Shown: piece after piece, positions 1-64,000 of the stretch
Layout of the letters: the number at the start of each line of letters is the position of its first letter
Numbering within the stretch: the stretch's first letter is position 1
Origin: Eubacteriales bacterium
Lineage (GTDB): Bacteria > Bacillota > Clostridia > Oscillospirales > CAG-382
DNA: 64,000 nt
NCBI GenBank assembly: GCA_045595165.1
Contig: JAZNZY010000005.1
Coordinates: 22,945-86,944 of the forward strand
Reading direction: 5' to 3'
Program-made: the position numbers and the translations under genes
Notes under the pieces: generated by a model
Database searches by the model: none
Seen by the model: only the letters and a program-made list of their open reading frames with translations
What the model was told of the DNA's origin: nothing

Positions 1-1031
1 TCTGCGCAAAGCACGCCGCAGCCCTTTTCACGGGCGGCAGAGATCATATCAAAGGATACGGAAACCGTCTTTGCGATAGGCTTTAACGCCACCGCTTTAT
101 AGCCCATTTCTATACGCTTTTTAACGTCCGCAACCGAGTGGGCGGATTCGTCCGCATTGAATACGTAGGGGTAATCCCCAACGAAAAACTCTTTTTCTGC
201 GGAAAAGGGCTCTTCGATAAGTGCGATACGGTCGGCTGCGCCGATCTTTTCTATTCCTTCAAGTAAGGTTTCAAGACGGGAAAGAGTATCGTATCTGCCG
301 TTTGCATCAAGATAATACATCACCTTGCCGTTTTTGGTAAGGGGTGTGAAAACATCCCCCACTATATTATGTATGGCGGATATTCTTTCAATATCCTTAC
401 CCACCATAACACGCATATCCTCTTCACTGCCCGGTGTTTCGCCGGAGGGTGCGCCTATTTTTATCTTCATAAGCGCCGTGCCGGTTTCGGCAAGCCGCTT
501 TACATCGGTCAGGGACACGCCGTAGGAAACAAGCGGTATGCGGGCAAGGCTTTGGTGGCAGGCGTTCATAGCGGTTTTTGCCTTCCCGGGCACCATATCC
601 TCAAACCGTTTTACCCCGTTTTTCCGGCACCATACCGACCACAAGGCGATATCCACACCCACGAGAGAATTTAAAATAAAGGTTTCCGCCACGTCAAATC
701 CCGTAAGTGAATGGGCGTATTTTTTAAGCTCGGGCAAAATGGCGGGAACAATCTCATTCGGTGTATTAAAGGACATTCCCTCTAAAATTTCACAGGCTTT
801 TTGGGTAACAGAAAGCATTATCCCGTCACCTTTTTCACCGGGGAAAGCGTTAAACACCTTGGGGTCCGACCAAAGGACACTTTGCGTGCAGGGAGAAACG
901 GCAGTGTATCCGTCACACTCAATTTTCACCACGCTTTGCCAAAGCTGTGTAAGGTATCCCCCTTTAAATCCGAAAGGGGACAAAAGCGCTTCTTTAACGT
1001 GGGTCAGCTTACATTTTTGTATTTTCAGCAT
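1..1031 (-). CDS. enolase-superfamily enzyme (mandelate racemase/muconate-lactonizing, dipeptide-epimerase-like); 3' end runs off the window
   Basis: Own translation of the minus strand from ATG at 1031; it is absent from the ORF track because there is no stop in the window. Sequence starts MLKIQKCKLTHVKEALLSPFGFKGGY. Motifs KIKIG, LDANGRY, IEEPF and NADES occur in MR/MLE order. The start overlaps the coaD stop by 23 nt. Confidence 0.7.
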   Translation of the reverse strand, partial: MLKIQKCKLTHVKEALLSPFGFKGGYLTQLWQSVVKIECDGYTAVSPCTQSVLWSDPKVFNAFPGEKGDGIMLSVTQKACEILEGMSFNTPNEIVPAILPELKKYAHSLTGFDVAETFILNSLVGVDIALWSVWCRKNGVKRFEDMVPGKAKTAMNACHQSLARIPLVSYGVSLTDVKRLAETGTALMKIKIGAPSGETPGSEEDMRVMVGKDIERISAIHNIVGDVFTPLTKNGKVMYYLDANGRYDTLSRLETLLEGIEKIGAADRIALIEEPFSAEKEFFVGDYPYVFNADESAHSVADVKKRIEMGYKAVALKPIAKTVSVSFDMISAAREKGCGVLCA

Positions 1032-1485
1032 AAAATTCCTCCGTCATACGAGGTGCGGGACAAAAAGAGGAAATATCCTCTCTCCGCATAAGACGTTCTC
1101 TTACCAGAGTGGAGCTGATATTTTCAAATTCTTCCTTTGCGGGAAGCATTACGGTCACAGCGTTACAGCGGGCGGAATTGTACTGCGCCTGCAGTGTTTC
1201 GTATTCCATATCCCCTCTCCGCACGCCTTTTACGATATGAGTGAAGTTTTGCTCATTACAAAGCTCATACAGCATTCCTTCCCAAATTATAACGGGAATA
1301 TCCGTCCCTTCAAGAGCTTTTTCCAGCATAGCCTTTTTTTGCTCGGGGGAAAAGAGATACTTTTTTTCAGCGTTAAAAAGTATCCCCACGGTTACGTCCC
1401 CGTAAAGCTGTTTTGCGCGGAGAATGATATCCAAATGCCCGTTGGTTACGGGATCATAGCTTCCGGGCAATATTGCCTTTGCCAT
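1009..1485 (-). CDS. coaD: phosphopantetheine adenylyltransferase
   Basis: PGSYDPVTNGHLDII nucleotidyltransferase motif. Start refined to MAKAILPG (ATG 1485), 2 nt after the rsmD stop. Confidence 0.9.
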   Translation of the reverse strand: MAKAILPGSYDPVTNGHLDIILRAKQLYGDVTVGILFNAEKKYLFSPEQKKAMLEKALEGTDIPVIIWEGMLYELCNEQNFTHIVKGVRRGDMEYETLQAQYNSARCNAVTVMLPAKEEFENISSTLVRERLMRREDISSFCPAPRMTEEFYAENTKM

Positions 1486-1487
1486 TT

Positions 1488-2030
1488 TTAATTCCTTCTC
1501 ATTACCGTAACGGCAACGCTTCCGTAGCGGTAACCCTTGCACTCCCATCCGTCGGGAGGGACGGGAACACCATCTTGGGCGGATTCAGCGATAATAATGC
1601 AATCCTCTTCAAGAATATCCGTTTGGAACATACGCTTTAAAACTTCGTCTATAAAACCTTCTTTATAGGGAGGATCGAGAAAAACGAGGGAAAACTTTTG
1701 CTTTCCGTCCGCCATACGGAGATAATCCTTCCAATCTGCGGTAACTATACGGCAATCGGGCAGAAGCTTTGTTTTTGCGGCGTTGTTGCGTATAACCTCT
1801 GTAGCGGCGCGAGAGGAATCCACGATAACTGCGCTCGCCGCGCCTCTGGAAAGGGCTTCCAACGCCAACTGACCGCATCCGCCGAAAAGATCCAGCACGG
1901 TTCTGTCCCCGATATCAAATTGAATTGCGGAAAAAATAGCCTCTTTTACCTTTTCCGAAGTGGGACGTGTTGCCTCTCCGGGAAGGGTGGTAAGACGTGC
2001 GCCTCTGGCTTTTCCGGTTATAATTCTCAT
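1488..2030 (-). CDS. rsmD: 16S rRNA (guanine966-N2)-methyltransferase
   Basis: MRIITGKARG N-terminus, DLFGGCGQLALEALSRGA SAM-binding site, DPPY motif. 4-nt overlap with uvrC. Confidence 0.85.
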   Translation of the reverse strand: MRIITGKARGARLTTLPGEATRPTSEKVKEAIFSAIQFDIGDRTVLDLFGGCGQLALEALSRGAASAVIVDSSRAATEVIRNNAAKTKLLPDCRIVTADWKDYLRMADGKQKFSLVFLDPPYKEGFIDEVLKRMFQTDILEEDCIIIAESAQDGVPVPPDGWECKGYRYGSVAVTVMRRN

Positions 2031-3832
2031 TTTTTATCTCCTTCAAAATAACTTATAATACTGTCTGCCGTCTTTTCGCTTAAGCCCTTGACCTTTAAGA
2101 GCTCCTCCCTGGTTGCCTGCTTTACGGCTTTATAGGAGCCGAAATGCCCGAGAATAGAAGCGGCGGTCTTTTCTCCTACCCCTTTTATAGCGGTGAGAGA
2201 GCTTGCGCTTACGGATTTACGGCGTTTTTTATCCATTCTATCAAGAGAAAATCTGTGGACTTCCTCTTGTATGCGGTATATGAACACGAAAAGATCCTGT
2301 CTTGCGGTAAGACCGATCTCGTTTTCTCCGTCGGTAAGAGATCGGGTTTTGTGATGCTCGTCCTTTATCATACCGAACACGGGTATGTGGGACAGTCCCT
2401 TGGAAGCGAGAACTCTTTTTGCTACGGCAACGTGCTGAACACCGCCGTCCATAAGCAGCAGATCGGGCGCATCCCATTCGCTGTGGGAAAACCTGCGCAA
2501 AAGCGCTTCTTCCGTTGCGCCGTAGTCGTTTTGGGCGAATTCTTTTATATTAAAGGTGCGGTAATGCTTTTTTGCAAACCGACCGTTTATAAGCACGGTC
2601 ATACCCGCGGTAGTATATTCTTCCCCCGAATTTGAAATATCAAAAGCCTCTATACGCTCAGGCACGGTTTCAAGCATAAGGAAAGAGGCAAGATTTGCAA
2701 GTACAGCAACGTCCTTTTCCTCCGCTTTGCGCTTGTGCAAAAGCAGTTCCTTGGCATTTGTCTGTGCCATTTCCGCAAGGGTCTTTTTATCCCCTCTGCG
2801 GGCAATTCTCAAATTTACTTTAAGACCGGAAAACTCCTTTGCCCACTGCTCGAAAAGATCAATATCTCCGTTTTCCAATTCAAAGGTAGTGTAAATATCC
2901 TTTGGAATATATCCGCGAAGGGTGTACAGCCGCTGAAGTAAAGAAACAACGGCAGAAGAATCCAATATCTCGTCTGCGCCGAAATACAGACACTCTCTAT
3001 CCGCAATAGCGCCGCGGCGAACGAAAAACAGGTTTACGGCGGAGCCCAGATCATCACGGTAAACGCCGATAAAATCTCCCTCAAACTCGGGTGCTCCTAC
3101 GATATGCTGTTTATCCCCCAAACGCTTTACGGCGTTTATACGGTCACGGTACTTAGCGGCACGCTCGTAATACATTTCCTCTGCCGCCGCGTTCATTTTC
3201 TCAGTCAATGACTTGATCAAAAAGGCATATTCACCGTTTAAAAAACGAGAAAGCTCTGAAAATATCTCTTTATATTCCCCGCTGCTTACGTTGCCCGAGC
3301 AAGGCGCCACACAAAGCCCTATCTGTGCGTTAAGACAAGGTCTTTGCTTGCCGATATCCTTGGGGAAAACACGGTTGCAGGTAGGAATACCGAAGGTGCG
3401 GCGGGCGGTATCCGCTATATTGCGCGCCACAACGTAAGAGGAAAAGGGGCCGAAATAACGGGCTTTATCATCCTCCCGCTTATACACGGTAACAAGGCGG
3501 GGGTACTCTTCATCGGTAATTTTAAGATAAGGATAGCCCGAGGAATCCTTAAGCTTTATATTATATCTGGGCATATACTGCTTTATAAACGAATTCTCAA
3601 GCAGTAATGCCTCCAGCTCGGTATCGGTATGATATACCTCAAAATCGTGGACGGAAGCCACCATACGGGCAGTCTTTCCCGTATGTGTCTGGGCAAAATA
3701 GGAGCTTACACGGTTGCAAAGCGCCTTGGATTTACCCACGTAAATGACCTTGCCTGCGCGGGAACGCATTATATACACGCCGGGAGAAGCCGGAAGCAGG
3801 CGCGCTTTTTCCAGTAATTGCTCTTTGGTCAT
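2027..3832 (-). CDS. uvrC: excinuclease ABC subunit C
   Basis: GIY-YIG N-terminus (GVYIMRSRAGKVIYVGKS), UvrBC and endonuclease regions, C-terminal HhH (IKGVGEKTAASIL). 601 aa. Confidence 0.95.
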   Translation of the reverse strand: MTKEQLLEKARLLPASPGVYIMRSRAGKVIYVGKSKALCNRVSSYFAQTHTGKTARMVASVHDFEVYHTDTELEALLLENSFIKQYMPRYNIKLKDSSGYPYLKITDEEYPRLVTVYKREDDKARYFGPFSSYVVARNIADTARRTFGIPTCNRVFPKDIGKQRPCLNAQIGLCVAPCSGNVSSGEYKEIFSELSRFLNGEYAFLIKSLTEKMNAAAEEMYYERAAKYRDRINAVKRLGDKQHIVGAPEFEGDFIGVYRDDLGSAVNLFFVRRGAIADRECLYFGADEILDSSAVVSLLQRLYTLRGYIPKDIYTTFELENGDIDLFEQWAKEFSGLKVNLRIARRGDKKTLAEMAQTNAKELLLHKRKAEEKDVAVLANLASFLMLETVPERIEAFDISNSGEEYTTAGMTVLINGRFAKKHYRTFNIKEFAQNDYGATEEALLRRFSHSEWDAPDLLLMDGGVQHVAVAKRVLASKGLSHIPVFGMIKDEHHKTRSLTDGENEIGLTARQDLFVFIYRIQEEVHRFSLDRMDKKRRKSVSASSLTAIKGVGEKTAASILGHFGSYKAVKQATREELLKVKGLSEKTADSIISYFEGDKK

Positions 3833-3852
3833 AGGCGGAGTCCTTTTTTAAG

Positions 3853-3886
3853 ATAAAAAAACAAACGGGAGGGGCAAGCCCCTCCC
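3853..3886 (-). terminator. rho-independent terminator after ptsH
   Basis: GGGAGGGG-cttg-CCCCTCCC followed by GTTTGTTTTTTT on the minus strand. Confidence 0.8.
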
Positions 3887-3921
3887 CCTGAAAGTTGAGA
3901 TGACAGTATTTACTTAAAAGC

Positions 3922-4185
3922 TTAATCGGCAAAACCGCTGAGTATTAGAGAGCAAAGTCCCTCGATTGCCTCGTTTTCGTCTATGCCGTCTGCAATGAGT
4001 GTAACAGAATCACCCTGACGAACGCCAAGGGAAAGTACGCCCAGCAAGCTCTTTGCATTTGCGCGGCGTGAGTTGTTTTCTATCCACACGGAGCATCTGT
4101 ATGAGTTTGCTTTCTGTATAAAGAAAGTGGCAGGGCGGGCGTGAAGTCCCACGCTGTTAACCAATGTTATCTCCTTTGAAAGCAT
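3922..4185 (-). CDS. ptsH: phosphocarrier protein HPr
   Basis: 87 aa. His15 context VGLHARPA; Ser46 context AKSLLGVLSLG. Confidence 0.9.
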   Translation of the reverse strand: MLSKEITLVNSVGLHARPATFFIQKANSYRCSVWIENNSRRANAKSLLGVLSLGVRQGDSVTLIADGIDENEAIEGLCSLILSGFAD

Positions 4186-4223
4186 TATATATTCCTCCGT
4201 AAAATAAACTAATATAATAAAGT

Positions 4224-4252
4224 ATTATAATTCAAAAGGGTGCTGTTGTCAA
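4224..4252 (-). promoter_or_regulatory. sigma-A-type promoter of ptsH
   Basis: Minus strand reads TTGACA-17 nt-TATAAT (perfect consensus), about 40 nt upstream of the ptsH ATG. Confidence 0.75.
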
Positions 4253-4255
4253 GCA

Positions 4256-4783
4256 TTATTTTGAGGTATTCAGCTCTGAAGTTTCCTCATTCGCCGTTTT
4301 TTCCGCGTTTTCCTTGTGGGTTACGGATTTCACGGTGAGATCAAACGCTATAAGACTTCCTTCTGCAGAGATAACGTCCCCTGCGGAAATAACTCTTCCG
4401 TCCTCGAGAGAATATACTCCGTCACGATAATATCCTTCCACGGTAAGAGTGCCGAAAACCACGCTTTTTTCAAGCTCTACGTCCTCTTCATAGCTTCCGT
4501 CTTCCATTTGTACCAGCACGGGAGCAAGGGTCTTTGAAAGATTATCTGCTTTTCCAAGCAAAATATCCGTCCCTGCGATATAAATATTATCGCCCTTGGC
4601 GAAATAACTGTAAAACAGAGTGGACATAGGCTCGCTTTCGAAGGTGATCTCCATAGTAACCGTTTCCTCTCCCGAAACAAGACGGATAATATCCGCGCGG
4701 AAGAACGCACCTGCGATTATGGCTACCACCAAAATGATTATTACAAGATCAAGCACGTTGATCTTTTTAAGCTTATTCTTCAT
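4256..4783 (-). CDS. single-pass membrane protein, DUF4330-like (paralog of the next gene)
   Basis: N-terminal KKINVLDLVIIILVVAIIAG anchor followed by a beta-rich ectodomain. 11-nt overlap with the upstream gene. Family name is from memory. Confidence 0.6.
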   Translation of the reverse strand: MKNKLKKINVLDLVIIILVVAIIAGAFFRADIIRLVSGEETVTMEITFESEPMSTLFYSYFAKGDNIYIAGTDILLGKADNLSKTLAPVLVQMEDGSYEEDVELEKSVVFGTLTVEGYYRDGVYSLEDGRVISAGDVISAEGSLIAFDLTVKSVTHKENAEKTANEETSELNTSK

Positions 4784-5264
4784 CTGACTTTACCTCCGTA
4801 ATACCGGAAAAATATCCATCGGCGGAAAAGCCGTTTATATAAAACTGAACGTCGCCGTTAACCTTTATATCCACGTCATTAACGGAATATCCGCGGGATG
4901 CGGACACGGCGTCGATCTCCACTGTCAAAACGATACGGCTGTGATCGGGAACGTCAACCGTAACCAAGGGCCAGCGATTATCGCTGTCCACGCGGGTATC
5001 TGCATACACCTGTGTCGCCTTGGCTGTGTAGGATTTTGTAACCGTACCGATAAGATCTCCGTCAGAAGTATACAGCTTGTCCCCTTCGTTGATAGGAACG
5101 ATGATATCGTTGGGAACACAGTCGGCAACCACAGTTACACGTATTTTCTCCGTGCCCCAGCTCACTTCGGAAATATTTTTTACTCCCAAAAAGACGAAGA
5201 TAGCAACGAACGCAACTATAATGATAGCATCAAGCGCATTAAAAACCTTTTTATTCAATTTCAT
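4773..5264 (-). CDS. single-pass membrane protein, DUF4330-like
   Basis: KKVFNALDAIIIVAFVAIFVF anchor plus beta-rich domain. 4-nt overlap with the upstream membrane-protein gene. Confidence 0.6.
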   Translation of the reverse strand: MKLNKKVFNALDAIIIVAFVAIFVFLGVKNISEVSWGTEKIRVTVVADCVPNDIIVPINEGDKLYTSDGDLIGTVTKSYTAKATQVYADTRVDSDNRWPLVTVDVPDHSRIVLTVEIDAVSASRGYSVNDVDIKVNGDVQFYINGFSADGYFSGITEVKSDEE

Positions 5265-7021
5265 ATTTCCTCGCCTGCCTCTCTGTCATAAATTCTGGGA
5301 AGGCTGCATAAGCAGCCGCAAACTGCCGAAAACAATAAAACGTTTTCCCATTCGCTCCATAACCCGCCGAAAAATCCGCACAGCAAAACAGAGCAAAGGA
5401 TCGCCACCGCCGAAGCGGAGGAATATCTGAACCGACCGGATATCCTGCCCGACACCGCAAAAATCCCTCGGCGCAGTACAAGAACAACGGCAACGGCAAA
5501 CAACAGGAGCAAAAGTATTCCGCCCGATATTATCAATGACGAATACAGATCGGATTGGACGGCTGAGCCGTAGCCCGCACTTCGGAAAGCAAAGGTAAAC
5601 GCCTTGTCGCCGAATCCCACGCCGGAAAAGAGATATTTCCACGCCGTGCGGGATGCGGCAGCAAAAACGGGGATCCCCGTGAACAGCTCACCTTTTATTA
5701 TTCCCGTACCGAACAGCACCAATACCGCTCCGCAGGAAACTGCGGCACCGAAAACAATACCCATACGCTTACGGAATGTGGATATAAGATACAGCGCGGT
5801 AGTGCATATGACCGCAAGATACATCCATTCCGAAAAGGTGAGCGCCGCCGCCGTATATATGGCGATACAGCAAAAAGTGCCGGATGAAAATACTCCGCGG
5901 GAAAAGGCGGTGGAAAGCGCCGCAGGCAATAAAACGGGAAGAAGTGAAGCGTATATGCTTTTTCCCGCAATATATTTGCCGAATTCTCCCAGCTCGCCGG
6001 GGAACAGATATGCAAAGATGCAACACAACGCAAGTATTAAAGCGCCGCTGCTCACAGCGCTCATAAGGCGGTAAAGCTGATCTCCGCTTCTTATGAGATT
6101 TGCACAAAGTATATACAAAACGGCTACCGTAAATACGATGATGCCGAAGTTTTCAATTCCAAAAGGTGTTACCGTTCCTACAACAAACGCAAAAACGGTA
6201 AAGAGCAAAACAAAAATATCCGCCGCGGTAAAATAAAAGTTTCGTTTTCCCACAAGCAGCTTGAACAGATAGCTTATTCCCGCCGTGAGAGCCACAAAGG
6301 CTGATACTGCAGGGGGAACGAAGGGAAGCAAAAACAACGAAATATATAATCCTCCCTCGGGAGAATATATTATAACTCCAACTGCGGCAAGCGCCAAAAG
6401 CACCAAAAGTATCTTTAACGGGGAAACAAAAAAACCGAGAATACCCGCAACGGTACCAAACAGCACCGCCCAAGCCAAACGCTTTTTGGGAGGGCGTTTT
6501 TCGTTAAGGGCAAAAGAGCTTACCCCAAACATTTCCTGCGCTACGTACGATGTAAGCGCGCTGTCACCGATACAGGTGATAAGACTGCGGCGGAAGGGCA
6601 TGAGCAACAATCCCGAAAAAGCGATAACCGCAGAATATATGAGGGAAAACATATCCTCGCCCCGTCCTGCGTAAATCTTTATGAAATACGCCGCGGCGGA
6701 ATATAACCCCGTAAAAAACAAAAACACTCCGAAACTGCCTACGGAGGTATCAAGCAAGGCTCTGCAAAGAGAAGCCGCTATGGACACAACTCGGCTCTGC
6801 TCGGCGCAAACTGCGCAAAAAGCGCGTACGCGGGAAGCCGCCTTTGCTGCTTTGTTGTATAAAGAGCCCAACGCACTGCGGGTAAACAGTGCGTCCTCTT
6901 TTAAAAGGGTGCCGTTGCCGTTATCGGCAGACACGCCATTACCGGAAAAAAAGCGCGACCAAATACGGCTCCCGCCTGTGAGCCGTGCAATATACGAGCC
7001 GATCTTGCCGCGTTTTTTCAT
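5261..7021 (-). CDS. large polytopic membrane protein (O-antigen-ligase/Wzy-like?)
   Basis: 586 aa with many hydrophobic segments. Start refined to MKKRGKIGSY (ATG 7021), which overlaps the trmD stop as ATGA. The function guess is weak. Confidence 0.55.
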   Translation of the reverse strand: MKKRGKIGSYIARLTGGSRIWSRFFSGNGVSADNGNGTLLKEDALFTRSALGSLYNKAAKAASRVRAFCAVCAEQSRVVSIAASLCRALLDTSVGSFGVFLFFTGLYSAAAYFIKIYAGRGEDMFSLIYSAVIAFSGLLLMPFRRSLITCIGDSALTSYVAQEMFGVSSFALNEKRPPKKRLAWAVLFGTVAGILGFFVSPLKILLVLLALAAVGVIIYSPEGGLYISLFLLPFVPPAVSAFVALTAGISYLFKLLVGKRNFYFTAADIFVLLFTVFAFVVGTVTPFGIENFGIIVFTVAVLYILCANLIRSGDQLYRLMSAVSSGALILALCCIFAYLFPGELGEFGKYIAGKSIYASLLPVLLPAALSTAFSRGVFSSGTFCCIAIYTAAALTFSEWMYLAVICTTALYLISTFRKRMGIVFGAAVSCGAVLVLFGTGIIKGELFTGIPVFAAASRTAWKYLFSGVGFGDKAFTFAFRSAGYGSAVQSDLYSSLIISGGILLLLLFAVAVVLVLRRGIFAVSGRISGRFRYSSASAVAILCSVLLCGFFGGLWSEWENVLLFSAVCGCLCSLPRIYDREAGEEI

Positions 7022-7719
7022 TGCTTCTTTTCCTCGTTTTCCGACTTTATAAGGTCGGGACGCTTCTTTTTGGTGCGAAGCAGGGATTGCTCCGCCTGCC
7101 ATTTTTTAATTTCGGCGTGGTTTCCGTTTACCAACACCTCAGGCACCTCCAGCCCCTCAAAAACGCGGGGTCGGGTGTACTGGGGATACTCCAGAAGTCC
7201 ATCCGATAAACTTTCTTTTTCATAACATTCGGGGTCTTTAAGCACGCCCTCCAGCAGTCTTGCGGTGGCATCCACCACGATCTCTGCGGCGATCTCTCCC
7301 CCCGTGAGGACGTAATCTCCGATAGAGATTTCCTCGTCTATTTCCAGCTCGATAACGCGCTCGTCAATACCTTCGTAATGACCGCAAAGCAAAATAAGGT
7401 TATCGTACTGCAAAAGCTCCTTCGCCTTCTGTTGGGTAAACAGACTGCCCTGGGGAGAAAAATATATGGTGCGAACGCTTCCGTTAAGACGCTTCTTAAC
7501 GTCCCGAATACAATCAACGATAGGCTGACACGCCATTACAAGACCAAAGCCGCCGCCGTAGGGCGAATCATCCACACGGCGGTGCTTATCTTTGGTATAC
7601 GATCTGATATCGTTTGTATTAAGTGTAAATAATCCTTTTGCACGCGCTCTGCCGATAATGCTCGTATTAAAATAATTATCCAGCATATCGGGGAACAGCG
7701 TAAGTATTTCGTAATGCAA
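7018..7719 (-). CDS. trmD: tRNA (guanine37-N1)-methyltransferase
   Basis: MHYEILTLFPDM, DDSPYGGGFGLVM and CGHYEGIDERV motifs. Confidence 0.95.
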   Translation of the reverse strand: MHYEILTLFPDMLDNYFNTSIIGRARAKGLFTLNTNDIRSYTKDKHRRVDDSPYGGGFGLVMACQPIVDCIRDVKKRLNGSVRTIYFSPQGSLFTQQKAKELLQYDNLILLCGHYEGIDERVIELEIDEEISIGDYVLTGGEIAAEIVVDATARLLEGVLKDPECYEKESLSDGLLEYPQYTRPRVFEGLEVPEVLVNGNHAEIKKWQAEQSLLRTKKKRPDLIKSENEEKKQ

Positions 7720-7724
7720 AAATA

Positions 7725-8225
7725 TCAGCTTCCTATCCTGAGTCCTTCGTCCCTATGGACGTATATGCCCTTTTCAAGATCAACGGACACGATATATCTG
7801 TCCACCGCGGGCATAAGATATTCTTTTTCTTCCCCTGCGATATAATACAAAAATCCGCTGATCGTTTCATCAATACGGGCGAGCCTGCCCATATATTCCT
7901 CCGTATCCGCATCGTACACGGGAAGATCGATAAGATCGTCGTTATAAATTACGTCCGCGGGAAGAGCCGGATCGTAACGGTCAAAATACACCGTCCTGCC
8001 GGTAAGTACCGCGCAGGAGGTACGGTCCTCGTATCCCTCAAAAACTATAGAGGGAATATTGGGACGGTAATTAACTATTTTAAGCTTTTTTTCGCCCTTG
8101 GGATCCAGATAGAGATATTCTACTCCGTCAAGATAATCGGGGCTGTCACACCAGCAGGAAAATTTCAGTTCCCCTTTTATACCGCGGGGAGAATTAAGCC
8201 TGCCTGCTTCCAAAAATCTTTTCAT
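7725..8225 (-). CDS. rimM: 16S rRNA processing protein RimM
   Basis: GRLNSPRGIKGELKF N-terminus and PRC-barrel-like C-terminus. Sits at the operon position between the KH protein and trmD. Confidence 0.9.
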   Translation of the reverse strand: MKRFLEAGRLNSPRGIKGELKFSCWCDSPDYLDGVEYLYLDPKGEKKLKIVNYRPNIPSIVFEGYEDRTSCAVLTGRTVYFDRYDPALPADVIYNDDLIDLPVYDADTEEYMGRLARIDETISGFLYYIAGEEKEYLMPAVDRYIVSVDLEKGIYVHRDEGLRIGS

Positions 8226-8455
8226 TAGTCAACAATATCAACGATAACGCGCTTGTTTTCCTTGGCTGCAGCCGCACGCATAACTACGCGAATGCACTTT
8301 GCGATTCTGCCGCCGCGGCCGATAACCTTGCCCATATCGGACTTGGCAACGGAAAGTTCCAGTATGACCGTATCACCGCTGACTTTTTCTGCAACCGCTA
8401 CCTGATCGGGATGCTCCACGATAGCGGAAGCGATATCAATAAGTGTCTGCTTCAT
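8225..8455 (-). CDS. khpA: KH-domain RNA-binding protein (YlqC/KhpA type)
   Basis: 76 aa with the GKVIGRGGRIAKCIR GXXG KH motif. Located between rpsP and rimM. Confidence 0.85.
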   Translation of the reverse strand: MKQTLIDIASAIVEHPDQVAVAEKVSGDTVILELSVAKSDMGKVIGRGGRIAKCIRVVMRAAAAKENKRVIVDIVD

Positions 8456-8492
8456 CTGATAACCGTCCTTTCAAAAAAATCGGCATATTTCA

Positions 8493-8522
8493 CCCCTGAA
8501 AATCCTTGCGGATTTTCAGAGG
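8493..8522 (-). promoter_or_regulatory. stem-loop downstream of rpsP
   Basis: Minus strand reads CCTCTGAAAATCC-gcaa-GGATTTTCAGGGG (13 bp with one G-U pair, GNRA loop). A U-run appears only 13 nt later. Confidence 0.35.
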
Positions 8523-8537
8523 CTAAAGTTAAATTTC

Positions 8538-8780
8538 TTACTGTACGCCGGTTTTCTTAAGAAGGGCTCTTACGGTATCGGTAGGCTGTGCGCCCTTAGC
8601 GATCCAATCCTTAGCCTTTTCGTTATCGATATTGATAACTGCGGGCTCCTTCATAGGATCATAGTAACCGATCTCCTCGATAAATCTGCCGTTTCTGGGA
8701 TAACGGGAGTCTGCTACTACTACTCTGTAAAAGGGTGCCTTCTTTGCGCCCATTCTTCTGAGTCTGATTTTTACTGCCAT
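8538..8780 (-). CDS. rpsP: 30S ribosomal protein S16
   Basis: [26 protein letters not shown]. Confidence 0.97.
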
Positions 8781-8853
8781 GATGTTTTTCCTCCATAAAG
8801 GTTGTTTTTTATTTTTATTTTTTATTTTTTCTTAATTGGTGGGGTGTTTTTTC

Positions 8854-8947
8854 GGGGTCCCCACAAAAGCGTGTTTTCGTGATATGTTTCGTCCGTTGCC
8901 GGCGTTTCGTGAAACGCCCCTACGTAATCAAAAAACCTTTTGTGGGG
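8854..8947 (+). repeat. GGGGTCCCC-hairpin element, long copy 1a
   Basis: GGGGTCCCCACAAAAGCGTGTTTT ... AATCAAAAAACCTTTTGTGGGG. The ends pair (CCCCACAAAAG/CTTTTGTGGGG) and the core holds an inner hairpin GGCGTTTC-gtg-GAAACGCC. Confidence 0.7.
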
Positions 8948-8957
8948 TGAATATTTC

Positions 8958-8989
8958 GGGGTCCCCACAAAACCTGCGGTTTTGCGGGG
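8958..8989 (+). repeat. GGGGTCCCC-hairpin element, short copy 1b
   Basis: GGGGTCCCCACAAAACC-tgc-GGTTTTGCGGGG. Confidence 0.65.
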
Positions 8990-8995
8990 TGGTAA

Positions 8996-10339
8996 TTAAA
9001 AGCCGAAGTTCATGCCGCCGAAGCGCATTTTTTTGCTTCCCTTACCGGTCTGCTGTTTTGCCATCTGCTTCATAAGCTTGTTTATCTGCTCGTACTGCTT
9101 GAGCAGGCGGTTTACTTCTTCAACCGTTCTGCCGCAGCCTGCGGCAATACGCTTTTTGCGGGAAGAGTTTATAATATCCGGCTTTGCTCTTTCCTTGGGT
9201 GTCATGGAAAGGATTATAGCCTCCATATGAGCCATTTGCTTTTCGTCGATCTTGGCATCCTTGAGCTGGGAAGGCTTTATTCCGGGCATCATACCCAAAA
9301 GCTGCTCCATACTGCCCATATTCTTGATCTGACGGAACTGGTCCAGATAATCGTCAAGAGTAAATGAGGATTCAAGGAACTTCTTTTCAAGCTCTGCCGC
9401 CTTCTTTTCGTCAAACTGCTGCTCCGCTTTTTCGATAAGGGAAAGTACGTCGCCCATACCGAGTATACGGGATGCCATTCTGTCGGGATGGAAGGGCTCT
9501 ATATTTTCTATCTTTTCGCCCACGCCGATAAACTTTATGGGCTTGCCGGTTACGTATCTTACGGAAAGCGCCGCACCGCCGCGGGTGTCGCCGTCCAGCT
9601 TGGTGAGTATTACGCCGGTGATATCCAGCAGGTTATTAAAGCTCTCTGCTACGTTGACCGCGTCCTGACCTGTCATAGCGTCTACTACCAGCAGGGTTTC
9701 GGTGGGGTTGACCTCGTCACGTATGCGCTTTAATTCCGCCATCAGAACTTCGTCGATATGAAGTCTGCCCGCCGTATCCACAAACACCATATCGTGTCCG
9801 TACTTTCTGGCGTGAACCAGAGCTTCGCGGGCGGTCTTTACGGGGTCTTGTGTGCCCCTCTCAAAAACCTGAACTCCCGCTTGTCCGCCCACTATCTTCA
9901 ACTGATCGATAGCGGCGGGACGGTATATATCGCAGGCAACCAGCAAGGGATTTTTGCCCTGCTTTTTATACATACGGGCAAGCTTTGCGCAATGGGTGGT
10001 CTTACCGCTGCCCTGCAGACCGCACATAAGCACTACCGTGGGAGGTGCGGAGGAGATGGTAAGTTTGGAATTGCTTCCGCCCATCAACGCTATAAGCTCT
10101 TCGTTTACTATTTTTACTATCTGCTGTGCGGGAACAAGGCTTTGCATAACGTCCGCGCCCACAGCACGCTCGGACACCTTGGCAACGAAATCCTTAACGA
10201 CCTTGAAGTTTACGTCCGCTTCCAACAACGCAAGCTTTATCTCACGCATACCCGCCTTAACGTCGGCTTCGGTGAGTCTGCCCTTGTTGCGGAACTTCTT
10301 CAAAGCGTTTGACATTTTATCTACAAGACTCTGAAACAT
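8996..10339 (-). CDS. ffh: signal recognition particle protein Ffh
   Basis: G-domain motifs GLQGSGKTT, DTAGR and TKLDGD, plus a Met-rich M domain. Start refined to MFQSLVDKM (ATG 10339), 1 nt after the ylxM stop. Confidence 0.97.
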   Translation of the reverse strand: MFQSLVDKMSNALKKFRNKGRLTEADVKAGMREIKLALLEADVNFKVVKDFVAKVSERAVGADVMQSLVPAQQIVKIVNEELIALMGGSNSKLTISSAPPTVVLMCGLQGSGKTTHCAKLARMYKKQGKNPLLVACDIYRPAAIDQLKIVGGQAGVQVFERGTQDPVKTAREALVHARKYGHDMVFVDTAGRLHIDEVLMAELKRIRDEVNPTETLLVVDAMTGQDAVNVAESFNNLLDITGVILTKLDGDTRGGAALSVRYVTGKPIKFIGVGEKIENIEPFHPDRMASRILGMGDVLSLIEKAEQQFDEKKAAELEKKFLESSFTLDDYLDQFRQIKNMGSMEQLLGMMPGIKPSQLKDAKIDEKQMAHMEAIILSMTPKERAKPDIINSSRKKRIAAGCGRTVEEVNRLLKQYEQINKLMKQMAKQQTGKGSKKMRFGGMNFGF

Positions 10340-10340
10340 T

Positions 10341-10652
10341 TTATTCTCCCAACAGGGATTCGGCAACAGAACGCACTTCTGCGGAATCTGTAAGCGCAAT
10401 TATCTTTTCCGCCGCGTTTTTTACCGTTTGTCCCCTTTCGTATACGCAAAGACATTCCTCAAGCTCGTACAATCTTTCCTCGCCGTGCTTTATAAGATCC
10501 CTTACCGCCTGCCGTGTGATTCCCGTTTGCTCGGCTATCTCCGCCAAGGAAAGGTCCTCGTTATAATACAGGTCCAAAGCATCTCTCTGCCGTGAGGAAA
10601 GCACGCGGGAATAGCAATCAAACAGAACAAGAATGCGCTCTCTGCCGTTCAT
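10341..10652 (-). CDS. ylxM: YlxM/p13-like putative DNA-binding protein (UPF0122)
   Basis: LSLAEIAEQTGITRQAVRDLIK HTH. Conserved position upstream of ffh. Confidence 0.85.
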   Translation of the reverse strand: MNGRERILVLFDCYSRVLSSRQRDALDLYYNEDLSLAEIAEQTGITRQAVRDLIKHGEERLYELEECLCVYERGQTVKNAAEKIIALTDSAEVRSVAESLLGE

Positions 10653-10737
10653 AAAATTCCCGCCCTCTCATAAAAATCGCCCCTTGCGGGGTCACATAAA
10701 ACATATGCCTGTAAAGTTTTTTTCTTTACAGGCACTT

Positions 10738-10766
10738 ATTATATCCGTTTTATCCCCGTTTGTCAA
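10738..10766 (-). promoter_or_regulatory. sigma-A-type promoter of the ylxM-ffh operon
   Basis: TTGACA-17-TATAAT. The -35 element overlaps the stop codon of the Clp-ATPase gene. Confidence 0.7.
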
Positions 10767-12862
10767 GTACTTTTTTGATATTCTCTCACTTTTTCTCTTT
10801 GTTTTTTCCACGTTTCCTCCTGCGCCAGCCGTGTTACGGTGCGGCACAGCGCCCGTGCGCTTCCCCCGCAGGATTCCACGGCGGAGGCGATGGCAGTATC
10901 CGGCAGGAATATCTCCGTCCCCATTTCCCGCGCCGCACGGGAAATGCGGTTAGCGCAATCCAGCGCGATACGCCGCAACGAAGCGGTATCAAGGGGCTGA
11001 AAGTATATAATATCGTCTACACGGTCGATTATCTCGTTACCCAGCAGGGCGGAAACGTCACCTTTGTCCCTGCCGCCGTAAAAGCCTGCACGGGAGGACA
11101 TGCCGTCTGCCGATGCGGTGAGAATTACCGTGGCGTTTTCAAAGGAAACCGTAAGCCCGTCGGAATCCGTAAGGCACCCCTTATCCAATATACGGGAAAC
11201 AAGGCTTTTTACATCGGGATGTGCTTTTTCCACCCCGTCAAACAGCACCACGGAAAAGGGAGTGCGGCGTACTGCCTCGGTAAGCACTCCGCCCTCTCCG
11301 CTCCCCGTATATCCGGGAGGCGCGCCGATAAGGCGGGATACCGAATGCTGTTCGGTGTACTCCGACATATCTATAGATACCAGTGTTTTTCCGCTTCCGC
11401 CGAAGGCAAGCGCCAACGACTTTGCGCATTCGGTCTTGCCAACTCCGTGGGGACCGAAAAACAGCATACTTCCCCCCGGACGGCAGGGACGGGCTATGCG
11501 GGAGGAACGGCGTTTTATTGCGGCGCATATGGCTTCTACCGCGCTTTCCTGTCCGATTATACTTTCTCTTAACGCCTTTTCGGTATATTCGGCACGGATA
11601 CAATCCGAATCCGTAATAAACTCAAGCGGAATTCCCGACATTTCCTCCGTAAGATCGGCGATATCCTCTTCGGTAACCTCACTTCCTCCCTGCATACGCT
11701 TGGCAGAGGCGGCTTCGTCTATAAGGTCGATAGCTTTATCCGGCAGATATCTTCCCGAAATAAAGCGGTGGGAATAATCTGCCGCCGCGGTTATGGCTTC
11801 ATCGGAGATAAGCACCCCGTGGTAGCTTTCGTAACGTCCCTTCAAAGCGTACAGCACAGTTTTACATTCCTCTACGGTAGGCTCGTTAATATTCACCTGC
11901 TGAACCCGCCTGCACAGCGCCCCGTCCCTTTCTATGCTTTTTTTGAATTCCTTGGGTGTGGTAGCGCCGATAAGCTGTATCTCTCCTCGGGCAAGGGCGG
12001 GCTTGAGGATGTTTGAAGCATCCACCGCCCCCTCTGCCGCCCCCGCGCCCACGAGAGTGTGGATCTCATCTATAAAAAGAATAACGTCTTTATCCTCGGT
12101 GGCTTCGCGGATGATATTGCGCAGCTTTTCTTCAAACTCCCCTCGGTATTTCGTGCCCGCCACCAGACAGGACATATCCAAGGACAGTATACGGCGGGAG
12201 CGCATTTCGTCGGGAACCTCGCCTTTGGCTATGCGTAAAGCGATGGATTCCGCCACGGCGGTCTTGCCCACACCCGCTTCGCCGATAAGCAGAGGATTAT
12301 TTTTTCGGCGGCGGAGGAGTATGCGCAGTATGCGTTCCTCTTCTTTTTCCCTACCCACCACGGGATCTATTTCTCCCTGCATCGCTTTGTCCGTAAGGGA
12401 CACCGAATATCTGTCAAGGGCGGGGGTGGATAGGCGTATCTCTCTTTTTGCGCTCATTCTGGTTTGTTTTTTCCTTTCCAATGCCTTTTTCAAATTGTCC
12501 GTATCTATATCCATATCGTCCAGCAGGCGGGTGGCAACGCAATCCGCCTCCAAAAGGGCTATGAACACGGACGTGTTATCAGTTTCTTCCCCCGAAGGAG
12601 TGCTTTCCGCCGCACGGGACAGCACGTTTTTCAAAGCGGGAGTCATATCCTCGGGAGTTAAAAAGCTTTTTTCGCCTCGTTCGGATATTTGTTCTATTCT
12701 TTTTAAGATCTCATTTTTGTCCAGCTCGGCGGGAAACCCGTCCGTTGCCACCAGAGCGTACAGCAAGTGCTCGGTGCCCACGTAGATGTGCCCCAGATCC
12801 GAGGCGGTCTTTATCGCTAAATTCAGCGTGGAATATGAGTGATCTGAAAATCTGCCCTGCAT
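10763..12862 (-). CDS. AAA+ Clp-family unfoldase with ClpA-like architecture (Clp_N + D1 + D2, no M-domain); D2 Walker B is degenerate
   Basis: D1 has GEAGVGKTA and ILFIDEIH. D2 has GPHGVGKT but VVLFDGVEKAH in place of the usual LLDE(I/V)EKAH. A possible ClpP-loop tripeptide AGF is present. Confidence 0.85.
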   Translation of the reverse strand: MQGRFSDHSYSTLNLAIKTASDLGHIYVGTEHLLYALVATDGFPAELDKNEILKRIEQISERGEKSFLTPEDMTPALKNVLSRAAESTPSGEETDNTSVFIALLEADCVATRLLDDMDIDTDNLKKALERKKQTRMSAKREIRLSTPALDRYSVSLTDKAMQGEIDPVVGREKEEERILRILLRRRKNNPLLIGEAGVGKTAVAESIALRIAKGEVPDEMRSRRILSLDMSCLVAGTKYRGEFEEKLRNIIREATEDKDVILFIDEIHTLVGAGAAEGAVDASNILKPALARGEIQLIGATTPKEFKKSIERDGALCRRVQQVNINEPTVEECKTVLYALKGRYESYHGVLISDEAITAAADYSHRFISGRYLPDKAIDLIDEAASAKRMQGGSEVTEEDIADLTEEMSGIPLEFITDSDCIRAEYTEKALRESIIGQESAVEAICAAIKRRSSRIARPCRPGGSMLFFGPHGVGKTECAKSLALAFGGSGKTLVSIDMSEYTEQHSVSRLIGAPPGYTGSGEGGVLTEAVRRTPFSVVLFDGVEKAHPDVKSLVSRILDKGCLTDSDGLTVSFENATVILTASADGMSSRAGFYGGRDKGDVSALLGNEIIDRVDDIIYFQPLDTASLRRIALDCANRISRAAREMGTEIFLPDTAIASAVESCGGSARALCRTVTRLAQEETWKKQREKVREYQKST

Positions 12863-12991
12863 ATATCCCCCTCCCTCAGTAACCTTTACCGTTCGTAACC
12901 ATTTTATGTGTTTTTGTGAATTCTTGTTAAAACCTCTTCCAAAAAACCGCGAAGTATGTTATAATACCAAAAAAGAAAGGAGGTATGCTTT

Positions 12992-13741
12992 GTGGCGCAA
13001 AAAAAGATGGGTAAAAGCTCCAAAAAGCTGTTTGTAAAAAAGAAGACAGCCCCACGCCCTGCGGAGAATAAGCGTCCCTTGACAGACGAAGAAAAATACC
13101 GGCGGGATGCACGCAAGGCAAAGGCGATACAGCGCAAGCGTGCAAGACGGGAAAGAGCGATAGCGGTAACCGCAGTTATGCTGGCGGTGTATCTGGGTAT
13201 CATCGGAATTATTGCCGCATACGGCATACTTTCATTCAATTCGGTGGCAGAAAGCTCCAAGGTCTTTTCGGTAGAGGGATATATGGGTGAAACCAAGGTG
13301 TTTACCGTATCCGCCGCGAACGCAAACAATTCCTATGGGCTTTACGTCCCCTTTTCCACCCTTACAAGGCTATGCCCTATGTCTATTGCGGGGGATAAGG
13401 ACGCGGTGGCAATAATCCTGCCCGAAAGCGGCGATTATATTAAATGCTTTTCCAATTCCTCTTCTATATGGGTAAACGATGCACCCTGCAGACTTTCCGC
13501 TCCCGTGCTTTTTGAGGAAAGCGATTATCTCATCCCCGTGGAAATGCTGGGGTATATTAACGGAATAACCGTAACCTACGGAAGCGACAGAGTGTGTACC
13601 ATATTCAGACAAAGTGCATCCCACAGTCTGTCCGCATCCCACTCCCTGCCCGTGGGTATAGATAATATTGAATTCAGCCCGCTGTACGATACCGATTATA
13701 TCTACGGCGAGGAAAGCGAAACGGGCGATATAATTGAATAA
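12992..13741 (+). CDS. membrane-anchored protein with a basic N-tail and a copper-amine-oxidase-N-terminal-like (stalk) C-domain
   Basis: GTG start 7 nt after GGAGG. Lys/Arg-rich tail, TM segment AIAVTAVMLAVYLGIIGIIAAY. The C-domain assignment is by resemblance only. Confidence 0.6.
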   Translation: MAQKKMGKSSKKLFVKKKTAPRPAENKRPLTDEEKYRRDARKAKAIQRKRARRERAIAVTAVMLAVYLGIIGIIAAYGILSFNSVAESSKVFSVEGYMGETKVFTVSAANANNSYGLYVPFSTLTRLCPMSIAGDKDAVAIILPESGDYIKCFSNSSSIWVNDAPCRLSAPVLFEESDYLIPVEMLGYINGITVTYGSDRVCTIFRQSASHSLSASHSLPVGIDNIEFSPLYDTDYIYGEESETGDIIE

Positions 13742-13752
13742 CACACAAAAAT

Positions 13753-13784
13753 CACCCCAAGAAACTGCAAGGCTTCTTGGGGTG
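13753..13784. terminator. bidirectional terminator between convergent genes
   Basis: CACCCCAAGAA...TTCTTGGGGTG, an 11-bp stem. Confidence 0.65.
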
Positions 13785-13794
13785 AACGTTTTAT

Positions 13795-15057
13795 TTACTT
13801 AACGGAAACGCTGATCTCCTCTACGGTTACCGCCTGGTAGGACGCGCCTGCCACGTACAGCTTTATGCCCGAAAAGATAACGTATCCATCGTGTATGCTC
13901 TTTTGAGGAATATTAAGGGAGGAAAGGGGAATCTGAATATCGATGACCTGGTTGGCGGTAATATCGCCGGTATAAGAATCGGTATCGCACTCCAGATAGG
14001 GATTGATGCAAAGGTACTGTCCCTCGGTATAGGCGTGGGGAAACGCTCCGTCAAAGAATAAAAGAAGACTTGCGTTTACATTGGCGGTGGACAGTTTTAT
14101 ATTAAGCACGCCGTCCTTTACGGGAACCTTTATTCCCTCGGTAAGGGAGCACTGTGCATCGGGCCACAGACCGTTGGTGTTTTTAAAGATAACAGCGTTT
14201 TCGCCTGCGGACACCTGTATAGTAGTTCCCTCAACGTACCACAAATTCTTTTCCTTGGGGGCGATAGATGCGGTTTCTCCCGAGGAGAGCAAAACGGAAT
14301 TATCGTAATTCACCTTGGGGGCTTCGGGATCGGAAACGTAGTTTTCCAAAAGGAATGCGGTTATCTGCTCCGCAAAAATGCGGTTGCCCAGATCGCCCAG
14401 ATGGATTCCGTCAGAGCATACCACCTGCTTTTCGGGATGCTTTGAACATTCCGCAAACAGATCTATGAGAGGATATCCCGTTTCCGCCGCTACTTGACGG
14501 GTCATTTCGTTATAGGTATCAACCCATTCCTTTATATCCCGTCCGCCGTACATAGCTTCGGTCTGTCCCTGAGCTGAATAAAACTTTGCGTAATCTATGG
14601 AATTGGTGGTGAGCAATATGGGAACTGCGCCCGCCTCCACCGTTTTTTCTACCAGCTTTTTCATATTTAATTTGAACTGCTCGGGTGTTACCTTGGGGGT
14701 ATTGGTTGAAACCATAAGCAGATCGTTCATACCGAAGCAAAGAGTAACGTAATCCGGATCGCGGGAGGCAACGAAGGTATCGAAACGCTCAAGTCCCTCT
14801 GCGCTGGTTATTCCGCCCTTGGCGCCGTTGAAAAAGCGCATATTGCAGTTTTGGGCAACGGTCTTTCCCCAAGAGCCCAAAGCGGTTATGGAATCGCCGA
14901 ACACTACCAGCATAGCGTTATCCAGAGGCGCGGGGGTAAACATATCCTCCGAAACGGTTTCGGACACCTCCGAAACGGCTTTTGAATTTTCGCTCTCCTG
15001 CGCGCAGGAGCAAAGCAAAAGAGAAAAACAAAGCATAAGTATAATTACTCTTTTCAT
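13795..15057 (-). CDS. SGNH/GDSL hydrolase lipoprotein with an extra C-terminal beta domain
   Basis: Lipobox LLLCSCAQ, GDSL block VVFGDSITA, DGIHLGDLG near the catalytic His. Start taken at MKRVIILML; the track ORF extends to 15078. Confidence 0.8.
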   Translation of the reverse strand: MKRVIILMLCFSLLLCSCAQESENSKAVSEVSETVSEDMFTPAPLDNAMLVVFGDSITALGSWGKTVAQNCNMRFFNGAKGGITSAEGLERFDTFVASRDPDYVTLCFGMNDLLMVSTNTPKVTPEQFKLNMKKLVEKTVEAGAVPILLTTNSIDYAKFYSAQGQTEAMYGGRDIKEWVDTYNEMTRQVAAETGYPLIDLFAECSKHPEKQVVCSDGIHLGDLGNRIFAEQITAFLLENYVSDPEAPKVNYDNSVLLSSGETASIAPKEKNLWYVEGTTIQVSAGENAVIFKNTNGLWPDAQCSLTEGIKVPVKDGVLNIKLSTANVNASLLLFFDGAFPHAYTEGQYLCINPYLECDTDSYTGDITANQVIDIQIPLSSLNIPQKSIHDGYVIFSGIKLYVAGASYQAVTVEEISVSVK

Positions 15058-15079
15058 AAAATTTCCTTTCATAAACAAT

Positions 15080-15112
15080 CACCCCGCAAATGCGGACAGC
15101 ATTTGTGGGGTG
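15080..15112 (-). terminator. terminator-like hairpin after the NUDIX gene
   Basis: CACCCCACAAATGC-tgtcc-GCATTTGCGGGGTG on the minus strand. Confidence 0.55.
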
Positions 15113-15117
15113 TTAAT

Positions 15118-15582
15118 TTATTCGTTGCTGCCGAAGGATACGGAGCGCTGATTCATTACGCCCTGATATACGTCGCCTGTTTTGCCCAGATAATAATTCT
15201 TTATAAGGGTACGGATCTCAAGAGGATACAAGGGCTCTGCGGAAATATTGTCAATGTTAAGCCATGTAGTGCCTACCTGAAATTCATCGTATTCGTACAC
15301 GTTGTTTTCAAGTTTTTCTTTAATATCGCAAAGCACCATAAACTCTACGCGGTGGATATCTTCGTATTCATCGAATGTCTCGCGGATGAACATTATCTCC
15401 TTGGGGTCGATATCATAGCCCGCTTCTTCTGCCATTTCGCGCTTTAATGTATCGAAAATAAGCTCATCGGGACGCTGTTTTCCGCCGGGGAGGGTATAAT
15501 AAGTTCCGTTATTTTCCATTTCGGCAACCAAAAGCTTGTTGCCCTTGATAATAATACCTTTTACAGAATTTCTTATAATCAT
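15118..15582 (-). CDS. NUDIX hydrolase
   Basis: Nudix box GGKQRPDELIFDTLKREMAEEAGYD. Start refined to MIIRNSVKG. Confidence 0.85.
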   Translation of the reverse strand: MIIRNSVKGIIIKGNKLLVAEMENNGTYYTLPGGKQRPDELIFDTLKREMAEEAGYDIDPKEIMFIRETFDEYEDIHRVEFMVLCDIKEKLENNVYEYDEFQVGTTWLNIDNISAEPLYPLEIRTLIKNYYLGKTGDVYQGVMNQRSVSFGSNE

Positions 15583-15668
15583 AAACCAATGCACCTTCAA
15601 AAATATTACTATACACAGTAAACAACATTTAGAGAGTTTTGTCAAGAGTCAAAACGCTTAAAATTTCC

Positions 15669-15697
15669 TTGACTGAACGGAAATAATAGTGTAAACT
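15669..15697 (+). promoter_or_regulatory. sigma-A-like promoter upstream of spoIIR
   Basis: TTGACT-17-TAAACT. Confidence 0.5.
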
Positions 15698-15707
15698 CTG
15701 TATATAA

Positions 15708-15744
15708 CCTCCGTTTTCCGTGCATAATCCCAACGAAACGGAGG
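15708..15744 (+). promoter_or_regulatory. SD-sequestering hairpin in the spoIIR leader
   Basis: CCTCCGTTT (15708-15716) pairs perfectly with AAACGGAGG (15736-15744). The latter contains the GGAGG RBS, 9 nt before the ATG. Confidence 0.5.
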
Positions 15745-15753
15745 AAAACGAAT

Positions 15754-16323
15754 ATGATTACAAAAGCCAAGCTTATTATTTGCATTGCGGCAGTTATTTT
15801 TACGGTAATAACAGCCGATCTCGTCTTGCCCGATGGCGAAAAAAGTATTTACGATACCACGGTGCGATTGCACATTCTCGCCAACAGCGATTCCGAAAAG
15901 GACCAGAACATAAAGCTTGAGGTGCGGGACGCCATTATCCGAAACAGCGCCTATCTTGAAATGATAACCGACACGGAGGAGCTGGAAAAAGAGCTTATTC
16001 GTATCGCAACCGATGCGGCGCAGGGGCAAAGCGTGAGAACGGAATTCGGAAAGGAATATTACGAAACCAGAGAGTATGACGGAGTAATGTTCCCCGCAGG
16101 CACCTACACGTCCCTTCGCATAATTATCGGCGAAGGGGAAGGAAAAAACTGGTGGTGCGTGCTGTTTCCCCCGCTGTGTCTTTCCGCCGCCACGGCACAG
16201 GATGCGCTGGAAAGCACGGGTATGAGCGAGGATGCCGTAAACGTATTTACAAAAACGGAAAAGGTTAAATACAAGTTCAGGTTCAGAATACTTGAAATTC
16301 TGGGAAGTCTTACAAAGGAGTGA
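15754..16323 (+). CDS. spoIIR: stage II sporulation protein R
   Basis: RLHILANSDSEKDQNIKLEVRDAI and GEGEGKNWWCVLFPPLCL signature blocks, with an N-terminal anchor. Confidence 0.9.
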   Translation: MITKAKLIICIAAVIFTVITADLVLPDGEKSIYDTTVRLHILANSDSEKDQNIKLEVRDAIIRNSAYLEMITDTEELEKELIRIATDAAQGQSVRTEFGKEYYETREYDGVMFPAGTYTSLRIIIGEGEGKNWWCVLFPPLCLSAATAQDALESTGMSEDAVNVFTKTEKVKYKFRFRILEILGSLTKE

Positions 16324-16332
16324 AAAAGCGAT

Positions 16333-19300
16333 ATGCTGCACCGTATTATAGGTAAAAGCGGAAGCGGAAAAACACATATTATTATAAATAAAATAAATGA
16401 ATGTATATCCGCAAGGCAGCAGTGTATCGTCATCGTGCCCGAGCAGCAATCGGTAGCCTATGAAAGAAAGTTATCCTCCGCCTTGGGGGACGGCTTCAAT
16501 ATGTACTGCGAGGTACTGAATTTTGAACGTCTACCCAACCGTATTGCAAGACAGTACGGCGGACTTAACGCGGAATATATGGATGCGGGCTGCAGAAACG
16601 TGCTTCTTGCGTCTGCGGTTTACGGGGTGAAGGATTCTCTTTCCCAGTACGCCCTCTCTGCCGAGGACAACGATTTTATTAAAAAGCTGGGGGATGCCGC
16701 CGCAAATCTTAAAATGCGGGGCATTACCCCCGATATGCTTTGCGAAGCGGCAGAAAAGGTGCCCTCTCCCGTACTTAAAGCAAAGCTTACGGATATGGGT
16801 ATTATCCTTAAAGAATATATGAAAAAGACACCCGACGGAATGTACGATCCCAACGACGGGCTTACTCACGTCGCTTTGCGAAAGGATACTCCCCTTTTCT
16901 TTGAGAACAAAACGGTTTTTATAGACGGATGCTATACATACACCCCTCAGGAAGAGGAAATTATAAAAATAATCGTTGCATCCGCAAGGGATATATACGT
17001 ATCCTTCCTTATCGGCGAGGATACGGAATTATATAAGGAAACCATACTTTGCAGTGAAAAAATAAAAAGCTTTGCATCCGTCTGCGAGGACACGGTGCTT
17101 ACGGACAACAGACGTGCAAAGGAAAAAAGTATTGAATATCTGCAGGATTTTCTTTGGGATCATTCCGCACCGGAGTTTGACGGAAGCACCGAAAATATAC
17201 GAATTCTCGCCGCGTCCGATGCCTTTGAAGAAGCGGCGGCGGCAAGCAGTATCATCCACTCGCTCATAAGGGAGGGCTACCGCTACAGAGATATTACGGT
17301 TATTACGGGAAATGCGGAAAAATACGATGGAATTATAGACACGGTGTTCGCTTCCGATGGAATCCCCTGCTATATGTCGGTAAAGGACGAGCTTACCACA
17401 AAGCCCCTTGTGGCGTTCGTCCTCTCCGCGTTGGAAACAGCGGTAACGGATTTTGCCCCTTACGCCGTAAACAAATACATAAAAAACAGCTTTTGCGCCC
17501 TTAACGTGCGGGAGCGGGATACGCTGTCCCGCTATGTGGACACCTGGGGCATTCGGGGAAAGCGTTGGTATGACGGAAAGCCCTGGATGATGAATCCCGA
17601 TGGATACACGGGTACGCTCACCGATTATTCCGCCCATATACTCAACACGGTAAACTCCGCAAAAGAAAAAATGATGAATATACTTCAGCCTGCATACGAA
17701 ACTCTGGTTTCCCACGAGCTGACCGTGAGAAGCGGCGTGGAGGCTTTGTACGGTCTGCTTATATCCGCAGAGGCGGATAAACGTCTTCTTGCCAGAGCAC
17801 GCATACTTATGGACAGCGGCAAGGAACGGGAAAGCAACGTAACGGCACAGATATGGGACACCCTTATTGATATTTTTGACCGTCTTGTATCCGTATGCGG
17901 AGATGAAAAGATAACTCCCGAACGGCTGCACCGATATTTATCCCTTATGATATCCTCCCGCAAGGTGGGCTCTATACCCGCTTTGAACGACAGCGTAACT
18001 ATCGGTAACGCAAGCCTTATCCGCGGAGAAAACTGCCGCGCCTGCATACTTATGGGAGTAAACGACGGCGAGTTCCCCAAGGCAGTACGCAGAGGCGGAT
18101 TGTTTGACGAACGGGAAAGCGATATGCTGGAGCAGGCGGGAATAGCGTTATCTCTGCCCTTTTTCCGACAGCAAAACGAGGAACGGTTTTATTTCACCGT
18201 GGCGGCTGCCGCCCCTGCGGAAAAGCTGTATCTTACATATCCTCTGGGCGATCTTTCCGGTTCTTCACTGCGCCCCTCTGTTGCGGTAATGCGCATAAAG
18301 GAGCTTATGGGAACAAAGGAAGAGCGGTTTGGGGAAAAGGAAACGGATATGCTGTATTGCCTTCCCTCTGCAAAGCGGTATTCGGGAGGAATAGAAAATC
18401 CCTATATCAAAAAGGCTATAGACGGTCTGTGGGAAAAAGAAAAGACGGAGATGGGCTTATACGAAGAGGCTGCCTTCGTGGATCACGAGCAAAGCGTAAT
18501 AACCTTAACCCCCAGCAGAACGGATAAATACGCATCCTGCGCGTTTTCCTTTTTCGCACGGTATTTGTTAAAGCTGAGAGAAAATAAAAAAGCCGCCTTC
18601 GCCGCACCGGAAATAGGCACCTTCGTACACAGTATACTGGAAGAATTCGTTTCCGCCCGTGTGGAAGACGGGGTTTTTACTCCTCTGCCCGATACGGAGC
18701 GGGAAAAAGAGGTGGACCGTCTTACCGAAACCTACATTCTTTCGGTGGCAGGAGAATATGCCGAGGACAAACGGTTTGCCTATGCGGTAAAGCGGTTTAA
18801 AAAGACACTTAACCTTATTATTAAAAACATATCCGCCGAATTTGCCCAAAGCAAGTTTTGCCCCAGCGGATTTGAAGTAAAGATAGGTATGGGAGATCTC
18901 CCCGCCGTAGAAATACCCACGGAAAAAGGAAAAATACGGCTGTGCGGTGTGGTTGACCGTACCGATACCTGCGTTATCGACGGAAAAACCTACCTGCGCG
19001 TAATAGATTACAAAACGGGCGACAAGCGTTTTTCCTTTGAACGGATGGAAAAGGGCTTGGATCTGCAGCTGCTTATGTATCTTTTTGCCTGCTGTGCCGC
19101 AGACAAAACGGGGGCAACCCTGCCTGCAGGCGTGCTTTATATGCCCGCATCCGCCCCCAAGCTGGAGGGCGTAAAAGAATATACGGATGCGGAAGAGGAA
19201 GCTGTATACGAATTCAAAAAAAGCGGTCTTGTGCTGGCAGATCCCGAAGTCATCCGTGCTATGGAGGCGGAGGGCGGAGGAGTATTTATTCCCGCAAAGC

Positions 19301-19509
19301 TTAACAAGGACGGAAGCGTATCCGCAAGAAGCGTAAGCGCAAAAACTCTGGAGGAATTCGATTCTCTGGAGGAAAAGCTTAAAGGCACTCTGCGCACTAT
19401 GGGGGACAGACTTATATCGGGAGATATGTGTATAACTCCCCTTAAAGAAGGAAGCATAAACGCCTGCAGATATTGCGAATATAAGTCTTTTTGCCGTAGA
19501 GAAAATTGA
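16333..19509 (+). CDS. addB: ATP-dependent helicase/deoxyribonuclease subunit B
   Basis: 1058 aa. GKSGSGKT P-loop, C-terminal IDYKTG nuclease motif, and a Cys cluster ending CRYCEYKSFC. Lies immediately upstream of addA. Confidence 0.92.
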   Translation: MLHRIIGKSGSGKTHIIINKINECISARQQCIVIVPEQQSVAYERKLSSALGDGFNMYCEVLNFERLPNRIARQYGGLNAEYMDAGCRNVLLASAVYGVKDSLSQYALSAEDNDFIKKLGDAAANLKMRGITPDMLCEAAEKVPSPVLKAKLTDMGIILKEYMKKTPDGMYDPNDGLTHVALRKDTPLFFENKTVFIDGCYTYTPQEEEIIKIIVASARDIYVSFLIGEDTELYKETILCSEKIKSFASVCEDTVLTDNRRAKEKSIEYLQDFLWDHSAPEFDGSTENIRILAASDAFEEAAAASSIIHSLIREGYRYRDITVITGNAEKYDGIIDTVFASDGIPCYMSVKDELTTKPLVAFVLSALETAVTDFAPYAVNKYIKNSFCALNVRERDTLSRYVDTWGIRGKRWYDGKPWMMNPDGYTGTLTDYSAHILNTVNSAKEKMMNILQPAYETLVSHELTVRSGVEALYGLLISAEADKRLLARARILMDSGKERESNVTAQIWDTLIDIFDRLVSVCGDEKITPERLHRYLSLMISSRKVGSIPALNDSVTIGNASLIRGENCRACILMGVNDGEFPKAVRRGGLFDERESDMLEQAGIALSLPFFRQQNEERFYFTVAAAAPAEKLYLTYPLGDLSGSSLRPSVAVMRIKELMGTKEERFGEKETDMLYCLPSAKRYSGGIENPYIKKAIDGLWEKEKTEMGLYEEAAFVDHEQSVITLTPSRTDKYASCAFSFFARYLLKLRENKKAAFAAPEIGTFVHSILEEFVSARVEDGVFTPLPDTEREKEVDRLTETYILSVAGEYAEDKRFAYAVKRFKKTLNLIIKNISAEFAQSKFCPSGFEVKIGMGDLPAVEIPTEKGKIRLCGVVDRTDTCVIDGKTYLRVIDYKTGDKRFSFERMEKGLDLQLLMYLFACCAADKTGATLPAGVLYMPASAPKLEGVKEYTDAEEEAVYEFKKSGLVLADPEVIRAMEAEGGGVFIPAKLNKDGSVSARSVSAKTLEEFDSLEEKLKGTLRTMGDRLISGDMCITPLKEGSINACRYCEYKSFCRREN

Positions 19510-19534
19510 TCACACCGAAAAGGAGGAAATGCAT

Positions 19535-22500
19535 ATGCCGGAGTTCACACCGTCGCAAAACAAAGCAATAGACACAAAAGGCGTAAGTATGGTTGTTTCC
19601 GCAGGCGCGGGAAGCGGTAAGACCACCGTTATGACAGAGCGCATACTGCGTTCTCTTCTTGCCGGAAAGGATATAAACAGATATCTTATCGTAACCTTTA
19701 CCAAGGCGGCGGCTGCCGACGTGCGCGAAAAGCTGTACAAAGGACTGATGAAAGCGCAGAGTGAAAAGCCCGCAGACCGCCATATCGCCCGACAGCTTAT
19801 GTCCCTGCCCGGCGCGGACATTTCCACGGTGCACGCATTTTGCTTTTCGAGAATAAAGCAGAATTTTTCCGCTTTGGGAATAACCCCCGACGTGCGCGCC
19901 GCAGACGAAACGGAAGCCGCGCTCCTTATGCAGGAGAGTATGGAAAAGGCGCTGAACGAGGGATATGAAAGCCAAAAAACGGATTTCATGCTGTTGGCAG
20001 ACGGATTTTCCGGACGAAAAAGCGACAAACGCTTTGCGGATATAATGCTGGGATTATACAAGGAATTGCGTGTATATCCCAATTACAGAGAATTTCTGGA
20101 TACCCTCATAGCGGATTTTGAAAAAAACTGCCGAAACGAGGAGTATTCGGACACCGACGTGTGCGCCGTAATAATGGCGGAGGCGAGAGAATGTCTGCTT
20201 ACCGCAAGAGAAGAATGTGAAAAGCTGTGCAAATATGCCACCGACGTTAAGGAGGATATATATTTACCCGCTCTTTTCGCTTTTACCGAGGAGATGGACA
20301 CACTGCTTTCCCTGTTCCCCGCAGGATACGACGCGGTTAAAGAGCGTATAAACGCTATGAAAAATCCCCGTCTGCCCTTGAAGGGATTTAAAAGCGAAGA
20401 GCAAAAAGAAATTATAAGCAAAACCAAAAACGATATTTTTGAAGAAATAAAAAACATACGCAAGCGGTATTTTGTGTTTTCTTCCCGTACAAACCTTACG
20501 GATATGAAAACCAATCTGACCCTTATAAAAGCCGCAAGGGTTTTTTTGAAGGAGTTTGACTCTCTCTACACTTCCGCAAAGGAAAAAGCGGGAGTAATAG
20601 ATTTTTCCGACCAGGAGCATCTTATGCTTTCGCTGTTGGAAAAGGACGGTGCCCCCACGCCTCTGTGCCTTGAAATGAGGGGCAGCTTTGACGAGATCTA
20701 CGTGGACGAATATCAGGACACAAACCCCTTGCAGGACAGAATATTCACCCTGCTTTCCTCCGACAACCGCTTTATGGTGGGCGACGTTAAGCAGAGTATA
20801 TACCGTTTCAGAAGCGCACACCCCGATATTTTCAGGGGTTACTGTAACGCTTTCGGTAAGACGAAAAACACCGAAAAAGTGATATTGCGGGAAAATTTCC
20901 GCTGTGACGAGAATATTATAAAGTTTTGCAACAATGTGTTTTCCGGAATAAAAGAGATAAGCGACAGTATGAATTATTCCGAGGAAGCCTTAATATTTGC
21001 AAAAAAGGAAAATACGGGAGAAAAGCCCGTACGCTTTACCGTGATCACCGGCGGGGAAGACCTGACCGCCGAGGAAAAGCAACAAGCGGAAGCGGAATAC
21101 ATAGCAGACCGTATAAACAAGCTGATCGGTGCCCCGAAAAACGACGGCACGCCTATATGCTACGGCGATATTGCCATACTTTTTACCGCGCTTAAAAGCA
21201 ATATAAGCGTATATAAAAAGGTTTTTGAGCAGGTAGGAATACCCTTTAAAGCCGAAAAAAGCGAAAGCTTGCTGGATAAGCAGGAAATACTCCTTGCCGT
21301 CGCCGCTTTGAAGGCGGTAGACAACCCCACGGCAGATATACCTCTGGCAAGCGTAATGCGTTCTCCCCTGTTTTGCTTTACCGCAGACGAAATGCTTAAA
21401 ATACGCCGCTGTGTGAAAAGCGATTGTCTTTACGATTGCTTGCAGGGTGCGGCAGGGGCTTATAAAGAGGACAGAGAAAAAGGCAAGCGTTACCGCTGTT
21501 TCCCCTCCGTGCTGAGTGCAACACCCATCCCCCGCAGGATAGTAAAGGCGGAAAAGGGATTTATAAGCCGCGCGGTGAGCGAAAAATGCAAAAATATGCT
21601 TTACAAAATACATTTGTGGCGGCTTGCAGCCGAGGGAACTCCCGCCCACAGATTTATTTGGCAGCTTTACAACGAAAGCGGCATTATACCCGCCGTGCTG
21701 AGCGAAAAAGGCGGAGAGAAAAAATACCGCAATCTTATGCTGCTGTACGATTTCGCCCGAAGATTTGAGGAAACTTCCTACAAGGGCTTAAACGCATTTT
21801 TGAAATACCTTGACGAAACCGAGGACCTTGAGGAGGCAAAAGCCCCCGACGAGGGCGGTAACACCGTAAAGCTTATGACCATACACCGTTCCAAGGGACT
21901 TGAGTTCCCCGTGGTATTTCTTGCGGATACAGACAGAAAGTTCAGAGGCGAAAGCGGAAGCGATTTTATACTGCGCAAGGACGGTATCGGAGTAAGATTC
22001 TCCCAGTACGGAGGCATGCTTACCAAAAACAACTGCGTAACCGACAGCCTGCTTATAAAAGAGCTTTGTGACAGCACCGCCGAAGAGGCGAGAAAGCTTT
22101 ACGTTGCCCTTACCCGAGGCAGAGAACGGCTTTTCGTTACAGCAAAAGCCGAAGATGTTTCAGATCTGGGCGGAAATATGCGCACAGGCATTTGCCACGC
22201 CGACTGGATAATACAGGCGGTGGGAACCGAAGGTGCATCCTTTTACGTTTTTGAAACGGTGGATTGCCAAAATGTAAAAGCAGACGAATCCGTTAATGAA
22301 AAAAGGATATTCCTCCCGCCCGAATCAGATCTGCGGGAAAGGCTCACCTTTGTTTACCCCGAAAGCGGCTGGGATACTCCCGCAAAAATTTCCGTTTCGG
22401 AAATACGGCCCGGACTTTTGGAGGAGGAAGAGTATACCCGAACTGTAACTCACAGCCGTATTTTACGCAAGCCCGCTTTCCTTGGAAAAGCGGGAATATC

Positions 22501-22999
22501 CGCCGCAGACAAGGGCACGGCAAACCATTTGTTTATGCAGTTTGCAGATTTTGAAAACGTAATGAAAAACGGCGTAGAGGAAGAAGCCCGCCGTCTTGCG
22601 GAAAAAGGCTTTATAACCGACGAACAGCTTTCGCTTATGAGCTACACGGCTCTTGATAAATTCTTTTCATCCGACCTTTACCGCCGTATGCGGGAATCAA
22701 AAGCACTCTACCGCGAAAAACGCTTTTCCGTGGAGGAGAGCGATACAGTGGTAGGCGGCACGGGAAAGGAAAGAATACTGGTTCAGGGAGTTATAGACTG
22801 CTTTTTCCAAAATCCCGACGGAACCTACACTGTAGTGGACTACAAGACCGACCGCACCACCGATAAAAACGAGCTTATTGCGCGTCACAGAGCACAGATA
22901 AGCTTTTACCGAGCGGCAGTGGAGCGTATGACGGGTAAAACCGTATCCAAAGCGGTCATATATTCATTCTCTATCGGAGATGAAATAGAGGTAATATAA
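19535..22999 (+). CDS. addA: ATP-dependent helicase/nuclease subunit A
   Basis: UvrD motifs AGAGSGKTTVM and VDEYQDTN, C-terminal VVDYKTD nuclease motif. Start taken at the second ATG (8 nt after GGAGG); the track start is 19529. Confidence 0.95.
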   Translation: MPEFTPSQNKAIDTKGVSMVVSAGAGSGKTTVMTERILRSLLAGKDINRYLIVTFTKAAAADVREKLYKGLMKAQSEKPADRHIARQLMSLPGADISTVHAFCFSRIKQNFSALGITPDVRAADETEAALLMQESMEKALNEGYESQKTDFMLLADGFSGRKSDKRFADIMLGLYKELRVYPNYREFLDTLIADFEKNCRNEEYSDTDVCAVIMAEARECLLTAREECEKLCKYATDVKEDIYLPALFAFTEEMDTLLSLFPAGYDAVKERINAMKNPRLPLKGFKSEEQKEIISKTKNDIFEEIKNIRKRYFVFSSRTNLTDMKTNLTLIKAARVFLKEFDSLYTSAKEKAGVIDFSDQEHLMLSLLEKDGAPTPLCLEMRGSFDEIYVDEYQDTNPLQDRIFTLLSSDNRFMVGDVKQSIYRFRSAHPDIFRGYCNAFGKTKNTEKVILRENFRCDENIIKFCNNVFSGIKEISDSMNYSEEALIFAKKENTGEKPVRFTVITGGEDLTAEEKQQAEAEYIADRINKLIGAPKNDGTPICYGDIAILFTALKSNISVYKKVFEQVGIPFKAEKSESLLDKQEILLAVAALKAVDNPTADIPLASVMRSPLFCFTADEMLKIRRCVKSDCLYDCLQGAAGAYKEDREKGKRYRCFPSVLSATPIPRRIVKAEKGFISRAVSEKCKNMLYKIHLWRLAAEGTPAHRFIWQLYNESGIIPAVLSEKGGEKKYRNLMLLYDFARRFEETSYKGLNAFLKYLDETEDLEEAKAPDEGGNTVKLMTIHRSKGLEFPVVFLADTDRKFRGESGSDFILRKDGIGVRFSQYGGMLTKNNCVTDSLLIKELCDSTAEEARKLYVALTRGRERLFVTAKAEDVSDLGGNMRTGICHADWIIQAVGTEGASFYVFETVDCQNVKADESVNEKRIFLPPESDLRERLTFVYPESGWDTPAKISVSEIRPGLLEEEEYTRTVTHSRILRKPAFLGKAGISAADKGTANHLFMQFADFENVMKNGVEEEARRLAEKGFITDEQLSLMSYTALDKFFSSDLYRRMRESKALYREKRFSVEESDTVVGGTGKERILVQGVIDCFFQNPDGTYTVVDYKTDRTTDKNELIARHRAQISFYRAAVERMTGKTVSKAVIYSFSIGDEIEVI

Positions 23000-23049
23000 C
23001 GAGAAACTGTGGTTGATTTTTGTTCACGGAACAAAAATCTTCCTTAATT

Positions 23050-23077
23050 CCTCATTCATCATTTCTCATTCATCATT
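23050..23077 (+). repeat. tandem 14-nt direct repeat
   Basis: CTCATTCATCATT appears twice (23051-23063 and 23065-23077), just before the bidirectional terminator. Confidence 0.6.
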
Positions 23078-23107
23078 AAAAAACGCCCGAAAATATCGGG
23101 CGTTTTT
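23078..23107. terminator. bidirectional terminator (addA / M23 gene)
   Basis: AAAAAACGCCCGA-aaata-TCGGGCGTTTTT. Confidence 0.8.
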
Positions 23108-23109
23108 GT

Positions 23110-23784
23110 TTACTTATTAACTTTGTCCAGATATATCTGAGGATCTACCTGATTATCGCTTATCTTTACTTCAAAATGGAGATGAGGAACGGTTGCGGAT
23201 TCAATAATGGCAGTTTCACCAACCGTACCGATCTGCTGTCCCGCTTTTACGGAAGCACCCACCTCAATACCTTCGGAAAGCGTTGCGTCCAGATTTGCAT
23301 ATACGGTAGACACCTTATTTTCGTGAGCGATCTCCACCACGGTACCGTAAAAAGCATCATTATAGATGGCGGATACCATTCCGTCGGTATAGCTTACTAC
23401 AGCAGTACCCTTTTCGGCGGCGATATCAACGCCGGTGTGGGTTCGGTAATCCTGCATGGTGGGCGAAAACACCAGCTCGGTAACAGAATGTGCGGTAACG
23501 ATATTTCCCGAAACGGGCATACGGTATTCGGGCGCGGGAATAATATCCGCAGGAATATCGGTAGGATTATTGCCTACGGGAGTATCCGAAATGTCGGGAA
23601 GCTGTATCGAAGGTACGGATATTTCGGGCAGAGAAATATCATCCGCTTGATTTATGGAATAAATGCTTATTGCCATAACCGCCACGGTAACCACAGCTGC
23701 CGTCATATACACATACGCAGAATACCGCTTAAAAACCTTTGCCGCAGGTATCTTTTTGAATTTAAAGCCCTTTTTTTCCTTCAT
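23110..23784 (-). CDS. membrane-anchored M23/LytM peptidase, SpoIIQ-like
   Basis: N-terminal TM segment (YVYMTAAVVTVAVMAISIY) plus a LytM domain with intact HTGVD (HxxxD) and PHLHF (HxH). Adjacent to SpoIID-type genes. Confidence 0.8.
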   Translation of the reverse strand: MKEKKGFKFKKIPAAKVFKRYSAYVYMTAAVVTVAVMAISIYSINQADDISLPEISVPSIQLPDISDTPVGNNPTDIPADIIPAPEYRMPVSGNIVTAHSVTELVFSPTMQDYRTHTGVDIAAEKGTAVVSYTDGMVSAIYNDAFYGTVVEIAHENKVSTVYANLDATLSEGIEVGASVKAGQQIGTVGETAIIESATVPHLHFEVKISDNQVDPQIYLDKVNK

Positions 23785-23793
23785 ATTAAAGAA

Positions 23794-23840
23794 ATCCCCC
23801 TTTTATATTTCGGTTTTATTTTGCCCATATAAAGGGGGAT
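23794..23840 (-). promoter_or_regulatory. SD-sequestering hairpin ahead of the M23/SpoIIQ-like gene
   Basis: On the minus strand, ATCCCCCTTT pairs with AAAGGGGGAT (10 bp). The latter is the RBS, about 10 nt before ATG 23784. Confidence 0.45.
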
Positions 23841-23844
23841 ATAT

Positions 23845-24630
23845 TCATACCAAACGAGTTATTTCCGCGCCGTAGAAATAATTGCATATTATTTGTTTAT
23901 AGGTTTTGCCGTCAGATGCCAGCAGATATGTCCCGTAAAGAGAAAGTCCCAAACCGTTTCCCTCTCCCTTGGTTAACACGGTATAGCCTCCGTCGGCGTT
24001 GAGATGTAAAGAAAAATCCACGCTTGAAACAGAAAAATATTTTATAAATTCCAAAACGTCTGCATCTTCTTTTTCAAACGATATCCGTTTTGCCTTTCCG
24101 TCCTTCCCATAGGAAACCCCCTTTACCTCCCCTTTTCCGAAGGAAAGCATTTCTTCCCGCGTGATGACCGCTTCCCCGTAAAACAACGGATATGAGCTTT
24201 CGTCGGGCGTGAAGGAGGCTTTAAGATAGGGCTCGGTTCCGTCGGCGGTATTCTGATAAGAGCTTGCGTGAAAGCAAGCGTTAATGATCTTGCCGTTAAA
24301 TGTTATGTATTCTCCCGATGTGGCGTTCACCGCTTCCTTCATAGCGCTATACACCTTTTTGCCGTGTTCTTCGGAGGTTAAAGCACATATATCCTCATAC
24401 CTTCCCTCGGGCAGTACCTTTCCGTGAAACGCAGTGTAGGTGCGCAGAGTTACGGCGATCGCCTTTAAGGCTTCGGCAGGCAAAATGTCGGTGCCCATTC
24501 CCAGCATAACGGCAAGAACGTATTCGTCATCGGGTAAAACGTACTCCGTCTTTTCTCCCACGGAAGGATACAACGGCAAAAGCGCCACCCATAAAAAAGT
24601 GAATAAAAAAAGAAGCAGAAAATTCTTCAT
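23845..24630 (-). CDS. SpoIID-domain paralog, probably non-catalytic
   Basis: Signal/anchor followed by EYVLAVMLGMGTDILPAEALKAIAVTLRTY, which resembles the SpoIID block but lacks the Glu of the S/A-E-(M/I) motif. Confidence 0.6.
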   Translation of the reverse strand: MKNFLLLFLFTFLWVALLPLYPSVGEKTEYVLPDDEYVLAVMLGMGTDILPAEALKAIAVTLRTYTAFHGKVLPEGRYEDICALTSEEHGKKVYSAMKEAVNATSGEYITFNGKIINACFHASSYQNTADGTEPYLKASFTPDESSYPLFYGEAVITREEMLSFGKGEVKGVSYGKDGKAKRISFEKEDADVLEFIKYFSVSSVDFSLHLNADGGYTVLTKGEGNGLGLSLYGTYLLASDGKTYKQIICNYFYGAEITRLV

Positions 24631-24676
24631 AAAAAAGATATCCTTTCTGCTTCAATTATATTCGGTTTTAAAAAAA

Positions 24677-25519
24677 CTATGCCTCTGCGGATACGGTCGT
24701 TTCCTCTTCAACCGCAGCGGAAATAAATACCAGACGGCAGGCGATATAGAATACCATTACCAGATCCGCAATGCAGAACACGGTCACATCAGTAAACTTT
24801 ATGGGCCAGAACAAAGAAAGATACAAAGCGGGAACGCTGTACGTAAGAACCAGCATACAAGTTACGAGCCCTAAAAATGCGTACATCTTTTTGCGGCGGT
24901 AGCCCACTGTATTTCTTCCCTCACAGCACAAAAACAGCAAAAGCGATGCAAGTCCCACAAGGTGGTAGCTGTATGAAGATGCGTTTACGGTCAGGCTTCG
25001 CTCCATAAAATCATTAAGCAATCTCACCGCGGTAAACAAAATAGGAGCAACGGAAAGAACGGGTATAACACGCTTGAGCCGTGCCTTTGCCCGACGGGAG
25101 GATATGCAGAGAAAATAAACGGCGGAAACTACCGCAAGCACCAACACACCGATAAACCAACCGGAAAAACGCCTTTTCTCAAAAACAAAGAGGTAGCCGT
25201 AATAAACAACTAACGTTAACAGCGTCATTCCCAAAAGGGCGGATGCGAAATTAACAAGTGCGTTATCCTTTTCGGGAAAGCGCTTTATCTTACCTGCAAA
25301 TATTGCAGAGCCGACCAAAAACAGCAAAGCAAATACTGCGCAGAATACGGCAAACACCGTAGGCGCATTGCTTCCCTCAAGATAATACAGCCCGTCCTTG
25401 CCGAGGGATTCCATTTCTATGTTATCCGTAACAAGAAACAGACGCACTACAGACATACAGACCGATGCAATTAACGAAACTAATATAAATATATTGTATT
25501 TTTTAACATTTCCCGACAT
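24677..25519 (-). CDS. polytopic membrane protein, uncharacterised
   Basis: 280 aa with about 8 hydrophobic segments. Located between the two SpoIID-type genes. Confidence 0.6.
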   Translation of the reverse strand: MSGNVKKYNIFILVSLIASVCMSVVRLFLVTDNIEMESLGKDGLYYLEGSNAPTVFAVFCAVFALLFLVGSAIFAGKIKRFPEKDNALVNFASALLGMTLLTLVVYYGYLFVFEKRRFSGWFIGVLVLAVVSAVYFLCISSRRAKARLKRVIPVLSVAPILFTAVRLLNDFMERSLTVNASSYSYHLVGLASLLLFLCCEGRNTVGYRRKKMYAFLGLVTCMLVLTYSVPALYLSLFWPIKFTDVTVFCIADLVMVFYIACRLVFISAAVEEETTVSAEA

Positions 25520-25614
25520 AAGGTTTTCCCCTTCTCGTAGCGTACGGGTAATTATACAATGTTTTTTTTGAATTGTAAAGAACCCTCGGGATTTATTTGC
25601 AGTTTGTTAAAAAT

Positions 25615-26904
25615 TTACCAATCAAAATCCGTGCAGGGCATAATGACCGTGCCGGGAAAATAAAAGGCAAGTATGCTTTGCCAGGAATGACCCTCAACAC
25701 CCATCTGGTGTCCTCCCCGCTGGCTGTAGCCCACACCGTGTCCGTTTCCGATACCGTGTATGGTTATTCCGCCGGGAACGGGCTCGATAGTAAAATTGGC
25801 ACATCTTACGCCCAGAACAGCCATAATGTTGCCGCCGAACTTTATTTCGCTTACCTTACCTGCGGTATCCACTATATTTAATCGGTAAACATAGGTGCCT
25901 CCGTAAGGGTCGGTTTCGGCAATGGTAACCGCCGCAACGGATCCCGTGGTGGTATATGCTTTAAGTCTTTTGCTTAATTGCTCGTAGGTATAGGTTACTT
26001 CCCACCGTCCGCCGTAATCAAGGGGCTCGTTTTCGTACCTGACTACGCGAAGATAGGGTATATCCGCTCCCACCCACGCCGCAAAGCTGGAGCAGGAGTT
26101 GTATCCGTGGCTGGAGCTGTACGCCACCAGACAAGGAACACCGTTATAGGTAAGCACCATTCCCTTGGTATCGTCCACGGCTTTATCGTTTGTTTCATCG
26201 CGGTGATGGGTGCCTCTGTAGGACTGACAGCAGTTAAAGCAGCAAAGATCAAATTCCTCGCCATGGTCCTTTGCCACGAAAACCAGAGTACGGCATATTA
26301 CCGCAAAGGCTTTTCGGCTTTCATAAGAGCCGTCCGCGCCGATCTCCGCAGAAAGCACGCCTTTTACGTAAGTTTCTATATCTACGCGGTTGACAACGGT
26401 TATACCGTATCTTCCGCAGGTCAGCAGTATCGTACCCTCATATGCCCAGCCGGTCGAAGAAAGAGTGATCTCCGAACCCGAGCGCACGCACGCCTTTTGA
26501 CACACCTGCCCGTCCACATACATAATTCCGTTTTCCCATTTTACGGAAAGCGTCTTATACACATCCCCTCCGTAAAGCAGCATATCTCCCTCGCTTGCGG
26601 TCAGTTCAAGTGATCTATAAGCGTCCCTTCCGTAGCTGAGTCCCACGTCTATCAGACGGTCCTGTACCGTTTCGGTTTCGGGGCGATGCAAGATAACCGG
26701 GAGCGCAGGTTCGCTGAAATCCGCGTACGTCTGCTCCTCGCTCTCTCCGGAAGAGGAATCCTGCAGTTGGGACAGATCGTCTTCCCCGAAAGACTCGCCG
26801 CCCTCATCCCCGCAAGATGCCAACGAAACCGGCAGCGAAGCGAACAATATAAGCAACGCAAGCAGCACTGCTATTTGTTTTCCAGCAGTTAATTTCGTGA
26901 GCAT
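25615..26904 (-). CDS. spoIID: SpoIID/LytB-domain protein (lytic transglycosylase / amidase-enhancer type)
   Basis: VKGVLSAEIG...SRKAFAVICRT block with the Glu retained, and C-terminal GNGHGVGYSQRGGHQM. Lipoprotein-like N-terminus (PVSLASCG). Confidence 0.75.
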   Translation of the reverse strand: MLTKLTAGKQIAVLLALLILFASLPVSLASCGDEGGESFGEDDLSQLQDSSSGESEEQTYADFSEPALPVILHRPETETVQDRLIDVGLSYGRDAYRSLELTASEGDMLLYGGDVYKTLSVKWENGIMYVDGQVCQKACVRSGSEITLSSTGWAYEGTILLTCGRYGITVVNRVDIETYVKGVLSAEIGADGSYESRKAFAVICRTLVFVAKDHGEEFDLCCFNCCQSYRGTHHRDETNDKAVDDTKGMVLTYNGVPCLVAYSSSHGYNSCSSFAAWVGADIPYLRVVRYENEPLDYGGRWEVTYTYEQLSKRLKAYTTTGSVAAVTIAETDPYGGTYVYRLNIVDTAGKVSEIKFGGNIMAVLGVRCANFTIEPVPGGITIHGIGNGHGVGYSQRGGHQMGVEGHSWQSILAFYFPGTVIMPCTDFDW

Positions 26905-26957
26905 TTTCTTCTCCTTTTAAAAACAAAACTGATCGGAAATATTTGGGATAGTGTAAT

Positions 26958-26985
26958 ATTATACCAAAAAGCAAGGCGTTGTCAA
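26958..26985 (-). promoter_or_regulatory. promoter of the SpoIID/LytB gene
   Basis: TTGACA-16-TGgTATAAT (extended -10). Confidence 0.6.
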
Positions 26986-27070
26986 TGTTTTTTTGAATTT
27001 TTCACCGCAGAAACGGCATAAAACCCATATGTTTTGACAGTTTTACGGGTTAAATTTTGGTTTTTTACAG

Positions 27071-27101
27071 CAAAAAGCCAAGTCGGAAAACGGCTTGGCT
27101 T
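27071..27101 (-). terminator. terminator after the HAD gene
   Basis: AGCCAAG...CTTGGCT stem followed by TTTTT on the minus strand. Confidence 0.7.
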
Positions 27102-27107
27102 TTGAAA

Positions 27108-27794
27108 CTATTTAACGATTTCCGCAATTTTACCCAGATCATCAATTTCATATGTAACGGGAATATCCGTTTTATTGGGCTTGTGCTCAGGGTTAAACCA
27201 ACAGGTATCTATCCCCGCAATAAACCCGCCTTTCATATCGCTTGTGAGGGAATCTCCGATCAAAAGCACCTCGTTTTTGTTGGTTATACCGAGGTTTTCG
27301 AACACGTAATCAAAATACGCTTTGTTCGGTTTTTCTGCACCCACGTTTTCGGATATAAACACGGCGTCAAAAACCTCGTTCAGACCCGAAAGCCGTAATT
27401 TCTTTTCCTGGGCTGTCTTTGTTCCGTTTGTAACGGCGGCAAGAACGTATTTCCCTTTTTGGGAAAGAAGAATATCCTGCGCTTTATCAACAAACTCTAT
27501 ATGGTCCCCAAGGGTTATTTGGTAATCTTCGTTGAAATTTTCCGCTATGCTTGTATCCACGCCTATTTCCCCGAAAAACGCCCGAAACCTTCCGACCAGA
27601 ATTTCTGCTTTGGTAAGCTCGTTCCGTTCCAGCATCTGCCAGTATTTTACGTTTATTCCCGAATACAGCTTTAACATCTCATCACTGCATTCTCCTATTT
27701 TATATTTTTTAAACAGCACTCGTATTGCATACGCCTCTGCCGCAAGGAAATTAAGCACCGTTCCGTCTATATCCCATAACAAATATTTGTACAT
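27108..27794 (-). CDS. HAD-IA hydrolase (YjjG-like nucleotidase/phosphatase)
   Basis: LLWDIDGTV motif I, AVTNG motif II, LLIGDSLTSDMKGG motif III. Start refined to MYKYLLWD. Confidence 0.85.
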   Translation of the reverse strand: MYKYLLWDIDGTVLNFLAAEAYAIRVLFKKYKIGECSDEMLKLYSGINVKYWQMLERNELTKAEILVGRFRAFFGEIGVDTSIAENFNEDYQITLGDHIEFVDKAQDILLSQKGKYVLAAVTNGTKTAQEKKLRLSGLNEVFDAVFISENVGAEKPNKAYFDYVFENLGITNKNEVLLIGDSLTSDMKGGFIAGIDTCWFNPEHKPNKTDIPVTYEIDDLGKIAEIVK

Positions 27795-27811
27795 TACAAT
27801 TCCTTCCTCGC

Positions 27812-28303
27812 TCACCTTTCGGCGATATTTATTTTTACCGTGTACCAAGCTTCGCTTTTATATTCATCCCATTCAATAATAACATTTTTGAATGTAAAGA
27901 GAACCGTAAAAAACGGATCTTTGGATATTGCATCAATAAAATGGGTAGTTCCTTCTTTTATGCCTAAATCTAAAACGGTTAATCCGGACGCTAATTGGTG
28001 CGAAAAGCGGGAATGAGCGGAACTTCCCTTTAAAATGATTTGCGGTTCGGCAGTATGAAGCTCACCATTTTCGTCTTGATGCCAGGTTCTTCCCGGCTCA
28101 TAAGACAGCAGATCGAATCCTTCAAAGGTAATAAGGGCGTTTTCGATTTCCATATCTGTTTCGTGAGAGTTTTGCGCCGTGCCTTTGTGAATATTCAAGC
28201 AATTTGCTTTAACCTTTAAACAGTTGTTTTCAAATGCCACAAGTGAGAATTCCGCATCGTGGAATTCGAAATCAGATAGTCTGTTTACAGAATTATATCT
28301 CAT
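27812..28303 (-). CDS. hypothetical protein
   Basis: 163-aa ORF with its own TTGCAA-17-TATACT promoter and AAAAGGCGG RBS. No motif recognised. Confidence 0.6.
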   Translation of the reverse strand: MRYNSVNRLSDFEFHDAEFSLVAFENNCLKVKANCLNIHKGTAQNSHETDMEIENALITFEGFDLLSYEPGRTWHQDENGELHTAEPQIILKGSSAHSRFSHQLASGLTVLDLGIKEGTTHFIDAISKDPFFTVLFTFKNVIIEWDEYKSEAWYTVKINIAER

Positions 28304-28323
28304 AACATCACCGCCTTTTCATC

Positions 28324-28352
28324 AGTATATTACAATATATGGAAAATTGCAA
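28324..28352 (-). promoter_or_regulatory. promoter of hypothetical gene 27812-28303
   Basis: TTGCAA-17-TATACT, 20 nt upstream of the ATG region. Confidence 0.55.
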
Positions 28353-28360
28353 TGTTCAGT

Positions 28361-28573
28361 TTGCGCGGAGCGCAACATCGTTGGGCGCAAGCCCACATCA
28401 TTTGCGGCTTGTCGCAACTTCATTTGCAACTTGTTGCAACATCGTTTTGTGTCCGCAAGCGGACATGATGTTCTCGCTTTGCTCGAAATGATGTTGACCT
28501 TCGGTCAAATGATGTTGTGTCCTTTGCCCCACGAAACTTCGTTTCGCGGGGACCCAAAAGCGGACACAAATGA
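28361..28573. repeat. mirror-organised array of eight ~22-nt mini-hairpin units
   Basis: Units have TTGnnn-loop-nnnCAA palindromes with different stems. Linkers are CATC(R)TT on the left of U5 and ATGATG on the right. See findings. Confidence 0.7.
28527..28555 (-). repeat. GGGTCCCC-hairpin element, short copy inside unit U8 of the hairpin array
   Basis: Minus strand reads GGGTCCCCGCGAAAC-gaag-GTTTCGTGGGG. Confidence 0.6.
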
Positions 28574-28600
28574 AAAAATCCAAGTCTTTCGACTTGGATT
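28572..28600 (-). terminator. terminator of tRNA-Leu
   Basis: ATCCAAGTC-gaaa-GACTTGGAT followed by TTTTTT on the minus strand. Confidence 0.8.
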
Positions 28601-28602
28601 TT

Positions 28603-28689
28603 TGGTGCCGGTGGCGGGGGTCGAACCCGCACGGTATCGCTACCACTGGATTTTGAGTCCAGCACGTCTGCCAATTCCATCACACCGGC
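28603..28689 (-). tRNA. tRNA-Leu (anticodon CAA), CCA encoded
   Basis: Hand-folded from GCCGGTGTGATGGAATTGGCAGACGTGCTGGACTCAAAATCCAGTGGTAGCGATACCGTGCGGGTTCGACCCCCGCCACCGGCACCA. 7-bp acceptor stem, anticodon stem CTGGA/TCCAG with loop CTCAAAA, long variable arm GGTA/TACC, T-arm GCGGG-TTCGACC-CCCGC. Confidence 0.95.
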
Positions 28690-28705
28690 GCATTACGCTT
28701 TGAGC

Positions 28706-28734
28706 AGTATAGCACACTTTACACCGTTTTTCAA
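28706..28734 (-). promoter_or_regulatory. promoter of tRNA-Leu
   Basis: TTGAAA-17-TATACT. The -10 element ends 16 nt before the tRNA 5' end. Confidence 0.65.
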
Positions 28735-28792
28735 GTGGTTTACAACACTTTTTTACAGGAATTCTTGCAAGGAAGCAAACATTATCCCCGTA

Positions 28793-28821
28793 TTGCAAAT
28801 CGGCACCGACTATGATATACT
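28793..28821 (+). promoter_or_regulatory. promoter of the 28844-32649 gene string
   Basis: TTGCAA-17-TATACT, 22 nt upstream of ATG 28844. Confidence 0.55.
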
Positions 28822-28843
28822 TTTACCGAAAGAAGGTAAAGCA

Positions 28844-30478
28844 ATGAGTACATATTATACAAACAAGCCCATTATAAAAGAAGCTGCGGGGAACGCAAAA
28901 GAAATATCGGGCGAGAGGAAAAATCTTATTCTCGGTCTGCCCATACATTCCATCGAGGAAAAGGTATCCTTCGGGGTGAAGGGTGACCGCCCTCACACCA
29001 ATTACGATACCGATTCCCCCTTGCTTACCGACGGAATTTACAGCCCCGACGAAAATTACAAAAACCCCCAATGGTTCCATATAAACAGAGGCGAAGGACG
29101 GGTTATAACCTTTAAGCTTCCCTGCCTCTGCGCGGTTGACGGGTTTATGATAAGCGCCTGCAGAAACGACGAAGTTGCCGTGCGCACGCCCGCATACGTT
29201 AAAATACGCGTATCTGCCGACGGAGAGAATTTTGAAACCGTATACGATAACGAGGACACACGTTCCCACGTTGACAGACAGAATTTTATAATTAAAGGTG
29301 ATTTTGAAAAAACGCTGGCTTTATACGTTCAGATCGCTTTTGACGTTGTTCACCACGTTTATATTGATGAAATCGAGGTTTTCGGTTGCACGGACACAAA
29401 GGGCGCCAAGCAGCCGGTAGCAGACGGGGTCCCCGTATTCAACGAAAAGCCCGTTCCCGCAGAAATTAACGAATATCCCGACGAGGACATTTTGGGGGCG
29501 AGAAATATCGCCCTTACATACAATTTCCGCCCCGTCGCCGAGGACAAGGGCTTGCAGACGGAAGAAAATTATCTTCCCCTTACCGCTTATCTCGATAAAG
29601 ACGGAAATATTAAAGACACGTTTATGGACGGATTTTTGTTTTTGCCCGACGTATCTATGGATTACACTCCCCGCGGTCAATTCGCAGACGGCTGGAAGGA
29701 ATATATGGACAGCGTGTTTGTGAAGGGCAAAAATCTGGATGCTTTGAACTCCGCCGCAAAAAAGACAGGGGACGCTTTGGGAAACCCCGAATACAAGGTA
29801 AAGGTGTATTTCACCCTGCTTTATACCTATACCCACCACAGCGAATTCGGTACCGTGAACGGGGAAAAGCTGGTATTCGATAACCCCGAAAGCCGCAAAA
29901 AGGCGCTGAGATGGCTGATAGATTATATGCTTGAAGAATACGAAAAAGGCGGATATTCCCACACGGAGGTGGGTGGATTTTATTGGTTTGAGGAAGCCTT
30001 GAATCCCACCGACAGATACGAGCAGGAAATTATACGCGATACCTGCGAATACATACATTCCAAGGGGTACAAATGCTTCTGGATACCCTATTTTTGCGCT
30101 CTGGGATATGAAACCTGGAAAGAATACGGATTTGACGTTGCTTGTATGCAGCCGAACTATATGTTTGATTATGATATCCCTCAAAGCAGGCTTTACGAAA
30201 CCGCAACCCAAGCGTTTCGTATGGGAATGTGCGTAGAGCTGGAGGTTTGGAAGATATACGATGAGGACGGAAGCATAGACTCCGACAGTATGGAGAACAT
30301 ACGCAGATTTATACAGTATCTTGAGGCGGGCAAGGAAACGGGATATATGTACGCCCCGAAGATGTATTATCACGGAAGTGCCAAGGGCAGCGTGATAACA
30401 AACGGCTTTAGCAGCAAAAATTCCGCTTACCGTGAAATGTATGATAAAACATACTTGTTTGCAAAGAAAAAGCTGTAG
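28844..30478 (+). CDS. hypothetical protein with an N-terminal discoidin (F5/8 type C)-like region and a C-terminal DUF4855-like region (uncertain)
   Basis: Start refined to MSTYYTNKP, downstream of a TTGCAA-17-TATACT promoter. LLTDGIYSPDENYKNPQWFHI is typical of galactose-binding-like domains. The C-terminal family guess is from memory only. Confidence 0.7.
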   Translation: MSTYYTNKPIIKEAAGNAKEISGERKNLILGLPIHSIEEKVSFGVKGDRPHTNYDTDSPLLTDGIYSPDENYKNPQWFHINRGEGRVITFKLPCLCAVDGFMISACRNDEVAVRTPAYVKIRVSADGENFETVYDNEDTRSHVDRQNFIIKGDFEKTLALYVQIAFDVVHHVYIDEIEVFGCTDTKGAKQPVADGVPVFNEKPVPAEINEYPDEDILGARNIALTYNFRPVAEDKGLQTEENYLPLTAYLDKDGNIKDTFMDGFLFLPDVSMDYTPRGQFADGWKEYMDSVFVKGKNLDALNSAAKKTGDALGNPEYKVKVYFTLLYTYTHHSEFGTVNGEKLVFDNPESRKKALRWLIDYMLEEYEKGGYSHTEVGGFYWFEEALNPTDRYEQEIIRDTCEYIHSKGYKCFWIPYFCALGYETWKEYGFDVACMQPNYMFDYDIPQSRLYETATQAFRMGMCVELEVWKIYDEDGSIDSDSMENIRRFIQYLEAGKETGYMYAPKMYYHGSAKGSVITNGFSSKNSAYREMYDKTYLFAKKKL

Positions 30479-30491
30479 TCAAGGAGAAAAA

Positions 30492-31412
30492 ATGAAAAAA
30501 TATATATCTTTTTTACTTATATTTGTTTTTGCTTTAACCGCCTTTGCGGGATGTGAAACGACGAAAGAGAACGTTTCCGAAGAAGCGAGCGAGGTTTCCG
30601 AAAACGTTTCCGAGGAAGTATCTGAAGAGATTTCCGAAGAAGTGTCCGAAGAAATATCTGATGAGGTTTCGGAGGAGGATGAGGTTTTAACCTCTATCGT
30701 CGGTTCCTGGACGGAATGCTATACCGAAGAGGATTATGCGGACGGATATATCTGGCTTAACGGGTTTGTGTTCGGTGAAAACGGATGCTGTATTGCTTTC
30801 GACACGGAATACAACGTATACGAGGACGAAAACGGCGATATTATGTTCGAGCCCTGCGGCGGAAACAGCCGCGAGGGAGTGTATACGCTTAACGGCAATA
30901 CGCTTATTATCGTATTTGATTTTTCCGTTCAGTACGGTGATAGCTTCTCAAAAACATATACGATAAGCAAAGAGGGCGAAAACCTGATCATTGACGGCAC
31001 GGAATATTTCTTGGAAGCCGAAACGGGCTACGTTCCCGAAAAGCTTACCAAAGAGCTGCTTTACGGCTTGTGGGAGTTTTATGAATTTGAAAACGGCACT
31101 TGTACGAAAGAGTGGATGGAATTCAGAGAAGACGGCACCTGCGAATACGTAAAGGAAAGCTACGTGGAAGCAAACCCCGGCGAAACCGATCTTATTTTGA
31201 TAGACGGAAAGCTTTATAAAAGAGAAAAAACACATGAATGGATCATGGGATATTTTGATATTCACGGCGCGGAAACGGTGACGCTTACCATTCAATCGGA
31301 GGACGTGGTATTCACCGGTTATTACTTGAGCTTATATCAGGATTATCTCACCATATTCTGGCAATACGATGAAGAAGGCGACGTACGAAGCGAGCTTGTA
31401 AAGGTAAACTGA
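30492..31412 (+). CDS. lipoprotein with an acidic VSEE-repeat linker
   Basis: AAGGAG RBS, lipobox LTAFAGC, then about 8 tandem (V/I)SEE(x) units. Confidence 0.8.
   Translation: MKKYISFLLIFVFALTAFAGCETTKENVSEEASEVSENVSEEVSEEISEEVSEEISDEVSEEDEVLTSIVGSWTECYTEEDYADGYIWLNGFVFGENGCCIAFDTEYNVYEDENGDIMFEPCGGNSREGVYTLNGNTLIIVFDFSVQYGDSFSKTYTISKEGENLIIDGTEYFLEAETGYVPEKLTKELLYGLWEFYEFENGTCTKEWMEFREDGTCEYVKESYVEANPGETDLILIDGKLYKREKTHEWIMGYFDIHGAETVTLTIQSEDVVFTGYYLSLYQDYLTIFWQYDEEGDVRSELVKVN
30573..30683 (+). repeat. in-frame tandem ~15-nt coding repeats, (V/I)SEE(x), about 8 units
   Basis: GTTTCCGAAGAAGCG.../GTTTCCGAGGAAGTA/TCTGAAGAGATT/TCCGAAGAAGTG... Confidence 0.7.
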
Positions 31413-31505
31413 AGTTTTTTGAAAAAATATTTATTTTTCGTGAAACCAAACGGGATTTTTGACGGTATTATATATGTAGGCACCAAAAGAAAGGAGCGCA
31501 TATAA

Positions 31506-32039
31506 ATGAAAGGCAAAAGCAAGTGCAAAATACTTAAAGATATCCGCAAGCAGATTGCAAAGGAAAACGATATTGAATTTATTACAAGCGAATGCAAATA
31601 CCAAGGAGATTGCCTTGGTACCTGCCCCAAGTGCGAGGCGGAAGTGCGGTATCTTGAAGAAGAGCTGAAAAAGAGAAAAAGTGCGGGAAAAGGAATTGCC
31701 GTTGCGGGAATTGCCGCCGCTTTTACCTTGACTGCAACAAGCTGTAACGAGCTTATTGATAACGTTATCCGCGGACCGATTCAGGGAGATATGGCTATGC
31801 CCCCCGAACAGTCTTATGAAACGGTGGACGGAGAAATGCCGTCGGTATCACAGCCCGTTATCACGGACGATTCCGACGATATAGTGACCGAAGGCGAGCT
31901 TATGCCCGAGGAAAGCGAATATTGGCAGGAAACTCCCGGCGAGGCTATGCCCGAGGAAAGCGAAGTTTCGGAGGAATGGGAAGAGGGAGAAATTGAGGTA
32001 GAAATTATGGGAGATATGGCTCCCGGATACTATGATTAA
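31506..32039 (+). CDS. Cys-rich (C-x5-C-x3-C-x2-C) single-pass membrane protein with an acidic C-terminal tail
   Basis: Basic N-terminus MKGKSKCKILKDIRKQIAKEN, Cys module SECKYQGDCLGTCPKCEAE, TM segment GIAVAGIAAAFTLTA, Glu/Asp-rich tail with repeated MPEESE. Overlaps the next gene by 8 nt. Confidence 0.7.
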   Translation: MKGKSKCKILKDIRKQIAKENDIEFITSECKYQGDCLGTCPKCEAEVRYLEEELKKRKSAGKGIAVAGIAAAFTLTATSCNELIDNVIRGPIQGDMAMPPEQSYETVDGEMPSVSQPVITDDSDDIVTEGELMPEESEYWQETPGEAMPEESEVSEEWEEGEIEVEIMGDMAPGYYD

Positions 32040-32649
32040 AGCCCCGATAATTGCCCTATCCCGCCACAGAATGCAGACCGACGGAGACGGAGTTACCACA
32101 CTGGTGTGCTTTCACGGCTGTCCCTTGCGGTGCAAATGGTGTATAAACCCCTTTTCCTTTGCGGAAGACACCAAAAAGAATATGCTGACCTCCGAAGAGC
32201 TATACCAAAAAACAAAGATAGATTCTTTGTATTTTCTTGCAACGGGAGGCGGCGTTACCTTTGGAGGGGGAGAGCCTCTTTTGTATGGGGATTTTTTAAA
32301 GGAATTCAGACAGGTGTGCGGTAACGAATGGCATCTCTGCGCCGAAACGTCTTTAAACGTGCCTACGGAAAACGTGATAAAAGCGGCGGAGTGTATAGAC
32401 GTTTTTTACGTGGACTGCAAGGATACAAACCCCGAAATATATTTTTCCTACACGGGCAAGGACAACACCCTTATGCTGGAAAACCTGCGTATACTGCTGG
32501 ACAAGGTGGGAAGCGAGCGGATAATCGTCCGTGTACCTCTTATCCCCCAATACAACACCGACGAGGACAGACAGAAAAGCAAAGAATTGCTTACCCGAAT
32601 GGGGGTTACACGTTTTGATATATTTACATATAAAATTAAGGAGCGTTAA
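32032..32649 (+). CDS. small radical SAM protein of the glycyl-radical-enzyme-activase type
   Basis: FHGCPLRCKWCINP (CX3CX2C with the activase-style flanks) and GGGVTFGGGEPLL SAM-binding motif. 205 aa, with no ferredoxin or SPASM extension. Confidence 0.8.
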   Translation: MIKAPIIALSRHRMQTDGDGVTTLVCFHGCPLRCKWCINPFSFAEDTKKNMLTSEELYQKTKIDSLYFLATGGGVTFGGGEPLLYGDFLKEFRQVCGNEWHLCAETSLNVPTENVIKAAECIDVFYVDCKDTNPEIYFSYTGKDNTLMLENLRILLDKVGSERIIVRVPLIPQYNTDEDRQKSKELLTRMGVTRFDIFTYKIKER

Positions 32650-32667
32650 AAACGCTCCTTGTTTTTG
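32638..32667 (+). terminator. terminator after the radical SAM gene
   Basis: AAGGAGCGTT-aaa-AACGCTCCTT followed by GTTTTT. The stem includes the stop codon. Confidence 0.75.
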
Positions 32668-32671
32668 TATC

Positions 32672-32704
32672 GGGGTCCCCAAGAAGCCGGCAGGCTTGTT
32701 GGGG
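32672..32704 (+). repeat. GGGGTCCCC-hairpin element, short copy
   Basis: GGGGTCCCCAAGAAGCC-ggca-GGCTTGTTGGGG. Confidence 0.6.
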
Positions 32705-32709
32705 TGATT

Positions 32710-33108
32710 TTATTCCTCGTTATTATTTAAACATTTAACATAGCAAGCCGTGCTTGTAAGCGTTAACGAAAAGAACAGCAGTGCCAGTCCTGCAAGAATT
32801 GCGCTGACGGGGCTGGTAGCTACGACGCCTACGGCAAGAAGTATTACCGAAAACAGCACCGTGCCCAATATGCCCGCAAGCAATGAGTTTATTATCGAGC
32901 TCGGGCAGGACGTATCAGATAACGCCGCCGCAAGCAATACCACGCCCAGATAGACTACAGCCACGCCGAGTATGACCCAAAGGAACGCGGCGGTAACGGT
33001 AATAATACCGGTTATCTGTAAAAACGCGGTGATTATACCAACGAGAACGCTGGCGATAACAGCCCAGAGTACGCAGTTGCGCTTGCAATCGCAGTTTAAT
33101 AATGACAT
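32710..33108 (-). CDS. small polytopic membrane protein with Cys-containing termini
   Basis: 132 aa. MSLLNCDCKRNC N-terminus, 4 hydrophobic segments, C-terminal TSTACYVKC. GGAGG RBS. Confidence 0.6.
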   Translation of the reverse strand: MSLLNCDCKRNCVLWAVIASVLVGIITAFLQITGIITVTAAFLWVILGVAVVYLGVVLLAAALSDTSCPSSIINSLLAGILGTVLFSVILLAVGVVATSPVSAILAGLALLFFSLTLTSTACYVKCLNNNEE

Positions 33109-33264
33109 ATATTTTCACCTCCTATGTCAATATATGCCCCACATCAACAATGGGTGAAAGTCCTTGTTCCGAGACAGATCCTTCGGAGCGGGCAGTGGTA
33201 AATCCGCATCCCCCGCCCCGGGACGAAACGTGCATAATTGTGCAAAAAAAGTTATAAATTTTCA

Positions 33265-33293
33265 TTGACATACGGAACGTAAAGTGGTATATT
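33265..33293 (+). promoter_or_regulatory. promoter of the ABC uptake operon
   Basis: TTGACA-17-TGgTATATT. Confidence 0.65.
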
Positions 33294-33333
33294 AATAGCA
33301 TCTTTTATTTATGGTTCAGAAAGGCAAAAGAAA

Positions 33334-34311
33334 ATGAAAAAGATTATTGCATTATTATTAACCTTGCTTATGGTTACAGCATTCACCGCGTGTGACACCA
33401 CACCTGCCAAAGAAGACGGCAAGTACGTGGTTGGCGTTGTGCAGCTTGCTCCCCACCCCGCGCTTGACGCAGCGACACAAGGCTTTATAGACACTCTTAA
33501 GGCAGAACTGGGCGAGGATAATGTTGAAGTTAAAGTAGAGATCGCAGCCGGCGATACCGCTACCTGCGCTCCCATAGTAAACTCCTTTGTTGCAGAAGGT
33601 GTAGATCTTATTATGGCAAACGCAACTCCCGCACTCCAGGCAGCCGCAGCCGCTACCACCGAAATTCCCATTCTCGGCACCTCCGTTACCGAATACGGCG
33701 TTGCTCTTGACATTAAGGATTTTGACGGTCTCGTTGGCGGAAACATTTCCGGCACCTCCGACCTTGCTCCCCTTACCAAGCAGGCGGACATGATAAAGGA
33801 ATGGTTCCCCGAAGCAAAGAATATCGGTCTCCTTTTCTGCTCCGCAGAGGCTAACTCCAAGTATCAGGTAGATACCGTTCAGGCTTATCTTGAAGGCATG
33901 GGCTACACCTGCAAGCAGTATCCCTTCGCAGATTCCAACGAAATGCAGTCCGTAACTCAGAAGGCTGCCAGCGAATCCGACGTTATATATGTTCCTACCG
34001 ATAACACTGTAGCAAACGCTACCGGTATCGTAGACGGCATCTGCCAGCCCGCAAAGGTTCCCGTTATTGCAGGAGAAGAAGGCATTTGCTCCGGCTGCGG
34101 TGTTGCGACCCTTTGTATCAGCTATTACGATCTCGGCGTTGCTACCGCAAAGATGGCTGTTAAGATTCTTAAAGGCGAAGCAAATGTTTCCGAAATGCCT
34201 ATTGAGTACGTAGCAGAAGACGACATTACCCCCAAATACAACAAGGATATTTGCGAAGCGCTGGGCATCACTCCTCCCAAAGGATACACAGCTATCGAAA
34301 AAGCAGACTAA
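33334..34311 (+). CDS. ABC transporter substrate-binding lipoprotein (ABC_sub_bind/PF04392-like)
   Basis: Lipobox LMVTAFTAC, then YVVGVVQLAPHPALDAATQGF, typical of this SBP family. Followed by permease and ATPase genes. Confidence 0.8.
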   Translation: MKKIIALLLTLLMVTAFTACDTTPAKEDGKYVVGVVQLAPHPALDAATQGFIDTLKAELGEDNVEVKVEIAAGDTATCAPIVNSFVAEGVDLIMANATPALQAAAAATTEIPILGTSVTEYGVALDIKDFDGLVGGNISGTSDLAPLTKQADMIKEWFPEAKNIGLLFCSAEANSKYQVDTVQAYLEGMGYTCKQYPFADSNEMQSVTQKAASESDVIYVPTDNTVANATGIVDGICQPAKVPVIAGEEGICSGCGVATLCISYYDLGVATAKMAVKILKGEANVSEMPIEYVAEDDITPKYNKDICEALGITPPKGYTAIEKAD

Positions 34312-34314
34312 AAA

Positions 34315-34392
34315 CCCCCAAGAAAGGTTTTTAGATGTGTAGGGGTGATCAAAACCTGTTATGATGGTAAAAACGCTTTCTCGGGGACCCCG
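34315..34392 (-). repeat. GGGGTCCCC-hairpin element, long copy 2
   Basis: The reverse complement reads GGGGTCCCCGAGAAAGCGTTTTTA...ATCTAAAAACCTTTCTTGGGG. Both ends are near-identical to copy 3; the core differs. Confidence 0.75.
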
Positions 34393-34430
34393 AAAAAAAC
34401 ACCCCAAGAAACACACAAAAATACGTAAAA

Positions 34431-34457
34431 GGGCGAGATGGAAACACCATCTCGCCC
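34431..34457 (+). promoter_or_regulatory. intercistronic stem-loop between the SBP and permease genes
   Basis: GGGCGAGATGG-aaaca-CCATCTCGCCC (11-bp stem) with no U-tract. Probably an mRNA stabiliser or attenuator. Confidence 0.5.
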
Positions 34458-34497
34458 ACCTTAGCAAAACGACATAAATTTTAAAAAGGATTTTTTT

Positions 34498-35457
34498 ATG
34501 ACAAGCTTTCTGAATGCGCTCCCCAGCGCAGTAGCGCAGGGTCTTATCTGGGGTATAATGGCGATAGGCGTATACATTACATACAGATTGTTGGACGTAT
34601 CCGACCTTACCGTTGATGGATCCTTCTGTACCGGCGGCGCAGTTTGCGCCGTAATGATAGTTGCGGGCTACAACGTATGGCTTTCTATGGCTGTGGCGTT
34701 TATCGTCGGCATGGTAACCGGTCTTGTAACCGGACTTCTTAACACAAGGCTGGGCATCCCCCCCATACTTGCAGGTATACTTACACAGCTCGGTCTGTGG
34801 TCTGTAAATCTGGCAATAATGGACATGAAGGCAAACCAGCCTCTTAACGTAAATAATTACAAGCTTATCGTTTCTCTCCGTTACCTGCAGGACGTTGTAA
34901 AGGGCGACCGTCCCTTTTATATGTACCCCCTGTTTACGGTAGGCTTATTTACTGTAGGTATCATACTCGTTTTATATTGGTTCTTCGGTACCGAGCTGGG
35001 CGCTTCTCTCCGCGCAACCGGAGCAAACGGAAATATGGCTCGTGCGCAAGGCATAAACACCAATGTAAACAAGGTTTTGGGACTTATGATATCCAACGGT
35101 CTCGTAGCCCTTTCCGGCGCACTGCTTGCACAGTATCAGAGCTTTGCGGATATCAACATGGGCAGAGGCGCAATCGTAATAGGTCTTGCCGCTGTAATTA
35201 TCGGCGAGGTGTTGTTCAGTAAGCTGTTCCGAAACTTTGCGTTAAAGCTGCTTTCCGTAAGTATCGGTGCGGTAGTTTATTACGTTGTTATTCAGGCGGT
35301 AATAAGTATGCTGGATATTAACTCCAACTATATGAAGCTTATATCCGCAGTTATAGTTGCAATATTCCTTGCAGTTCCTCACCTCCGCGCAAAGGTGTTC
35401 GGCGGAAGAAACGTAAACGTTAAAGCGGGAAAGGAGAATAACAATGTTAAAGGTTAA
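34498..35457 (+). CDS. ABC transporter permease (branched-chain/BPD_transp_2 type)
   Basis: 319 aa, polytopic. 14-nt overlap with the ATPase gene. Confidence 0.8.
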   Translation: MTSFLNALPSAVAQGLIWGIMAIGVYITYRLLDVSDLTVDGSFCTGGAVCAVMIVAGYNVWLSMAVAFIVGMVTGLVTGLLNTRLGIPPILAGILTQLGLWSVNLAIMDMKANQPLNVNNYKLIVSLRYLQDVVKGDRPFYMYPLFTVGLFTVGIILVLYWFFGTELGASLRATGANGNMARAQGINTNVNKVLGLMISNGLVALSGALLAQYQSFADINMGRGAIVIGLAAVIIGEVLFSKLFRNFALKLLSVSIGAVVYYVVIQAVISMLDINSNYMKLISAVIVAIFLAVPHLRAKVFGGRNVNVKAGKENNNVKG

Positions 35458-36238
35458 TAATATTGTAAAAGTATTCAATCCCCACACCATAAACGAAAAG
35501 GTCGCCCTCAACGGCGTTGATCTTGAGCTTAAAAGCGGCGATTTCGTCAGCGTTATCGGCGGTAACGGCGCGGGTAAGAGTACGCTGCTCAACTGCGTTG
35601 CAGGGGTTTACCACGTTGAGGCAGGAAGTATTGTTATTGACGGAACGGACGTAACCAAGCTTCCCGAGCATAAAAGAGCAAAATTTATCGGCAGAGTATT
35701 CCAGGACCCTATGATGGGTACTGCCGCAACAATGCAGATAGAGGAAAATCTTGCCCTTGCCGCACGCAGAGGAAAGCTTAGACTTCTCGGCCCCGGTATA
35801 ACTAAAAAGGAAAGAGAAAACTACCGCGAGCAGTTAAAGATACTCGACCTTGGTCTTGAAAACCGTATGACCGCAAAGGTAGGACTTCTCTCCGGCGGAC
35901 AAAGACAGGCGCTTACTCTGCTTATGGCAACGCTTCAACAGCCCAAGCTTTTGCTTCTTGACGAGCACACCGCAGCCCTTGACCCCAAGACCGCCGCAAA
36001 GGTTTTGGAAACTACCGAAAAGATAGTTAATAAAAACAACCTTACCACACTTATGATAACTCACAATATGCGTGATGCAATTACATACGGTAACAGGCTT
36101 ATTATGATGCATGAGGGCAGAATCGTGGTGGACGTAAGCGGGGAGGAAAAGAAAAATCTTACCGTTGAACAGCTTATGGGTCTGTTCTCCAAGACAAGCG
36201 GAAGCGAGATCGCAAACGATAAATTACTTCTTTCATAA
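35444..36238 (+). CDS. ABC transporter ATP-binding protein
   Basis: Walker A GGNGAGKST, signature LSGGQRQ, Walker B LLLLDEHT. Confidence 0.9.
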   Translation: MLKVNNIVKVFNPHTINEKVALNGVDLELKSGDFVSVIGGNGAGKSTLLNCVAGVYHVEAGSIVIDGTDVTKLPEHKRAKFIGRVFQDPMMGTAATMQIEENLALAARRGKLRLLGPGITKKERENYREQLKILDLGLENRMTAKVGLLSGGQRQALTLLMATLQQPKLLLLDEHTAALDPKTAAKVLETTEKIVNKNNLTTLMITHNMRDAITYGNRLIMMHEGRIVVDVSGEEKKNLTVEQLMGLFSKTSGSEIANDKLLLS

Positions 36239-36256
36239 AAAATTACTTCAAGAAAA

Positions 36257-36288
36257 ACACACCGAGAAGCTTCTTGGTGTGTTTTTTG
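36257..36288 (+). terminator. terminator after the ABC operon
   Basis: ACACACCGAGAAG/CTTCTTGGTGTGT followed by TTTTT. Confidence 0.8.
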
Positions 36289-36340
36289 TGTCTTAACGTC
36301 GAACCGAGTAATATATTGATATTACGGAGGTTGATATTTT

Positions 36341-37081
36341 TTGGCAGAGATAATAAACGGAATTTTAATTCCTTTTTTGGGCACGGCTTTGGGTGCGATG
36401 TGCGTATTCTTTTTAAAAGGCACGCTTAAAGAAAACCTTAAAAAAGCCTTTAACGGATTTGCCGCCGGGGTTATGGTGGCGGCATCCTTTTTCAGCCTTT
36501 TATTACCATCTATAGAACAATCCGAACACCTTGGGATTTTCAGCTTTTTTCCTGCGGTTTTTGGGCTTTGCCTGGGATTTGGTTTTTTACTTTTACTGGA
36601 TATTGTTATACCGCGGATAAGCCGCGGGTGCGGCAGTGCCAAACGTCCGTCTATGCTGTTTTTGGCGGTGACTCTGCACAATGTTCCCGAAGGAATGGCG
36701 GTTGGCGTAGTGCTGGCGGGACTTTCGGCAGACAGCGGAGATATAACCGCCGCGTCCGCCTTGGCACTATCTTTGGGAATAGCGTTTCAAAATTTCCCCG
36801 AAGGCGCGATAATCTCCCTCCCCCTTCACGCAAAGGGAGAAGGAAAGGTAAAATCCTTTTTATGGGGCGCACTTTCCGGGTTGGCAGAGCCTGTAGCGGC
36901 GGTGTGCACTCTTTTGCTTGCGGGATTGGTGGTACCGCTTATCCCCTACTTTTTGTCTTTTGCCGCAGGAGCGATGTTTTACGTGGTGGCAGAGGAATTA
37001 TTAAAAGAAAACTCCCATATAGGCACGGTTTTTTTCGCCGTGGGGATTATTCTGATGACTATAATATCCTGCGCGCTGTAA
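36341..37081 (+). CDS. ZIP-family metal (zinc) transporter
   Basis: LHNVPEGMAVG and FQNFPEGAIIS motifs. TTG start 10 nt after GGAGG. Confidence 0.8.
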   Translation: MAEIINGILIPFLGTALGAMCVFFLKGTLKENLKKAFNGFAAGVMVAASFFSLLLPSIEQSEHLGIFSFFPAVFGLCLGFGFLLLLDIVIPRISRGCGSAKRPSMLFLAVTLHNVPEGMAVGVVLAGLSADSGDITAASALALSLGIAFQNFPEGAIISLPLHAKGEGKVKSFLWGALSGLAEPVAAVCTLLLAGLVVPLIPYFLSFAAGAMFYVVAEELLKENSHIGTVFFAVGIILMTIISCAL

Positions 37082-37084
37082 TAC

Positions 37085-37113
37085 TTGAAAAAACGTTTAA
37101 TATGGTGTATAAT
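37085..37113 (+). promoter_or_regulatory. promoter of the alpha/beta hydrolase gene
   Basis: TTGAAA-17-TATAAT. Confidence 0.6.
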
Positions 37114-37145
37114 GGTTTTGACCTCATTAAAAGGAAGTAAATATA

Positions 37146-38111
37146 ATGATTTTTGAAAAACAGATAGAAAAAGTTTTTCGCTCCACTCTTTACCGCAGAT
37201 GCGATGATGACGGCAGCACCTTTTATTTTTCCCATAAAGATTTTGAAGGGTTATCCGCACAGCCCTATACCTTTGTTTCTTCTATGGGAAACACCCTTAA
37301 AGGATATTTTTATTCATACGAAAACCCGAATGAAGACAGACTTATAATCTTCGACCACGGTTTTGGCGGCGGTCATCGCTCATATATGAAAGAAATTGAA
37401 ATGCTGTGCAGGCAGGGCTACAAGGTTTTTTCCTATGACCACACGGGCTGTATGGAATCCGAGGGGGAAAATACAAACGGCTTTGCCCAATCACTTCACG
37501 ACCTTGACGATTGCATTACCGCTCTGAAAAAGGATGAAAACGTGAATACGGCGGATATTTCGGTTATCGGTCATAGCTGGGGCGGTTTTTCCACTATGAA
37601 TATAGCTGCGTTGCACCCCGATATCACCCATATAATTGTAATAAGCGGTTTCGTTTCTGTGGAGGAAATGGTAAAGCAGAATTTTTCTGGTCTGCTCAAA
37701 GGCTACAGAAAGCACATTTTCGGCATTGAACAAAAAGCAAATCCCGATTACGTGGGATATAACGGAGTAAACACCCTTTCAAAAACAGATGCAAAGGTTT
37801 TGCTTGTGTATTCTACCAACGATGGGTTGGTAAAAAAGGATATCCACTTTGATGCACTTAAAAACGGTCTTGCGGGTAAAGAAAACATTGAGTTTCTTTT
37901 GGTGGACGGCAAGGGACACAACCCCAATTACACCCATAACGCCGTAAAGCTTTTGGGCGAATTTGCAGATGCAAAAAGACGGGCAACAGAGAAAGATGCT
38001 CTGCAAACGGCAGAACAAAAAGAAAACTTTAAAAATTCTTTTGACTGGGATAAGATCACTGAGCAGGACGAAAAGGTCTGGGAAAAGATATTTGAAACGC
38101 TTAATAAGTAA
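37146..38111 (+). CDS. alpha/beta hydrolase
   Basis: Nucleophile elbow GHSWGG. 321 aa. Confidence 0.75.
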   Translation: MIFEKQIEKVFRSTLYRRCDDDGSTFYFSHKDFEGLSAQPYTFVSSMGNTLKGYFYSYENPNEDRLIIFDHGFGGGHRSYMKEIEMLCRQGYKVFSYDHTGCMESEGENTNGFAQSLHDLDDCITALKKDENVNTADISVIGHSWGGFSTMNIAALHPDITHIIVISGFVSVEEMVKQNFSGLLKGYRKHIFGIEQKANPDYVGYNGVNTLSKTDAKVLLVYSTNDGLVKKDIHFDALKNGLAGKENIEFLLVDGKGHNPNYTHNAVKLLGEFADAKRRATEKDALQTAEQKENFKNSFDWDKITEQDEKVWEKIFETLNK

Positions 38112-38149
38112 TTTGAAAGGCTCTGCGTTTGCAGAGCCTTTTCATTTTT
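38104..38149 (+). repeat. direct repeat, left copy (hydrolase 3' end plus terminator hairpin)
   Basis: ATAAGTAA-ATTTG-AAAGGCTCTGCGTTTGCAGAGCCTTTT. Confidence 0.7.
38116..38142. terminator. bidirectional terminator (copy 1 of a duplicated hairpin)
   Basis: AAAGGCTCTGC-gttt-GCAGAGCCTTT. Confidence 0.75.
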
Positions 38150-38157
38150 GATACGCT

Positions 38158-38478
38158 TTATTTTTTATTCATCACCTTTACAAGTTCAAACACTGCACTA
38201 AGCTGTGTATCATCCAAGGATTTTAGTTGTTTTACAACCGAATCAAGCTTTGAGGGATTGACGGAGTTCAAATCAAAAAACTCGTTTTCGGAAACATTCA
38301 GATATTCGCATATATAGAAAAAGCCTGTAAGCGACGGCAGCGATTTGCCTGATTCAATATTATTGATATATCCCGCATTTTGACCTATGGCAAGACTCAT
38401 CTCACGTGCAGAAACACCCTTGTGTTCTCTCAACTGTGCTAAACGCAAAGCGAACCGTTTTTCGTCCAATATACTCAC
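38158..38478 (-). CDS. XRE-family HTH transcriptional regulator
   Basis: RLAQLREHKGVSAREMSLAIGQNAGYINNIESGKSLP HTH. Start placed at GTG 38478, because the upstream part of the track ORF overlaps a divergent promoter. Confidence 0.7.
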   Translation of the reverse strand: MSILDEKRFALRLAQLREHKGVSAREMSLAIGQNAGYINNIESGKSLPSLTGFFYICEYLNVSENEFFDLNSVNPSKLDSVVKQLKSLDDTQLSAVFELVKVMNKK

Positions 38479-38543
38479 CGCCTTCGCATAATATAATACC
38501 CCATATACACACCAAAAACATCGTATCGTTTCCGTTAAAACAG

Positions 38544-38572
38544 TTGACTTGTGGGTTTTTATATGATATAAT
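38544..38572 (+). promoter_or_regulatory. promoter of gene 38620-39273
   Basis: TTGACT-17-TATAAT. Divergent from the XRE gene. Confidence 0.65.
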
Positions 38573-38619
38573 ATCAAAAAGGGCGGAATTGCGCCCATAT
38601 TTCGAAAAGGAGCAGTGTT

Positions 38620-39273
38620 ATGGCAGCATACTTGTGTACTTTAATTTACGGCAACGAAAGCTTTGGAGGATATCTGTCTGTAGACGGTCAGCGGGCAATA
38701 AGAATAGAAGACGATATGACATATCAGCTCGAACCCGGTCCTCACAGAATCGAGGTGTTCTCTACTTCAAACGCAGAACGTGCTGCCGGCAGATTTCAGG
38801 CAAATGTTTATAATATGACTTCGTCCGATGGCCCTCTTCTCGATACGATACAGCGCAACCAGGCACTTAAAAACATGGGCGACAGTTGGAATATCGACAC
38901 GGTCGTAGGCGACGGTCAGTGCTTGACTTTGGGCATACGCTCAAGCGGAATGAAGATCGTTGCAGCACCTGCATATGAGATCAGCGATCTTTCAGAAGAA
39001 GAGATCGAAAGACTCGAAGAATTCTTTGAGAATCTGGAAAAAGAACGTTTGGAAAAATTACACGCTCCCAGACGCAGTAAGCCAAAAATCATATGGGGCA
39101 TTATACTTATAATAGGCTTCGCTGAAGCGTTGGGAATAATTCCCGGTATGTTGAAGGCAGATAGCTTCGATCCCGTTATGCTGATACCGGTCGCTATATG
39201 CCTTGGCCTTTTCGGACTCGGATTGTGGATGTTCATTGATGGTGTTAAGAAAAAAGTTCGCGTTAAGAAATAA
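38620..39273 (+). CDS. hypothetical protein with a cytosolic N-domain, an acidic coiled segment and two C-terminal TM helices
   Basis: AAAAGGAG RBS. Has EEEIERLEEFFENLEKERLEKL and TM segments IIWGIILIIGFAEALGIIPG and LIPVAICLGLFGLGLWMFI. No family recognised. Confidence 0.65.
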   Translation: MAAYLCTLIYGNESFGGYLSVDGQRAIRIEDDMTYQLEPGPHRIEVFSTSNAERAAGRFQANVYNMTSSDGPLLDTIQRNQALKNMGDSWNIDTVVGDGQCLTLGIRSSGMKIVAAPAYEISDLSEEEIERLEEFFENLEKERLEKLHAPRRSKPKIIWGIILIIGFAEALGIIPGMLKADSFDPVMLIPVAICLGLFGLGLWMFIDGVKKKVRVKK

Positions 39274-39281
39274 CGTTGTCT

Positions 39282-39336
39282 ATAAGTAAATAATTTCCGA
39301 CAAAAAGGCTCTGCGTGTGCAGAGCCTTTTTGTTTT
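39282..39336 (+). repeat. direct repeat, right copy
   Basis: ATAAGTAAataATTTccgacaAAAGGCTCTGCGTGTGCAGAGCCTTTTT. Confidence 0.7.
39302..39331. terminator. bidirectional terminator (copy 2 of the same hairpin)
   Basis: AAAAAGGCTCTGC-gtgt-GCAGAGCCTTTTT. Confidence 0.75.
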
Positions 39337-39339
39337 ATT

Positions 39340-39414
39340 GGGGTCCCCGAGAAAGCGTTTTTAATATCGTAGCTTTGTCTGTTGCGAAATACAAATCTAA
39401 AAACCTTTCTTGGG
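39340..39414 (+). repeat. GGGGTCCCC-hairpin element, long copy 3
   Basis: GGGGTCCCCGAGAAAGCGTTTTTA...ATCTAAAAACCTTTCTTGGG. Confidence 0.75.
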
Positions 39415-39421
39415 ACGCTTT

Positions 39422-42034
39422 CTATTTGTGGTTTTTAAGAAGTCCCAGTGCCTTTGCAAGCTCCATTACCACGAGGGGTACGAGGATAAGGCCGAGGGCT
39501 ATAAGATACATATGCCAAGGCAGGTAAACCAGACCGAAGGCAACGGAAACCGGGGTGAACAGAACTATTGCCATTAAAACGATGGCCACAGCCGCCGCCT
39601 GATTAAGCTTTTTGTTGCCGAAGAAGCCAATACGGAACAGAGATCGATCGGACCGCATATTGAACGCCTGAACGATCTGGGAGAATGCAAGGACCATAAA
39701 CGCCATTGTCTGTCCTGCGCTTTCGCCAACGTAGTGATTACCGATACCGTAGGCAACCAGAGAAAGAATACCGAACATTATACCCTGAAGCACTATACGC
39801 ACTCCGTAGCCGTTGGCAAACAGTCCTTCAGTTTTAGGTCTGGGAGGAACGTCCATAATATCCTTCTCCGTAGGCTCCATACCCAAAGCGATAGCGGGAA
39901 GTCCGTCTGTAATAAGGTTTATCCAGAGAAGCTGCATAGACATAAAGGGAGATCTGTTCCATATGAGCATTGCTACGAACACCGAAACCACTTCGCCGAA
40001 GTTGGTGCCCAGAAGGAAGCCCACAACCTTTTTGATATTGGTGTATATGCCTCTGCCCTCTTTTACCGCGTCAACAATAGTGGCAAAGTTATCGTCGGAA
40101 AGGGTCATATCGGATGCGCCCTTGGCAACGTCAGTACCCGTAATACCCATTGCACAGCCGATATCGGCGGCTTTGAGTGCGGGAGCATCGTTTACGCCGT
40201 CGCCCGTCATGGAAACAACGTGTCCCTTCTTTTGCCAAGCCTTTACAATGCGTATCTTGTTTTCGGGAGAAACGCGGGCGTAAACGGAGATGTCCTCTAC
40301 GCAGGCATCAAGCTCGGCTTCTGTCATTTCGTCCAGCTGGGAGCCGGTAATGGCACGCTGACCGGGACGGAGTATGCCCAGCTCTCTTGCAATAGCAGAT
40401 GCAGTGATAATATGGTCGCCGGTGATCATAACGGGGCGTATTCCCGCACGCAGGCAGGTGGCAACTGCCGCCTTTGCCTCGGGACGGGGCGGGTCGATCA
40501 TACCCAGAACGCCCATAAAGGTCAGTCCGTTTTCCAATTCCTCGGAGGTTATTTCCGCGGGAAGCTCGTCGATAACCTTATAGCCTACCGCAAGCACACG
40601 AAGAGCATCCTCGCTCAACGCTTCGGTAAACCGCTTTGCTTCGGCGATGTTGCCCGAAACGCAACGGGAAGCCATTACGTCGAAGGCACCTTTTACGATA
40701 ACGGTTATCTTTCCGTCGATATTATTGACGGAGGTCATTAATTTTCTGTCTGAATCAAAAGGAATAGTCGCCAAGCGGGGATAAGCTGTATTAAGCTCCG
40801 CTTTGGACATACCGTTGTTGTACGCCGCAAGGACTATTGAGGTTTCCGTGGGGTCGCCTATATGAGTAACCTTATCCGCTTCCACCAGAATGCTTCCGTC
40901 GGAGCACAAGGTGGCATAAGCGAGAAGCTTTTTCATTTTATCGGAGTTGGCGTTGGAAATGCTTTCGCTTTCCTTTTCGCCTTCCACCCAGCCCTTTACC
41001 AAGGTCATACGGTTTTGGGTGAGAGTGCCGGTTTTATCCGAGCAGATAATAGATGCGCCGCCCAGAGTTTCTACTGCGGGAAGACGGCGGATTACTGCGT
41101 TTTTCTTTGCAAGGCGCTGTACGCCGATAGAAAGAACGATAGTAACTATTGCGGGAAGTCCCTCGGGTATAGCAGACACCGCAAGGGAAACCGCTGTCAT
41201 AAATATCTCAAGGGGTTTGAGATCGTTGAGAATACCTACAACGAATATAACCACGCATATACCGATGGCGAGAAGACCAAGGTATTTACCCAATTTTGCA
41301 AGCTTTTTCTGCAAGGGGGTCTGACCGTCCTCTTCACCCGTGAGAAGCGCGGCGATCTTGCCCATCTCCGTATTCATACCGATAGCAGTTACCACCGCAA
41401 GGGCGGTACCGTAAGTAATACTGCAGCCGGAATAGACCATATTGCTTCTGTCGCCGATAGGCGCGTTTTCGTCTACAACCGCGCTTGCATCCTTTTCCGA
41501 AGGAACGGATTCACCCGTGAGGGCAGATTCCTCGCTCTTAAGAGATGCGCTGCTAATAAGACGCGCGTCTGCGGGGACGAAATCGCCTGCTTCCAGCTTT
41601 ATAATGTCGCCGGGAACCAAAGCGGATGCCATTACGATCTGCTCTTTGCCGTCCCGTATAACGCGGGAATGGGGGGCGGACATATTTTTGAGCGCCTCCA
41701 AGGCTTTTTCTGCCTTGCTCTCCTGCATAACGCCCATTATGGCGTTTATGACCACGATGGCGAGTATGAGGGCAGGCTCGAAAAATCCTTTTGCCTCTCC
41801 CTCAAGGATGGCAACGACGAATGACACCGCCGCCGCGGCAAGGAGGATGAGTATCATTACGTCCTTGAACTGATCAAGGAACTTTAAAAACATACCTTTT
41901 TTCTTTTTGCCCTTAAGAACGTTTGCGCCATACTGCGCCTGACGGGCGGCTACCTCCCCTGAAGAAAGACCGTTTGTAACGTCCGTCTGCAGGGTGTCTA
42001 CCACTTGCTTCGAATCGATGTTATAATATTCCAT
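39422..42034 (-). CDS. calcium-translocating P-type ATPase (P2 type)
   Basis: CSDKTGTLTQNRM phosphorylation site, PEGLPA in the M4 helix, TGDGVNDAPALK hinge. 870 aa. Confidence 0.92.
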   Translation of the reverse strand: MEYYNIDSKQVVDTLQTDVTNGLSSGEVAARQAQYGANVLKGKKKKGMFLKFLDQFKDVMILILLAAAAVSFVVAILEGEAKGFFEPALILAIVVINAIMGVMQESKAEKALEALKNMSAPHSRVIRDGKEQIVMASALVPGDIIKLEAGDFVPADARLISSASLKSEESALTGESVPSEKDASAVVDENAPIGDRSNMVYSGCSITYGTALAVVTAIGMNTEMGKIAALLTGEEDGQTPLQKKLAKLGKYLGLLAIGICVVIFVVGILNDLKPLEIFMTAVSLAVSAIPEGLPAIVTIVLSIGVQRLAKKNAVIRRLPAVETLGGASIICSDKTGTLTQNRMTLVKGWVEGEKESESISNANSDKMKKLLAYATLCSDGSILVEADKVTHIGDPTETSIVLAAYNNGMSKAELNTAYPRLATIPFDSDRKLMTSVNNIDGKITVIVKGAFDVMASRCVSGNIAEAKRFTEALSEDALRVLAVGYKVIDELPAEITSEELENGLTFMGVLGMIDPPRPEAKAAVATCLRAGIRPVMITGDHIITASAIARELGILRPGQRAITGSQLDEMTEAELDACVEDISVYARVSPENKIRIVKAWQKKGHVVSMTGDGVNDAPALKAADIGCAMGITGTDVAKGASDMTLSDDNFATIVDAVKEGRGIYTNIKKVVGFLLGTNFGEVVSVFVAMLIWNRSPFMSMQLLWINLITDGLPAIALGMEPTEKDIMDVPPRPKTEGLFANGYGVRIVLQGIMFGILSLVAYGIGNHYVGESAGQTMAFMVLAFSQIVQAFNMRSDRSLFRIGFFGNKKLNQAAAVAIVLMAIVLFTPVSVAFGLVYLPWHMYLIALGLILVPLVVMELAKALGLLKNHK

Positions 42035-42094
42035 CTGAAAAATCCTCCGTTTTTAAAAACGAAAATGCGTATTAATTCCAAAATCTTACACAGT

Positions 42095-42123
42095 ATTATA
42101 CAACCCACATAACGAAATGTCAA
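42095..42123 (-). promoter_or_regulatory. promoter of the P-type ATPase gene
   Basis: TTGACA-17-TATAAT (perfect consensus). Confidence 0.7.
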
Positions 42124-42193
42124 GTGGAGGCAAAAAAACGCAAAAACAAATAAAAAAACCGAAAAATACTCTTTATTATTATGTATTTTGCCG

Positions 42194-42222
42194 TTGAAAA
42201 TTATATTCATATAGAGTATAAT
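42194..42222 (+). promoter_or_regulatory. promoter of the antiporter gene
   Basis: TTGAAA-17-TATAAT. Confidence 0.65.
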
Positions 42223-42270
42223 TGCTTGGTTTGAAAAAAATGTATTAATAATATGAAAAGAGTGTAAATT

Positions 42271-43563
42271 ATGATCGTTTTGTTTGAGATTGCAGTTGCG
42301 CTTTTTGCAGGACTTCTTATGTCCCGTCCCGCAAAGAAGCTCGGTCTTCCCGCTGTAACCGGTTATCTTATTGCAGGTCTGCTTATAGGTCCTTTCGTTC
42401 TGGGCAGACTGGGCGTGGAAGGCTTGGGATTTACCACGGGCGAACACGTTGAGGCGCTGAGCATTATCTCCGACGTGGCTTTGGGCTTTATCGCTTTTGC
42501 TATCGGTAACGAATTCCGCGTTTCCCAGCTTAAACAGATAGGCAAGCAGGCAACTGTAATTGCCATTTTCCAGGCGGTTACCGCAACCATATTCGTTGAT
42601 GCGGCGCTTATAGGACTTCATTTCCTTATGCCCGATAAGCTTTCTATTGCCACCGCCATTACTCTGGGTGCAATAGCTACCGCCACCGCACCTGCCGCTA
42701 CCTTGATGGTTGTTAACCAGTACAAGGCAAAGGGTAAGCTTACCGACATTCTGCTTCCCATCGTTGCTTTGGACGACGCTGTGGGTCTGATCGTGTTTGC
42801 GGTATCCTTCGGTATTGCAAAAGCCCTTAACTCCGGCGCGGCGCTCAGCATCTTTACCGTTGCGATAAATCCGCTTATCGAGATCATCGGTTCTCTCCTT
42901 TTGGGTACACTTATCGGTATTTTGTTCAACTTTTCCGAAAAGTTCTTCTTTTCCCGTTCCAAGCGTATGTGTATATCCATTACATACGTATTCTTGGCGG
43001 TTGCAATATCCATGCTTCATTTCCACATCCCCGGCACAGAGCTGGAGATCGGCTTCTCTCCCCTGCTGGTATGTATGATGCTGGGTACCGTGTTCTGCAA
43101 CCTGTGTGTATTCTCCGAAGAGCTTATGGCAAAGGTTGACAGATGGACAGCTCCCCTCTTCGTGCTGTTCTTCGTTATCTCCGGCGCAGAGCTTGACTTA
43201 AGCGTATTTACCGAATGGGCAGTTATCGTTATCGGCGTGGTATATATCATCTTCAGAAGCGCAGGAAAGATCTTCGGCGCAACCGTAAGTGCTAAGTTTA
43301 TGAAATGCGTTCCCAGTATTCAGAAATATCTGGGTATCACCCTCCTTCCCCAGGCGGGCGTTGCATTGGGTATGTCCGTAACCGTTGCCGCTGAATTGGG
43401 CGCAGACGGTGCGATAATAAGAAACATAGTTCTGTTCGCGGTTCTCGTATACGAGCTTTGCGGTCCTCTTATGACCAAGATTGCCCTTACCAAGGCAGGC
43501 GATATTCAGCCCAAGGAGTTGCAACCCGTAAAGCATTCGAAAGACGAAAAACCTGTTTGGTAA
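42271..43563 (+). CDS. cation:proton antiporter (Na+/H+ exchanger family)
   Basis: 430 aa, polytopic. LPAVTGYLIAGLLIGPFVLG N-terminal motif, typical of CPA transporters. Confidence 0.8.
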   Translation: MIVLFEIAVALFAGLLMSRPAKKLGLPAVTGYLIAGLLIGPFVLGRLGVEGLGFTTGEHVEALSIISDVALGFIAFAIGNEFRVSQLKQIGKQATVIAIFQAVTATIFVDAALIGLHFLMPDKLSIATAITLGAIATATAPAATLMVVNQYKAKGKLTDILLPIVALDDAVGLIVFAVSFGIAKALNSGAALSIFTVAINPLIEIIGSLLLGTLIGILFNFSEKFFFSRSKRMCISITYVFLAVAISMLHFHIPGTELEIGFSPLLVCMMLGTVFCNLCVFSEELMAKVDRWTAPLFVLFFVISGAELDLSVFTEWAVIVIGVVYIIFRSAGKIFGATVSAKFMKCVPSIQKYLGITLLPQAGVALGMSVTVAAELGADGAIIRNIVLFAVLVYELCGPLMTKIALTKAGDIQPKELQPVKHSKDEKPVW

Positions 43564-43824
43564 CTGTCTAAACTTCGCAGACCAAAAAACGCGACAGATG
43601 AAATAATGGTTTTCGAAAACCGTAGGGACAGACGTCCTCGTCTGTCCGTAACAAAATTAAAATGTAGGAATCCGTTTTTGACGGATTCCTTCTTTGTTTT
43701 TTGTCGCGTTTTTTTATAAATTTTTGCTCGGGGGGCAGTAGAATACTACAGCTCTCCGCTCGCGAAAATTGATTCTGCTTTGTTTATACAGTTCCCCGCT
43801 TCAGCAATACTCTCACTACTACAG
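43562..43824 (+). repeat. left arm of a ~260-bp structured inverted repeat
   Basis: The 18-nt end AACTGTCTAAACTTCGCA is identical to the reverse complement of 45282-45299. The 70-nt block 43726-43795 is nearly identical to the reverse complement of 45079-45147. Confidence 0.8.
43666..43702 (+). terminator. terminator after the antiporter gene (inside the left inverted-repeat arm)
   Basis: AGGAATCCGT-ttttg-ACGGATTCCT followed by TCTTTGTTTTTT. Confidence 0.75.
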
Positions 43825-43848
43825 CCGTGAGTTTTGCGAATGTTTTTA

Positions 43849-43877
43849 TTGCGGTTTCTGGATAAAACCGTTATAAT
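43849..43877 (+). promoter_or_regulatory. promoter of the cassette gene 43940-44965
   Basis: TTGCGG-17-TATAAT. Lies inside the region bounded by the inverted repeats. Confidence 0.55.
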
Positions 43878-43939
43878 TGTTTTGGGAATTGTAAACGCTT
43901 TTTTATTTTGTTATGCTGAAACCACAGGAGGAGAAAAAT

Positions 43940-44965
43940 ATGAAATATATTAATGCAAGCGAAATACTTCCGAAAGAGCTGCTTAACCAAATAAAAGTCT
44001 TTGCTGCGGGAAAATTGTTATATATTCCCGCGGACGCGGAAAAGAAGGCGTGGGGCGAAAAGACCGGCGCACGGGCGGGATATTACGCCAGAAATAGTGC
44101 AATAAAAGCAGGATTTTTAAAAGGAAAAGCGGTTGAAGTATTGGCAAACGAATATTTTCTTACTCCCGAAACCATTAAAAAAATTGTTTATGCGAAGGAG
44201 AAGAAAATGGAAAACAGACAATTTCCCGAAACAATGTTTGATTACACAATAACCCCGTCGGATGCGCCCGTACCCGTTATCCGTTTAGACAGACACCCCG
44301 TATACGATGTGGAATTCAAGGCAGGCGCAACAGCGCGCTTTGCATCGTATCCATACCCTTACAGGAGTATTGCGGACATAACCGAAGCAGCCGTTATAAG
44401 TGAAACGGAAGTGCACGGAGAAAAAGGAATGCGAATAGAGGTTATATGGAACAAGGGCGAAGAGGAATACGAAAACCGATTTGCGGTGATCTCCCAAATA
44501 AACGGAGATACCTGCAAAAATCTTGCCTGCGAAACCCGAGAAAACGGCGTAACGCAGATTCACACATTTCTTGAAGGTGAGGCTTTTTTCGAGGATTGGG
44601 GGTATGATATGCCTCTGATTATAGAAAACAGAGGGTTGATATGCAAATGCGGTAACAGCATTTCCTTTTCCGAAAGTGGCGTTTGCTCAGATGCGGTGGG
44701 AAGATATACGGTTGCGATAAACGGAAAGAAATATGACACGGTTTTGGTGATCAACGTTAGTTGTATAGATGACGGCGTTTTGACAGAGGAATATATAGAC
44801 CCCCACGGTAATTCTGTGCTGTTCCGCAGATTTGACCTCGGCACGTCCTCCCGCGTTCCCGGCGAGCCCTGTTTTAAAGAATACCTGCCCGATTCGGAGC
44901 GTGTTTTCGTTAACGGCGAAGAATTTGTTTTGTGGATAGATACCATAAACGAATACATGTGTTAA
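43940..44965 (+). CDS. protein with an HTH (Mor/CD3324-like) N-terminus and a ~245-aa uncharacterised C-domain
   Basis: GGAGG RBS. MKYINASEILPKELLNQIKVFAAGKLLYIP...LANEYFLTPETIKKIVY resembles small clostridial HTH proteins (from memory). The C-domain has no recognised motif. Confidence 0.65.
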   Translation: MKYINASEILPKELLNQIKVFAAGKLLYIPADAEKKAWGEKTGARAGYYARNSAIKAGFLKGKAVEVLANEYFLTPETIKKIVYAKEKKMENRQFPETMFDYTITPSDAPVPVIRLDRHPVYDVEFKAGATARFASYPYPYRSIADITEAAVISETEVHGEKGMRIEVIWNKGEEEYENRFAVISQINGDTCKNLACETRENGVTQIHTFLEGEAFFEDWGYDMPLIIENRGLICKCGNSISFSESGVCSDAVGRYTVAINGKKYDTVLVINVSCIDDGVLTEEYIDPHGNSVLFRRFDLGTSSRVPGEPCFKEYLPDSERVFVNGEEFVLWIDTINEYMC

Positions 44966-45049
44966 TTAAAAAAGGGACGTCGAGGCGCCGTCCCCTACGG
45001 CTTATGAACAGCCGCGGCTATAGAACTAAAAGTCTGCAGGAACTAATGT

Positions 45050-45299
45050 CTGTAGTACAAAAAGTTTCGCTCAAGCCAGGAACTGTATAAACAAAGCAGA
45101 ATGAATTTTCAGGCGCGGGGAGCTGTAGTATTCTACTGCCCCCCGACTGAAAATTTATAGAAACGCAAACTAAAAAGAAATCTGTTTACAGATTTCTACA
45201 TATAAAAAACAACAATGCGAGAGATTAACTAAAACCTCTCGCATTTGTTATTACGTATCAAACACTTTTTGCGTTTCGGTGTGCGAAGTTTAGACAGTT
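45050..45299 (-). repeat. right arm of a ~260-bp structured inverted repeat
   Basis: Matches the left arm; TACTACAG 8-mers lie at the same 73-nt spacing in both arms. Confidence 0.8.
45204..45242 (-). terminator. terminator after the ROK kinase gene (inside the right inverted-repeat arm)
   Basis: Minus strand reads GCGAGAG-gttttagttaat-CTCTCGC followed by ATTGTTGTTTTTT. Confidence 0.65.
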
Positions 45300-45303
45300 C
45301 CAA

Positions 45304-46218
45304 TCAGAGCAGCCACTGGAGGGCTGCTCCGAAGAGCCCGCAATCGCCTTTAAGCGGTGATATTACCACTTCCGCTTCGGGAAGGAGGTGGGGACGGAGG
45401 CGGGAAAGGAAGCCTTCCCCTTCGTTGGTGATGCCGCCTGCGATGATCACCAGCTCGGGCATAAAGATTTTTACTATGCTGTCAAGCGCCAGCGCGAAGG
45501 TTTCGAAATATTTATTCAAAAGATGCTGTGCTATATGACAGCCTCTTTCAGCCGCGATAAATGCGGTCTGTCCGTCAACGCCGCCCCGCTCCTCTGCCAC
45601 GGCGGCAAGAATGGATGCGGGATGGAACACCACAGCCTCTGCGGTGTTTGCGGTAAGCGCCTTGGTGGAGCAATACTGCTCGAAACATCCGTGAAGTCCG
45701 CAAGCGCAAGGCTTGGGATCGTAAATATTGATTACAAAATGTCCCAGTTCGCCTGCTCTGCCGTTTTTGCCGGTAAGAAGTTTTCCATTGCATATAATAC
45801 CGCCGCCCACGCCCGTGCCGACAGTGATCATTACAACGTCTTTTTTCCCTCTGGCAACACCTGCCAGGTATTCGCCGATAACGGCGCAGTTGCCGTCATT
45901 ATCCAGCATTGCGGGCACACCCAGAGCATCGGATATACGCTGTGCCAGAGGCAGGTCGCGGAAGGGCAGGTTGCCTGCGGTAACAACGATACCGTTTTCA
46001 CGGTCAATACGTCCTGCAGAGCCGATTCCCACACGCTCGATAGGGTATTTTTCCATTATTTCCTTTGCGGCGGCAATAATATCCTCCACAATAGCGTCCT
46101 GACCTGCGGTTACGCGGGTGCGCACCGAGGTATCGTACAGAATTTCTCTTTTTTCGCTATCGACTACACCAAGTTTTACACCGGTACCGCCGATATCTAT
46201 TCCCAAAAAGTTTGCCAT
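45304..46218 (-). CDS. ROK-family sugar kinase (glucokinase/N-acetylglucosamine-kinase-like)
   Basis: LGIDIGGTGVKLGVV ATP-binding site and ROK zinc motif CACGLHGCFEQYCS. Confidence 0.88.
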   Translation of the reverse strand: MANFLGIDIGGTGVKLGVVDSEKREILYDTSVRTRVTAGQDAIVEDIIAAAKEIMEKYPIERVGIGSAGRIDRENGIVVTAGNLPFRDLPLAQRISDALGVPAMLDNDGNCAVIGEYLAGVARGKKDVVMITVGTGVGGGIICNGKLLTGKNGRAGELGHFVINIYDPKPCACGLHGCFEQYCSTKALTANTAEAVVFHPASILAAVAEERGGVDGQTAFIAAERGCHIAQHLLNKYFETFALALDSIVKIFMPELVIIAGGITNEGEGFLSRLRPHLLPEAEVVISPLKGDCGLFGAALQWLL

Positions 46219-46223
46219 TTTTA

Positions 46224-47324
46224 TTAGACTATCCTTTCGCCGCCATAAAAAACAGCGGTAATATCAAAGTTTTTATCAAGCACGACGATATCCGCCCGCT
46301 TGCCCGTTTCCAGTAAACCACGGGTATTATCTCCGCAATCCCGCGCAGGATTTACAGATGCCATAACGGCTATCTCTGCGGGAGAAAACCCCAGGAAGTA
46401 CATATTTTTAACCCCATCGTACAAGGTTTTGGTACTGCCGGCTATAGTTTTTTTATCGTCCGCAAGGCACAGACCGTCACGCACGTAACGTTTTCTGCCG
46501 TCAACGATATATTCGCCGTCCCCAAGTCCCGCAAACACGCCGCTGTCGCTTATCATAGTGATATTATCCACTCCCTTGCACTTAACAGCCATTTTTATGG
46601 CGGCGGCGGAAACGTGGTAAAGATCACATATAAGCTCGCACTGAATACCGTCAGTGGTGAGGGCATATCCCAGCACGCCCGGATCACGGTGAGTGAAGGG
46701 GCGCATACCGTTATAAGTGTGGGTAAGGCGGATCGCTCCCAAAAGGTGAGCCTTTTCAGCCTGCTCCAAGGCAGCATCCGTATGCGCCATAGAGGGGGTT
46801 ATACCGTTTTCGGCGCAGTATTTTACGGTTTCATACCCGTTTTCCAGTTCGGGTGCGAAGGAAACGATCTTTAACATTCCCCCGCTCTCTTTTTGGAAGC
46901 GTTTAATAATATCTATATCGGGATTGCGGAGCTTATGTCTGTTCATCGCTCCGATCCGGGCGGGGTTTACAAAGGGCCCCTCCATATGTATTCCCAGAAT
47001 ACGATCGTCCTTTTGCCGAGCGATATTCCGTGCCGCCGCGTACAGCTCCTCCTCAAGCAGGGAGCGGGTGGTCGCCAGCACGGCGGTAACGCCGAGCGTG
47101 CAAAGCTTATCCAGCCCCGCGGAAAGCTCTTCATCGGGAGAAGAAAACTCCGTGCCGAAACATCCGTGGTTGTGGGTATCTATAAACCCGGGGAGAACGT
47201 AACAGCCTTCGGCGTTAAATTCCCCGCCTTCGCTGTTGTCGGTAATGATGCCGTTTTCAAAGCAAAGGTCTTTTGTTTTTAAGGTTTTATCGGAGCAAAA
47301 GACTGCTCCTCCCGTTATTTTCAT
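46224..47324 (-). CDS. nagA: N-acetylglucosamine-6-phosphate deacetylase
   Basis: GFIDTHNHG, HMEGPF and THTYNGM amidohydrolase motifs. Confidence 0.88.
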   Translation of the reverse strand: MKITGGAVFCSDKTLKTKDLCFENGIITDNSEGGEFNAEGCYVLPGFIDTHNHGCFGTEFSSPDEELSAGLDKLCTLGVTAVLATTRSLLEEELYAAARNIARQKDDRILGIHMEGPFVNPARIGAMNRHKLRNPDIDIIKRFQKESGGMLKIVSFAPELENGYETVKYCAENGITPSMAHTDAALEQAEKAHLLGAIRLTHTYNGMRPFTHRDPGVLGYALTTDGIQCELICDLYHVSAAAIKMAVKCKGVDNITMISDSGVFAGLGDGEYIVDGRKRYVRDGLCLADDKKTIAGSTKTLYDGVKNMYFLGFSPAEIAVMASVNPARDCGDNTRGLLETGKRADIVVLDKNFDITAVFYGGERIV

Positions 47325-48175
47325 TTACCCAGTTCCTTTAACATCTTGACAAGGTTATCGTGGCTTGCCTGAATTGCGGGAAGCACGTCCTCAATACCCT
47401 CGAATTCGATGGAATAATATCCGTCGTATCCCGTGGAAACGATAACGTTAAGGCACTGGAAGGTGGGGTTATCGCCCTGACCGAAGATGGTGGCGCGGCG
47501 ATAGTTTCCGCCCCTTGTAAGTCCCCAGAACGCGCCGGGGTTGCGTGCCATACCGCTTCTGAACAAGCTGTCCTTGCAGTGTACGTGGCAGATAAGATCG
47601 GAAAGTGCGGCGGTGGCGTTGGCGCAGTTTTCGTCCACTCCGCCGAAATTGCCGATATCGCAAAGGAAGCGGGAGTTTTTGTGGTTTACTGCCTGATATA
47701 CTTTGCGGACACGGTCGCTGTCCTGAAACAGTCTGCCGTGGTTTTCGCTGCAGGTGATAACGCCCTTGCTTTCGCCGTAGGAAGCAACTTCACGGATGGC
47801 GGGTGCCATAATTTCTACTGCGGCTTCGATAGTTTGTTCGCCCTCGTAACCTTCGTAAAAACCCCAGGCAACGTCGTGGCGCATCATAGTAACGCCGTTT
47901 TCTGCGGCAACGTCGATATGCTTCTTTACACGCTCAACCTCTGCTTCGGGGTTGGGAACGAGAAAGTTTGCGCCCGTGGTGTATATGGGGGCTTCAAGCC
48001 CTTTTTCTCTTATATATTTGAATATATGCGCCGCAAATTCAGGGTTGAGATCGTTAAGCACGCACTCAAAGCCCGTCGCACCTATAGATGCCGCGTGGTC
48101 AACGGCGCCTTCCCAGGAAAGTGCGCCTGTATCAAGTAATCTGTGATAGCTCCAGGAGCTTATAGCTGTTTTCAT
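47321..48175 (-). CDS. xylose-isomerase-like TIM-barrel protein (sugar phosphate isomerase/epimerase family)
   Basis: 284 aa. GATGFE, ENHG and IEFEG are typical AP_endonuc_2 blocks. 4-nt overlaps on both sides. Confidence 0.8.
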   Translation of the reverse strand: MKTAISSWSYHRLLDTGALSWEGAVDHAASIGATGFECVLNDLNPEFAAHIFKYIREKGLEAPIYTTGANFLVPNPEAEVERVKKHIDVAAENGVTMMRHDVAWGFYEGYEGEQTIEAAVEIMAPAIREVASYGESKGVITCSENHGRLFQDSDRVRKVYQAVNHKNSRFLCDIGNFGGVDENCANATAALSDLICHVHCKDSLFRSGMARNPGAFWGLTRGGNYRRATIFGQGDNPTFQCLNVIVSTGYDGYYSIEFEGIEDVLPAIQASHDNLVKMLKELGK

Positions 48176-50022
48176 ATAATTACCTCTCTGCCTTCCTTAC
48201 CGGAAAGATATATAGCATCCAGCATTTCCTGCATCTGGATAGCCTGCTCGATAGGATATCTTACCTCGCCGCCGTTAAGCACCTTGTCTGCAAAATGCTC
48301 GATTTCGGCAGCGAAACGGTCGTTATCCAAAACCTTTATGCTGTCGGTGGAAAGATAGCCCTCCCGCTCGCCGTAAATGGTGAGGGGGCTTACGGTTGCG
48401 CCTGCCTTTGTACCGCAAACCTGAGTAGCGCTTCCATCGGGAGCGTTAATAGCCCAAGTCGCCTCAAAAGACAGCATTGCGCCGTTTTCGAAGTGGATAA
48501 CACCCATACCGGAGTCTTCTACGTTAAACTGATTGTTGGGACAAGGAGTGCCCTGCCACTTGGTTACGCCCTTTGTCTGATAATCGCCGATCTTGGTATT
48601 TACGATAGCGCTTACACGGGTAGGCTTGGGAGTACCCATAAGATACCAAGCCGCATCTATACCATGGATGCCGATATCATAAACGGGACCGCCGCCTGCG
48701 TGCTCAAGGTCGGTAAACCAACCGGTGGGAGTTCCTCTGCGGCGAACGTATGCGGTCTTGCCGTAGTAAACGTCGCCCAGCTCGCCTTTTTCGTACAGCT
48801 CGCGGATATAGCAGTTTGCGTTGCCGAATCTGCCGGGAACTGCCAGCATAAATCTTACGCCTGCGTCCTTAACAGCCTTTTCCATTGCTCTTGCTTCGTC
48901 TGCGCTGCGAGCCATAGGCTTTTCGCACAGAACGTGCTTGCCTGCCTTTGCGGCGGCGATACATACGGGAGCGTGGCCGTTGTTCCAGGTACAGATGTCT
49001 ACCGCATCTATCTCTGCTTCCGCGCACATTTCTTCTACGGAAGTAAAGTAAGGTACGCCTAATCTTTCTGCGGCAATGCGGGCTCTTTCCTCGTTAATAT
49101 CCGCAACCGCAACAACCTTTGCGTTCTTTATCTTTGCATATCCGCCTGCGTGGCCGTTGGTGTATATATTACCTGCGCCCACAACGCCCATACGAAGGGT
49201 TGTCTGAGGATTAAGAGTTTTTAAATATTCTATGCTCTGCTTTGCACATTCAAGGCGGGAAAGTCCCATAGAAGGCTCATCCTGCTCGATAACCACCCAC
49301 TCAACACCGCTGTGTCTTGCGGCGCAGAGAAGTGCGTCAATATCCTGCAAGCCCTTGCCGAGAGGACGGAATTCAAAGGCGCTTTCTTCTTCGGGAGAAG
49401 CGTTATCGTCGATGCCGATAAGGTTATACAGTTTTCCTGCTTTGCCTTCGGATTTATAGTAATCTTTAAGATGGAGTATGGGGGTTCTGCCCTTGTAGGA
49501 ACGGAGGTATTTACCTACGTTAACCCCTGCAACAGCCGCCCAGCAGGTATCCAGCTCCAAGCCCAGCTCGGGGGCGGAGGAAAGGAAAATATCCAAGCCA
49601 TACTCGCCGTCAACTGTCTTGAATTCGAAATCGTGGTTATGGTACTGGAGAGGAAGTCCGTTTTCCGCACATTTTTTGGCGAGGCTTTTAACGTCCTCTA
49701 CACACTTTTCAAAGCCCGCATTACCGGGACGGCGCTCTTCCTCAAGATAAGGAACTACTATGTACTGAACGCCCACGGTTTTGTAATCAGCAATAACCTT
49801 GTCTGCATCCGCAAGCATCTCTGCCAGAGGAACGTGGGCGGAAATAGGAGTGAGTCCAACTTCATCAAGCCAAGCCTTCATCTGCTCGGGTGCGTGACCG
49901 TAAAGACCTGCCAGCTCTACGCCGTCATAGCCCATATCCTTTACCGCCTTAAGGGTGGAAAGCACGTCCTTTTCCATATCCGTTCTTATGGAATAAAGCT
50001 GAAGCGCTACGGGAAATTTCAT
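48172..50022 (-). CDS. fusion protein: xylose-isomerase-like TIM barrel (N-terminal) plus Gfo/Idh/MocA NAD(P)-oxidoreductase (C-terminal)
   Basis: N-half has LQLYSIR...GYDGVELAG...YHNHDFEF. C-half has LRMGVVGAGNIYTNGH Rossmann fold and the LCEKPMA motif. 616 aa. Confidence 0.85.
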   Translation of the reverse strand: MKFPVALQLYSIRTDMEKDVLSTLKAVKDMGYDGVELAGLYGHAPEQMKAWLDEVGLTPISAHVPLAEMLADADKVIADYKTVGVQYIVVPYLEEERRPGNAGFEKCVEDVKSLAKKCAENGLPLQYHNHDFEFKTVDGEYGLDIFLSSAPELGLELDTCWAAVAGVNVGKYLRSYKGRTPILHLKDYYKSEGKAGKLYNLIGIDDNASPEEESAFEFRPLGKGLQDIDALLCAARHSGVEWVVIEQDEPSMGLSRLECAKQSIEYLKTLNPQTTLRMGVVGAGNIYTNGHAGGYAKIKNAKVVAVADINEERARIAAERLGVPYFTSVEEMCAEAEIDAVDICTWNNGHAPVCIAAAKAGKHVLCEKPMARSADEARAMEKAVKDAGVRFMLAVPGRFGNANCYIRELYEKGELGDVYYGKTAYVRRRGTPTGWFTDLEHAGGGPVYDIGIHGIDAAWYLMGTPKPTRVSAIVNTKIGDYQTKGVTKWQGTPCPNNQFNVEDSGMGVIHFENGAMLSFEATWAINAPDGSATQVCGTKAGATVSPLTIYGEREGYLSTDSIKVLDNDRFAAEIEHFADKVLNGGEVRYPIEQAIQMQEMLDAIYLSGKEGREVII

Positions 50023-50113
50023 AATACATAATCTCCTTTTTATATAAGAAAAATATATTGTTTTTACGCTTTGAGTTTAGCACAAAAGGAATAAAAATAC
50101 AATGGTTTTATAA

Positions 50114-50143
50114 ACAAAAAGGACAGAGAATTTTCTCTGTCCT
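50114..50143 (-). terminator. terminator after the ABC exporter operon
   Basis: GGACAGAG-aaaatt-CTCTGTCC followed by TTTTT on the minus strand. Confidence 0.75.
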
Positions 50144-50164
50144 TTGTTGTGTTTTGTATGACAG

Positions 50165-52174
50165 CTATTCCAATTCGAACGCGCCGGTATAGAGGCGGTA
50201 ATAGGTGCCTTTTTCGGCGATAAGCTTTTCGTGGCTGCCGCGCTCGATAATTCTGCCCTTATCCAGCACCATAATAACGTCTGAATTTCTTACGGTGGAA
50301 AGGCGGTGGGCGATAACGAACACGGTTCTGCCGTGCATAAGAGCATCCATACCCCGCTGAACGATCTCCTCGGTGCGGGTATCTATGGAGGAGGTCGCCT
50401 CGTCAAGTATCATAACGGGAGGATCTGCCACGGCGGCGCGGGCGATGGAGAGAAGCTGGCGCTGACCCTGGGAAAGTCCGCTTCCGTCACCGGAAAGCAC
50501 CGTATCGTACCCCTTGGGAAGCATACGGATAAATCCGTCCGCATTGGCTAATTTTGCGGCGGCGATACACTCTTCGTCCGTTGCGTCAGGTCTGCCGTAA
50601 CGGATATTTTCCATTACCGTACCCGTAAACAGATTTACATCCTGCAACACCACGCCGAGAGAACGGCGGAGATCGTTTTTGCGTATCTTGTTTATATTGA
50701 TACCGTCGTAACGTATCTTGCCGTCGGCGATATCGTAAAAGCGGTTGATAAGGTTGGTGATAGTGGTTTTTCCCGCGCCGGTCGCGCCTACGAAGGCAAC
50801 CTTCTGGCCCGGCTCGGCGTAAAGAGAAATATCGTAAAGCACCTGCTTTTCTTCCACGTAGCCGAAATCCACATTTTCAAGCACAACGTTGCCTTTAAGC
50901 TCGGTATAGGTTACGGTGCCGTCTGCCTGGTGAGGATGCTTCCACGCCCACAGACCGGTTTTTTCGGTAGTTTCCGTAAGCACACCGTCCACGTATTTTG
51001 CGTTGACAAGGGTTACGTAGCCGTCATCGGGCTCGGAAGGCTCGTCAAGCAAGGCGAAAACCCGCTTTGCGCCTGCCATCGCCATTGCAATAGAGTTTAC
51101 CTGATTGGACATCTGGGAAATGGGGCGCATAAAGGATTTGGTTAATGTGAGGAAGGATACGATCATACCCAGAGAAAGGGCATTTAATACGGTGGGGTTT
51201 TCCTTCGAAAAATATTGCACAAGGCTTTCTATGGAAAAATTGAGGTTTATACTGTTGTTTACGCAATAAATGGCAATAGCACCGCCCGCAATGGCAATAA
51301 CAACGTACAGCAGATGGGAAAAGGCGTTCATCAACGGTCCCATCATATTACCGAACTTGTTTGCCTCGGTAGCGTTTTTACAAAGCTCATCGTTAATTTT
51401 ATCGAACTGCGCTTTGCATATCTCCTCGCGGTTGAAGACCTTTACAACCTTCTGACCGTTTACCATTTCTTCGATAAATCCGTTTTCTATACCCAAGGAT
51501 TCCTGCTGTTTTACAAAGTATTTGCCTGCGCCCTTGCCGATCTTACCGATAATTCCCGTGGAAAGAAGCAGCACGAGAACGGAAAGCAGGGTGAGCCACA
51601 CAGAGGTATAAAGCATAGAGAACACCACCGATATGATCATAAAAAGGGAAGAAATCGTTTGGGGTATGGTCTGGGACACAAGCTGGCGGATGGTATCCGT
51701 ATCGTTGGTATAACGACTCATTACCTCGCCGAAGGAATGGGTATCGAAATACTTTACGGGGAGGGACTGCATATGGTTGAACATATCGTCACGTATGGTC
51801 TTGAGTATACCCTGGGATACCTTTGCCATCATTATGTTATAAAACAGACCTGCAAGTATACCTAAAAGATATATAACCACCATTCCGCCGATGGCAACCA
51901 GCAACGCGCCGAACAGCTCTTCTGTGGGATTCTTTGCCAGAGGGCTTACGTAATCGTCAATAAGAGTTTTTTGGAAAAGGGCGGAGGCAACGGAAGCTAC
52001 CGATGAAAATATGATAAAAAGGATTACCAATATCATTCTGCCCGTATAGGGCTTAAAGTATTTAAGCAGCCGCTTTGCGGTAACCTTATCCATAGGGACC
52101 TTTTTCCCTCTCATACCCGGACCTCTGCCGGGGCCGGGACCGTGAACGGGACGGGACTGTTCTTGTTTGCTCAT
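50165..52174 (-). CDS. ABC exporter, fused permease/ATPase (heterodimer partner 2)
   Basis: Walker A GATGAGKTT, signature LSQGQRQ, Walker B MILDEATS. Confidence 0.9.
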   Translation of the reverse strand: MSKQEQSRPVHGPGPGRGPGMRGKKVPMDKVTAKRLLKYFKPYTGRMILVILFIIFSSVASVASALFQKTLIDDYVSPLAKNPTEELFGALLVAIGGMVVIYLLGILAGLFYNIMMAKVSQGILKTIRDDMFNHMQSLPVKYFDTHSFGEVMSRYTNDTDTIRQLVSQTIPQTISSLFMIISVVFSMLYTSVWLTLLSVLVLLLSTGIIGKIGKGAGKYFVKQQESLGIENGFIEEMVNGQKVVKVFNREEICKAQFDKINDELCKNATEANKFGNMMGPLMNAFSHLLYVVIAIAGGAIAIYCVNNSINLNFSIESLVQYFSKENPTVLNALSLGMIVSFLTLTKSFMRPISQMSNQVNSIAMAMAGAKRVFALLDEPSEPDDGYVTLVNAKYVDGVLTETTEKTGLWAWKHPHQADGTVTYTELKGNVVLENVDFGYVEEKQVLYDISLYAEPGQKVAFVGATGAGKTTITNLINRFYDIADGKIRYDGININKIRKNDLRRSLGVVLQDVNLFTGTVMENIRYGRPDATDEECIAAAKLANADGFIRMLPKGYDTVLSGDGSGLSQGQRQLLSIARAAVADPPVMILDEATSSIDTRTEEIVQRGMDALMHGRTVFVIAHRLSTVRNSDVIMVLDKGRIIERGSHEKLIAEKGTYYRLYTGAFELE

Positions 52175-53925
52175 TGCTTATCCCCTCCTTTTACCTGAGA
52201 ATTGTATACCTCGCGGTAAACTACGCTGTTTTCCATTAGATATTCGTGGTTGCCGCAGGCGGAGATCTTTCCGTCATCCAGCACGATTATCTTGTCTGCA
52301 TCCTGTACCGAGCTTATACGCTGTGCGATAATAAGCTTTGTGGTTTCGGGAATCTCTTCGCGGAAGGCTTTGCGGATAAGCGCATCCGTGCGGGTGTCAA
52401 CTGCCGAGGTGGAATCGTCCAGAATAAGAATTTTGGGCTTTTTGAGCAGAGCGCGGGCAATACAAAGACGCTGTTTTTGTCCGCCGGAAACGTTGGCGCC
52501 GCCTTGGTCTATAACCGTATCGTATTTTTCGGGGAAGGTTTGTATAAACTCGTCCGCGCAGGCAAGACGGCATACGCGCTCAATCTCTTCGTCGGTTGCA
52601 TCGGGGTTGCCCCAACGGAGGTTTTCCTTTATAGTGCCCGAAAACAGCTCGTTTTTCTGAAGCACCATCGCCACGTTATCACGCAGGGTGGTTATATCGT
52701 ATGCTCTTACGTCCTCGCCGCCAACCTTAACGGAGCCGAAAAGTACATCGTAAAGACGGGGAATAAGGGAAACGAAGGTGGATTTGGAAGAGCCCGTTCC
52801 GCCGATAATGCCCACGGTTTCGCCCGAGGCGATCTTTACGTTTACGTTATCCAGACACTTTTTGTCCGCATCCTTGGAATAAGAAAAATCAACGTTTGCA
52901 AATTCAACAGAGCCGTCCTTAACCTCGTAAAGAGGGTTTTCGGGGTTGACAATATCACTCTTTTCCTCAAGTATCTCAACCACACGCTCTGCAGATGCTT
53001 TGGACATTGTGATCATAACGAACGCCATAGAAACCATCATAAGGCTGGTAAGTATCTGGGATGCGTAGGTGATGAGGGATGTAAGCTGACCCACGGAAAG
53101 TCCCCCCGGTATATCCCCGTTACCGCCGCTTTGTGCGATAACCTTTGCGCCGAACCAAGCAATAATAAGCACGGTGGCGTACATACAGCCCTGCATTACG
53201 GGGTTATTAAAGGCAAGAATTTTCTCTGCGCGGGTGAAATCCTTATAAATCTTATCCGAAATATCGCCGAACTTTTTCTTTTCCGTATCCTCACGGGTGA
53301 AGGATTTTACCACTCTTATTCCGCGGAGGTCTTCTTCCACAACCTCGTTGAGCTTATCGTAGGTTTTGAACACGCCTTTAAAGATGGGGTGCGCCAACCT
53401 CATAATAACGTAAAGGGCTATGGCAAGCACGGGAATGGTTACGAAGAATATGAGGGACAGCTTAAAGCTGATACGGGCGGCAAACACGAAGGACCAGATA
53501 AGCATCATAGGACTGCGGACAGCCATACGGATTATCATCTGGTACGCCATTGTTACGTTGTTTACGTCCGTGGTAAGACGGGTAACGATACCGCCGGTGG
53601 AATATTTGTCTATATTCGTAAAGGAGAAATTCTGTATGTTATAATACATATCGTGGCGCAGGTTGCGGGCAAGACCTGCGGAAGCGGTGGCGGCGTACTT
53701 TGCGGCAAGAAAGCCGAAAAGCATTACCAAAAATGCGCTTATGACGAGTATGATGCCATATTTGATTATAACGGGTAAATTTGCCTGCTCAATGCCTTTA
53801 TCTATAAGAGAAGCGGTTATATAGGGAATAAGTACTTCCATAATAACTTCAAAAGATACGGTTACGGAAGTTAATACAGAGGGCTTTTTATATTCTCTTA
53901 TACAGGCGGCTAATCTTTTTATCAT
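52171..53925 (-). CDS. ABC exporter, fused permease/ATPase (heterodimer partner 1)
   Basis: Walker A GGTGSSKST, signature VSGGQKQ, Walker B ILILDDSTS. 4-nt overlap with the partner gene. Confidence 0.9.
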   Translation of the reverse strand: MIKRLAACIREYKKPSVLTSVTVSFEVIMEVLIPYITASLIDKGIEQANLPVIIKYGIILVISAFLVMLFGFLAAKYAATASAGLARNLRHDMYYNIQNFSFTNIDKYSTGGIVTRLTTDVNNVTMAYQMIIRMAVRSPMMLIWSFVFAARISFKLSLIFFVTIPVLAIALYVIMRLAHPIFKGVFKTYDKLNEVVEEDLRGIRVVKSFTREDTEKKKFGDISDKIYKDFTRAEKILAFNNPVMQGCMYATVLIIAWFGAKVIAQSGGNGDIPGGLSVGQLTSLITYASQILTSLMMVSMAFVMITMSKASAERVVEILEEKSDIVNPENPLYEVKDGSVEFANVDFSYSKDADKKCLDNVNVKIASGETVGIIGGTGSSKSTFVSLIPRLYDVLFGSVKVGGEDVRAYDITTLRDNVAMVLQKNELFSGTIKENLRWGNPDATDEEIERVCRLACADEFIQTFPEKYDTVIDQGGANVSGGQKQRLCIARALLKKPKILILDDSTSAVDTRTDALIRKAFREEIPETTKLIIAQRISSVQDADKIIVLDDGKISACGNHEYLMENSVVYREVYNSQVKGGDKQ

Positions 53926-53934
53926 ATTATACCT

Positions 53935-54354
53935 CTATATCTTGGTTTCAAAGGTTTTTCTGCACTTGGGACAGGAAACCGTGTGTTTGCCCTTTTTCTT
54001 GGGAAGGCGGAGAGTCGCCTTGCAATGGGGACACTTTTTGTATACGTGGGTCTTCCTATCCCTGAACTGGGCTTTTTTACGCTTGAAGAAGGAAACTATC
54101 TTTCCTCGGAAAGCCAGATATTTGCTGTTTTCCATTCGTCTTTTATACACGTTTTTGGAAAGACAGCGGAACACTGCGTAGCCCAGCAAGCCGTAATATA
54201 TCAAGGACAGTGCCGAGGTTGCCCAAAAGTTTCTCGCAAAGATGGAAACTACCGCCACGGCAAAGGCTGCCCACACGCAGACACGGAACAGGTTATCGGG
54301 ACCGTTTCTGCCCAGCATAAAAGTATAGAATTTTTGACCTAATCTGCGAAACAT
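53935..54354 (-). CDS. membrane protein with a C-terminal zinc ribbon
   Basis: Two TM segments, then CPHCKATLRLPKKKGKHTVSCPKCRK (CxxC...CxxC). Confidence 0.65.
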   Translation of the reverse strand: MFRRLGQKFYTFMLGRNGPDNLFRVCVWAAFAVAVVSIFARNFWATSALSLIYYGLLGYAVFRCLSKNVYKRRMENSKYLAFRGKIVSFFKRKKAQFRDRKTHVYKKCPHCKATLRLPKKKGKHTVSCPKCRKTFETKI

Positions 54355-54355
54355 A

Positions 54356-54841
54356 TTATTTTGCTATTTCTCCTTGAATGTTATTTTTCATACGCTGTAT
54401 ATATCCGCAGAACCGATCCAGCTCCTCGGGGGTAAAGCCCTTTACCAGCGTTTGCTCTACCACATATTTATCGTCTGCCATAAGCTCGATTATCTGCTCC
54501 CCTTTTTCGGTAAGGGTGAGCTTTTTAAGCCTTGCATCTCCGGAAACGCTATCGCGGCGGATAAAACCCTTTTTCTCCATAAGTATGACCACCTTGGAGG
54601 CAGTGGAACGGGTTATGCAGAATTCTTTTTCCAGATCTCTCTGAAAAACGTCCTTTTCCTTATGCTTGGACAGATACAGCAGTATCCATGCGTTGGAGCC
54701 CGTTGCGGTTTCCACGAAGTTTTTGTTAAGCTTCAAGGTTATAAACCGCATAATGAGATTGGACAGAGAGCGTATCTCCTTCCCCGCGGTGCTCATACCG
54801 TCATCGGGCGGGGTAACGCCTTCTCTAAGCTTTGGTTTCAT
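54356..54841 (-). CDS. MarR-family transcriptional regulator
   Basis: Winged-helix core QRDLEKEFCITRSTASKVVILMEKKGFIRR. An operator-like palindrome lies in its own promoter. Confidence 0.85.
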   Translation of the reverse strand: MKPKLREGVTPPDDGMSTAGKEIRSLSNLIMRFITLKLNKNFVETATGSNAWILLYLSKHKEKDVFQRDLEKEFCITRSTASKVVILMEKKGFIRRDSVSGDARLKKLTLTEKGEQIIELMADDKYVVEQTLVKGFTPEELDRFCGYIQRMKNNIQGEIAK

Positions 54842-54877
54842 TGCAAGCCTCCTTGTACGAAATCGGATTGTCGTATA

Positions 54878-54895
54878 TCAAACAATATCGTTTGA
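54878..54895. promoter_or_regulatory. probable MarR operator
   Basis: Palindrome TCAAAC-aatatc-GTTTGA immediately downstream of the -10 element. Confidence 0.55.
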
Positions 54896-54896
54896 G

Positions 54897-54925
54897 ATTA
54901 TACCAAACCTTTCCTCTACAGTCAA
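54897..54925 (-). promoter_or_regulatory. promoter of the MarR / zinc-ribbon / ABC-exporter operon
   Basis: TTGACT-17-TGgTATAAT. Confidence 0.7.
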
Positions 54926-55110
54926 TAGTTTTCATAGTTTGTTTACAAGATTAAAAATTTCGCCTGTGAACAGAAATCAAATTAATTTTGTCGCATTTGT
55001 AAATTGTGGTTTTTTGTGCCCGATATTTACATTTTGGTAATAATAACACAACAAAACGTTGAAAAAAGCGTGATATTCTTTACACACAAAATCCAAAGGA
55101 GGAAAAACAA

Positions 55111-55965
55111 ATGGAAAAATTATTAATACCCTTGTTTGCAGTATTGTTTATGTTTTCTGCCTGCACAGGAAGTCTTCCCGCCCCCGAAGAAAGCAGCGGA
55201 AATAACAGCAAGCCCCAAACAGAACAAAGTGTTCCCGAAAACGAAAGTTCATTACCCGAAAACGATTCGGAAGATATAACGATAATTGACCCTGTTGTAT
55301 CTCCCGACGGAAAGCTGACGGTAGTTTGTTCAAAAGATGAAATATACGTAACCGACGAAAACGGCGAAAAGACCTACCTTGATCTGTCCCTGTGCCCGAA
55401 GGACGCATCCGTTAAAGCGGCGCTGTGGCGGCAAGGCAAGGTATATATGACCTTTACCGGCGAAAAGGATACCGTGCTGTGCTGGGATATGGAAAACGAC
55501 CCCGTATACATAAAGGAAGGGATAAAAAACACCCTTTCTCCCTTGACATTGACAGAATACGATGTTATCGCCGCAGGGGATAATCTTTTGATTCCTTACC
55601 ACGACGGCACGATGGACAGCCCCGTTTTAAACAAGGATATGGTTTTGGGATACGTAGTGTATTACAGCGAAATGCAGGAAGGCGATATCACCCTCACGCT
55701 GAACGAGGGCGGAGAAAACGTATCCGTGCTTGCGGTTTCCGACAGCGTGATCACGGTTCTGGACTACGAAAACGAAAAGGCGGTTTCGGAAGCGATCAAC
55801 GTGAAGGCAGGCGAACAGCTCTTTATTAACTGCGTTATTCCCGAAGGATTTCCCGCGTATAAAATACAGCTAGTGTCCGGCGATTGCACCGCCACCTTTA
55901 CCCTGTCCTATGACGGCAGAGGCGAAACCAACGTGTATTTCTTAACGCCCGATACTTATAAATAA
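55111..55965 (+). CDS. lipoprotein, uncharacterised
   Basis: Lipobox LFMFSACTG and AAAGGAGG RBS. Confidence 0.7.
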   Translation: MEKLLIPLFAVLFMFSACTGSLPAPEESSGNNSKPQTEQSVPENESSLPENDSEDITIIDPVVSPDGKLTVVCSKDEIYVTDENGEKTYLDLSLCPKDASVKAALWRQGKVYMTFTGEKDTVLCWDMENDPVYIKEGIKNTLSPLTLTEYDVIAAGDNLLIPYHDGTMDSPVLNKDMVLGYVVYYSEMQEGDITLTLNEGGENVSVLAVSDSVITVLDYENEKAVSEAINVKAGEQLFINCVIPEGFPAYKIQLVSGDCTATFTLSYDGRGETNVYFLTPDTYK

Positions 55966-55969
55966 GCGC

Positions 55970-55997
55970 AAAAAATCCCCGAATATTCGGGGATTTT
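55970..55997. terminator. bidirectional terminator between convergent lipoprotein genes
   Basis: AAAATCCCCGAA-ta-TTCGGGGATTTT. Confidence 0.75.
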
Positions 55998-56066
55998 ATT
56001 TTTTGTGGGTGGCAGTTATTATCGGAACAAAAACGCGCACCACGGCATTATCGTTATTGTTAATAA

Positions 56067-56714
56067 TTACTTTTCGGTGCGGAACGCATAATATACGATT
56101 CCACCATATTCGGTATCGCCTTCCCAACGCACTACCACTTGGTATAGATAATCGCCTGCCGAAACCTCAATACAGCCTTCCTCAACGGGAATATTAACGT
56201 AATCCGAGTAATCGGAAGCGGTAAGCTCATATCTTTGTACTGTTATACTTGTGGGCAAAGCTTCAAAAGTAAAGGTGAGAGTTTCCCCTTCAGACACCTT
56301 TATAGAATCAATATATTCAATAAGCTTGAGGGGATGGTCGCTATCTGCTTCTATACCCATTTCAGTGCCGTCTTCTTGCTTTACCCTCCACGAATATGTG
56401 CACGCAGAACCATAAACGGTATCACTTTCTCCGGTTATCAGAAAGGAAGAAGGGTTTGCGGGAAATTTAGATTCGACGCTTGGCGTCAGACTTTCTTCCG
56501 TGGATTGGTCACCCAAAACGCTCTCTTCAGAGGAGGCGGTGTCCGTAACGGAAACCGTCCTTTCTTCATCACATTTTGAGCATTTTTCAAGGATATCGCT
56601 GACTTCATTGTCATAGACCTGTTCCCAGTTATGGTCACATTGAGAAAACTCGCATCCCATAAGAAGGCACACAAAAGCAAAGATCAAAGCAAAGCTTACC
56701 GTGCGTATTTTCAT
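56067..56714 (-). CDS. lipoprotein with Cys pairs after the lipobox
   Basis: Lipobox CLLMGCEF, then SQCDHNWEQ...EKCSKCDEE. Confidence 0.7.
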   Translation of the reverse strand: MKIRTVSFALIFAFVCLLMGCEFSQCDHNWEQVYDNEVSDILEKCSKCDEERTVSVTDTASSEESVLGDQSTEESLTPSVESKFPANPSSFLITGESDTVYGSACTYSWRVKQEDGTEMGIEADSDHPLKLIEYIDSIKVSEGETLTFTFEALPTSITVQRYELTASDYSDYVNIPVEEGCIEVSAGDYLYQVVVRWEGDTEYGGIVYYAFRTEK

Positions 56715-56735
56715 ACTTCCCTCCGGTGATTAGAA

Positions 56736-57347
56736 TTACCGTTTTTTCCTGAATCTTAAAACGGACCACATTATTATGATTATCTGCCCGGGGATTCCCA
56801 CCAAAAACAACTGCCAAATGGAAATTCCGCACAGCTTTAAGTTTATGTACAAAGCGGCGATAGCCGACCACATAAGCAATGATACGATAGGATAATTTTT
56901 GCGGACGGAAAACCACACCGAATTAAAGATAAGCCAAACGATAGCTGTAGCGGGAACGGCGTAAACGAATGCCAGCCAATGCAACACCTTGATCTGGGGA
57001 ACTGCCTGCAAAATAACGAACAATGCGGTGGCGATGAGCCACACCAAAAGCACGCTCATAGCAGTGATTGCCGTGTGGTTCACCTGCGTACGCTTTAATC
57101 TCGCCTCCGCATCCTCGGACACGGGGGCAGGTCCATCGTGCTCTTCCTCCGTAAGCCAATCCAGAGAAACCCCAAACAAAACGGCTATGTTTTTGAGCAC
57201 GGCAATATCCGGCAATGACTCTCCCCTTTCCCACTTGGAAACAGCTTTGTCCGAATAATTGATCTTCTCGGCAAGCTCGGATTGTGTCATTCCCGACATC
57301 TGGCGTAAGCTTATTATATTTTTGGAAATAATACTTTTAAGCTCCAT
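56736..57347 (-). CDS. membrane-tethered XRE-family HTH protein
   Basis: GMTQSELAEKINYSDKAVSKWERGESLP HTH plus 4 C-terminal TM segments. Confidence 0.8.
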   Translation of the reverse strand: MELKSIISKNIISLRQMSGMTQSELAEKINYSDKAVSKWERGESLPDIAVLKNIAVLFGVSLDWLTEEEHDGPAPVSEDAEARLKRTQVNHTAITAMSVLLVWLIATALFVILQAVPQIKVLHWLAFVYAVPATAIVWLIFNSVWFSVRKNYPIVSLLMWSAIAALYINLKLCGISIWQLFLVGIPGQIIIIMWSVLRFRKKR

Positions 57348-57377
57348 AAAAAATCACCGTCGTAAAGTTTACACTAC

Positions 57378-57406
57378 AGTATAACACATTCCGACGGGAT
57401 TATCAA
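57378..57406 (-). promoter_or_regulatory. promoter of the XRE-TM / lipoprotein pair
   Basis: TTGATA-17-TATACT. Confidence 0.55.
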
Positions 57407-57421
57407 GAAAAATATTCATTA

Positions 57422-57967
57422 TTATTGCTTTTTTGCCCGTTTATACAAAAATAGAAGCGAGGGCGTATTTTTGCGGAGAATAAACACGGGAAGCATACTC
57501 AACACGAAGTTTACCCCTGCCACGGGCAGCCACACAGATACGCCGCCGCAAAAGGGCAAAAGACCGATAACAAACCCGCCCACGGCGTTTACTATATGTA
57601 TCACCACGCCATAATTGGATTCCAGCAAGAAACGGAAAAGATACTCTTTATCGTCCGCGCTTTGGAGCTTATCCTTGTGAAATCCCGTAAATCCGCCCAG
57701 CTCAGGAACAAGGGCGGTTATTTTTTTGATCTTAAGCTTGCTGTAAAGCCGTTTTTCGGCACGGGAAACGTTAAACGCCTTTTTCTCCGGCACAAACCAT
57801 TTTTCAGGCAGACGGCGGATGAGAAAGGCGGTTATTCCGTCGTATGCGATAACGGAAACCGTGCCCAAAACCGAATACAGCGCGGTAAACCAAAATTCAC
57901 CGCCGAAAAGGGTGTTGAGGAGTATGATTATTACATTTGCTGACAGGATGACTGCTGTGTAGAACAT
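57422..57967 (-). CDS. small 4-TM membrane protein (possibly CrtO-like glycolipid acyltransferase family)
   Basis: 181 aa. The family guess comes from KLKIKKITALVPELGGF-type resemblance only. 37-nt overlap with the upstream acyltransferase gene. Confidence 0.55.
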   Translation of the reverse strand: MFYTAVILSANVIIILLNTLFGGEFWFTALYSVLGTVSVIAYDGITAFLIRRLPEKWFVPEKKAFNVSRAEKRLYSKLKIKKITALVPELGGFTGFHKDKLQSADDKEYLFRFLLESNYGVVIHIVNAVGGFVIGLLPFCGGVSVWLPVAGVNFVLSMLPVFILRKNTPSLLFLYKRAKKQ

Positions 57968-58809
57968 TTATCTTCCGTAACCGTTGTATACGTGAGGGGT
58001 ATTTCGTAGGTTTCTTCGTATACTTCCTTCCAGGCGTTGTAGTTTTTAACCATCATTTCGGTAGCGTTTTGCTTAACGTTCTTGTCGGATTCGGGGAAAA
58101 TAGGGGGAAGAATATGCACCGTATATGCCTGCAGAGGGAACCCGTCCCCGCCGTAAACGTCGGTATCCTCCATAGTGATAAAGAAGGGCACTACGGGAGC
58201 GTTAGCACGGGCGGCAAACCTGAACGCGCCCTCTTTAAGAGGACGAGGCTTGCGGTAGTTCCACCACATGCCCTGCTCGGGATATATGAGAATCTTCTCG
58301 CCACGCTTCAAAAGAACGTCAACCGCCACCATAAGCTCACGAAGCACGGCAATGCTGCTGCCCAAGGGCAGGGTGTTGCAATGACGGAAGAAATATCCGT
58401 ACAAGCCGGGGAAGGAGGTGTAGTTTCCTTCGCGGATGATCTTATAAAGGCGTTTTCTGCCGAGAGATTTTTCGATCGCCTTGAACACCGCATAGTTATC
58501 AAAGGCGTTAAAATGGTTGCAGGTTATCATCGCGCCGCGGTCTGCCACGGAAAGATAATTCTCCAGTCCCTTTACCTCTTTGATTATAAGCTGGCCTTGC
58601 TTGATCAGCTTATCAAAATAATTTTTCGCCACGCGGTTGGCGATCTCCGATGAGATCTTGGAAGAAAACTTTTTAAGAGTATAATCCACCTGACCGGGCT
58701 TTAAGGGAGTTGTTGGAGGATCGTTTTCAACGTCTTTATCAAACCAGCCCTTTTTTTCGTATTCCTTTATGCGTTCAAGCACCAAAAGACGCTCAAGAGA
58801 TTGCTCCAT
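57931..58809 (-). CDS. PlsC-type (lysophospholipid) acyltransferase
   Basis: HX4D motif CNHFNAFD and the IYPEQG block. Confidence 0.8.
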   Translation of the reverse strand: MEQSLERLLVLERIKEYEKKGWFDKDVENDPPTTPLKPGQVDYTLKKFSSKISSEIANRVAKNYFDKLIKQGQLIIKEVKGLENYLSVADRGAMITCNHFNAFDNYAVFKAIEKSLGRKRLYKIIREGNYTSFPGLYGYFFRHCNTLPLGSSIAVLRELMVAVDVLLKRGEKILIYPEQGMWWNYRKPRPLKEGAFRFAARANAPVVPFFITMEDTDVYGGDGFPLQAYTVHILPPIFPESDKNVKQNATEMMVKNYNAWKEVYEETYEIPLTYTTVTEDKCSTQQSSCQQM

Positions 58810-58814
58810 AATCT

Positions 58815-59774
58815 TTAAACCTCTGCGGGAAATTTTATTGTATGCCCTATAGGAAGCACGTAATCTGCACTCATAGCCGCCAAAGTGTCCTTGCGAGCGG
58901 TTTCCGCAAGAACAGAGAACTGCTGCTCGTCGCGGGCGATGTCTGCGGGAGAATAGTTATCACGTATGGCGCGGATATCTTCATAATATTCGGTCTGCTT
59001 GGCGTAATGCCAGAAATCCTCTTCGTAGCCCACACCATCGTAATGCCAAGGCTTCCAGTTTATCTTGTAATGTACGATTTTTGCGGGGTCGCCGTACTTT
59101 TCACAGCCGGGGAAGGAATTCTTGTTCCAATATTGAGGGAGCAAGAGCACGCTTCCGCGGCACAGCACGTTGAGATAATCTTCGTCCTGCGTTACGGTGA
59201 AGGTGTACTCGCTTATTATGTCCAAAAGGCGGGCTTGCATATCCACCTTGCGGAAGAGATCAAGATTAAGAACAAGAACGCCTGCGTTAAAATATGTATT
59301 TCTGCTTAAGCCCAGCACCTTCTCTACGTAAGTGCCGTATACATCGTATGCAAGCATTACTTCCTCGTTCATTGCGGCAACAAGGTTATCGCCGAGGTCG
59401 CAATTATAAAGCTCGGACACGTCGCCGCGCACGATGATATCGCAATCCAGATACAAGCCTCTGTCATATTCGGGGAACATGTCTGCGATAAGGAAGCGGT
59501 AGTAGGTAGCTTTTGTGTAATAATCACGGACGTGGAGGCGTTGGCTCATAGTGCGGATGCCTTCTTTAACATCGTTAAATATTATGTTGAAATTTTCGTC
59601 ACCATATTTGGAAAGACGGGAAACGTTTTGATCGTTCAAACCTTCGGTAAGTATGTGAATGTTGTATTGATATTTACGGGAAGCGTTCCGGGTGATAGAC
59701 TCCAATGCAACGCCGAGAAAGGGTGCGTAATTATCGTCTACCGCGAAGAAAACGGGTATTATAGGTAACGCCAT
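58815..59774 (-). CDS. family 8 glycosyltransferase
   Basis: IPVFFAVDDNYAPFLGVALESI N-terminus, DxD in LYLDCDIIV, and the NAGVLVLNL block. Confidence 0.85.
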   Translation of the reverse strand: MALPIIPVFFAVDDNYAPFLGVALESITRNASRKYQYNIHILTEGLNDQNVSRLSKYGDENFNIIFNDVKEGIRTMSQRLHVRDYYTKATYYRFLIADMFPEYDRGLYLDCDIIVRGDVSELYNCDLGDNLVAAMNEEVMLAYDVYGTYVEKVLGLSRNTYFNAGVLVLNLDLFRKVDMQARLLDIISEYTFTVTQDEDYLNVLCRGSVLLLPQYWNKNSFPGCEKYGDPAKIVHYKINWKPWHYDGVGYEEDFWHYAKQTEYYEDIRAIRDNYSPADIARDEQQFSVLAETARKDTLAAMSADYVLPIGHTIKFPAEV

Positions 59775-59807
59775 GATAAATCTTCCTCCAAAGGATTTGT
59801 TTTACAT

Positions 59808-59836
59808 ATTTTACAGCATTTTTAAGAAAATTTCAA
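59808..59836 (-). promoter_or_regulatory. promoter of the GT8-acyltransferase operon
   Basis: TTGAAA-17-TAAAAT. Confidence 0.55.
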
Positions 59837-59944
59837 CCTACTATTGGTATTTCGACGGTAGAGTTTGCGTTTTTTTGCTCTACCCTCAGTAGAATACGCA
59901 GATTTTATCATTGTTTTTTTCAGTAGAGTTCAAATTGCTCGAAA

Positions 59945-59980
59945 ACGCAGAAAGAACCCCGGTGTTAAAACACCGGGGCT
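59945..59980 (-). terminator. terminator after the dockerin-protein gene
   Basis: CCCCGGTGTT-tt-AACACCGGGG followed by TTCTTTCTGCGTTTT on the minus strand. Confidence 0.7.
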
Positions 59981-60024
59981 CTTCCGTTAAGGGGAGATTT
60001 TAAATATAATTCAGAAAGGAACGA

Positions 60025-63000
60025 TTATTCAGCTTCGTCTTCTTCAACTTCCCAGCCAGGGATAACGTAAGTGCCAAGGAATGCACGCTTAACGAGATAG
60101 TAATCTCTTGCGTTAACCTTGCCGTCGCCGTTTACGTCTGCAACGCCGTATGCTACGTCGCCGAGATCCTCAGCGGTGATAGTGCCGAGAACGAGCTTTC
60201 TGAGGATTGCATAGTCGGTAGCATCGATTTCACCATTGAGGTTTACATCGCCCTTGCCGAAGCCGGAAACAGCCTTCATGGTGTATGCGGTATCCTTGGA
60301 GGTATCGATAGCGAAAGTGGTTGCAAGATCGATATCGCCGAGAAGGAGATACTTGCCGATAAGTTCGCCGTGGCAGATTGCATCGTAACCGGTGCAGTTA
60401 GAGGTTACGTAGTACAAGAAGCCGCCTTCGGGAATTTCGGTTGCGAGGATAGCATCCTTGCCGCCTACAACGCCGGTAACGAGATATGCGCCGCCAACAT
60501 TTTCTACGATGTAAAGGATATCAGCATCCTGAACATAACCAGCCATATTAGGAGCGTCGCCTGCAGTCTTGGGTGCATCGGGAACGAGACCGGAGATGAT
60601 CTGGGTTTCGAAGCAGTGCCAGCTGTAGTTGTAGTTGTGAGATACGAGAAGATCCATATCTGCTGCGGGAGCAAGTACGGTTGCAGATGCATCTGCGGTG
60701 GTGGTGCAGTTAGCTATATCAAGACCGTTGAAGAGAACGATATCGCCAGCCTTAAGACCGGACATTATAGCCTTTGCATATGCACCAGAGGATGCGCCGT
60801 AGCCCTCTTCGCTGGAGGTCCAAGCAACCCATACGAATCCGCCTTCGGGAATTACGAGAGAGTTGTTCTTAGCGCCTTCGCTGCCGGGAGCAGCAACCTC
60901 AACAACAACGTAACCGCCGTTTGCAGTGGGAGCAAAAGATACGTGATACCACCACTCCATGCCTACGCCTGCATAAATTTCAGCATCGGTGAAGATATAA
61001 GCTGCGTGGAAGGTGTTGATACCGGTGTTCCAATCAGCGTGGTTGAAGTTTTCAACTACCTGAGATACAACAACGTTTGCTTCGAAAGCTGCGTTGAAGG
61101 TAAGTTCGCCGGGAACGTTCATCTGGTTCTCTACATCGTAGGGAGCAACGATGATCATAATCTGGTCGCCTTCGGAAACTTCGAGAGAAGTGGTAGCGGA
61201 AGAATCTTCGCTATCGCACCACTGAGTATCGCCGTAAGTACCTGCGGTGATGTTGTGTACAACGTAGGTCCAAGCGTCTTCGGGCATGGTAATGGTAAGA
61301 GTGCCGTTTGCGGTAGCGGTGTATACATAGTGTACAGCGCCGTCAAGATTGTCTGCGGTGAGGTTTGCGGTGATATCGCCAAGCTCATCAAGAACGATGG
61401 GGTTGGAATATGTGCCGAGGATTACAGCAGAGATAGAAGGATAGGTGTCTATTGCTTCTGCGCCTGCGTTAACGATGGTAAGAGTATCGCCTTTTGCGAG
61501 GATTGCAACGTAGCCGAGCATGCCCATTTCAAGAGCTTCGCCGTTTACGAGAACGGTTACGTTTTCATCCCAAAGGTTGAAGTTTGCGCCGTTTTCAAAT
61601 GCAACGGTATAAGTAACAGCGGTGTTAGCGGGAACGCTGAGAGCGCCGTTTACTCTGGGGTTGTGTGCGGGGAGTTCGCCGCCGTCAACTTCGTTGAGTG
61701 CGGGAGCTTCCTGAACATCGAACTGGAAGGTGTAGATATCAGCCTTACTTGCATTGAAGCCGTAGGTAGTGAATGCGTAGTAGTACTCAATGTACTGAGC
61801 ACTGCCGTTGTAAGCTGCGTTTACATTCTTGATGTACCAGCCGTTTTCAGCTTCTTCAAGTACCCAGAGGCTGTATTCGGAAGCTTCGTCTTCAAGAGTA
61901 AGGTTGTTGCCGGTTGCGCCGGAGGTGAGGTACTTGCCGTTGCAGATGAAGTAAATGCCGTCATCGGTAATGTCTACGGTAAATACTGCGCCGTTTGCAA
62001 CATCAGTGCCTGCGAGTCTGTACTTATTATTATATACGTCTTCTTCTGCGGAAATTGCCAAGTTGTCTGCAGGATAAGTAATAACTACGTTATCGCCGTC
62101 TTCGAAGGGAAGTGCGGGAACTTCTACGTAAGAAACAGCAATTTCGGTCATCATGTTGAAGAAGTAAGTCTGATCAGCTGCCATAGTGGAGCTTACAGTG
62201 TAGGAAGAAGCGGTAACATCTTCGCCGAGATCAATTACAACTGCGTGTACCTTGCCGTCTTCGCCAACTACGGATTCGGTGGTGTTTTCAACAGTGTAAG
62301 TCTTGCCGTTTACGGTTACTGTGGTGCTGGTGGGCATATGGATGCAGGAGTTAGCTTCATCCCAGTAGTATACAGTAACGGTATTGAAAGTGGTTTCTTC
62401 ATCAAGTGCAATAGTTACGTCCCAAACATTCGCTTCTGCGTTGTTGTTCATAACTGCTACGAGATATGCCTGGTTGCCATCGAAGCAGCCAAACTTGCCT
62501 TCTGCGGTTTCGCCGTCAACAAGTACGTCTACGCCTGCATAAGGAGCTTCGAAGAGCTGTATGTCTTCAGGAACGGAGATGCCGGAAACGGGAGCTTCGG
62601 GAACTTCCCAAGTTACGGTGTGAGCGTTTGCAGAATCCCACGCGGACCAAGCGAAAGTATCGCAAGGAGCGTAGAGACAAGCATTGTTATTGCCATCTGC
62701 ATCGGTATTGGAAACGCAGATAGTGAACTGGAATTCTTCGTTGCCGCCGGAAACTTCAGCAAGAGGAAGTGTGAAGGTAAAGGTGTTGTCTGCGAGAGCA
62801 ATGGTGCCTTCGGTGCCTACAACGCCTGCGGAAGTCTTGGAATAGATGGAAACAACGTCATTAAGGATAAATCCATCATAAAGCGCATCCCACTTTTCGG
62901 CGCCATAGTTTATCCAGAGACGAACGTTGGTGCCGATGCCGTTGGCGCTGGTGGTGGTTTCAGCAACGCTAACGAGATCATCGGTTACGATAACGTCAAC

Positions 63001-64000
63001 AACGAGGGTTTCGCCGTCGATTACCCAGTTATATGCAAATTCGAAATCGCCTTCTGTCGACTGCCATTTGCCGTTTTCGCCAGATACTACAGTGTATCCT
63101 TCGGGATAAGTAACTTCGGGAGCTGCTTCAACAGTGAAGCCTGCATTTTCAAGAGCTACTGCGGTGCCGGTGTGGCTTTCAAGAGCATCAACGTTGTAGA
63201 GAGTAATGGTATCGCCAACGTTGATAGCGTCCATAACCTCGTGACCTGCCTTGTTTGCGTTGTAAATAACTGCAAACTGACCTGCTGCGATGGTAAGATC
63301 GGTCTTAATGCCGTTGGGACCCTCTGCGGGTTCTCTGCCGAGAGTGAGGTAAACAGCTACTACGGTGCCGTCGCCATCACAAACAGCAACCTTACAGTAG
63401 TTAAGGTCCTTAACCTGACCGAGATACTTGTTAACGAGTGCGCCGAGAGTCATATCAGCTTCGGCATAAGCAACCATGCTGTGTGCAGCGTGGATATAGC
63501 CGAGATATTCGATTTCTACTGCGCCTTCGGGAAGCTCGGGAGCTGCTGCGGGAGCGGTAGCAACCATGTGCTTAGCCGCAGAAGGATCAACATTTGTATC
63601 GATAGCGAAAGACTCTTCAAGAGTAAAGTCTACAAGCTCAAAGGTGTAGCCAAGGAGTACGCCGTCGTCAACCTTAGCCCAGTCAGAATTATCGCTGTAA
63701 ACATAGTAGAGGAATCCGCCTGCGGGAACGGGGGTGGTGTGACATTCGTCAACGTTCTTGTAATGTTCGGTAGCGACATACTCGCCATCAACATTTTCAA
63801 TAACGTACATATTCCACCACTTGATGTTAGCACCATAGGTAGGAATAACATCAGCAACAGTCTGGCCGTCGCCGGTGATAACCATTCCTTCAAAGGTGCC
63901 CCAGTTATACAAATTGTGGTGAGACACGAGAAGCTCGATTCCTTCGTCTGCGGCAACGGGAATTACAAACGTTGCGAACAGAGAAAGTACCATGCAGAGT
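60025..64000 (-). CDS. large secreted dockerin-bearing protein (more than 1322 aa); 5' end is outside the window
   Basis: C-terminal type-I dockerin duplicated segments DVNLNGEIDATDYAILRK and DVNGDGKVNARDYYLVKR. The reading frame stays open to 64000 (..LCMVLSLFATFVIPVAA|DEG looks like the end of a signal peptide). Contains three copies of a ~130-aa module with an (I/V)P.GGF core. Confidence 0.85.
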   Translation of the reverse strand, partial: LCMVLSLFATFVIPVAADEGIELLVSHHNLYNWGTFEGMVITGDGQTVADVIPTYGANIKWWNMYVIENVDGEYVATEHYKNVDECHTTPVPAGGFLYYVYSDNSDWAKVDDGVLLGYTFELVDFTLEESFAIDTNVDPSAAKHMVATAPAAAPELPEGAVEIEYLGYIHAAHSMVAYAEADMTLGALVNKYLGQVKDLNYCKVAVCDGDGTVVAVYLTLGREPAEGPNGIKTDLTIAAGQFAVIYNANKAGHEVMDAINVGDTITLYNVDALESHTGTAVALENAGFTVEAAPEVTYPEGYTVVSGENGKWQSTEGDFEFAYNWVIDGETLVVDVIVTDDLVSVAETTTSANGIGTNVRLWINYGAEKWDALYDGFILNDVVSIYSKTSAGVVGTEGTIALADNTFTFTLPLAEVSGGNEEFQFTICVSNTDADGNNNACLYAPCDTFAWSAWDSANAHTVTWEVPEAPVSGISVPEDIQLFEAPYAGVDVLVDGETAEGKFGCFDGNQAYLVAVMNNNAEANVWDVTIALDEETTFNTVTVYYWDEANSCIHMPTSTTVTVNGKTYTVENTTESVVGEDGKVHAVVIDLGEDVTASSYTVSSTMAADQTYFFNMMTEIAVSYVEVPALPFEDGDNVVITYPADNLAISAEEDVYNNKYRLAGTDVANGAVFTVDITDDGIYFICNGKYLTSGATGNNLTLEDEASEYSLWVLEEAENGWYIKNVNAAYNGSAQYIEYYYAFTTYGFNASKADIYTFQFDVQEAPALNEVDGGELPAHNPRVNGALSVPANTAVTYTVAFENGANFNLWDENVTVLVNGEALEMGMLGYVAILAKGDTLTIVNAGAEAIDTYPSISAVILGTYSNPIVLDELGDITANLTADNLDGAVHYVYTATANGTLTITMPEDAWTYVVHNITAGTYGDTQWCDSEDSSATTSLEVSEGDQIMIIVAPYDVENQMNVPGELTFNAAFEANVVVSQVVENFNHADWNTGINTFHAAYIFTDAEIYAGVGMEWWYHVSFAPTANGGYVVVEVAAPGSEGAKNNSLVIPEGGFVWVAWTSSEEGYGASSGAYAKAIMSGLKAGDIVLFNGLDIANCTTTADASATVLAPAADMDLLVSHNYNYSWHCFETQIISGLVPDAPKTAGDAPNMAGYVQDADILYIVENVGGAYLVTGVVGGKDAILATEIPEGGFLYYVTSNCTGYDAICHGELIGKYLLLGDIDLATTFAIDTSKDTAYTMKAVSGFGKGDVNLNGEIDATDYAILRKLVLGTITAEDLGDVAYGVADVNGDGKVNARDYYLVKRAFLGTYVIPGWEVEEDEAE

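What the first reader, a model, noticed from the sequence alone, without database searches (positions are those of the whole stretch)
28361..28573. Mirror-organised array of eight ~22-nt mini-hairpins between the tRNA-Leu terminator and the next promoter
The units have a 20-24 nt period:
- U1 28361-28375: TTGCGC-gga-GCGCAA
- U2 28382-28395: TGGGC-gcaa-GCCCA
- U3 28402-28417: TTGCGg-cttg-tCGCAA
- U4 28424-28439: TTGCAA-cttg-TTGCAA
- U5 28450-28465: TGTCCG-caag-CGGACA
- U6 28471-28487: degenerate
- U7 28494-28508: TTGACC-ttc-GGTCAA
- U8 28515-28569: TTGTGTCC...GGACACAA, interrupted by a 39-nt insert that is itself a GGGTCCCC-hairpin element

The stem sequences all differ, yet each stays self-complementary, and most ends are TTG...CAA.

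The linkers are one conserved word. To the left of U5 it reads CATCGTT / CATCATT / CTTCATT. To the right it is the reverse complement, GATG / ATGATG / ATGATG. The region is therefore two opposed tandem arrays meeting at U5.

Left and right linkers can also pair with each other: AACATC 28438-28443 with GATGTT 28467-28472, and ACATCATTT 28395-28403 with AAATGATGT 28507-28515. This would give a rod with side hairpins in RNA, or a cruciform in DNA.

The array sits in a slot insulated by a terminator upstream and a promoter downstream on the minus strand. No annotated feature explains it.
Basis: seen in the sequence. Interest (0 to 1): 0.65.

Follow-up and report, generated by a model that had tools for sequence, protein, structure and literature searches.

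The report
Mirror array of DNA mini-hairpins
A 220-base spacer between a tRNA gene and the next gene alternates a repeated 8-letter word with tiny, very stable hairpins, half on each DNA strand; it belongs to a repeat family in gut and rumen Clostridia that I could not match to any described element, and its function is inferred, not shown.

Summary
Nine copies of one word (core ATCAT; five forward, four reverse, period 20-23 nt) alternate with eight GC-rich palindromes. They fill the gap between the bidirectional tRNA-Leu terminator and the promoter of a 163-aa ORF. The array is not unique. About 28 arrays with the same grammar were found in related Oscillospiraceae/Acutalibacteraceae genomes assembled from metagenomes (MAGs).

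The grammar is a G-poor word N-A-T-W-T-C-A-Y followed at once by a 5-7-bp stem. The stem is capped by a C-GNA-G or C-GNNA-G loop on the strand that carries the word. The two half-arrays lie on opposite strands. Stem sequences change freely between relatives but stay Watson-Crick (740 pairs; 5 G.T and 5 A.C mismatches). Tetraloops show no GNRA preference. No Rfam family matches, and I saw no credible promoter for an array RNA. Arrays abut terminators and usually end at a -35 box.

I read it as a DNA-level element: an array of supercoil-extrudable 'mini-hairpins' plus a protein-recognition word, REP/BIME-like in logic. It is not a member of any family tested. Long-range 'rod' pairing is possible but shows no covariation. 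Arrays are about 15-fold enriched beside the 163-aa gene, whose fold matches no known structure.

The parts
28603..28689 (-). tRNA-Leu(CAA) gene with encoded CCA. Its promoter is TTGAAA-17-TATACT at 28734-28706.
   Evidence: ARAGORN; Rfam tRNA, 51.4 bits; promoter scan
28574..28603 (.). Bidirectional intrinsic terminator: 13-bp stem, 4-nt loop, A-run on one side and T-run on the other. It abuts the array.
   Evidence: (I3). Equivalent terminators abut at least 24 of 28 curated arrays, counted by eye and by script.
28354..28449 (+). Left half-array; the + strand carries the word. Words at 28354-28363 (degenerate), 28373-28384, 28393-28404, 28415-28426 and 28437-28449. Hairpins: U1 28361-28375 (loop GGA), U2 28382-28395 (GCAA), U3 28402-28417 (CTTG, with a G.T pair), U4 28424-28439 (CTTG).
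28450..28465 (.). Central hairpin U5, TGTCCG-caag-CGGACA, where the word orientation flips. It is replaced by a different palindrome in L001 (TCCGC-ataaac-GCGGA) and differs again in L064.
28464..28578 (-). Right half-array; the minus strand carries the word ACATCAT. + strand copies lie at 28464-28473, 28485-28496, 28506-28517 and 28567-28578. Hairpins read on the minus strand: U6 28471-28487 (loop AAA, tandem G.A), U7 28494-28508 (C-GAA-G), U8 28515-28569.
28523..28561 (-). 39-nt lineage-specific insert replacing the loop of U8. It is itself a hairpin (CCCCGCGAAAC-gaa-GTTTCGTGGGG on the minus strand) and so obeys the loop-polarity rule. It is unique in the window and in all loci fetched.
   Evidence: (I11)
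28324..28352 (-). Sigma-70-type promoter of the 163-aa ORF: TTGCAA-17-TATACT. The array starts 2 nt upstream of the -35 box if the degenerate word at 28354 is counted.
   Evidence: Equivalent promoters follow other arrays, for example TTGAAA-17-TGgTATAAT at L004 4745.
27812..28303 (-). 163-aa ORF of unknown fold and function. Arrays are about 15-fold enriched within 700 nt of its homologs, so it is a candidate partner, not a shown one.

Best explanation
The array works at the DNA level, not as an RNA gene.

Each unit is an 8-nt G-poor word (N-A-T-W-T-C-A-Y; here ACATCATT) followed directly by a GC-rich 5-7-bp inverted repeat. The cap of that repeat, on the strand carrying the word, is C-GNA-G or C-GNNA-G. 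This is the 'mini-hairpin' motif, which is exceptionally stable as DNA. Four to five units lie on the + strand (28354-28449) and three to four on the minus strand (28464-28578), pointing at each other across the central palindrome U5.

Proposed mechanism (inferred): when the spacer is negatively supercoiled or transiently single-stranded, the spacers snap out as small hairpins. The hairpins are stable on the word strand and weaker on the complement. The short words stay between them as the sequence-specific part that a protein reads together with the hairpin foot. Placing the halves on opposite strands gives the same structure from both directions.

The element fills the stretch that lies between the bidirectional terminator and the -35 box and is presumably untranscribed. 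I therefore infer that it is a structural, protein-bound boundary module between transcription units. It would act as a sink for superhelical stress and a landing pad. As a side effect it would be a junction at which neighbouring DNA is exchanged.

In logic this is REP/BIME-like. It is not a member of that family.
For: Shown:
1. The grammar is general. About 28 curated arrays in related MAGs have the same build with different words (ATATCAT, GCATCAT, ATATCAC, ATTTCAC, ACTTCAC, GCTTCAT, GCATCAC, TCATAAC).
2. The position-specific profile upstream of 70 hairpins reads A-T-W-T-C-A-Y directly at the stem foot, with G nearly absent.
3. Loop polarity: 73 of 132 hairpins carry C-GN(N)A-G on the word strand against 9 on the other strand. 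27 of 29 arrays follow this (sign test 2e-7; the arrays are not all independent). Outside the array the motif is 10 of 402 hairpin-strands in the window.
4. Loop types fit DNA better than RNA. There are 46 GNA triloops. Tetraloops split 15 GNRA to 12 GNYA, so there is no RNA-type GNRA preference.
5. Stems are almost purely Watson-Crick: 107 of 120 hairpins are perfect, with 740 Watson-Crick pairs and only 5 G.T and 5 A.C mismatches. Neither strand shows wobble tolerance.
6. Stems turn over but stay palindromic. Examples: CGCAC/GTGCG, CCACC/GGTGG and CGCTC/GAGCG at one position in L004, L006 and L011; ccgcaac/ttgcgg against caattcc/ggaattg in L014 and L018; U8 GTGTCC/GGACAC against GTGCC/GGCAC in L064. 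Loop changes keep GNA on the expected strand: GGA to GAA, AAA to GAA, GTA to GCA.
7. Nothing points to an array RNA. Rfam gives no hit. Only a weak 9/12 promoter-like site faces the array on the + strand. Both polarity types occur relative to the flanking terminator and promoter.
8. Arrays abut bidirectional terminators and mostly end at a -35 box.

From the literature:
- d(GCGNAGC)/d(GCGNNAGC) mini-hairpins are far more stable as DNA than as RNA (PMC13037366; closing-pair dependence in PMC3201870).
- 5-7-bp, 3-nt-loop hairpins of this type extrude from duplex DNA at physiological superhelicity in vivo. SSB melts the complementary-strand hairpin (N4 early promoters, PMC4496689).

Link to the protein: 24 of 28 arrays lie within 700 nt of a homolog of the 163-aa gene. 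In the farther flanks the density is about 1 per 70 kb, and the window has 1 in 64 kb.
Against: - There is no direct evidence of extrusion or of any binding protein.
- Nearest-neighbour DNA folding shows no clear strand asymmetry: -19.9 against -20.0 kcal/mol for the left half and -21.0 against -23.2 for the right. I did not check whether the parameter set scores GNA caps specially.
- Structure alone does not explain why the word core is conserved, or why copies in one array are homogenised.
- The 21-22-bp period (two helical turns) would equally suit a protein reading one face of duplex DNA.
- L007/L013 and L009 lack the array, so it is dispensable there.
- Near-identical 163-aa proteins sit next to arrays with different words (L016, L017, L018). 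Any recognition by that protein could therefore cover only the shared TCA core plus the hairpin.
- The protein has no detectable nucleic-acid-binding domain.
Confidence: 0.4

Rival explanations
1. Duplex-DNA operator or centromere-like array. A sequence-specific DNA-binding protein, possibly the 163-aa protein, binds the ATWTCAY words on one face of the helix every two turns, in two opposed sets. It regulates the adjacent promoter or organises the locus, as ParR does at parC or the omega protein does on heptad arrays.
For: - The spacing is a regular 20-23 bp, about two helical turns.
- The word core is conserved across arrays.
- The array ends at, or overlaps, the -35 box.
- Arrays are enriched next to one conserved gene.
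- Nested word partners do not covary, so the words seem conserved for their own sake.
- From my own knowledge, omega-protein heptads read WATCACW, which resembles ATATCAC and GCATCAC.
Against: - It does not explain why every spacer is a perfect palindrome of free sequence, nor the strand-polar C-GNA-G caps.
- Words differ between arrays of one genome: three in L004.
- No ParA/ParM or ribbon-helix-helix gene is nearby, and the 163-aa protein has no known DNA-binding fold.
- One array lies between convergent genes with no promoter (L004 7895-8075).
Confidence: 0.2
2. Structured non-coding RNA. A transcript of about 250 nt runs from near the 163-aa promoter to the bidirectional terminator, or arises by read-through from the tRNA. 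It folds into a rod with side hairpins or into beads on a string, and acts as a sponge, a processing substrate or a regulator.
For: - Both strands fold far better than shuffles as RNA (z = -6.2 and -6.0).
- The terminator has a T-run on the + strand as well, so it could stop a + strand transcript.
- Some loops are GNRA or read as UUCG.
- A few G.T positions pair only on the + strand: U3, and CATCGTT against ATGATG.
Against: - No Rfam match even at E <= 10.
- Only a weak promoter-like site (ATAACA-18-TATATT, 9 of 12) faces the array.
- Across 23 arrays G.T equals A.C (5 each in 740 pairs), unlike structured RNAs.
- GNA triloops dominate, and GNYA tetraloops are about as common as GNRA.
- The loop polarity switches strand at the centre, so no single transcript carries all the stable caps.
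- Both polarity types occur relative to the flanking signals.
- The rod pairing shows no covariation.
Confidence: 0.12
3. Footprint of a mutational or mobile process with no function of its own. Possible sources are repeated fold-back (snap-back) synthesis or template switching primed by stable GNA caps, or repeated insertion of tiny palindromes with duplication of the word. The site would be a recombination-prone junction next to tRNA genes.
For: - Arrays are swapped wholesale between genomes whose flanks are 95-97% identical, with a sharp breakpoint at the last hairpin (L016, L017, L018).
- The unit of terminator, array, ORF and 3'UTR sits beside different tRNAs.
- Duplicated tRNA 3' fragments lie nearby.
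- Presence and absence vary among relatives.
- A 39-nt hairpin is nested in U8.
- Mini-hairpin caps are good fold-back primers (PMC13037366).
Against: - The window array and that of L064 are about 85% identical by eye over about 200 nt, while the neighbouring proteins are 44% identical.
- The grammar is strict and the two halves are balanced in about 28 arrays.
- Loops stay GNA through substitutions.
- Placement against terminators and -35 boxes is consistent.
Confidence: 0.15
4. Bidirectional Rho-loading pad. In read-through RNA the G-poor words each offer a YC (UC) dimer spaced by compact hairpins. This would form a rut-like site that backs up the intrinsic terminator in both directions.
For: - The linkers are almost free of G and always contain TC.
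- The element lies immediately after a terminator.
- In the window (type B polarity) the TCA words come first on either strand when read inward.
Against: - Most arrays are the other polarity type, where the TCA words are transcribed second and could pair at once with the first half.
- It explains neither the DNA-type caps nor the strictly Watson-Crick stems.
- Whether these organisms use Rho was not examined.
Confidence: 0.05

Closest known systems
REP / BIME elements with their RAYT transposases (REPINs)
   Same: - Short extragenic palindromes clustered in both orientations in intergenic spacers just after terminators.
- A conserved short word next to each hairpin (GTAG in REPs).
- Enrichment around one small conserved gene of about 160 aa.
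- Strand-specific, hairpin-based recognition, known for RAYT (PMC3116915, PMC6006769).
   Different: - REP stems are conserved and the copies are dispersed in hundreds. Here the stems are all different and the window has one array in 64 kb.
- The word is ATWTCAY, not GTAG.
- Units are arranged as n direct plus n inverted, not alternating.
- The neighbouring protein has no Y1/HUH Pfam hit and no similar fold in the PDB.
DNA mini-hairpins d(C-GNA-G)/d(C-GNNA-G) in phage N4 virion-RNA-polymerase promoters, the phage G4 origin and RSF1010 ssiA
   Same: - The same cap motif and the same stem length (5-7 bp).
- Variable stem bases are tolerated as long as pairing is kept.
- Stability is strand-asymmetric.
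- Extrusion from supercoiled duplex at physiological density is documented (PMC4496689, PMC13037366).
   Different: - Those are single hairpins read by a dedicated phage polymerase or plasmid primase.
- Here eight or so hairpins form a chromosomal array with a conserved linker word, and no such enzyme is in sight.
- Transcription or priming from the units was not tested.
Integron attC sites
   Same: Structure is conserved while sequence is free. Recognition is of one folded strand. Short conserved boxes lie at the hairpin feet. Sites occur in tandem arrays.
   Different: - attC sites are 55-140 bp, all in one orientation, separated by gene cassettes, and next to an intI integrase (my own knowledge).
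- Here the hairpins are 13-17 nt and 8 nt apart, in mirror halves.
- No Pfam recombinase domain was found in the five ORFs nearest the array that I scanned.
Iteron or heptad arrays of plasmid centromeres and operators (ParR-parC, omega protein of inc18 plasmids)
   Same: A conserved 7-12-bp word repeated at regular spacing in direct and inverted sets next to a promoter. The words resemble WATCACW.
   Different: Those repeats are contiguous or separated by non-palindromic DNA, and they sit beside par genes (my own knowledge). No par genes are here, and the palindromic spacers with polar caps are unexplained.
IS200 (about 700 bp, one ORF of about 150 aa, terminator-like hairpin at the left end)
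   Same: In L014, L018, L021 and L026 a unit of about 0.9 kb (terminator, hairpin region, promoter, ORF of about 160 aa) is shared between unrelated flanks. The layout recalls IS200, as I remember it.
   Different: The protein is not a Y1 transposase. No terminal repeats or target duplications were identified. In the window lineage the ORF appears to be in an operon with a HAD hydrolase.

Membership tests
REP/BIME (REPIN) | Many near-identical copies of the same palindrome dispersed through the genome | tested here: not met
   The eight stems all differ. The 12-mer word is not enriched elsewhere in the 64 kb. Only one array passes the combined filter in the window.
REP/BIME (REPIN) | Conserved GTAG tetranucleotide at the hairpin foot | tested here: not met
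   The conserved flank is A-T-W-T-C-A-Y and is almost free of G.
REP/BIME (REPIN) | Cognate RAYT (Y1/HUH transposase) gene flanked by the repeats | tested here: not met
   The flanking 163-aa protein has no Pfam, NCBIfam or PHROG hit and no PDB or BFVD fold match at E <= 0.001. Arrays do flank the gene on both sides in L004 and L011.
REP/BIME (REPIN) | Extragenic position close to gene 3' ends and terminators | tested here: met
CRISPR array | Identical direct repeats of 23-55 bp separated by unique, non-palindromic spacers of similar length; a leader and usually cas genes | tested here: not met
   The repeats are 8-12 nt, half of them are inverted, and the spacers are 8-14-nt palindromes. None of the five neighbouring ORFs scanned has a cas-related Pfam domain.
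Type III toxin-antitoxin (ToxIN-like) | Tandem direct repeats of about 36 nt on the toxin strand, transcribed with the toxin gene and separated from it by a terminator | tested here: not met
   The period is 21-22 nt and the orientation is mirrored. The terminator lies upstream of the array, and a promoter lies between the array and the ORF. PADLOC gives no hit.
Any Rfam RNA family | Covariance-model match | tested here: not met
   Only the tRNA scores above its threshold. Nothing falls on the array at E <= 10.
Plasmid-type iteron or centromere array | Regular repeats of a conserved word next to rep or par genes | tested here: inconclusive
   Regular word spacing is met. No rep or par domain appeared in the five neighbouring ORFs scanned. 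No similarity to plasmid or phage records.
Chromosomal replication origin | Cluster of DnaA boxes next to an AT-rich unwinding element, usually by dnaA/dnaN | tested here: not met
   There is no DnaA-box cluster at 28 kb. Several arrays can occur within 4.5 kb in one genome. The local GC-skew minimum coincides with divergent gene orientation.
N4-type hairpin promoters / single-strand initiation signals | 5-7-bp stem with a GNA triloop closed by C-G, recognised as extruded DNA by a dedicated polymerase or primase | tested here: inconclusive
   The structural feature is met on the word strand. No dedicated enzyme was identified nearby. Extrusion and initiation cannot be tested with these tools.

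The most novel reading that the evidence does not exclude
The word-plus-mini-hairpin units are single-strand DNA substrates of the adjacent 163-aa protein. That protein would be a nuclease or recombinase with a fold not seen in solved structures. Together they would form a minimal mobile or domesticated system that works like IS200/RAYT-REP but is unrelated to it. It would move or rearrange a cassette of about 0.9 kb to the 3' side of tRNA genes and build the arrays by repeated hairpin insertion or fold-back synthesis.
Probability: 0.12. Interest if true: 0.85.

Novelty: new variant of a known kind. Interest (0 to 1): 0.62.

Why it matters
The C-GNA-G mini-hairpin is known from chemistry and from a few phage and plasmid initiation sites. 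If the DNA reading is right, these arrays would be a chromosomal, multi-copy, evolutionarily maintained use of it, in abundant but uncultured gut and rumen Clostridia. That would give a natural system for asking whether small cruciforms form and matter in bacterial chromosomes.

The strict grammar can be searched for: a G-poor ATWTCAY word, a stem of free sequence and a strand-polar cap, in mirror halves against a bidirectional terminator. It would therefore allow a genome-wide census.

The link to a conserved protein of unknown fold, which sits downstream of 17 different tRNA species, points to a possible new small mobile or regulatory cassette.

Practically, several arrays lie at contig ends and at rearrangement breakpoints. 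They may therefore affect MAG assembly and annotation.

Tried and rejected
- Rfam at E <= 10: only the tRNA.
- CRISPR, type III toxin-antitoxin and origin of replication: rejected on anatomy and on the DnaA-box scan.
- Coding: the mechanical + strand ORFs 28224-28703 and 28339-28491 run through the tRNA gene, the terminator or the array. I judged them non-coding.
- Long-range rod: nested left/right word partners are not more complementary than non-partners (11 arrays against 12, mean difference -0.25 of 13 positions). One compensated pair exists (L010, TATCTCAT with ATGAGATA), but there are counter-examples.
- Wobble asymmetry as a strand test: on the word strand GT/TG 7 against CA/AC 9; 5 against 5 in the stricter count. 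No bias.
- DNA-parameter folding of the halves on each strand: no clear asymmetry.
- 'Best mirror 7-mer' shuffle statistic: uninformative (9 observed, 6.0 +/- 1.2 in shuffles, maximum 12). I used the 12-mer clustering instead.
- Metagenome scan with ATATCAT x3: 120 hits. The candidates with mirror words that I inspected were AT-rich low-complexity or other unrelated repeats.
- Viral contigs: no homolog of the protein. Plasmid and phage blastn with the array: no match.
- Protein annotation: Pfam, NCBIfam, PADLOC, PHROGs, a PDB sequence profile, and Foldseek against PDB and BFVD all gave nothing significant, despite a confident model (pLDDT 93.8).
- Extending the window's own contig through edge ORFs failed, because the exact products are not on record.
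- Conserved terminator core TTTGTC-NNGTA-GACAAA: present next to arrays in seven loci but not in the window.
- The 39-nt insert of U8 is not a repeated element.
Full report
**1. What is in the window**

On the minus strand the order is as follows:
- tRNA-Leu(CAA), 28689-28603, with its own promoter TTGAAA-17-TATACT.
- A 13-bp-stem terminator, 28603-28574, with an A-run on one side and a T-run on the other, so it is bidirectional.
- The array, 28578-28354.
- A promoter, TTGCAA-17-TATACT, 28352-28324.
- A 163-aa ORF, 28303-27812, followed by a HAD hydrolase and SpoIID genes.

A DUF4855 gene diverges to the right of the tRNA.

**2. More than chance**

- Tandem Repeats Finder finds two arrays of period 22 and 21. 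The repeat finder finds the forward family, the reverse family and their inverted matches.
- The 12-mer CAACATCATTTG (up to 2 mismatches) occurs 6 times in 145 nt. About 5.6 hits are expected in the whole 64 kb.
- The 220 nt hold seven non-overlapping perfect hairpins. Dinucleotide shuffles gave 1.17 +/- 1.0, with a maximum of 5 in 2000.
- This is the highest hairpin density in the window, and the only window locus that passes a joint word + hairpin filter.

Refinements: there are nine word copies (five forward, four reverse), and the outer ones are degenerate. U6 carries a conserved tandem G.A mismatch on the minus strand. The 39-nt insert in U8 is lineage-specific.

**3. Relatives**

The 163-aa protein has 103 homologs in uncultured Clostridia. 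I fetched 8 loci by exact protein and 80 from species-representative genomes, mostly Oscillospiraceae, Acutalibacteraceae and Faecousia MAGs.

- L001 (80% protein identity, same synteny) keeps the array almost base for base. It has a different central palindrome and a plain U8, TTGTGTCC-tac-GGACACAA.
- L064 (44% protein identity) has an array that is about 85% identical by my reading of the alignment. It lies downstream of its gene and after a different terminator.
- L007/L013 (68%) keep tRNA-Leu(CAA). In place of the array they have a pyrimidine-arm/purine-arm hairpin of about 90 nt.
- L009 (72%) has no array.

**4. A family with a grammar**

About 28 curated arrays share one build:
- a bidirectional terminator;
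- n copies of a word with palindromic spacers;
- a centre;
- n copies of the reverse-complement word with palindromic spacers;
- usually a sigma-70-type promoter whose -35 box overlaps the last word or hairpin. An example is CATCATTGAAAgc...TGgTATAAT in L004.

Words differ between arrays, even within one genome. L004 has TGATAT/ATATCA, ATGATG/CATCAT and GTGATA/TATCAC within 4.5 kb. All share a WTCAY core.

Aligning 70 units on the hairpin foot gives A-T-W-T-C-A-Y immediately 5' of the stem. G is almost absent from these positions, and the next word starts one base after the 3' foot.

Arrays average 183 nt and 5.2 strict hairpins.

Because the array is mirror-symmetric, it reads the same on both strands. 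Two intrinsic polarity types exist. In one the TCA words come first reading inward (the window and the L014 group). In the other, which is more common, the TGA words come first.

**5. The key new observation: strand-polar DNA-type caps**

I oriented each hairpin to the strand that carries the TCA form of its flanking word.
- Triloops: GAA 22, GCA 14, GGA 5, GTA 5.
- Tetraloops: GCAA 9, GCCA 5, GACA 4, GTAA 3 and others.
- The closing pair is C-G in 111 of 132 hairpins.
- In total 73 of 132 are C-GN(N)A-G on the word strand, against 9 on the opposite strand.
- 27 of 29 arrays follow the rule. The exception, L043, probably has its word mis-oriented.

In the window outside the array the motif is 10 of 402 hairpin-strands.

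In the window array itself:
- The left half has GGA and GCAA on the + strand.
- The right half has AAA and GAA on the minus strand, plus a GAA cap on the inserted hairpin.
- Changes between the window, L001 and L064 keep the rule: GGA to GAA, AAA to GAA, GTA to GCA.

Each half-array is therefore strand-specific, and the halves face each other.

**6. DNA rather than RNA**

- Triloops outnumber tetraloops 46 to 27. Tetraloops are GNRA 15 and GNYA 12, so there is no RNA-style GNRA preference.
- Stems are 107 of 120 perfect, with 740 Watson-Crick pairs and only 5 G.T and 5 A.C mismatches. There is no wobble tolerance on either strand. This is what I would expect of a palindrome constrained in duplex DNA, not of an RNA helix.
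- Rfam is silent.
- Only a weak promoter-like site faces the array. The polarity type is not tied to the flanking terminator or promoter.

From the literature:
- d(GCGNAGC) and d(GCGNNAGC) are extraordinarily stable DNA mini-hairpins, considerably less stable as RNA. They are used at the phage G4 origin, at RSF1010 ssiA and at phage N4 early promoters (PMC13037366). [quoted passage not shown]
- N4 promoter hairpins (5-7-bp stem, 3-nt loop with a sheared G:A pair) extrude at sigma of about -0.035 with Mg2+, and also in vivo. They tolerate any stem bases that keep pairing. SSB melts the complementary-strand hairpin (PMC4496689).

Extrusion of hairpins of exactly this kind from a supercoiled chromosome is therefore physically credible.

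**7. What is not supported**

The long-range pairing of left and right words (the 'rod') is possible. MFE folds use part of it. Across 25 arrays, however, nested partners are no more complementary than non-partners (11 arrays against 12). The words therefore look conserved for their own sake, which points to a reader, most simply a protein. DNA nearest-neighbour energies do not separate the strands.

**8. Context and mobility**

- In at least 24 of 28 arrays a terminator-like hairpin with A- and T-runs abuts the array (by eye and by script).
- 24 of 28 arrays lie within 700 nt of a homolog of the 163-aa gene. Background density is about 1 per 70 kb in the farther flanks and 1 per 64 kb in the window. 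This is my tally from those lists.
- 33 of 72 non-redundant loci have a tRNA on the gene strand within 700 nt upstream, from 17 different tRNA species.
- L018 shares only about 0.9 kb with L014, L021 and L026. That stretch is the terminator, array, promoter, ORF and a conserved 95-nt 3'UTR, and the flanks are unrelated.
- L016 and L017 share 95-97% identical downstream flanks with L018 but carry entirely different arrays. The breakpoint lies exactly at the promoter-proximal hairpin CAAGGC-nnn-GCCTTG.
- Several loci show duplicated tRNA 3' fragments.

Arrays thus sit at junctions where DNA is exchanged. Whether that is their function or a side effect is open.

**9. The neighbouring protein**

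The AlphaFold2 model is confident (pLDDT 93.8, mostly beta strands). No PDB or BFVD match reaches E <= 0.001. There is no significant match to PDB sequences with a family profile, and no Pfam, NCBIfam, PADLOC or PHROG hit. Invariant residues are H15, D16, N37, H39, K40, D50, E52, D77, W145, W153 and Y154. It is a candidate reader of the units, but nothing shows that it is.

**10. Verdict**

The best-supported reading, with confidence about 0.4, is a DNA-level array of strand-polar, supercoil-extrudable mini-hairpins separated by a protein-recognition word. It fills the spacer between a bidirectional terminator and the next promoter. It is REP/BIME-like in logic and resembles N4 hairpin promoters in physics. 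It fails the defining tests of every family I considered.

Rivals:
- duplex operator or centromere-like word array, 0.2;
- by-product of a mutational or mobile process, 0.15;
- structured RNA, 0.12;
- Rho-loading pad, 0.05.

The anatomy, statistics, conservation, loop polarity, Watson-Crick purity and genomic associations are shown. Hairpin extrusion, protein recognition and the boundary or buffer role are inferred.

Noticed in passing
window 27812-28303 (-) and homologs in L001-L088: The 163-aa ORF family has a confident predicted structure with no match to any solved or viral structure, and no family annotation. 33 of 72 loci have a tRNA gene of one of 17 different species just upstream on the same strand. 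In some lineages a unit of about 0.9 kb (terminator, array, ORF, 3'UTR) is shared between unrelated flanks, like a cassette.
   Followed up: partly
L009 (about 2060-2310), L048, L067, L068, L070, L084, L004 3290-3720: Between the gene or array and the real tRNA lie duplicated tRNA 3'-end fragments of about 20-25 nt. There are also rod-like pseudo-tRNA segments that end in the acceptor 3' strand and have their own terminators. These look like traces of repeated insertion at tRNA 3' ends.
   Followed up: no
L007/L013 about 3830-3930 and L075 about 2430-2560: Where the mini-hairpin array would be, after the tRNA-Leu terminator, there is an imperfect hairpin of about 90 nt. One arm is pyrimidine-rich (CTTTTCTTTTATCTCTTCTC...) and the other purine-rich. 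A GCTTTGC-gga-GCAAAGC hairpin is kept next to the promoter.
   Followed up: no
L004 3753-3769 and 4546-4562; also L005, L006, L011, L012, L048, L054: Terminators next to arrays share a conserved apical core, TTTGTC-NNGTA-GACAAA, with variable lower stems. This suggests that terminator and array travel together in those lineages. The core is absent from the window.
   Followed up: partly
L014 3475-3568, L018 3475-3562, L021 1810-1902, L026 3475-3563: A conserved 3'UTR of about 95 nt follows the 163-aa ORF. It contains a direct repeat (ACACCTTTTTACTG twice) and ends just before a variable terminator. The window lineage lacks it; there the ORF runs straight into the HAD gene.
   Followed up: no
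window 27800-28700 compared with L007 3400-4600: The segment from tRNA-Leu to the 163-aa ORF is inverted relative to the SpoIID and DUF4855 neighbours between the window lineage and L007. The HAD gene is missing in L007.
   Followed up: no
window 26000-30000: Cumulative GC skew reaches its minimum here, where gene orientation diverges. There is no DnaA-box cluster, so I do not read it as an origin.
   Followed up: yes
window 30591-30670: A 36-nt (12 x 3) tandem repeat inside the ORF 30432-31412 encodes an acidic SEEVSEE-type repeat after a signal-like N-terminus. It looks like an ordinary low-complexity linker.
   Followed up: no
L010 1-138 and 2700-2950: One genome holds two copies of the same type of array plus terminator (87% identical over 164 bp), in inverted orientation and 2.7 kb apart, each beside different tRNA genes.
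   Followed up: partly

Follow-up and report, generated by a model that had tools for sequence, protein, structure and literature searches.

Inverted arms flanking a gene between antiporter and ROK genes are probably independent copies of a structured interspersed repeat of uncultured ruminant-gut Clostridia

Between a convergent antiporter gene and ROK gene lies a segment, at positions 43562-45299 of the 64-kb stretch of DNA analysed here (the window), in which a single gene is bracketed by two inverted, structured repeats of about 270 nt each (43562-43833 and 45041-45301). Do the arms and the gene make up one element, or do the arms belong elsewhere? The sequence-only reading had offered three answers: a non-autonomous foldback or composite element carrying a cargo gene, a 3'-end or terminator element that follows each of the flanking genes in the same sense, and arrays of binding sites for the encoded HTH protein. 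Its account of the arms largely held. The outer 18 nt, AACTGTCTAAACTTCGCA, are identical in inverted orientation at 43562-43579 (+) and 45282-45299 (-) and occur nowhere else in the window (0.06 expected); a repeat search extended this pair to 26 nt at 92%. The inner block, put at about 64 of 70 identities, is indeed similar between the arms at 63/70, with its right end at 45148 rather than 45147, so that the right arm reads 45079-45148. Ungapped similarity spans 123 nt at 83% (43711-43833 versus 45041-45163). The two arms share the core hairpin, GGGGGGCAGTAGAATACTACAGCTC, without a mismatch, and the rest of the window does not contain it (0.00 expected). The 8-mer TACTACAG recurs where described, on the + strand at 43744 and 43817 and on the - strand at 45050 and 45123, spaced by 73 nt in either arm (six matches in the window versus 0.7 expected). 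The boundaries also agree with those proposed, the antiporter stop codon TAA occupying 43561-43563 and the ROK stop codon 45304-45306, 4 nt past 45299. The DNA flanking 43562-45299 extends the inverted repeat further (TTGG/CCAA), and no target-site duplication was found around this segment. The GC content of the arms is 37-42%, compared with 47% for the window.

Each arm is a complete repeat unit, which starts at a stop codon and consists of a helix closing the two ends (P1), a stem around two hairpins with T-runs (P2), a long hairpin (P3) and a tail. Profile and covariance-model searches found only these two copies in the window. The left copy (43562-43833, +) lies in the sense of the antiporter gene and starts within its stop codon; it was matched by the nhmmer profile at 43561-43832 (+, E = 8.7e-52) and by the covariance model on P3, and its minimum-free-energy fold of -97.2 kcal/mol has a z of -10.6 relative to dinucleotide shuffles. 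In the helix list of this fold, box A (43562-43581, the 5' strand of P1) pairs with box A' (43774-43793), followed by the P2 stem, in which 43584-43606 pairs with 43694-43714 (span 43584-43714). Within the left P2 lie a small hairpin (43608-43621), H1 (43623-43650), which is a GTAGGG hairpin and thus GTAG-tagged, and the terminator-like H2 (43666-43690) with its T-tract; H2 together with TCTTTGTTTT scored as terminator-like on the + strand. P3 (43719-43770) has the conserved apex GCAGTAG-aata-CTACAGC, and the tail module (43794-43833), with the second TACTACAG at 43817-43824, aligns with the tail CTTCAATCAGACTTTNAGTTCTACAGACGG of other repeat copies.

The right copy (45041-45301, -) has the sense of the ROK gene and starts 2-3 nt past its stop codon. 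Its profile match covers 45301-45043 (-, E = 1.3e-76) and its minimum-free-energy fold reaches -90.8 kcal/mol (z = -11.3 versus dinucleotide shuffles). Read on the minus strand, P1 pairs 45301-45282 with 45098-45079 and P2 pairs 45277-45268 with 45169-45160; H1 (45252-45208, with its hairpin at 45245-45214) and H2 (45197-45176) both scored as terminator-like, and P3 (45155-45104) and the tail (45078-45041) complete the unit. The hairpins and outer stem described beforehand are present in the minimum-free-energy folds. The right copy carries an extra second tail module (45011-45040, -; CTGCAGACTTTTAGTTCTATAGCCGCGG), and such tandem tail modules also occur in L013 and L017, two of the related loci (stretches of up to 8 kb around matches) that we compared. 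Beyond it, a stand-alone GTAG-tagged, REP-like GC hairpin at 44974-44998 (-), followed by TTTTTT, adjoins the stop codon of the middle gene; hairpins of this type occupy the H1 position in other copies, for example in L010.

The arms are not confined to this locus. Counting copies in related genomes, as the sequence-only reading had proposed, revealed a multi-copy family: the core hairpin as an exact 21-mer occurs at 22 places in eight Clostridia metagenome-assembled genomes (MAGs), with at most eight per MAG (RGIG321, n = 8; RGIG8528, n = 5; RGIG7185, n = 4), and many of these places are contig ends. Profile searches added about 20 more diverged copies, giving about 40 in the loci around matches, a census skewed toward copies in which the exact 21-mer is intact. 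The copies are dispersed and non-coding, as in an interspersed repeat family, and follow genes of at least nine different families. They are kept at orthologous sites across species, and different repeat subfamilies swap at one and the same orthologous site. The inner part of the repeat is conserved and the outer ends vary between copies. Around about 25 copies no direct repeats of the target-site-duplication type were found; the left flank is a stop codon plus 0-4 nt, and to the right the copies run into the conserved tail module or into unrelated DNA. No clean unoccupied site, with the gene but without any repeat, was found among the loci compared. The family gave no match to plasmid, phage or viral sequences. 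In Rfam, tRNA was the sole match of the whole window, and the best hit in 43450-45400 had E = 0.43 (E up to 10 allowed), far under gathering scores. A scan of 30 window ORFs found no transposase, integrase or invertase, in line with the earlier observation, and no multi-copy ORF was detected in a set of 156 called in the window and loci L006-L027.

Every copy folds by itself into a Y made of P1, P2 and P3, and all three helices covary over the family, which extends to many copies the covariation noted between the two arms. In each unit, box A' repeats box A in inverted form (20-28 nt), and box A pairs with its own box A' at -22.3 kcal/mol versus -12.5 +/- 4.6 with partners of other subfamilies. 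P2, an A-rich/T-rich stem around the two terminator-like hairpins, occurs in matched variants (GAAACGCAAA/TTTGCGTTTC, AAAACGCGA/TCGCGTTTT and AAAGCGCAA/TGCGCTTTT). In P3, 91% of cells are paired, compared with 82.5% in shuffles and 38-52% with slid partners, and 56 cells are compensatory versus 21.9 in shuffles; none of 500 shuffles reached its paired percentage or covariation score. Compensatory variants at the P3 apex include GTAC...GTAC and TCGTAG...CTACGA. Each unit contains four to five CTACAG-type boxes in both orientations, whose recurrence has a structural explanation: they make up the strands that pair in P1 and P3.

The position of the unit relative to genes is equally regular. A co-oriented gene lies upstream of 17 of 20 copies (the other three are not so placed), the downstream gene is convergent in 11/15, and stop codon and P2 are 18-25 nt apart in 21/24. 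A hairpin with a T-run in the sense direction is found in 20 of 25 copies, two in tandem in 12 of these, as against 7/25 in the antisense direction; a tool-based scan picked up the same hairpins in both window arms (H2 on the left, H1 and H2 on the right). These hairpins have the features of intrinsic (Rho-independent) terminators, namely a GC hairpin and T-run, in the sense direction and 3' of a gene, and they are the sole terminator-like structures past the antiporter and ROK stop codons. As predicted from consensus features, the repeats apparently provide terminators for many genes. Parts of P1 and P3 are located beyond the point where termination is predicted. Terminated sense mRNA therefore cannot account for their covariation, which points to the structure of DNA or single-stranded DNA as the target of selection, or else to RNA from read-through or antisense transcription.

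The antiporter/ROK locus of relatives separates the arms from the gene. In L011 (MAG RGIG8528), the antiporter gene (93% identical) adjoins the ROK gene (94%) and the middle, or cargo, gene is absent; the 593-nt spacer has two facing repeat copies and a GTAGGG-tagged hairpin. L023 on the antiporter side and L024 on the ROK side lack the cargo gene too. Conversely, cargo homologues without repeats nearby are found in L001 (74% identical) and L032 (49%), and the similarity of L001 to the window begins only at the promoter, at 43844. Since arms are kept without cargo and cargo without arms, each arm belongs, as a 3'-end repeat, to the gene that it adjoins, the empty-site outcome that the sequence-only reading had itself named as refuting its element.

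The middle gene (43940-44965, +) is an independent, variably present unit and a separate transcription unit. Its promoter and 5' UTR (43844-43939, +) contain a promoter-like TTGCGG-17-TATAAT at 43849-43877, with the -35 element at 43849-43854, the -10 element at 43872-43877 and the RBS at 43926-43933. This region and nothing farther upstream is conserved at armless cargo homologues (L001 5599-5694, 79% identical), which bears out the suggestion that the gene has its own promoter. Its HTH-like N-terminus likewise proved real: residues 3-83 match NF040785 (CD3324, NCBIfam) with 86.5 bits against a cutoff of 65 and place the protein in that Mor-like family, while Pfam Mor matches weakly (15.6 versus 24.9 bits). 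The C-terminal domain of about 245 residues is all-beta. In the AF2 model of the protein (pLDDT 79.8), it gave weak Foldseek matches to YmcC/LolA/VioE-like half-barrels, and in relatives it is fused to ECF sigma factors. Cargo proteins are 70-86% identical, compared with 92-96% for the flanking proteins, and the gene is patchy among close relatives.

These comparisons bear on three explanations that tie the arms to the intervening gene. A composite or foldback mobile element, its inverted arms mobilising the cargo, would fit the exact bracketing of one gene and the patchy, more divergent cargo, but arms and cargo do not move as one. The cargo-free site of L011 retains both arms, cargo occurs without them in L001 and L032, where the similarity starts at the promoter, and copies of the same family as the arms follow many other genes; moreover, the inverted repeat runs on into the flanks without a target-site duplication, and neither a transposase in the scanned window ORFs nor a multi-copy ORF in the loci was found. 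We regard this first of the earlier answers as extremely improbable. Equally remote is the view that the arms are recombination sites, either of an invertible, phase-variable segment or for attC-like capture and release of cassettes. Integron attC sites also start at a stop codon, and they form co-oriented cassette arrays near intI; their outer core sites (RYYYAAC / GTTRRRY) are conserved and their centre varies. The long inverted arms on both sides of a gene with a promoter, structure kept while sequence varies, the start at a stop codon and the differing gene content between and beside the repeats in close relatives all speak for such sites. Against them, the cargo points the same way in each of the five lineages in which the site is occupied (the window, L031, L003, L028/L029 and L002), the scan of window ORFs brought up no integrase or invertase, and the copies are single, dispersed after core genes in both orientations and not arrayed, with a conserved centre and variable outer ends, the reverse of attC. 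Operator arrays for the encoded HTH protein, built of TACTACAG and related CTACAG boxes, are suggested by the number of boxes per unit in both orientations and by the left arm, promoter and HTH-coding part, for which identity between the window and L031 is 96-100%, as against 76-92% in the DNA nearby. Yet the boxes are present in copies after unrelated genes, distant from any cargo gene, and at the ROK/antiporter locus of a MAG without cargo there, cargo homologues elsewhere lack such arms, and the boxes form paired strands of P1 and P3; we consider this reading very unlikely.

Each arm is instead very probably one independent member of a family of interspersed mosaic repeats, about 235-270 nt long, that is specific to a lineage of uncultured ruminant-gut Clostridia. 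As the antiporter and ROK genes are convergent and have a copy each, the copies face one another and look like inverted repeats around the intervening DNA. The earlier suggestion of a same-sense 3'-end element was thus essentially right, with the addition that the family is interspersed genome-wide and not a local duplication. The P2 hairpins would terminate transcription of the upstream gene, and the surrounding helices may stabilise its 3' end and insulate the convergent units. Spread and homogenisation could be due to a putative trans-acting, structure-recognising transposase, REP/RAYT-like or MITE-like, or alternatively to gene conversion between copies. Counting against this account are the covariation of P1 and P3, which reach past the predicted end of the sense mRNA, the three copies that do not follow a co-oriented gene and, as regards mobility, the searches of the ORFs and loci, which yielded neither a transposase nor a target-site duplication nor a clean unoccupied site. 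The repeats may double as recombination substrates, which would make the intergenic region variable. A different emphasis, that the unit acts chiefly as a functional structured RNA (either a module of the 3' UTR or a small RNA derived from it) and not as selfish or decaying repeat DNA, seems to us unlikely. Its Y fold would be selected in RNA and phased to the stop codon, for instance with a ribosome at the stop codon opening P1. The covariation of all three helices, the 18-25 nt phasing, the sense-orientation bias, retention at orthologous sites between species, 139 G-U pairs in the sense versus 91 in the antisense minimum-free-energy folds and one P3 G-U pair retained in 20/28 sequences all favour it. 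However, P3 and box A' come after the predicted terminators, and most sense transcripts would then be without half of P1 and the whole of P3; summed fold energies of the two strands are equal (-2270 versus -2262 kcal/mol), the Rfam search gave no family, and subfamily replacement at one orthologous site is more in keeping with turnover of repeats than with a conserved RNA gene. Similarly doubtful, in our estimate, is that the ~240-nt Y is no decaying MITE but a structure-selected, stop-phased (18-25 nt) 3'-end module of RNA or single-stranded DNA, recognised by a dedicated protein through the near-invariant P3; candidates for such a protein are a REP/RAYT-type single-strand transposase and an RNA-binding factor.

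The preferred interspersed repeat family is previously undescribed and in kind resembles BOX, SPRITE and BIME repeats. BOX elements of Streptococcus pneumoniae (boxA-boxB(n)-boxC) are modular and ORF-less, with complementary terminal modules, and are thought to affect co-transcribed genes (PMC3049150). The Clostridial repeat shares with them an ORF-less, intergenic mosaic build, pairing terminal modules, a tight fold and variable internal modules but no sequence relationship, and it differs in its three-way junction, built-in terminator hairpins and stop-codon phasing; BOX has a proposed mobilising IS (ISSpn2), whereas none is known here. SPRITE consists of one long stem with a U-rich tract and lacks a tight end-to-end fold, whereas the terminator-like hairpins here are only the P2 part of a larger P1-closed unit that has P3 as a further, conserved hairpin. 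REPs are short GC-rich palindromes of 20-40 bp, one end of which is tagged by GTAG (or CGTC) (PMC3733652), and REP/BIME systems have an associated RAYT (Y1/HUH transposase) gene flanked by repeats (PMC2817692). Like these, the Clostridial copies are extragenic, mostly 3' of genes and between convergent or co-directional ORFs, and form mosaic hairpin clusters of alternating orientation with maintained structure. GTAG stands at the 5' side of several hairpins here (variants of H1 with GTAGGG..., H2 GGTAGGAAT..., P3 GCAGTAG) as in GTAG-tagged REPs (PMC3733652, PMC2817692). GTAGGG-tagged GC hairpins lie in the window at 43622-43650 (+), 44974-44998 (-) and 8890-8923 (-), and tagged H1 variants occur in L003, L010, L012, L017 and L023; most H1 hairpins (ATGCGAGAG...) are untagged, and the conserved repeated unit is about 240 nt. 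REPs, which are mostly proteobacterial, are single palindromes that exceed 100 copies per genome, whereas copy numbers in these Clostridia are apparently in the tens. No RAYT was found among the window ORFs scanned, and the repeat-flanked middle gene, with its HTH domain and beta half-barrel, is not HUH-like. MITEs (RUP, Correia, bcr1) are likewise small, ORF-less, multi-copy, relatively AT-rich and intergenic, and box A/box A' amount to terminal inverted repeats. Unlike MITEs, the repeats showed no target-site duplication in about 25 copies, share insertions at orthologous sites across species and have no known partner IS; their outer terminal part varies and their inner part is conserved, where a transposase-bound end would show the reverse.

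The assignment removes a false "mobile cassette" call from the annotation and adds an undescribed, strongly structured interspersed repeat family for uncultured ruminant-gut Clostridia. The family accounts for recurrent contig breaks in MAGs of the lineage, several copies lying at contig ends and three independent assemblies breaking off at one identical base within the left arm. At the antiporter/ROK locus, the repeat pair appears to mark a recombination-prone spot where an accessory regulator gene is gained and lost. If the phasing and P3 conservation reflect protein recognition, the family would offer a tractable entry to REP/BIME-like systems beyond Proteobacteria; if the module is selected for its structure and recognised by such a protein, it would be a Clostridial REP/BIME counterpart with a much larger, three-way-junction recognition unit.

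Two inverted arms flank the middle gene (43940-44965, +) between the convergent antiporter and ROK genes, at 43562-43833 (+) after the antiporter gene and at 45041-45301 (-) after the ROK gene. Their features noted in the sequence-only reading were re-located and borne out. The 18-mer AACTGTCTAAACTTCGCA occurs in the window only at 43562-43579 (+) and 45282-45299 (-), compared with 0.06 matches expected by chance, and the 25-mer core GGGGGGCAGTAGAATACTACAGCTC only at 43730 (+) and 45120 (-) (chance expectation 0.00). The TACTACAG boxes are located at 43744 and 43817 (+) and at 45050 and 45123 (-). The left arm abuts the antiporter stop codon (43561-43563), and the right arm is 4 nt away from that of the ROK gene (45304-45306). 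Similarity of the inner 70-nt blocks is also real (63 of 70 positions identical), although the right-arm register is 45079-45148, one base off from that read by eye. Ungapped inverted similarity covers 123 nt (43711-43833 versus 45041-45163) at 83%, and a further 26 nt match at 92% at the outer ends. Folded alone, the left and right arms reach -97.2 kcal/mol (z = -10.6) and -90.8 kcal/mol (z = -11.3), respectively.

Each arm has the same anatomy, described here along the sense of the upstream gene starting from its stop codon. Directly after the stop codon comes box A of ~20-25 nt (subfamilies GGAACTGTCTAAACTGCGCAGA, GCTCGGTAAAAGCACTGTAGA, GCTCGGCAGAATAACGCAGAAC, ACGTGTTCATTTAGCGCAGAAC and others), followed by the 5' strand of stem P2 (CGAAACGCAAAA), the variable hairpin H1, the hairpin H2 with a T-run and the 3' strand of P2 (TTTTGCGTTTC). 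Next is the long hairpin P3, whose highly conserved apex, GCAGTAG-aata-CTACAGC, is near invariant across species, and then box A', an inverted copy of box A, and a short tail (CTTCAATCAGACTTTNAGTTCTACAGACGG) that is tandemly repeated in some copies. When single copies are folded, helix P1 arises from pairing of box A with box A', which closes each unit into a Y; either arm in the window is thus a complete unit by itself. The 18 outer nucleotides initially recognized correspond to box A, the 70-nt block to P3 plus box A', and the stretch with a kept architecture but differing sequence to P2 with H1 and H2; of the two TACTACAG boxes of an arm, one is the P3 apex 3' strand and the other lies in the tail. 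Some units have two to three tandem copies of the tail module GCAGACTTTGAGTTCTATAGACGGTTGT (L013 ~2790-2880 and L017 ~7720-7800, two loci from other assemblies). Other copies have a further common module, CGAAAACAATTATACGGTTTTTTGCTCCGCAAAAAAC, and then a heptamer (TCGTTTC or TCATTCT, for example) repeated three to four times; extra modules 3' of the tail are listed for loci L006, L008, L015, L016, L024 and L026.

Comparison with related loci separated the arms from the gene between them. In L011 (metagenome-assembled genome (MAG) RGIG8528), the antiporter and ROK genes (93% and 94% protein identity to the window) are adjacent and convergent with no middle gene, and the 593-nt spacer is made up of two units that face each other, 3164-3427 (+) and 3750-3497 (-), plus a 69-nt linker with a hairpin. 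The antiporter side of L023 (RGIG321) has the same arrangement; it was counted as an antiporter-side empty state only, the L021-L023 join being ambiguous because L026 begins with identical sequence. In L024 (RGIG9940), which also lacks the cargo, the ROK unit is followed by other modules. Window-like occupied sites were found in L031 (cargo protein identity 86%), L003-L005 (77%) and L028/L029 (72%), and in L002 (70%) only the left side is occupied. Two further cargo homologues, in L001 (74%) and L032 (49%), are in unrelated contexts with no unit nearby, and the similarity of L001 to the window starts only at the promoter (window position 43844). The presence of arms without cargo in L011 and of cargo without arms in L001 and L032 indicates that the arms belong to the flanking genes and that the middle gene is a separate unit. 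The empty site thus resolves the matter as the sequence-only reading had proposed it could, each arm going with its own flanking gene, and speaks against the suggestion that the segment is a mobile cassette, since both arms are kept where the gene is missing.

The arms are two copies from a dispersed family of repeats. Eight species-representative MAGs, all from uncultured Clostridia, Eubacteriales or Oscillospiraceae of ruminant guts, together contain 22 occurrences of an exact core-hairpin 21-mer (8 copies in RGIG321, 5 in RGIG8528 and 4 in RGIG7185). Many of these copies are at contig ends, and several MAG contigs end in or beside one. Three independent Logan assemblies of one relative (L003, L004 and L005) begin at the identical base, equivalent to window 43766 inside P3/box A' of the left unit, a shared break caused by the repeat and expected of genomic repeats. 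A profile made from the matches detected ~40 copies in the fetched loci, several of them tandem or nested, and only the two arms in the window, in agreement with a P3 covariance model run with filters off. Rfam contains no family matching the arms, at the gathering threshold or at E up to 10; the right arm had no blastn match in PLSDB plasmids or INPHARED phages, and the exact core is absent from IMG/VR viral contigs. A gapped pattern based on P2 gave 18 matches in the JGI metagenome set, one of which is a true member (L043). These database results indicate an undescribed repeat family limited to one lineage.

Using gene calls from a codon-usage model trained on Pfam-supported window genes, we examined the position of the units. 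A co-oriented gene is located upstream in 17 of the 20 copies with upstream sequence, and the downstream gene is convergent in 11 of 15 cases. The distance from the stop codon to P2 is 18-25 nt in 21 of 24 cases and equal in two more after discounting a ~45-nt nested insertion; in one case the ORF extends 22 nt into the unit. At least nine families are represented among these upstream genes. At least one sense-direction hairpin with a T-run is present in 20 of 25 copies, 12 of which have two in tandem, and an antisense one in 7 of 25. Within the window, no terminator-like sites other than left-arm H2 and right-arm H1 and H2 follow the stop codons of the antiporter and ROK genes. We infer from this arrangement that the units are the predicted terminators of their upstream genes. 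In L019 (2-5613), two tandem paralogous genes of 869 and 707 aa, 55-61% identical across aligned segments of ~230 aa, each have repeat copies of their own downstream, and the unit appears to have been duplicated along with its gene.

The helices of the unit covary. In P3, 91% of cells are paired, compared with 82.5% in shuffles and 38-52% with slid partners, and 56 cells are compensatory versus 21.9 in shuffles; neither the paired percentage nor the covariation score was reached by any of 500 shuffles. The P3 apex shows double changes (GTAG/CTAC to GTAC/GTAC and CTGTAG/CTACAG to TCGTAG/CTACGA), and P2 has matched strand variants (GAAACGCAAA/TTTGCGTTTC, AAAACGCGA/TCGCGTTTT and AAAGCGCAA/TGCGCTTTT). 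For P1, the mean pairing energy of box A is -22.3 kcal/mol with the box A' of its own copy versus -12.5 ± 4.6 with partners from other subfamilies, and 12 of 15 copies have their own box A' as the best partner. P1 is conserved on its inner side (GCAGA/TCTGC) and copy-specific on its outer side, the opposite of what is expected for a transposase-bound terminal repeat. These per-helix tests were used instead of RNAalifold on a full-length MAFFT alignment, where misalignment of the variable H1 region and of nested insertions left only 24 recovered pairs.

Folding energies summed over copies are equal for the sense and antisense strands, and G-U pairs are in modest excess on the sense strand (139 versus 91), a pattern compatible with either RNA-level or DNA-level structure; a single P3 G-U pair is retained in 20 of 28 sequences. 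The predicted termination points lie upstream of P3 and box A', whose upkeep is thus hard to explain through the terminated mRNA. This suggests selection or templating acting on DNA, single-stranded DNA, or read-through or antisense RNA.

Units of different subfamilies replace each other at the same site. The orthologous position 3' of the antiporter gene carries a type 1 unit in the window and L011 and a type 3 unit in L002 and L023. That 3' of the ROK gene is occupied by type 1 in the window, L021 and L024 and by type 2 in L011, L003 and L028. Measured against the four-fold degenerate sites of the adjacent gene, identity of units at orthologous sites is in some cases higher and in others far lower; the ROK units of the window and L003, for example, are 50% identical and the four-fold sites 68%. 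A tract of ~700 bp spanning the left arm, the promoter and the HTH-coding part (43579-44278) is 96-100% identical to L031 (~900-1600), compared with 76-92% in its flanks, and the right-arm stretch 44979-45171 is only 44% identical. The tract may reflect either recent recombination or unusually strong constraint. Among relatives, protein identity is 70-86% for the cargo versus 92-96% for the flanks. The mosaic pattern is consistent with gene conversion or recombination among repeats and also with a hot spot of accessory-gene gain and loss.

Residues 3-83 of the middle-gene product belong to the CD3324 family (NF040785; 86.5 bits, cutoff 65), with a weak Pfam Mor match; a literature search on CD3324 yielded nothing relevant. 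The other ~245 aa (residues 97-341, window 44228-44962) had no sequence match in Pfam, NCBIfam or PDB. In an AF2 model (pLDDT 79.8) this region is all-beta, and Foldseek returned weak matches only, to YmcC-, LolA- and VioE-like half-barrels (query TM-score ≤ 0.29). Clustering at 50% identity gives at least 150 clusters of the all-beta domain, which is very often the C-terminal extension of ECF-type sigma factors of ~425 aa, making it a candidate new regulatory domain of sigma factors. The product appears to be a one-component transcription regulator carrying a domain that binds a ligand or partner, and does not resemble a nuclease or recombinase, which argues against a RAYT-like enzyme flanked by its own repeats.

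We file the family, which matches no named one, under bacterial interspersed mosaic intergenic repeats. Like pneumococcal BOX elements, it is modular and tightly folded with paired terminal modules. It is terminator-like, as is SPRITE, which is enriched at the 3' ends of convergent genes (PMC3049150). REP/BIME elements are extragenic hairpin mosaics downstream of genes with 5'-side GTAG tags (PMC3733652, PMC2817692), and the present family shares the extragenic site 3' of genes and the hairpin mosaic. GTAG-tagged GC hairpins occur in it as some H1 variants and as stand-alone hairpins, but most H1 hairpins are untagged and the conserved unit is ~240 nt long. Stop-codon phasing, near invariance of the P3 apex, upkeep of P1 and P3 past the terminators and the way the family spreads leave room for a structure-recognized REP/BIME-like system or a functional 3'-end RNA, which we consider rather unlikely. 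A REPtron with the middle gene as transposase was rejected, the modelled fold being HTH plus a beta half-barrel and not HUH. Target-site duplications, a mark of MITEs, were seen neither around the units nor around the whole 43562-45299 segment; no transposase or recombinase was found among 30 scanned window ORFs, and no multi-copy (IS-like) ORF among 156 called in the window and loci L006-L027. A retron ncRNA has the same topology (a1/a2 closing helix, msr hairpins and msd hairpin) and was rejected, the element being multi-copy with no adjacent reverse transcriptase. An integron attC site and an invertible promoter segment were also considered and rejected.

Other repeats are also present. REP-like GC-rich hairpins with a 5' GTAGGG tag are located in the window at 43622-43650 (+), 44974-44998 (-) and 8890-8923 (-), and elsewhere at L011 3440-3470 and in H1 of L003, L010, L012, L014, L017, L023 and L027; some form the H1 module of a unit and others stand alone, for example directly 3' of the cargo stop codon and in the empty-site linker. 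A second small palindromic family of ~40 nt, CGGGGTCCCC-AC-AAAxx...xxTTT-GTGGGGTGAT, was found in the window at 8852-8995, 32670-32707, 34381-34400 and 39338-39352, and in L003 (1255-1300), L007, L025 (~4610-4650), L014 (~2700-2745) and L019 (~5490-5535). GGGGWCCCC occurs six times in the window, versus 0.36 expected, with five of the six intergenic. In other genomes the ~40-nt palindromes are nested in large units, within box A', the H1-H2 linker or P3, and CCACA is duplicated at the junction of the one in P3. The window as a whole (1-64000) is ordinary core chromosome of a spore-forming Clostridium-like organism, encoding Ffh/SRP54, RimM, two SpoIID, SpoIIR, an M23 peptidase, an ABC transporter and a P-type ATPase, with a tRNA at 28606-28689 (-).
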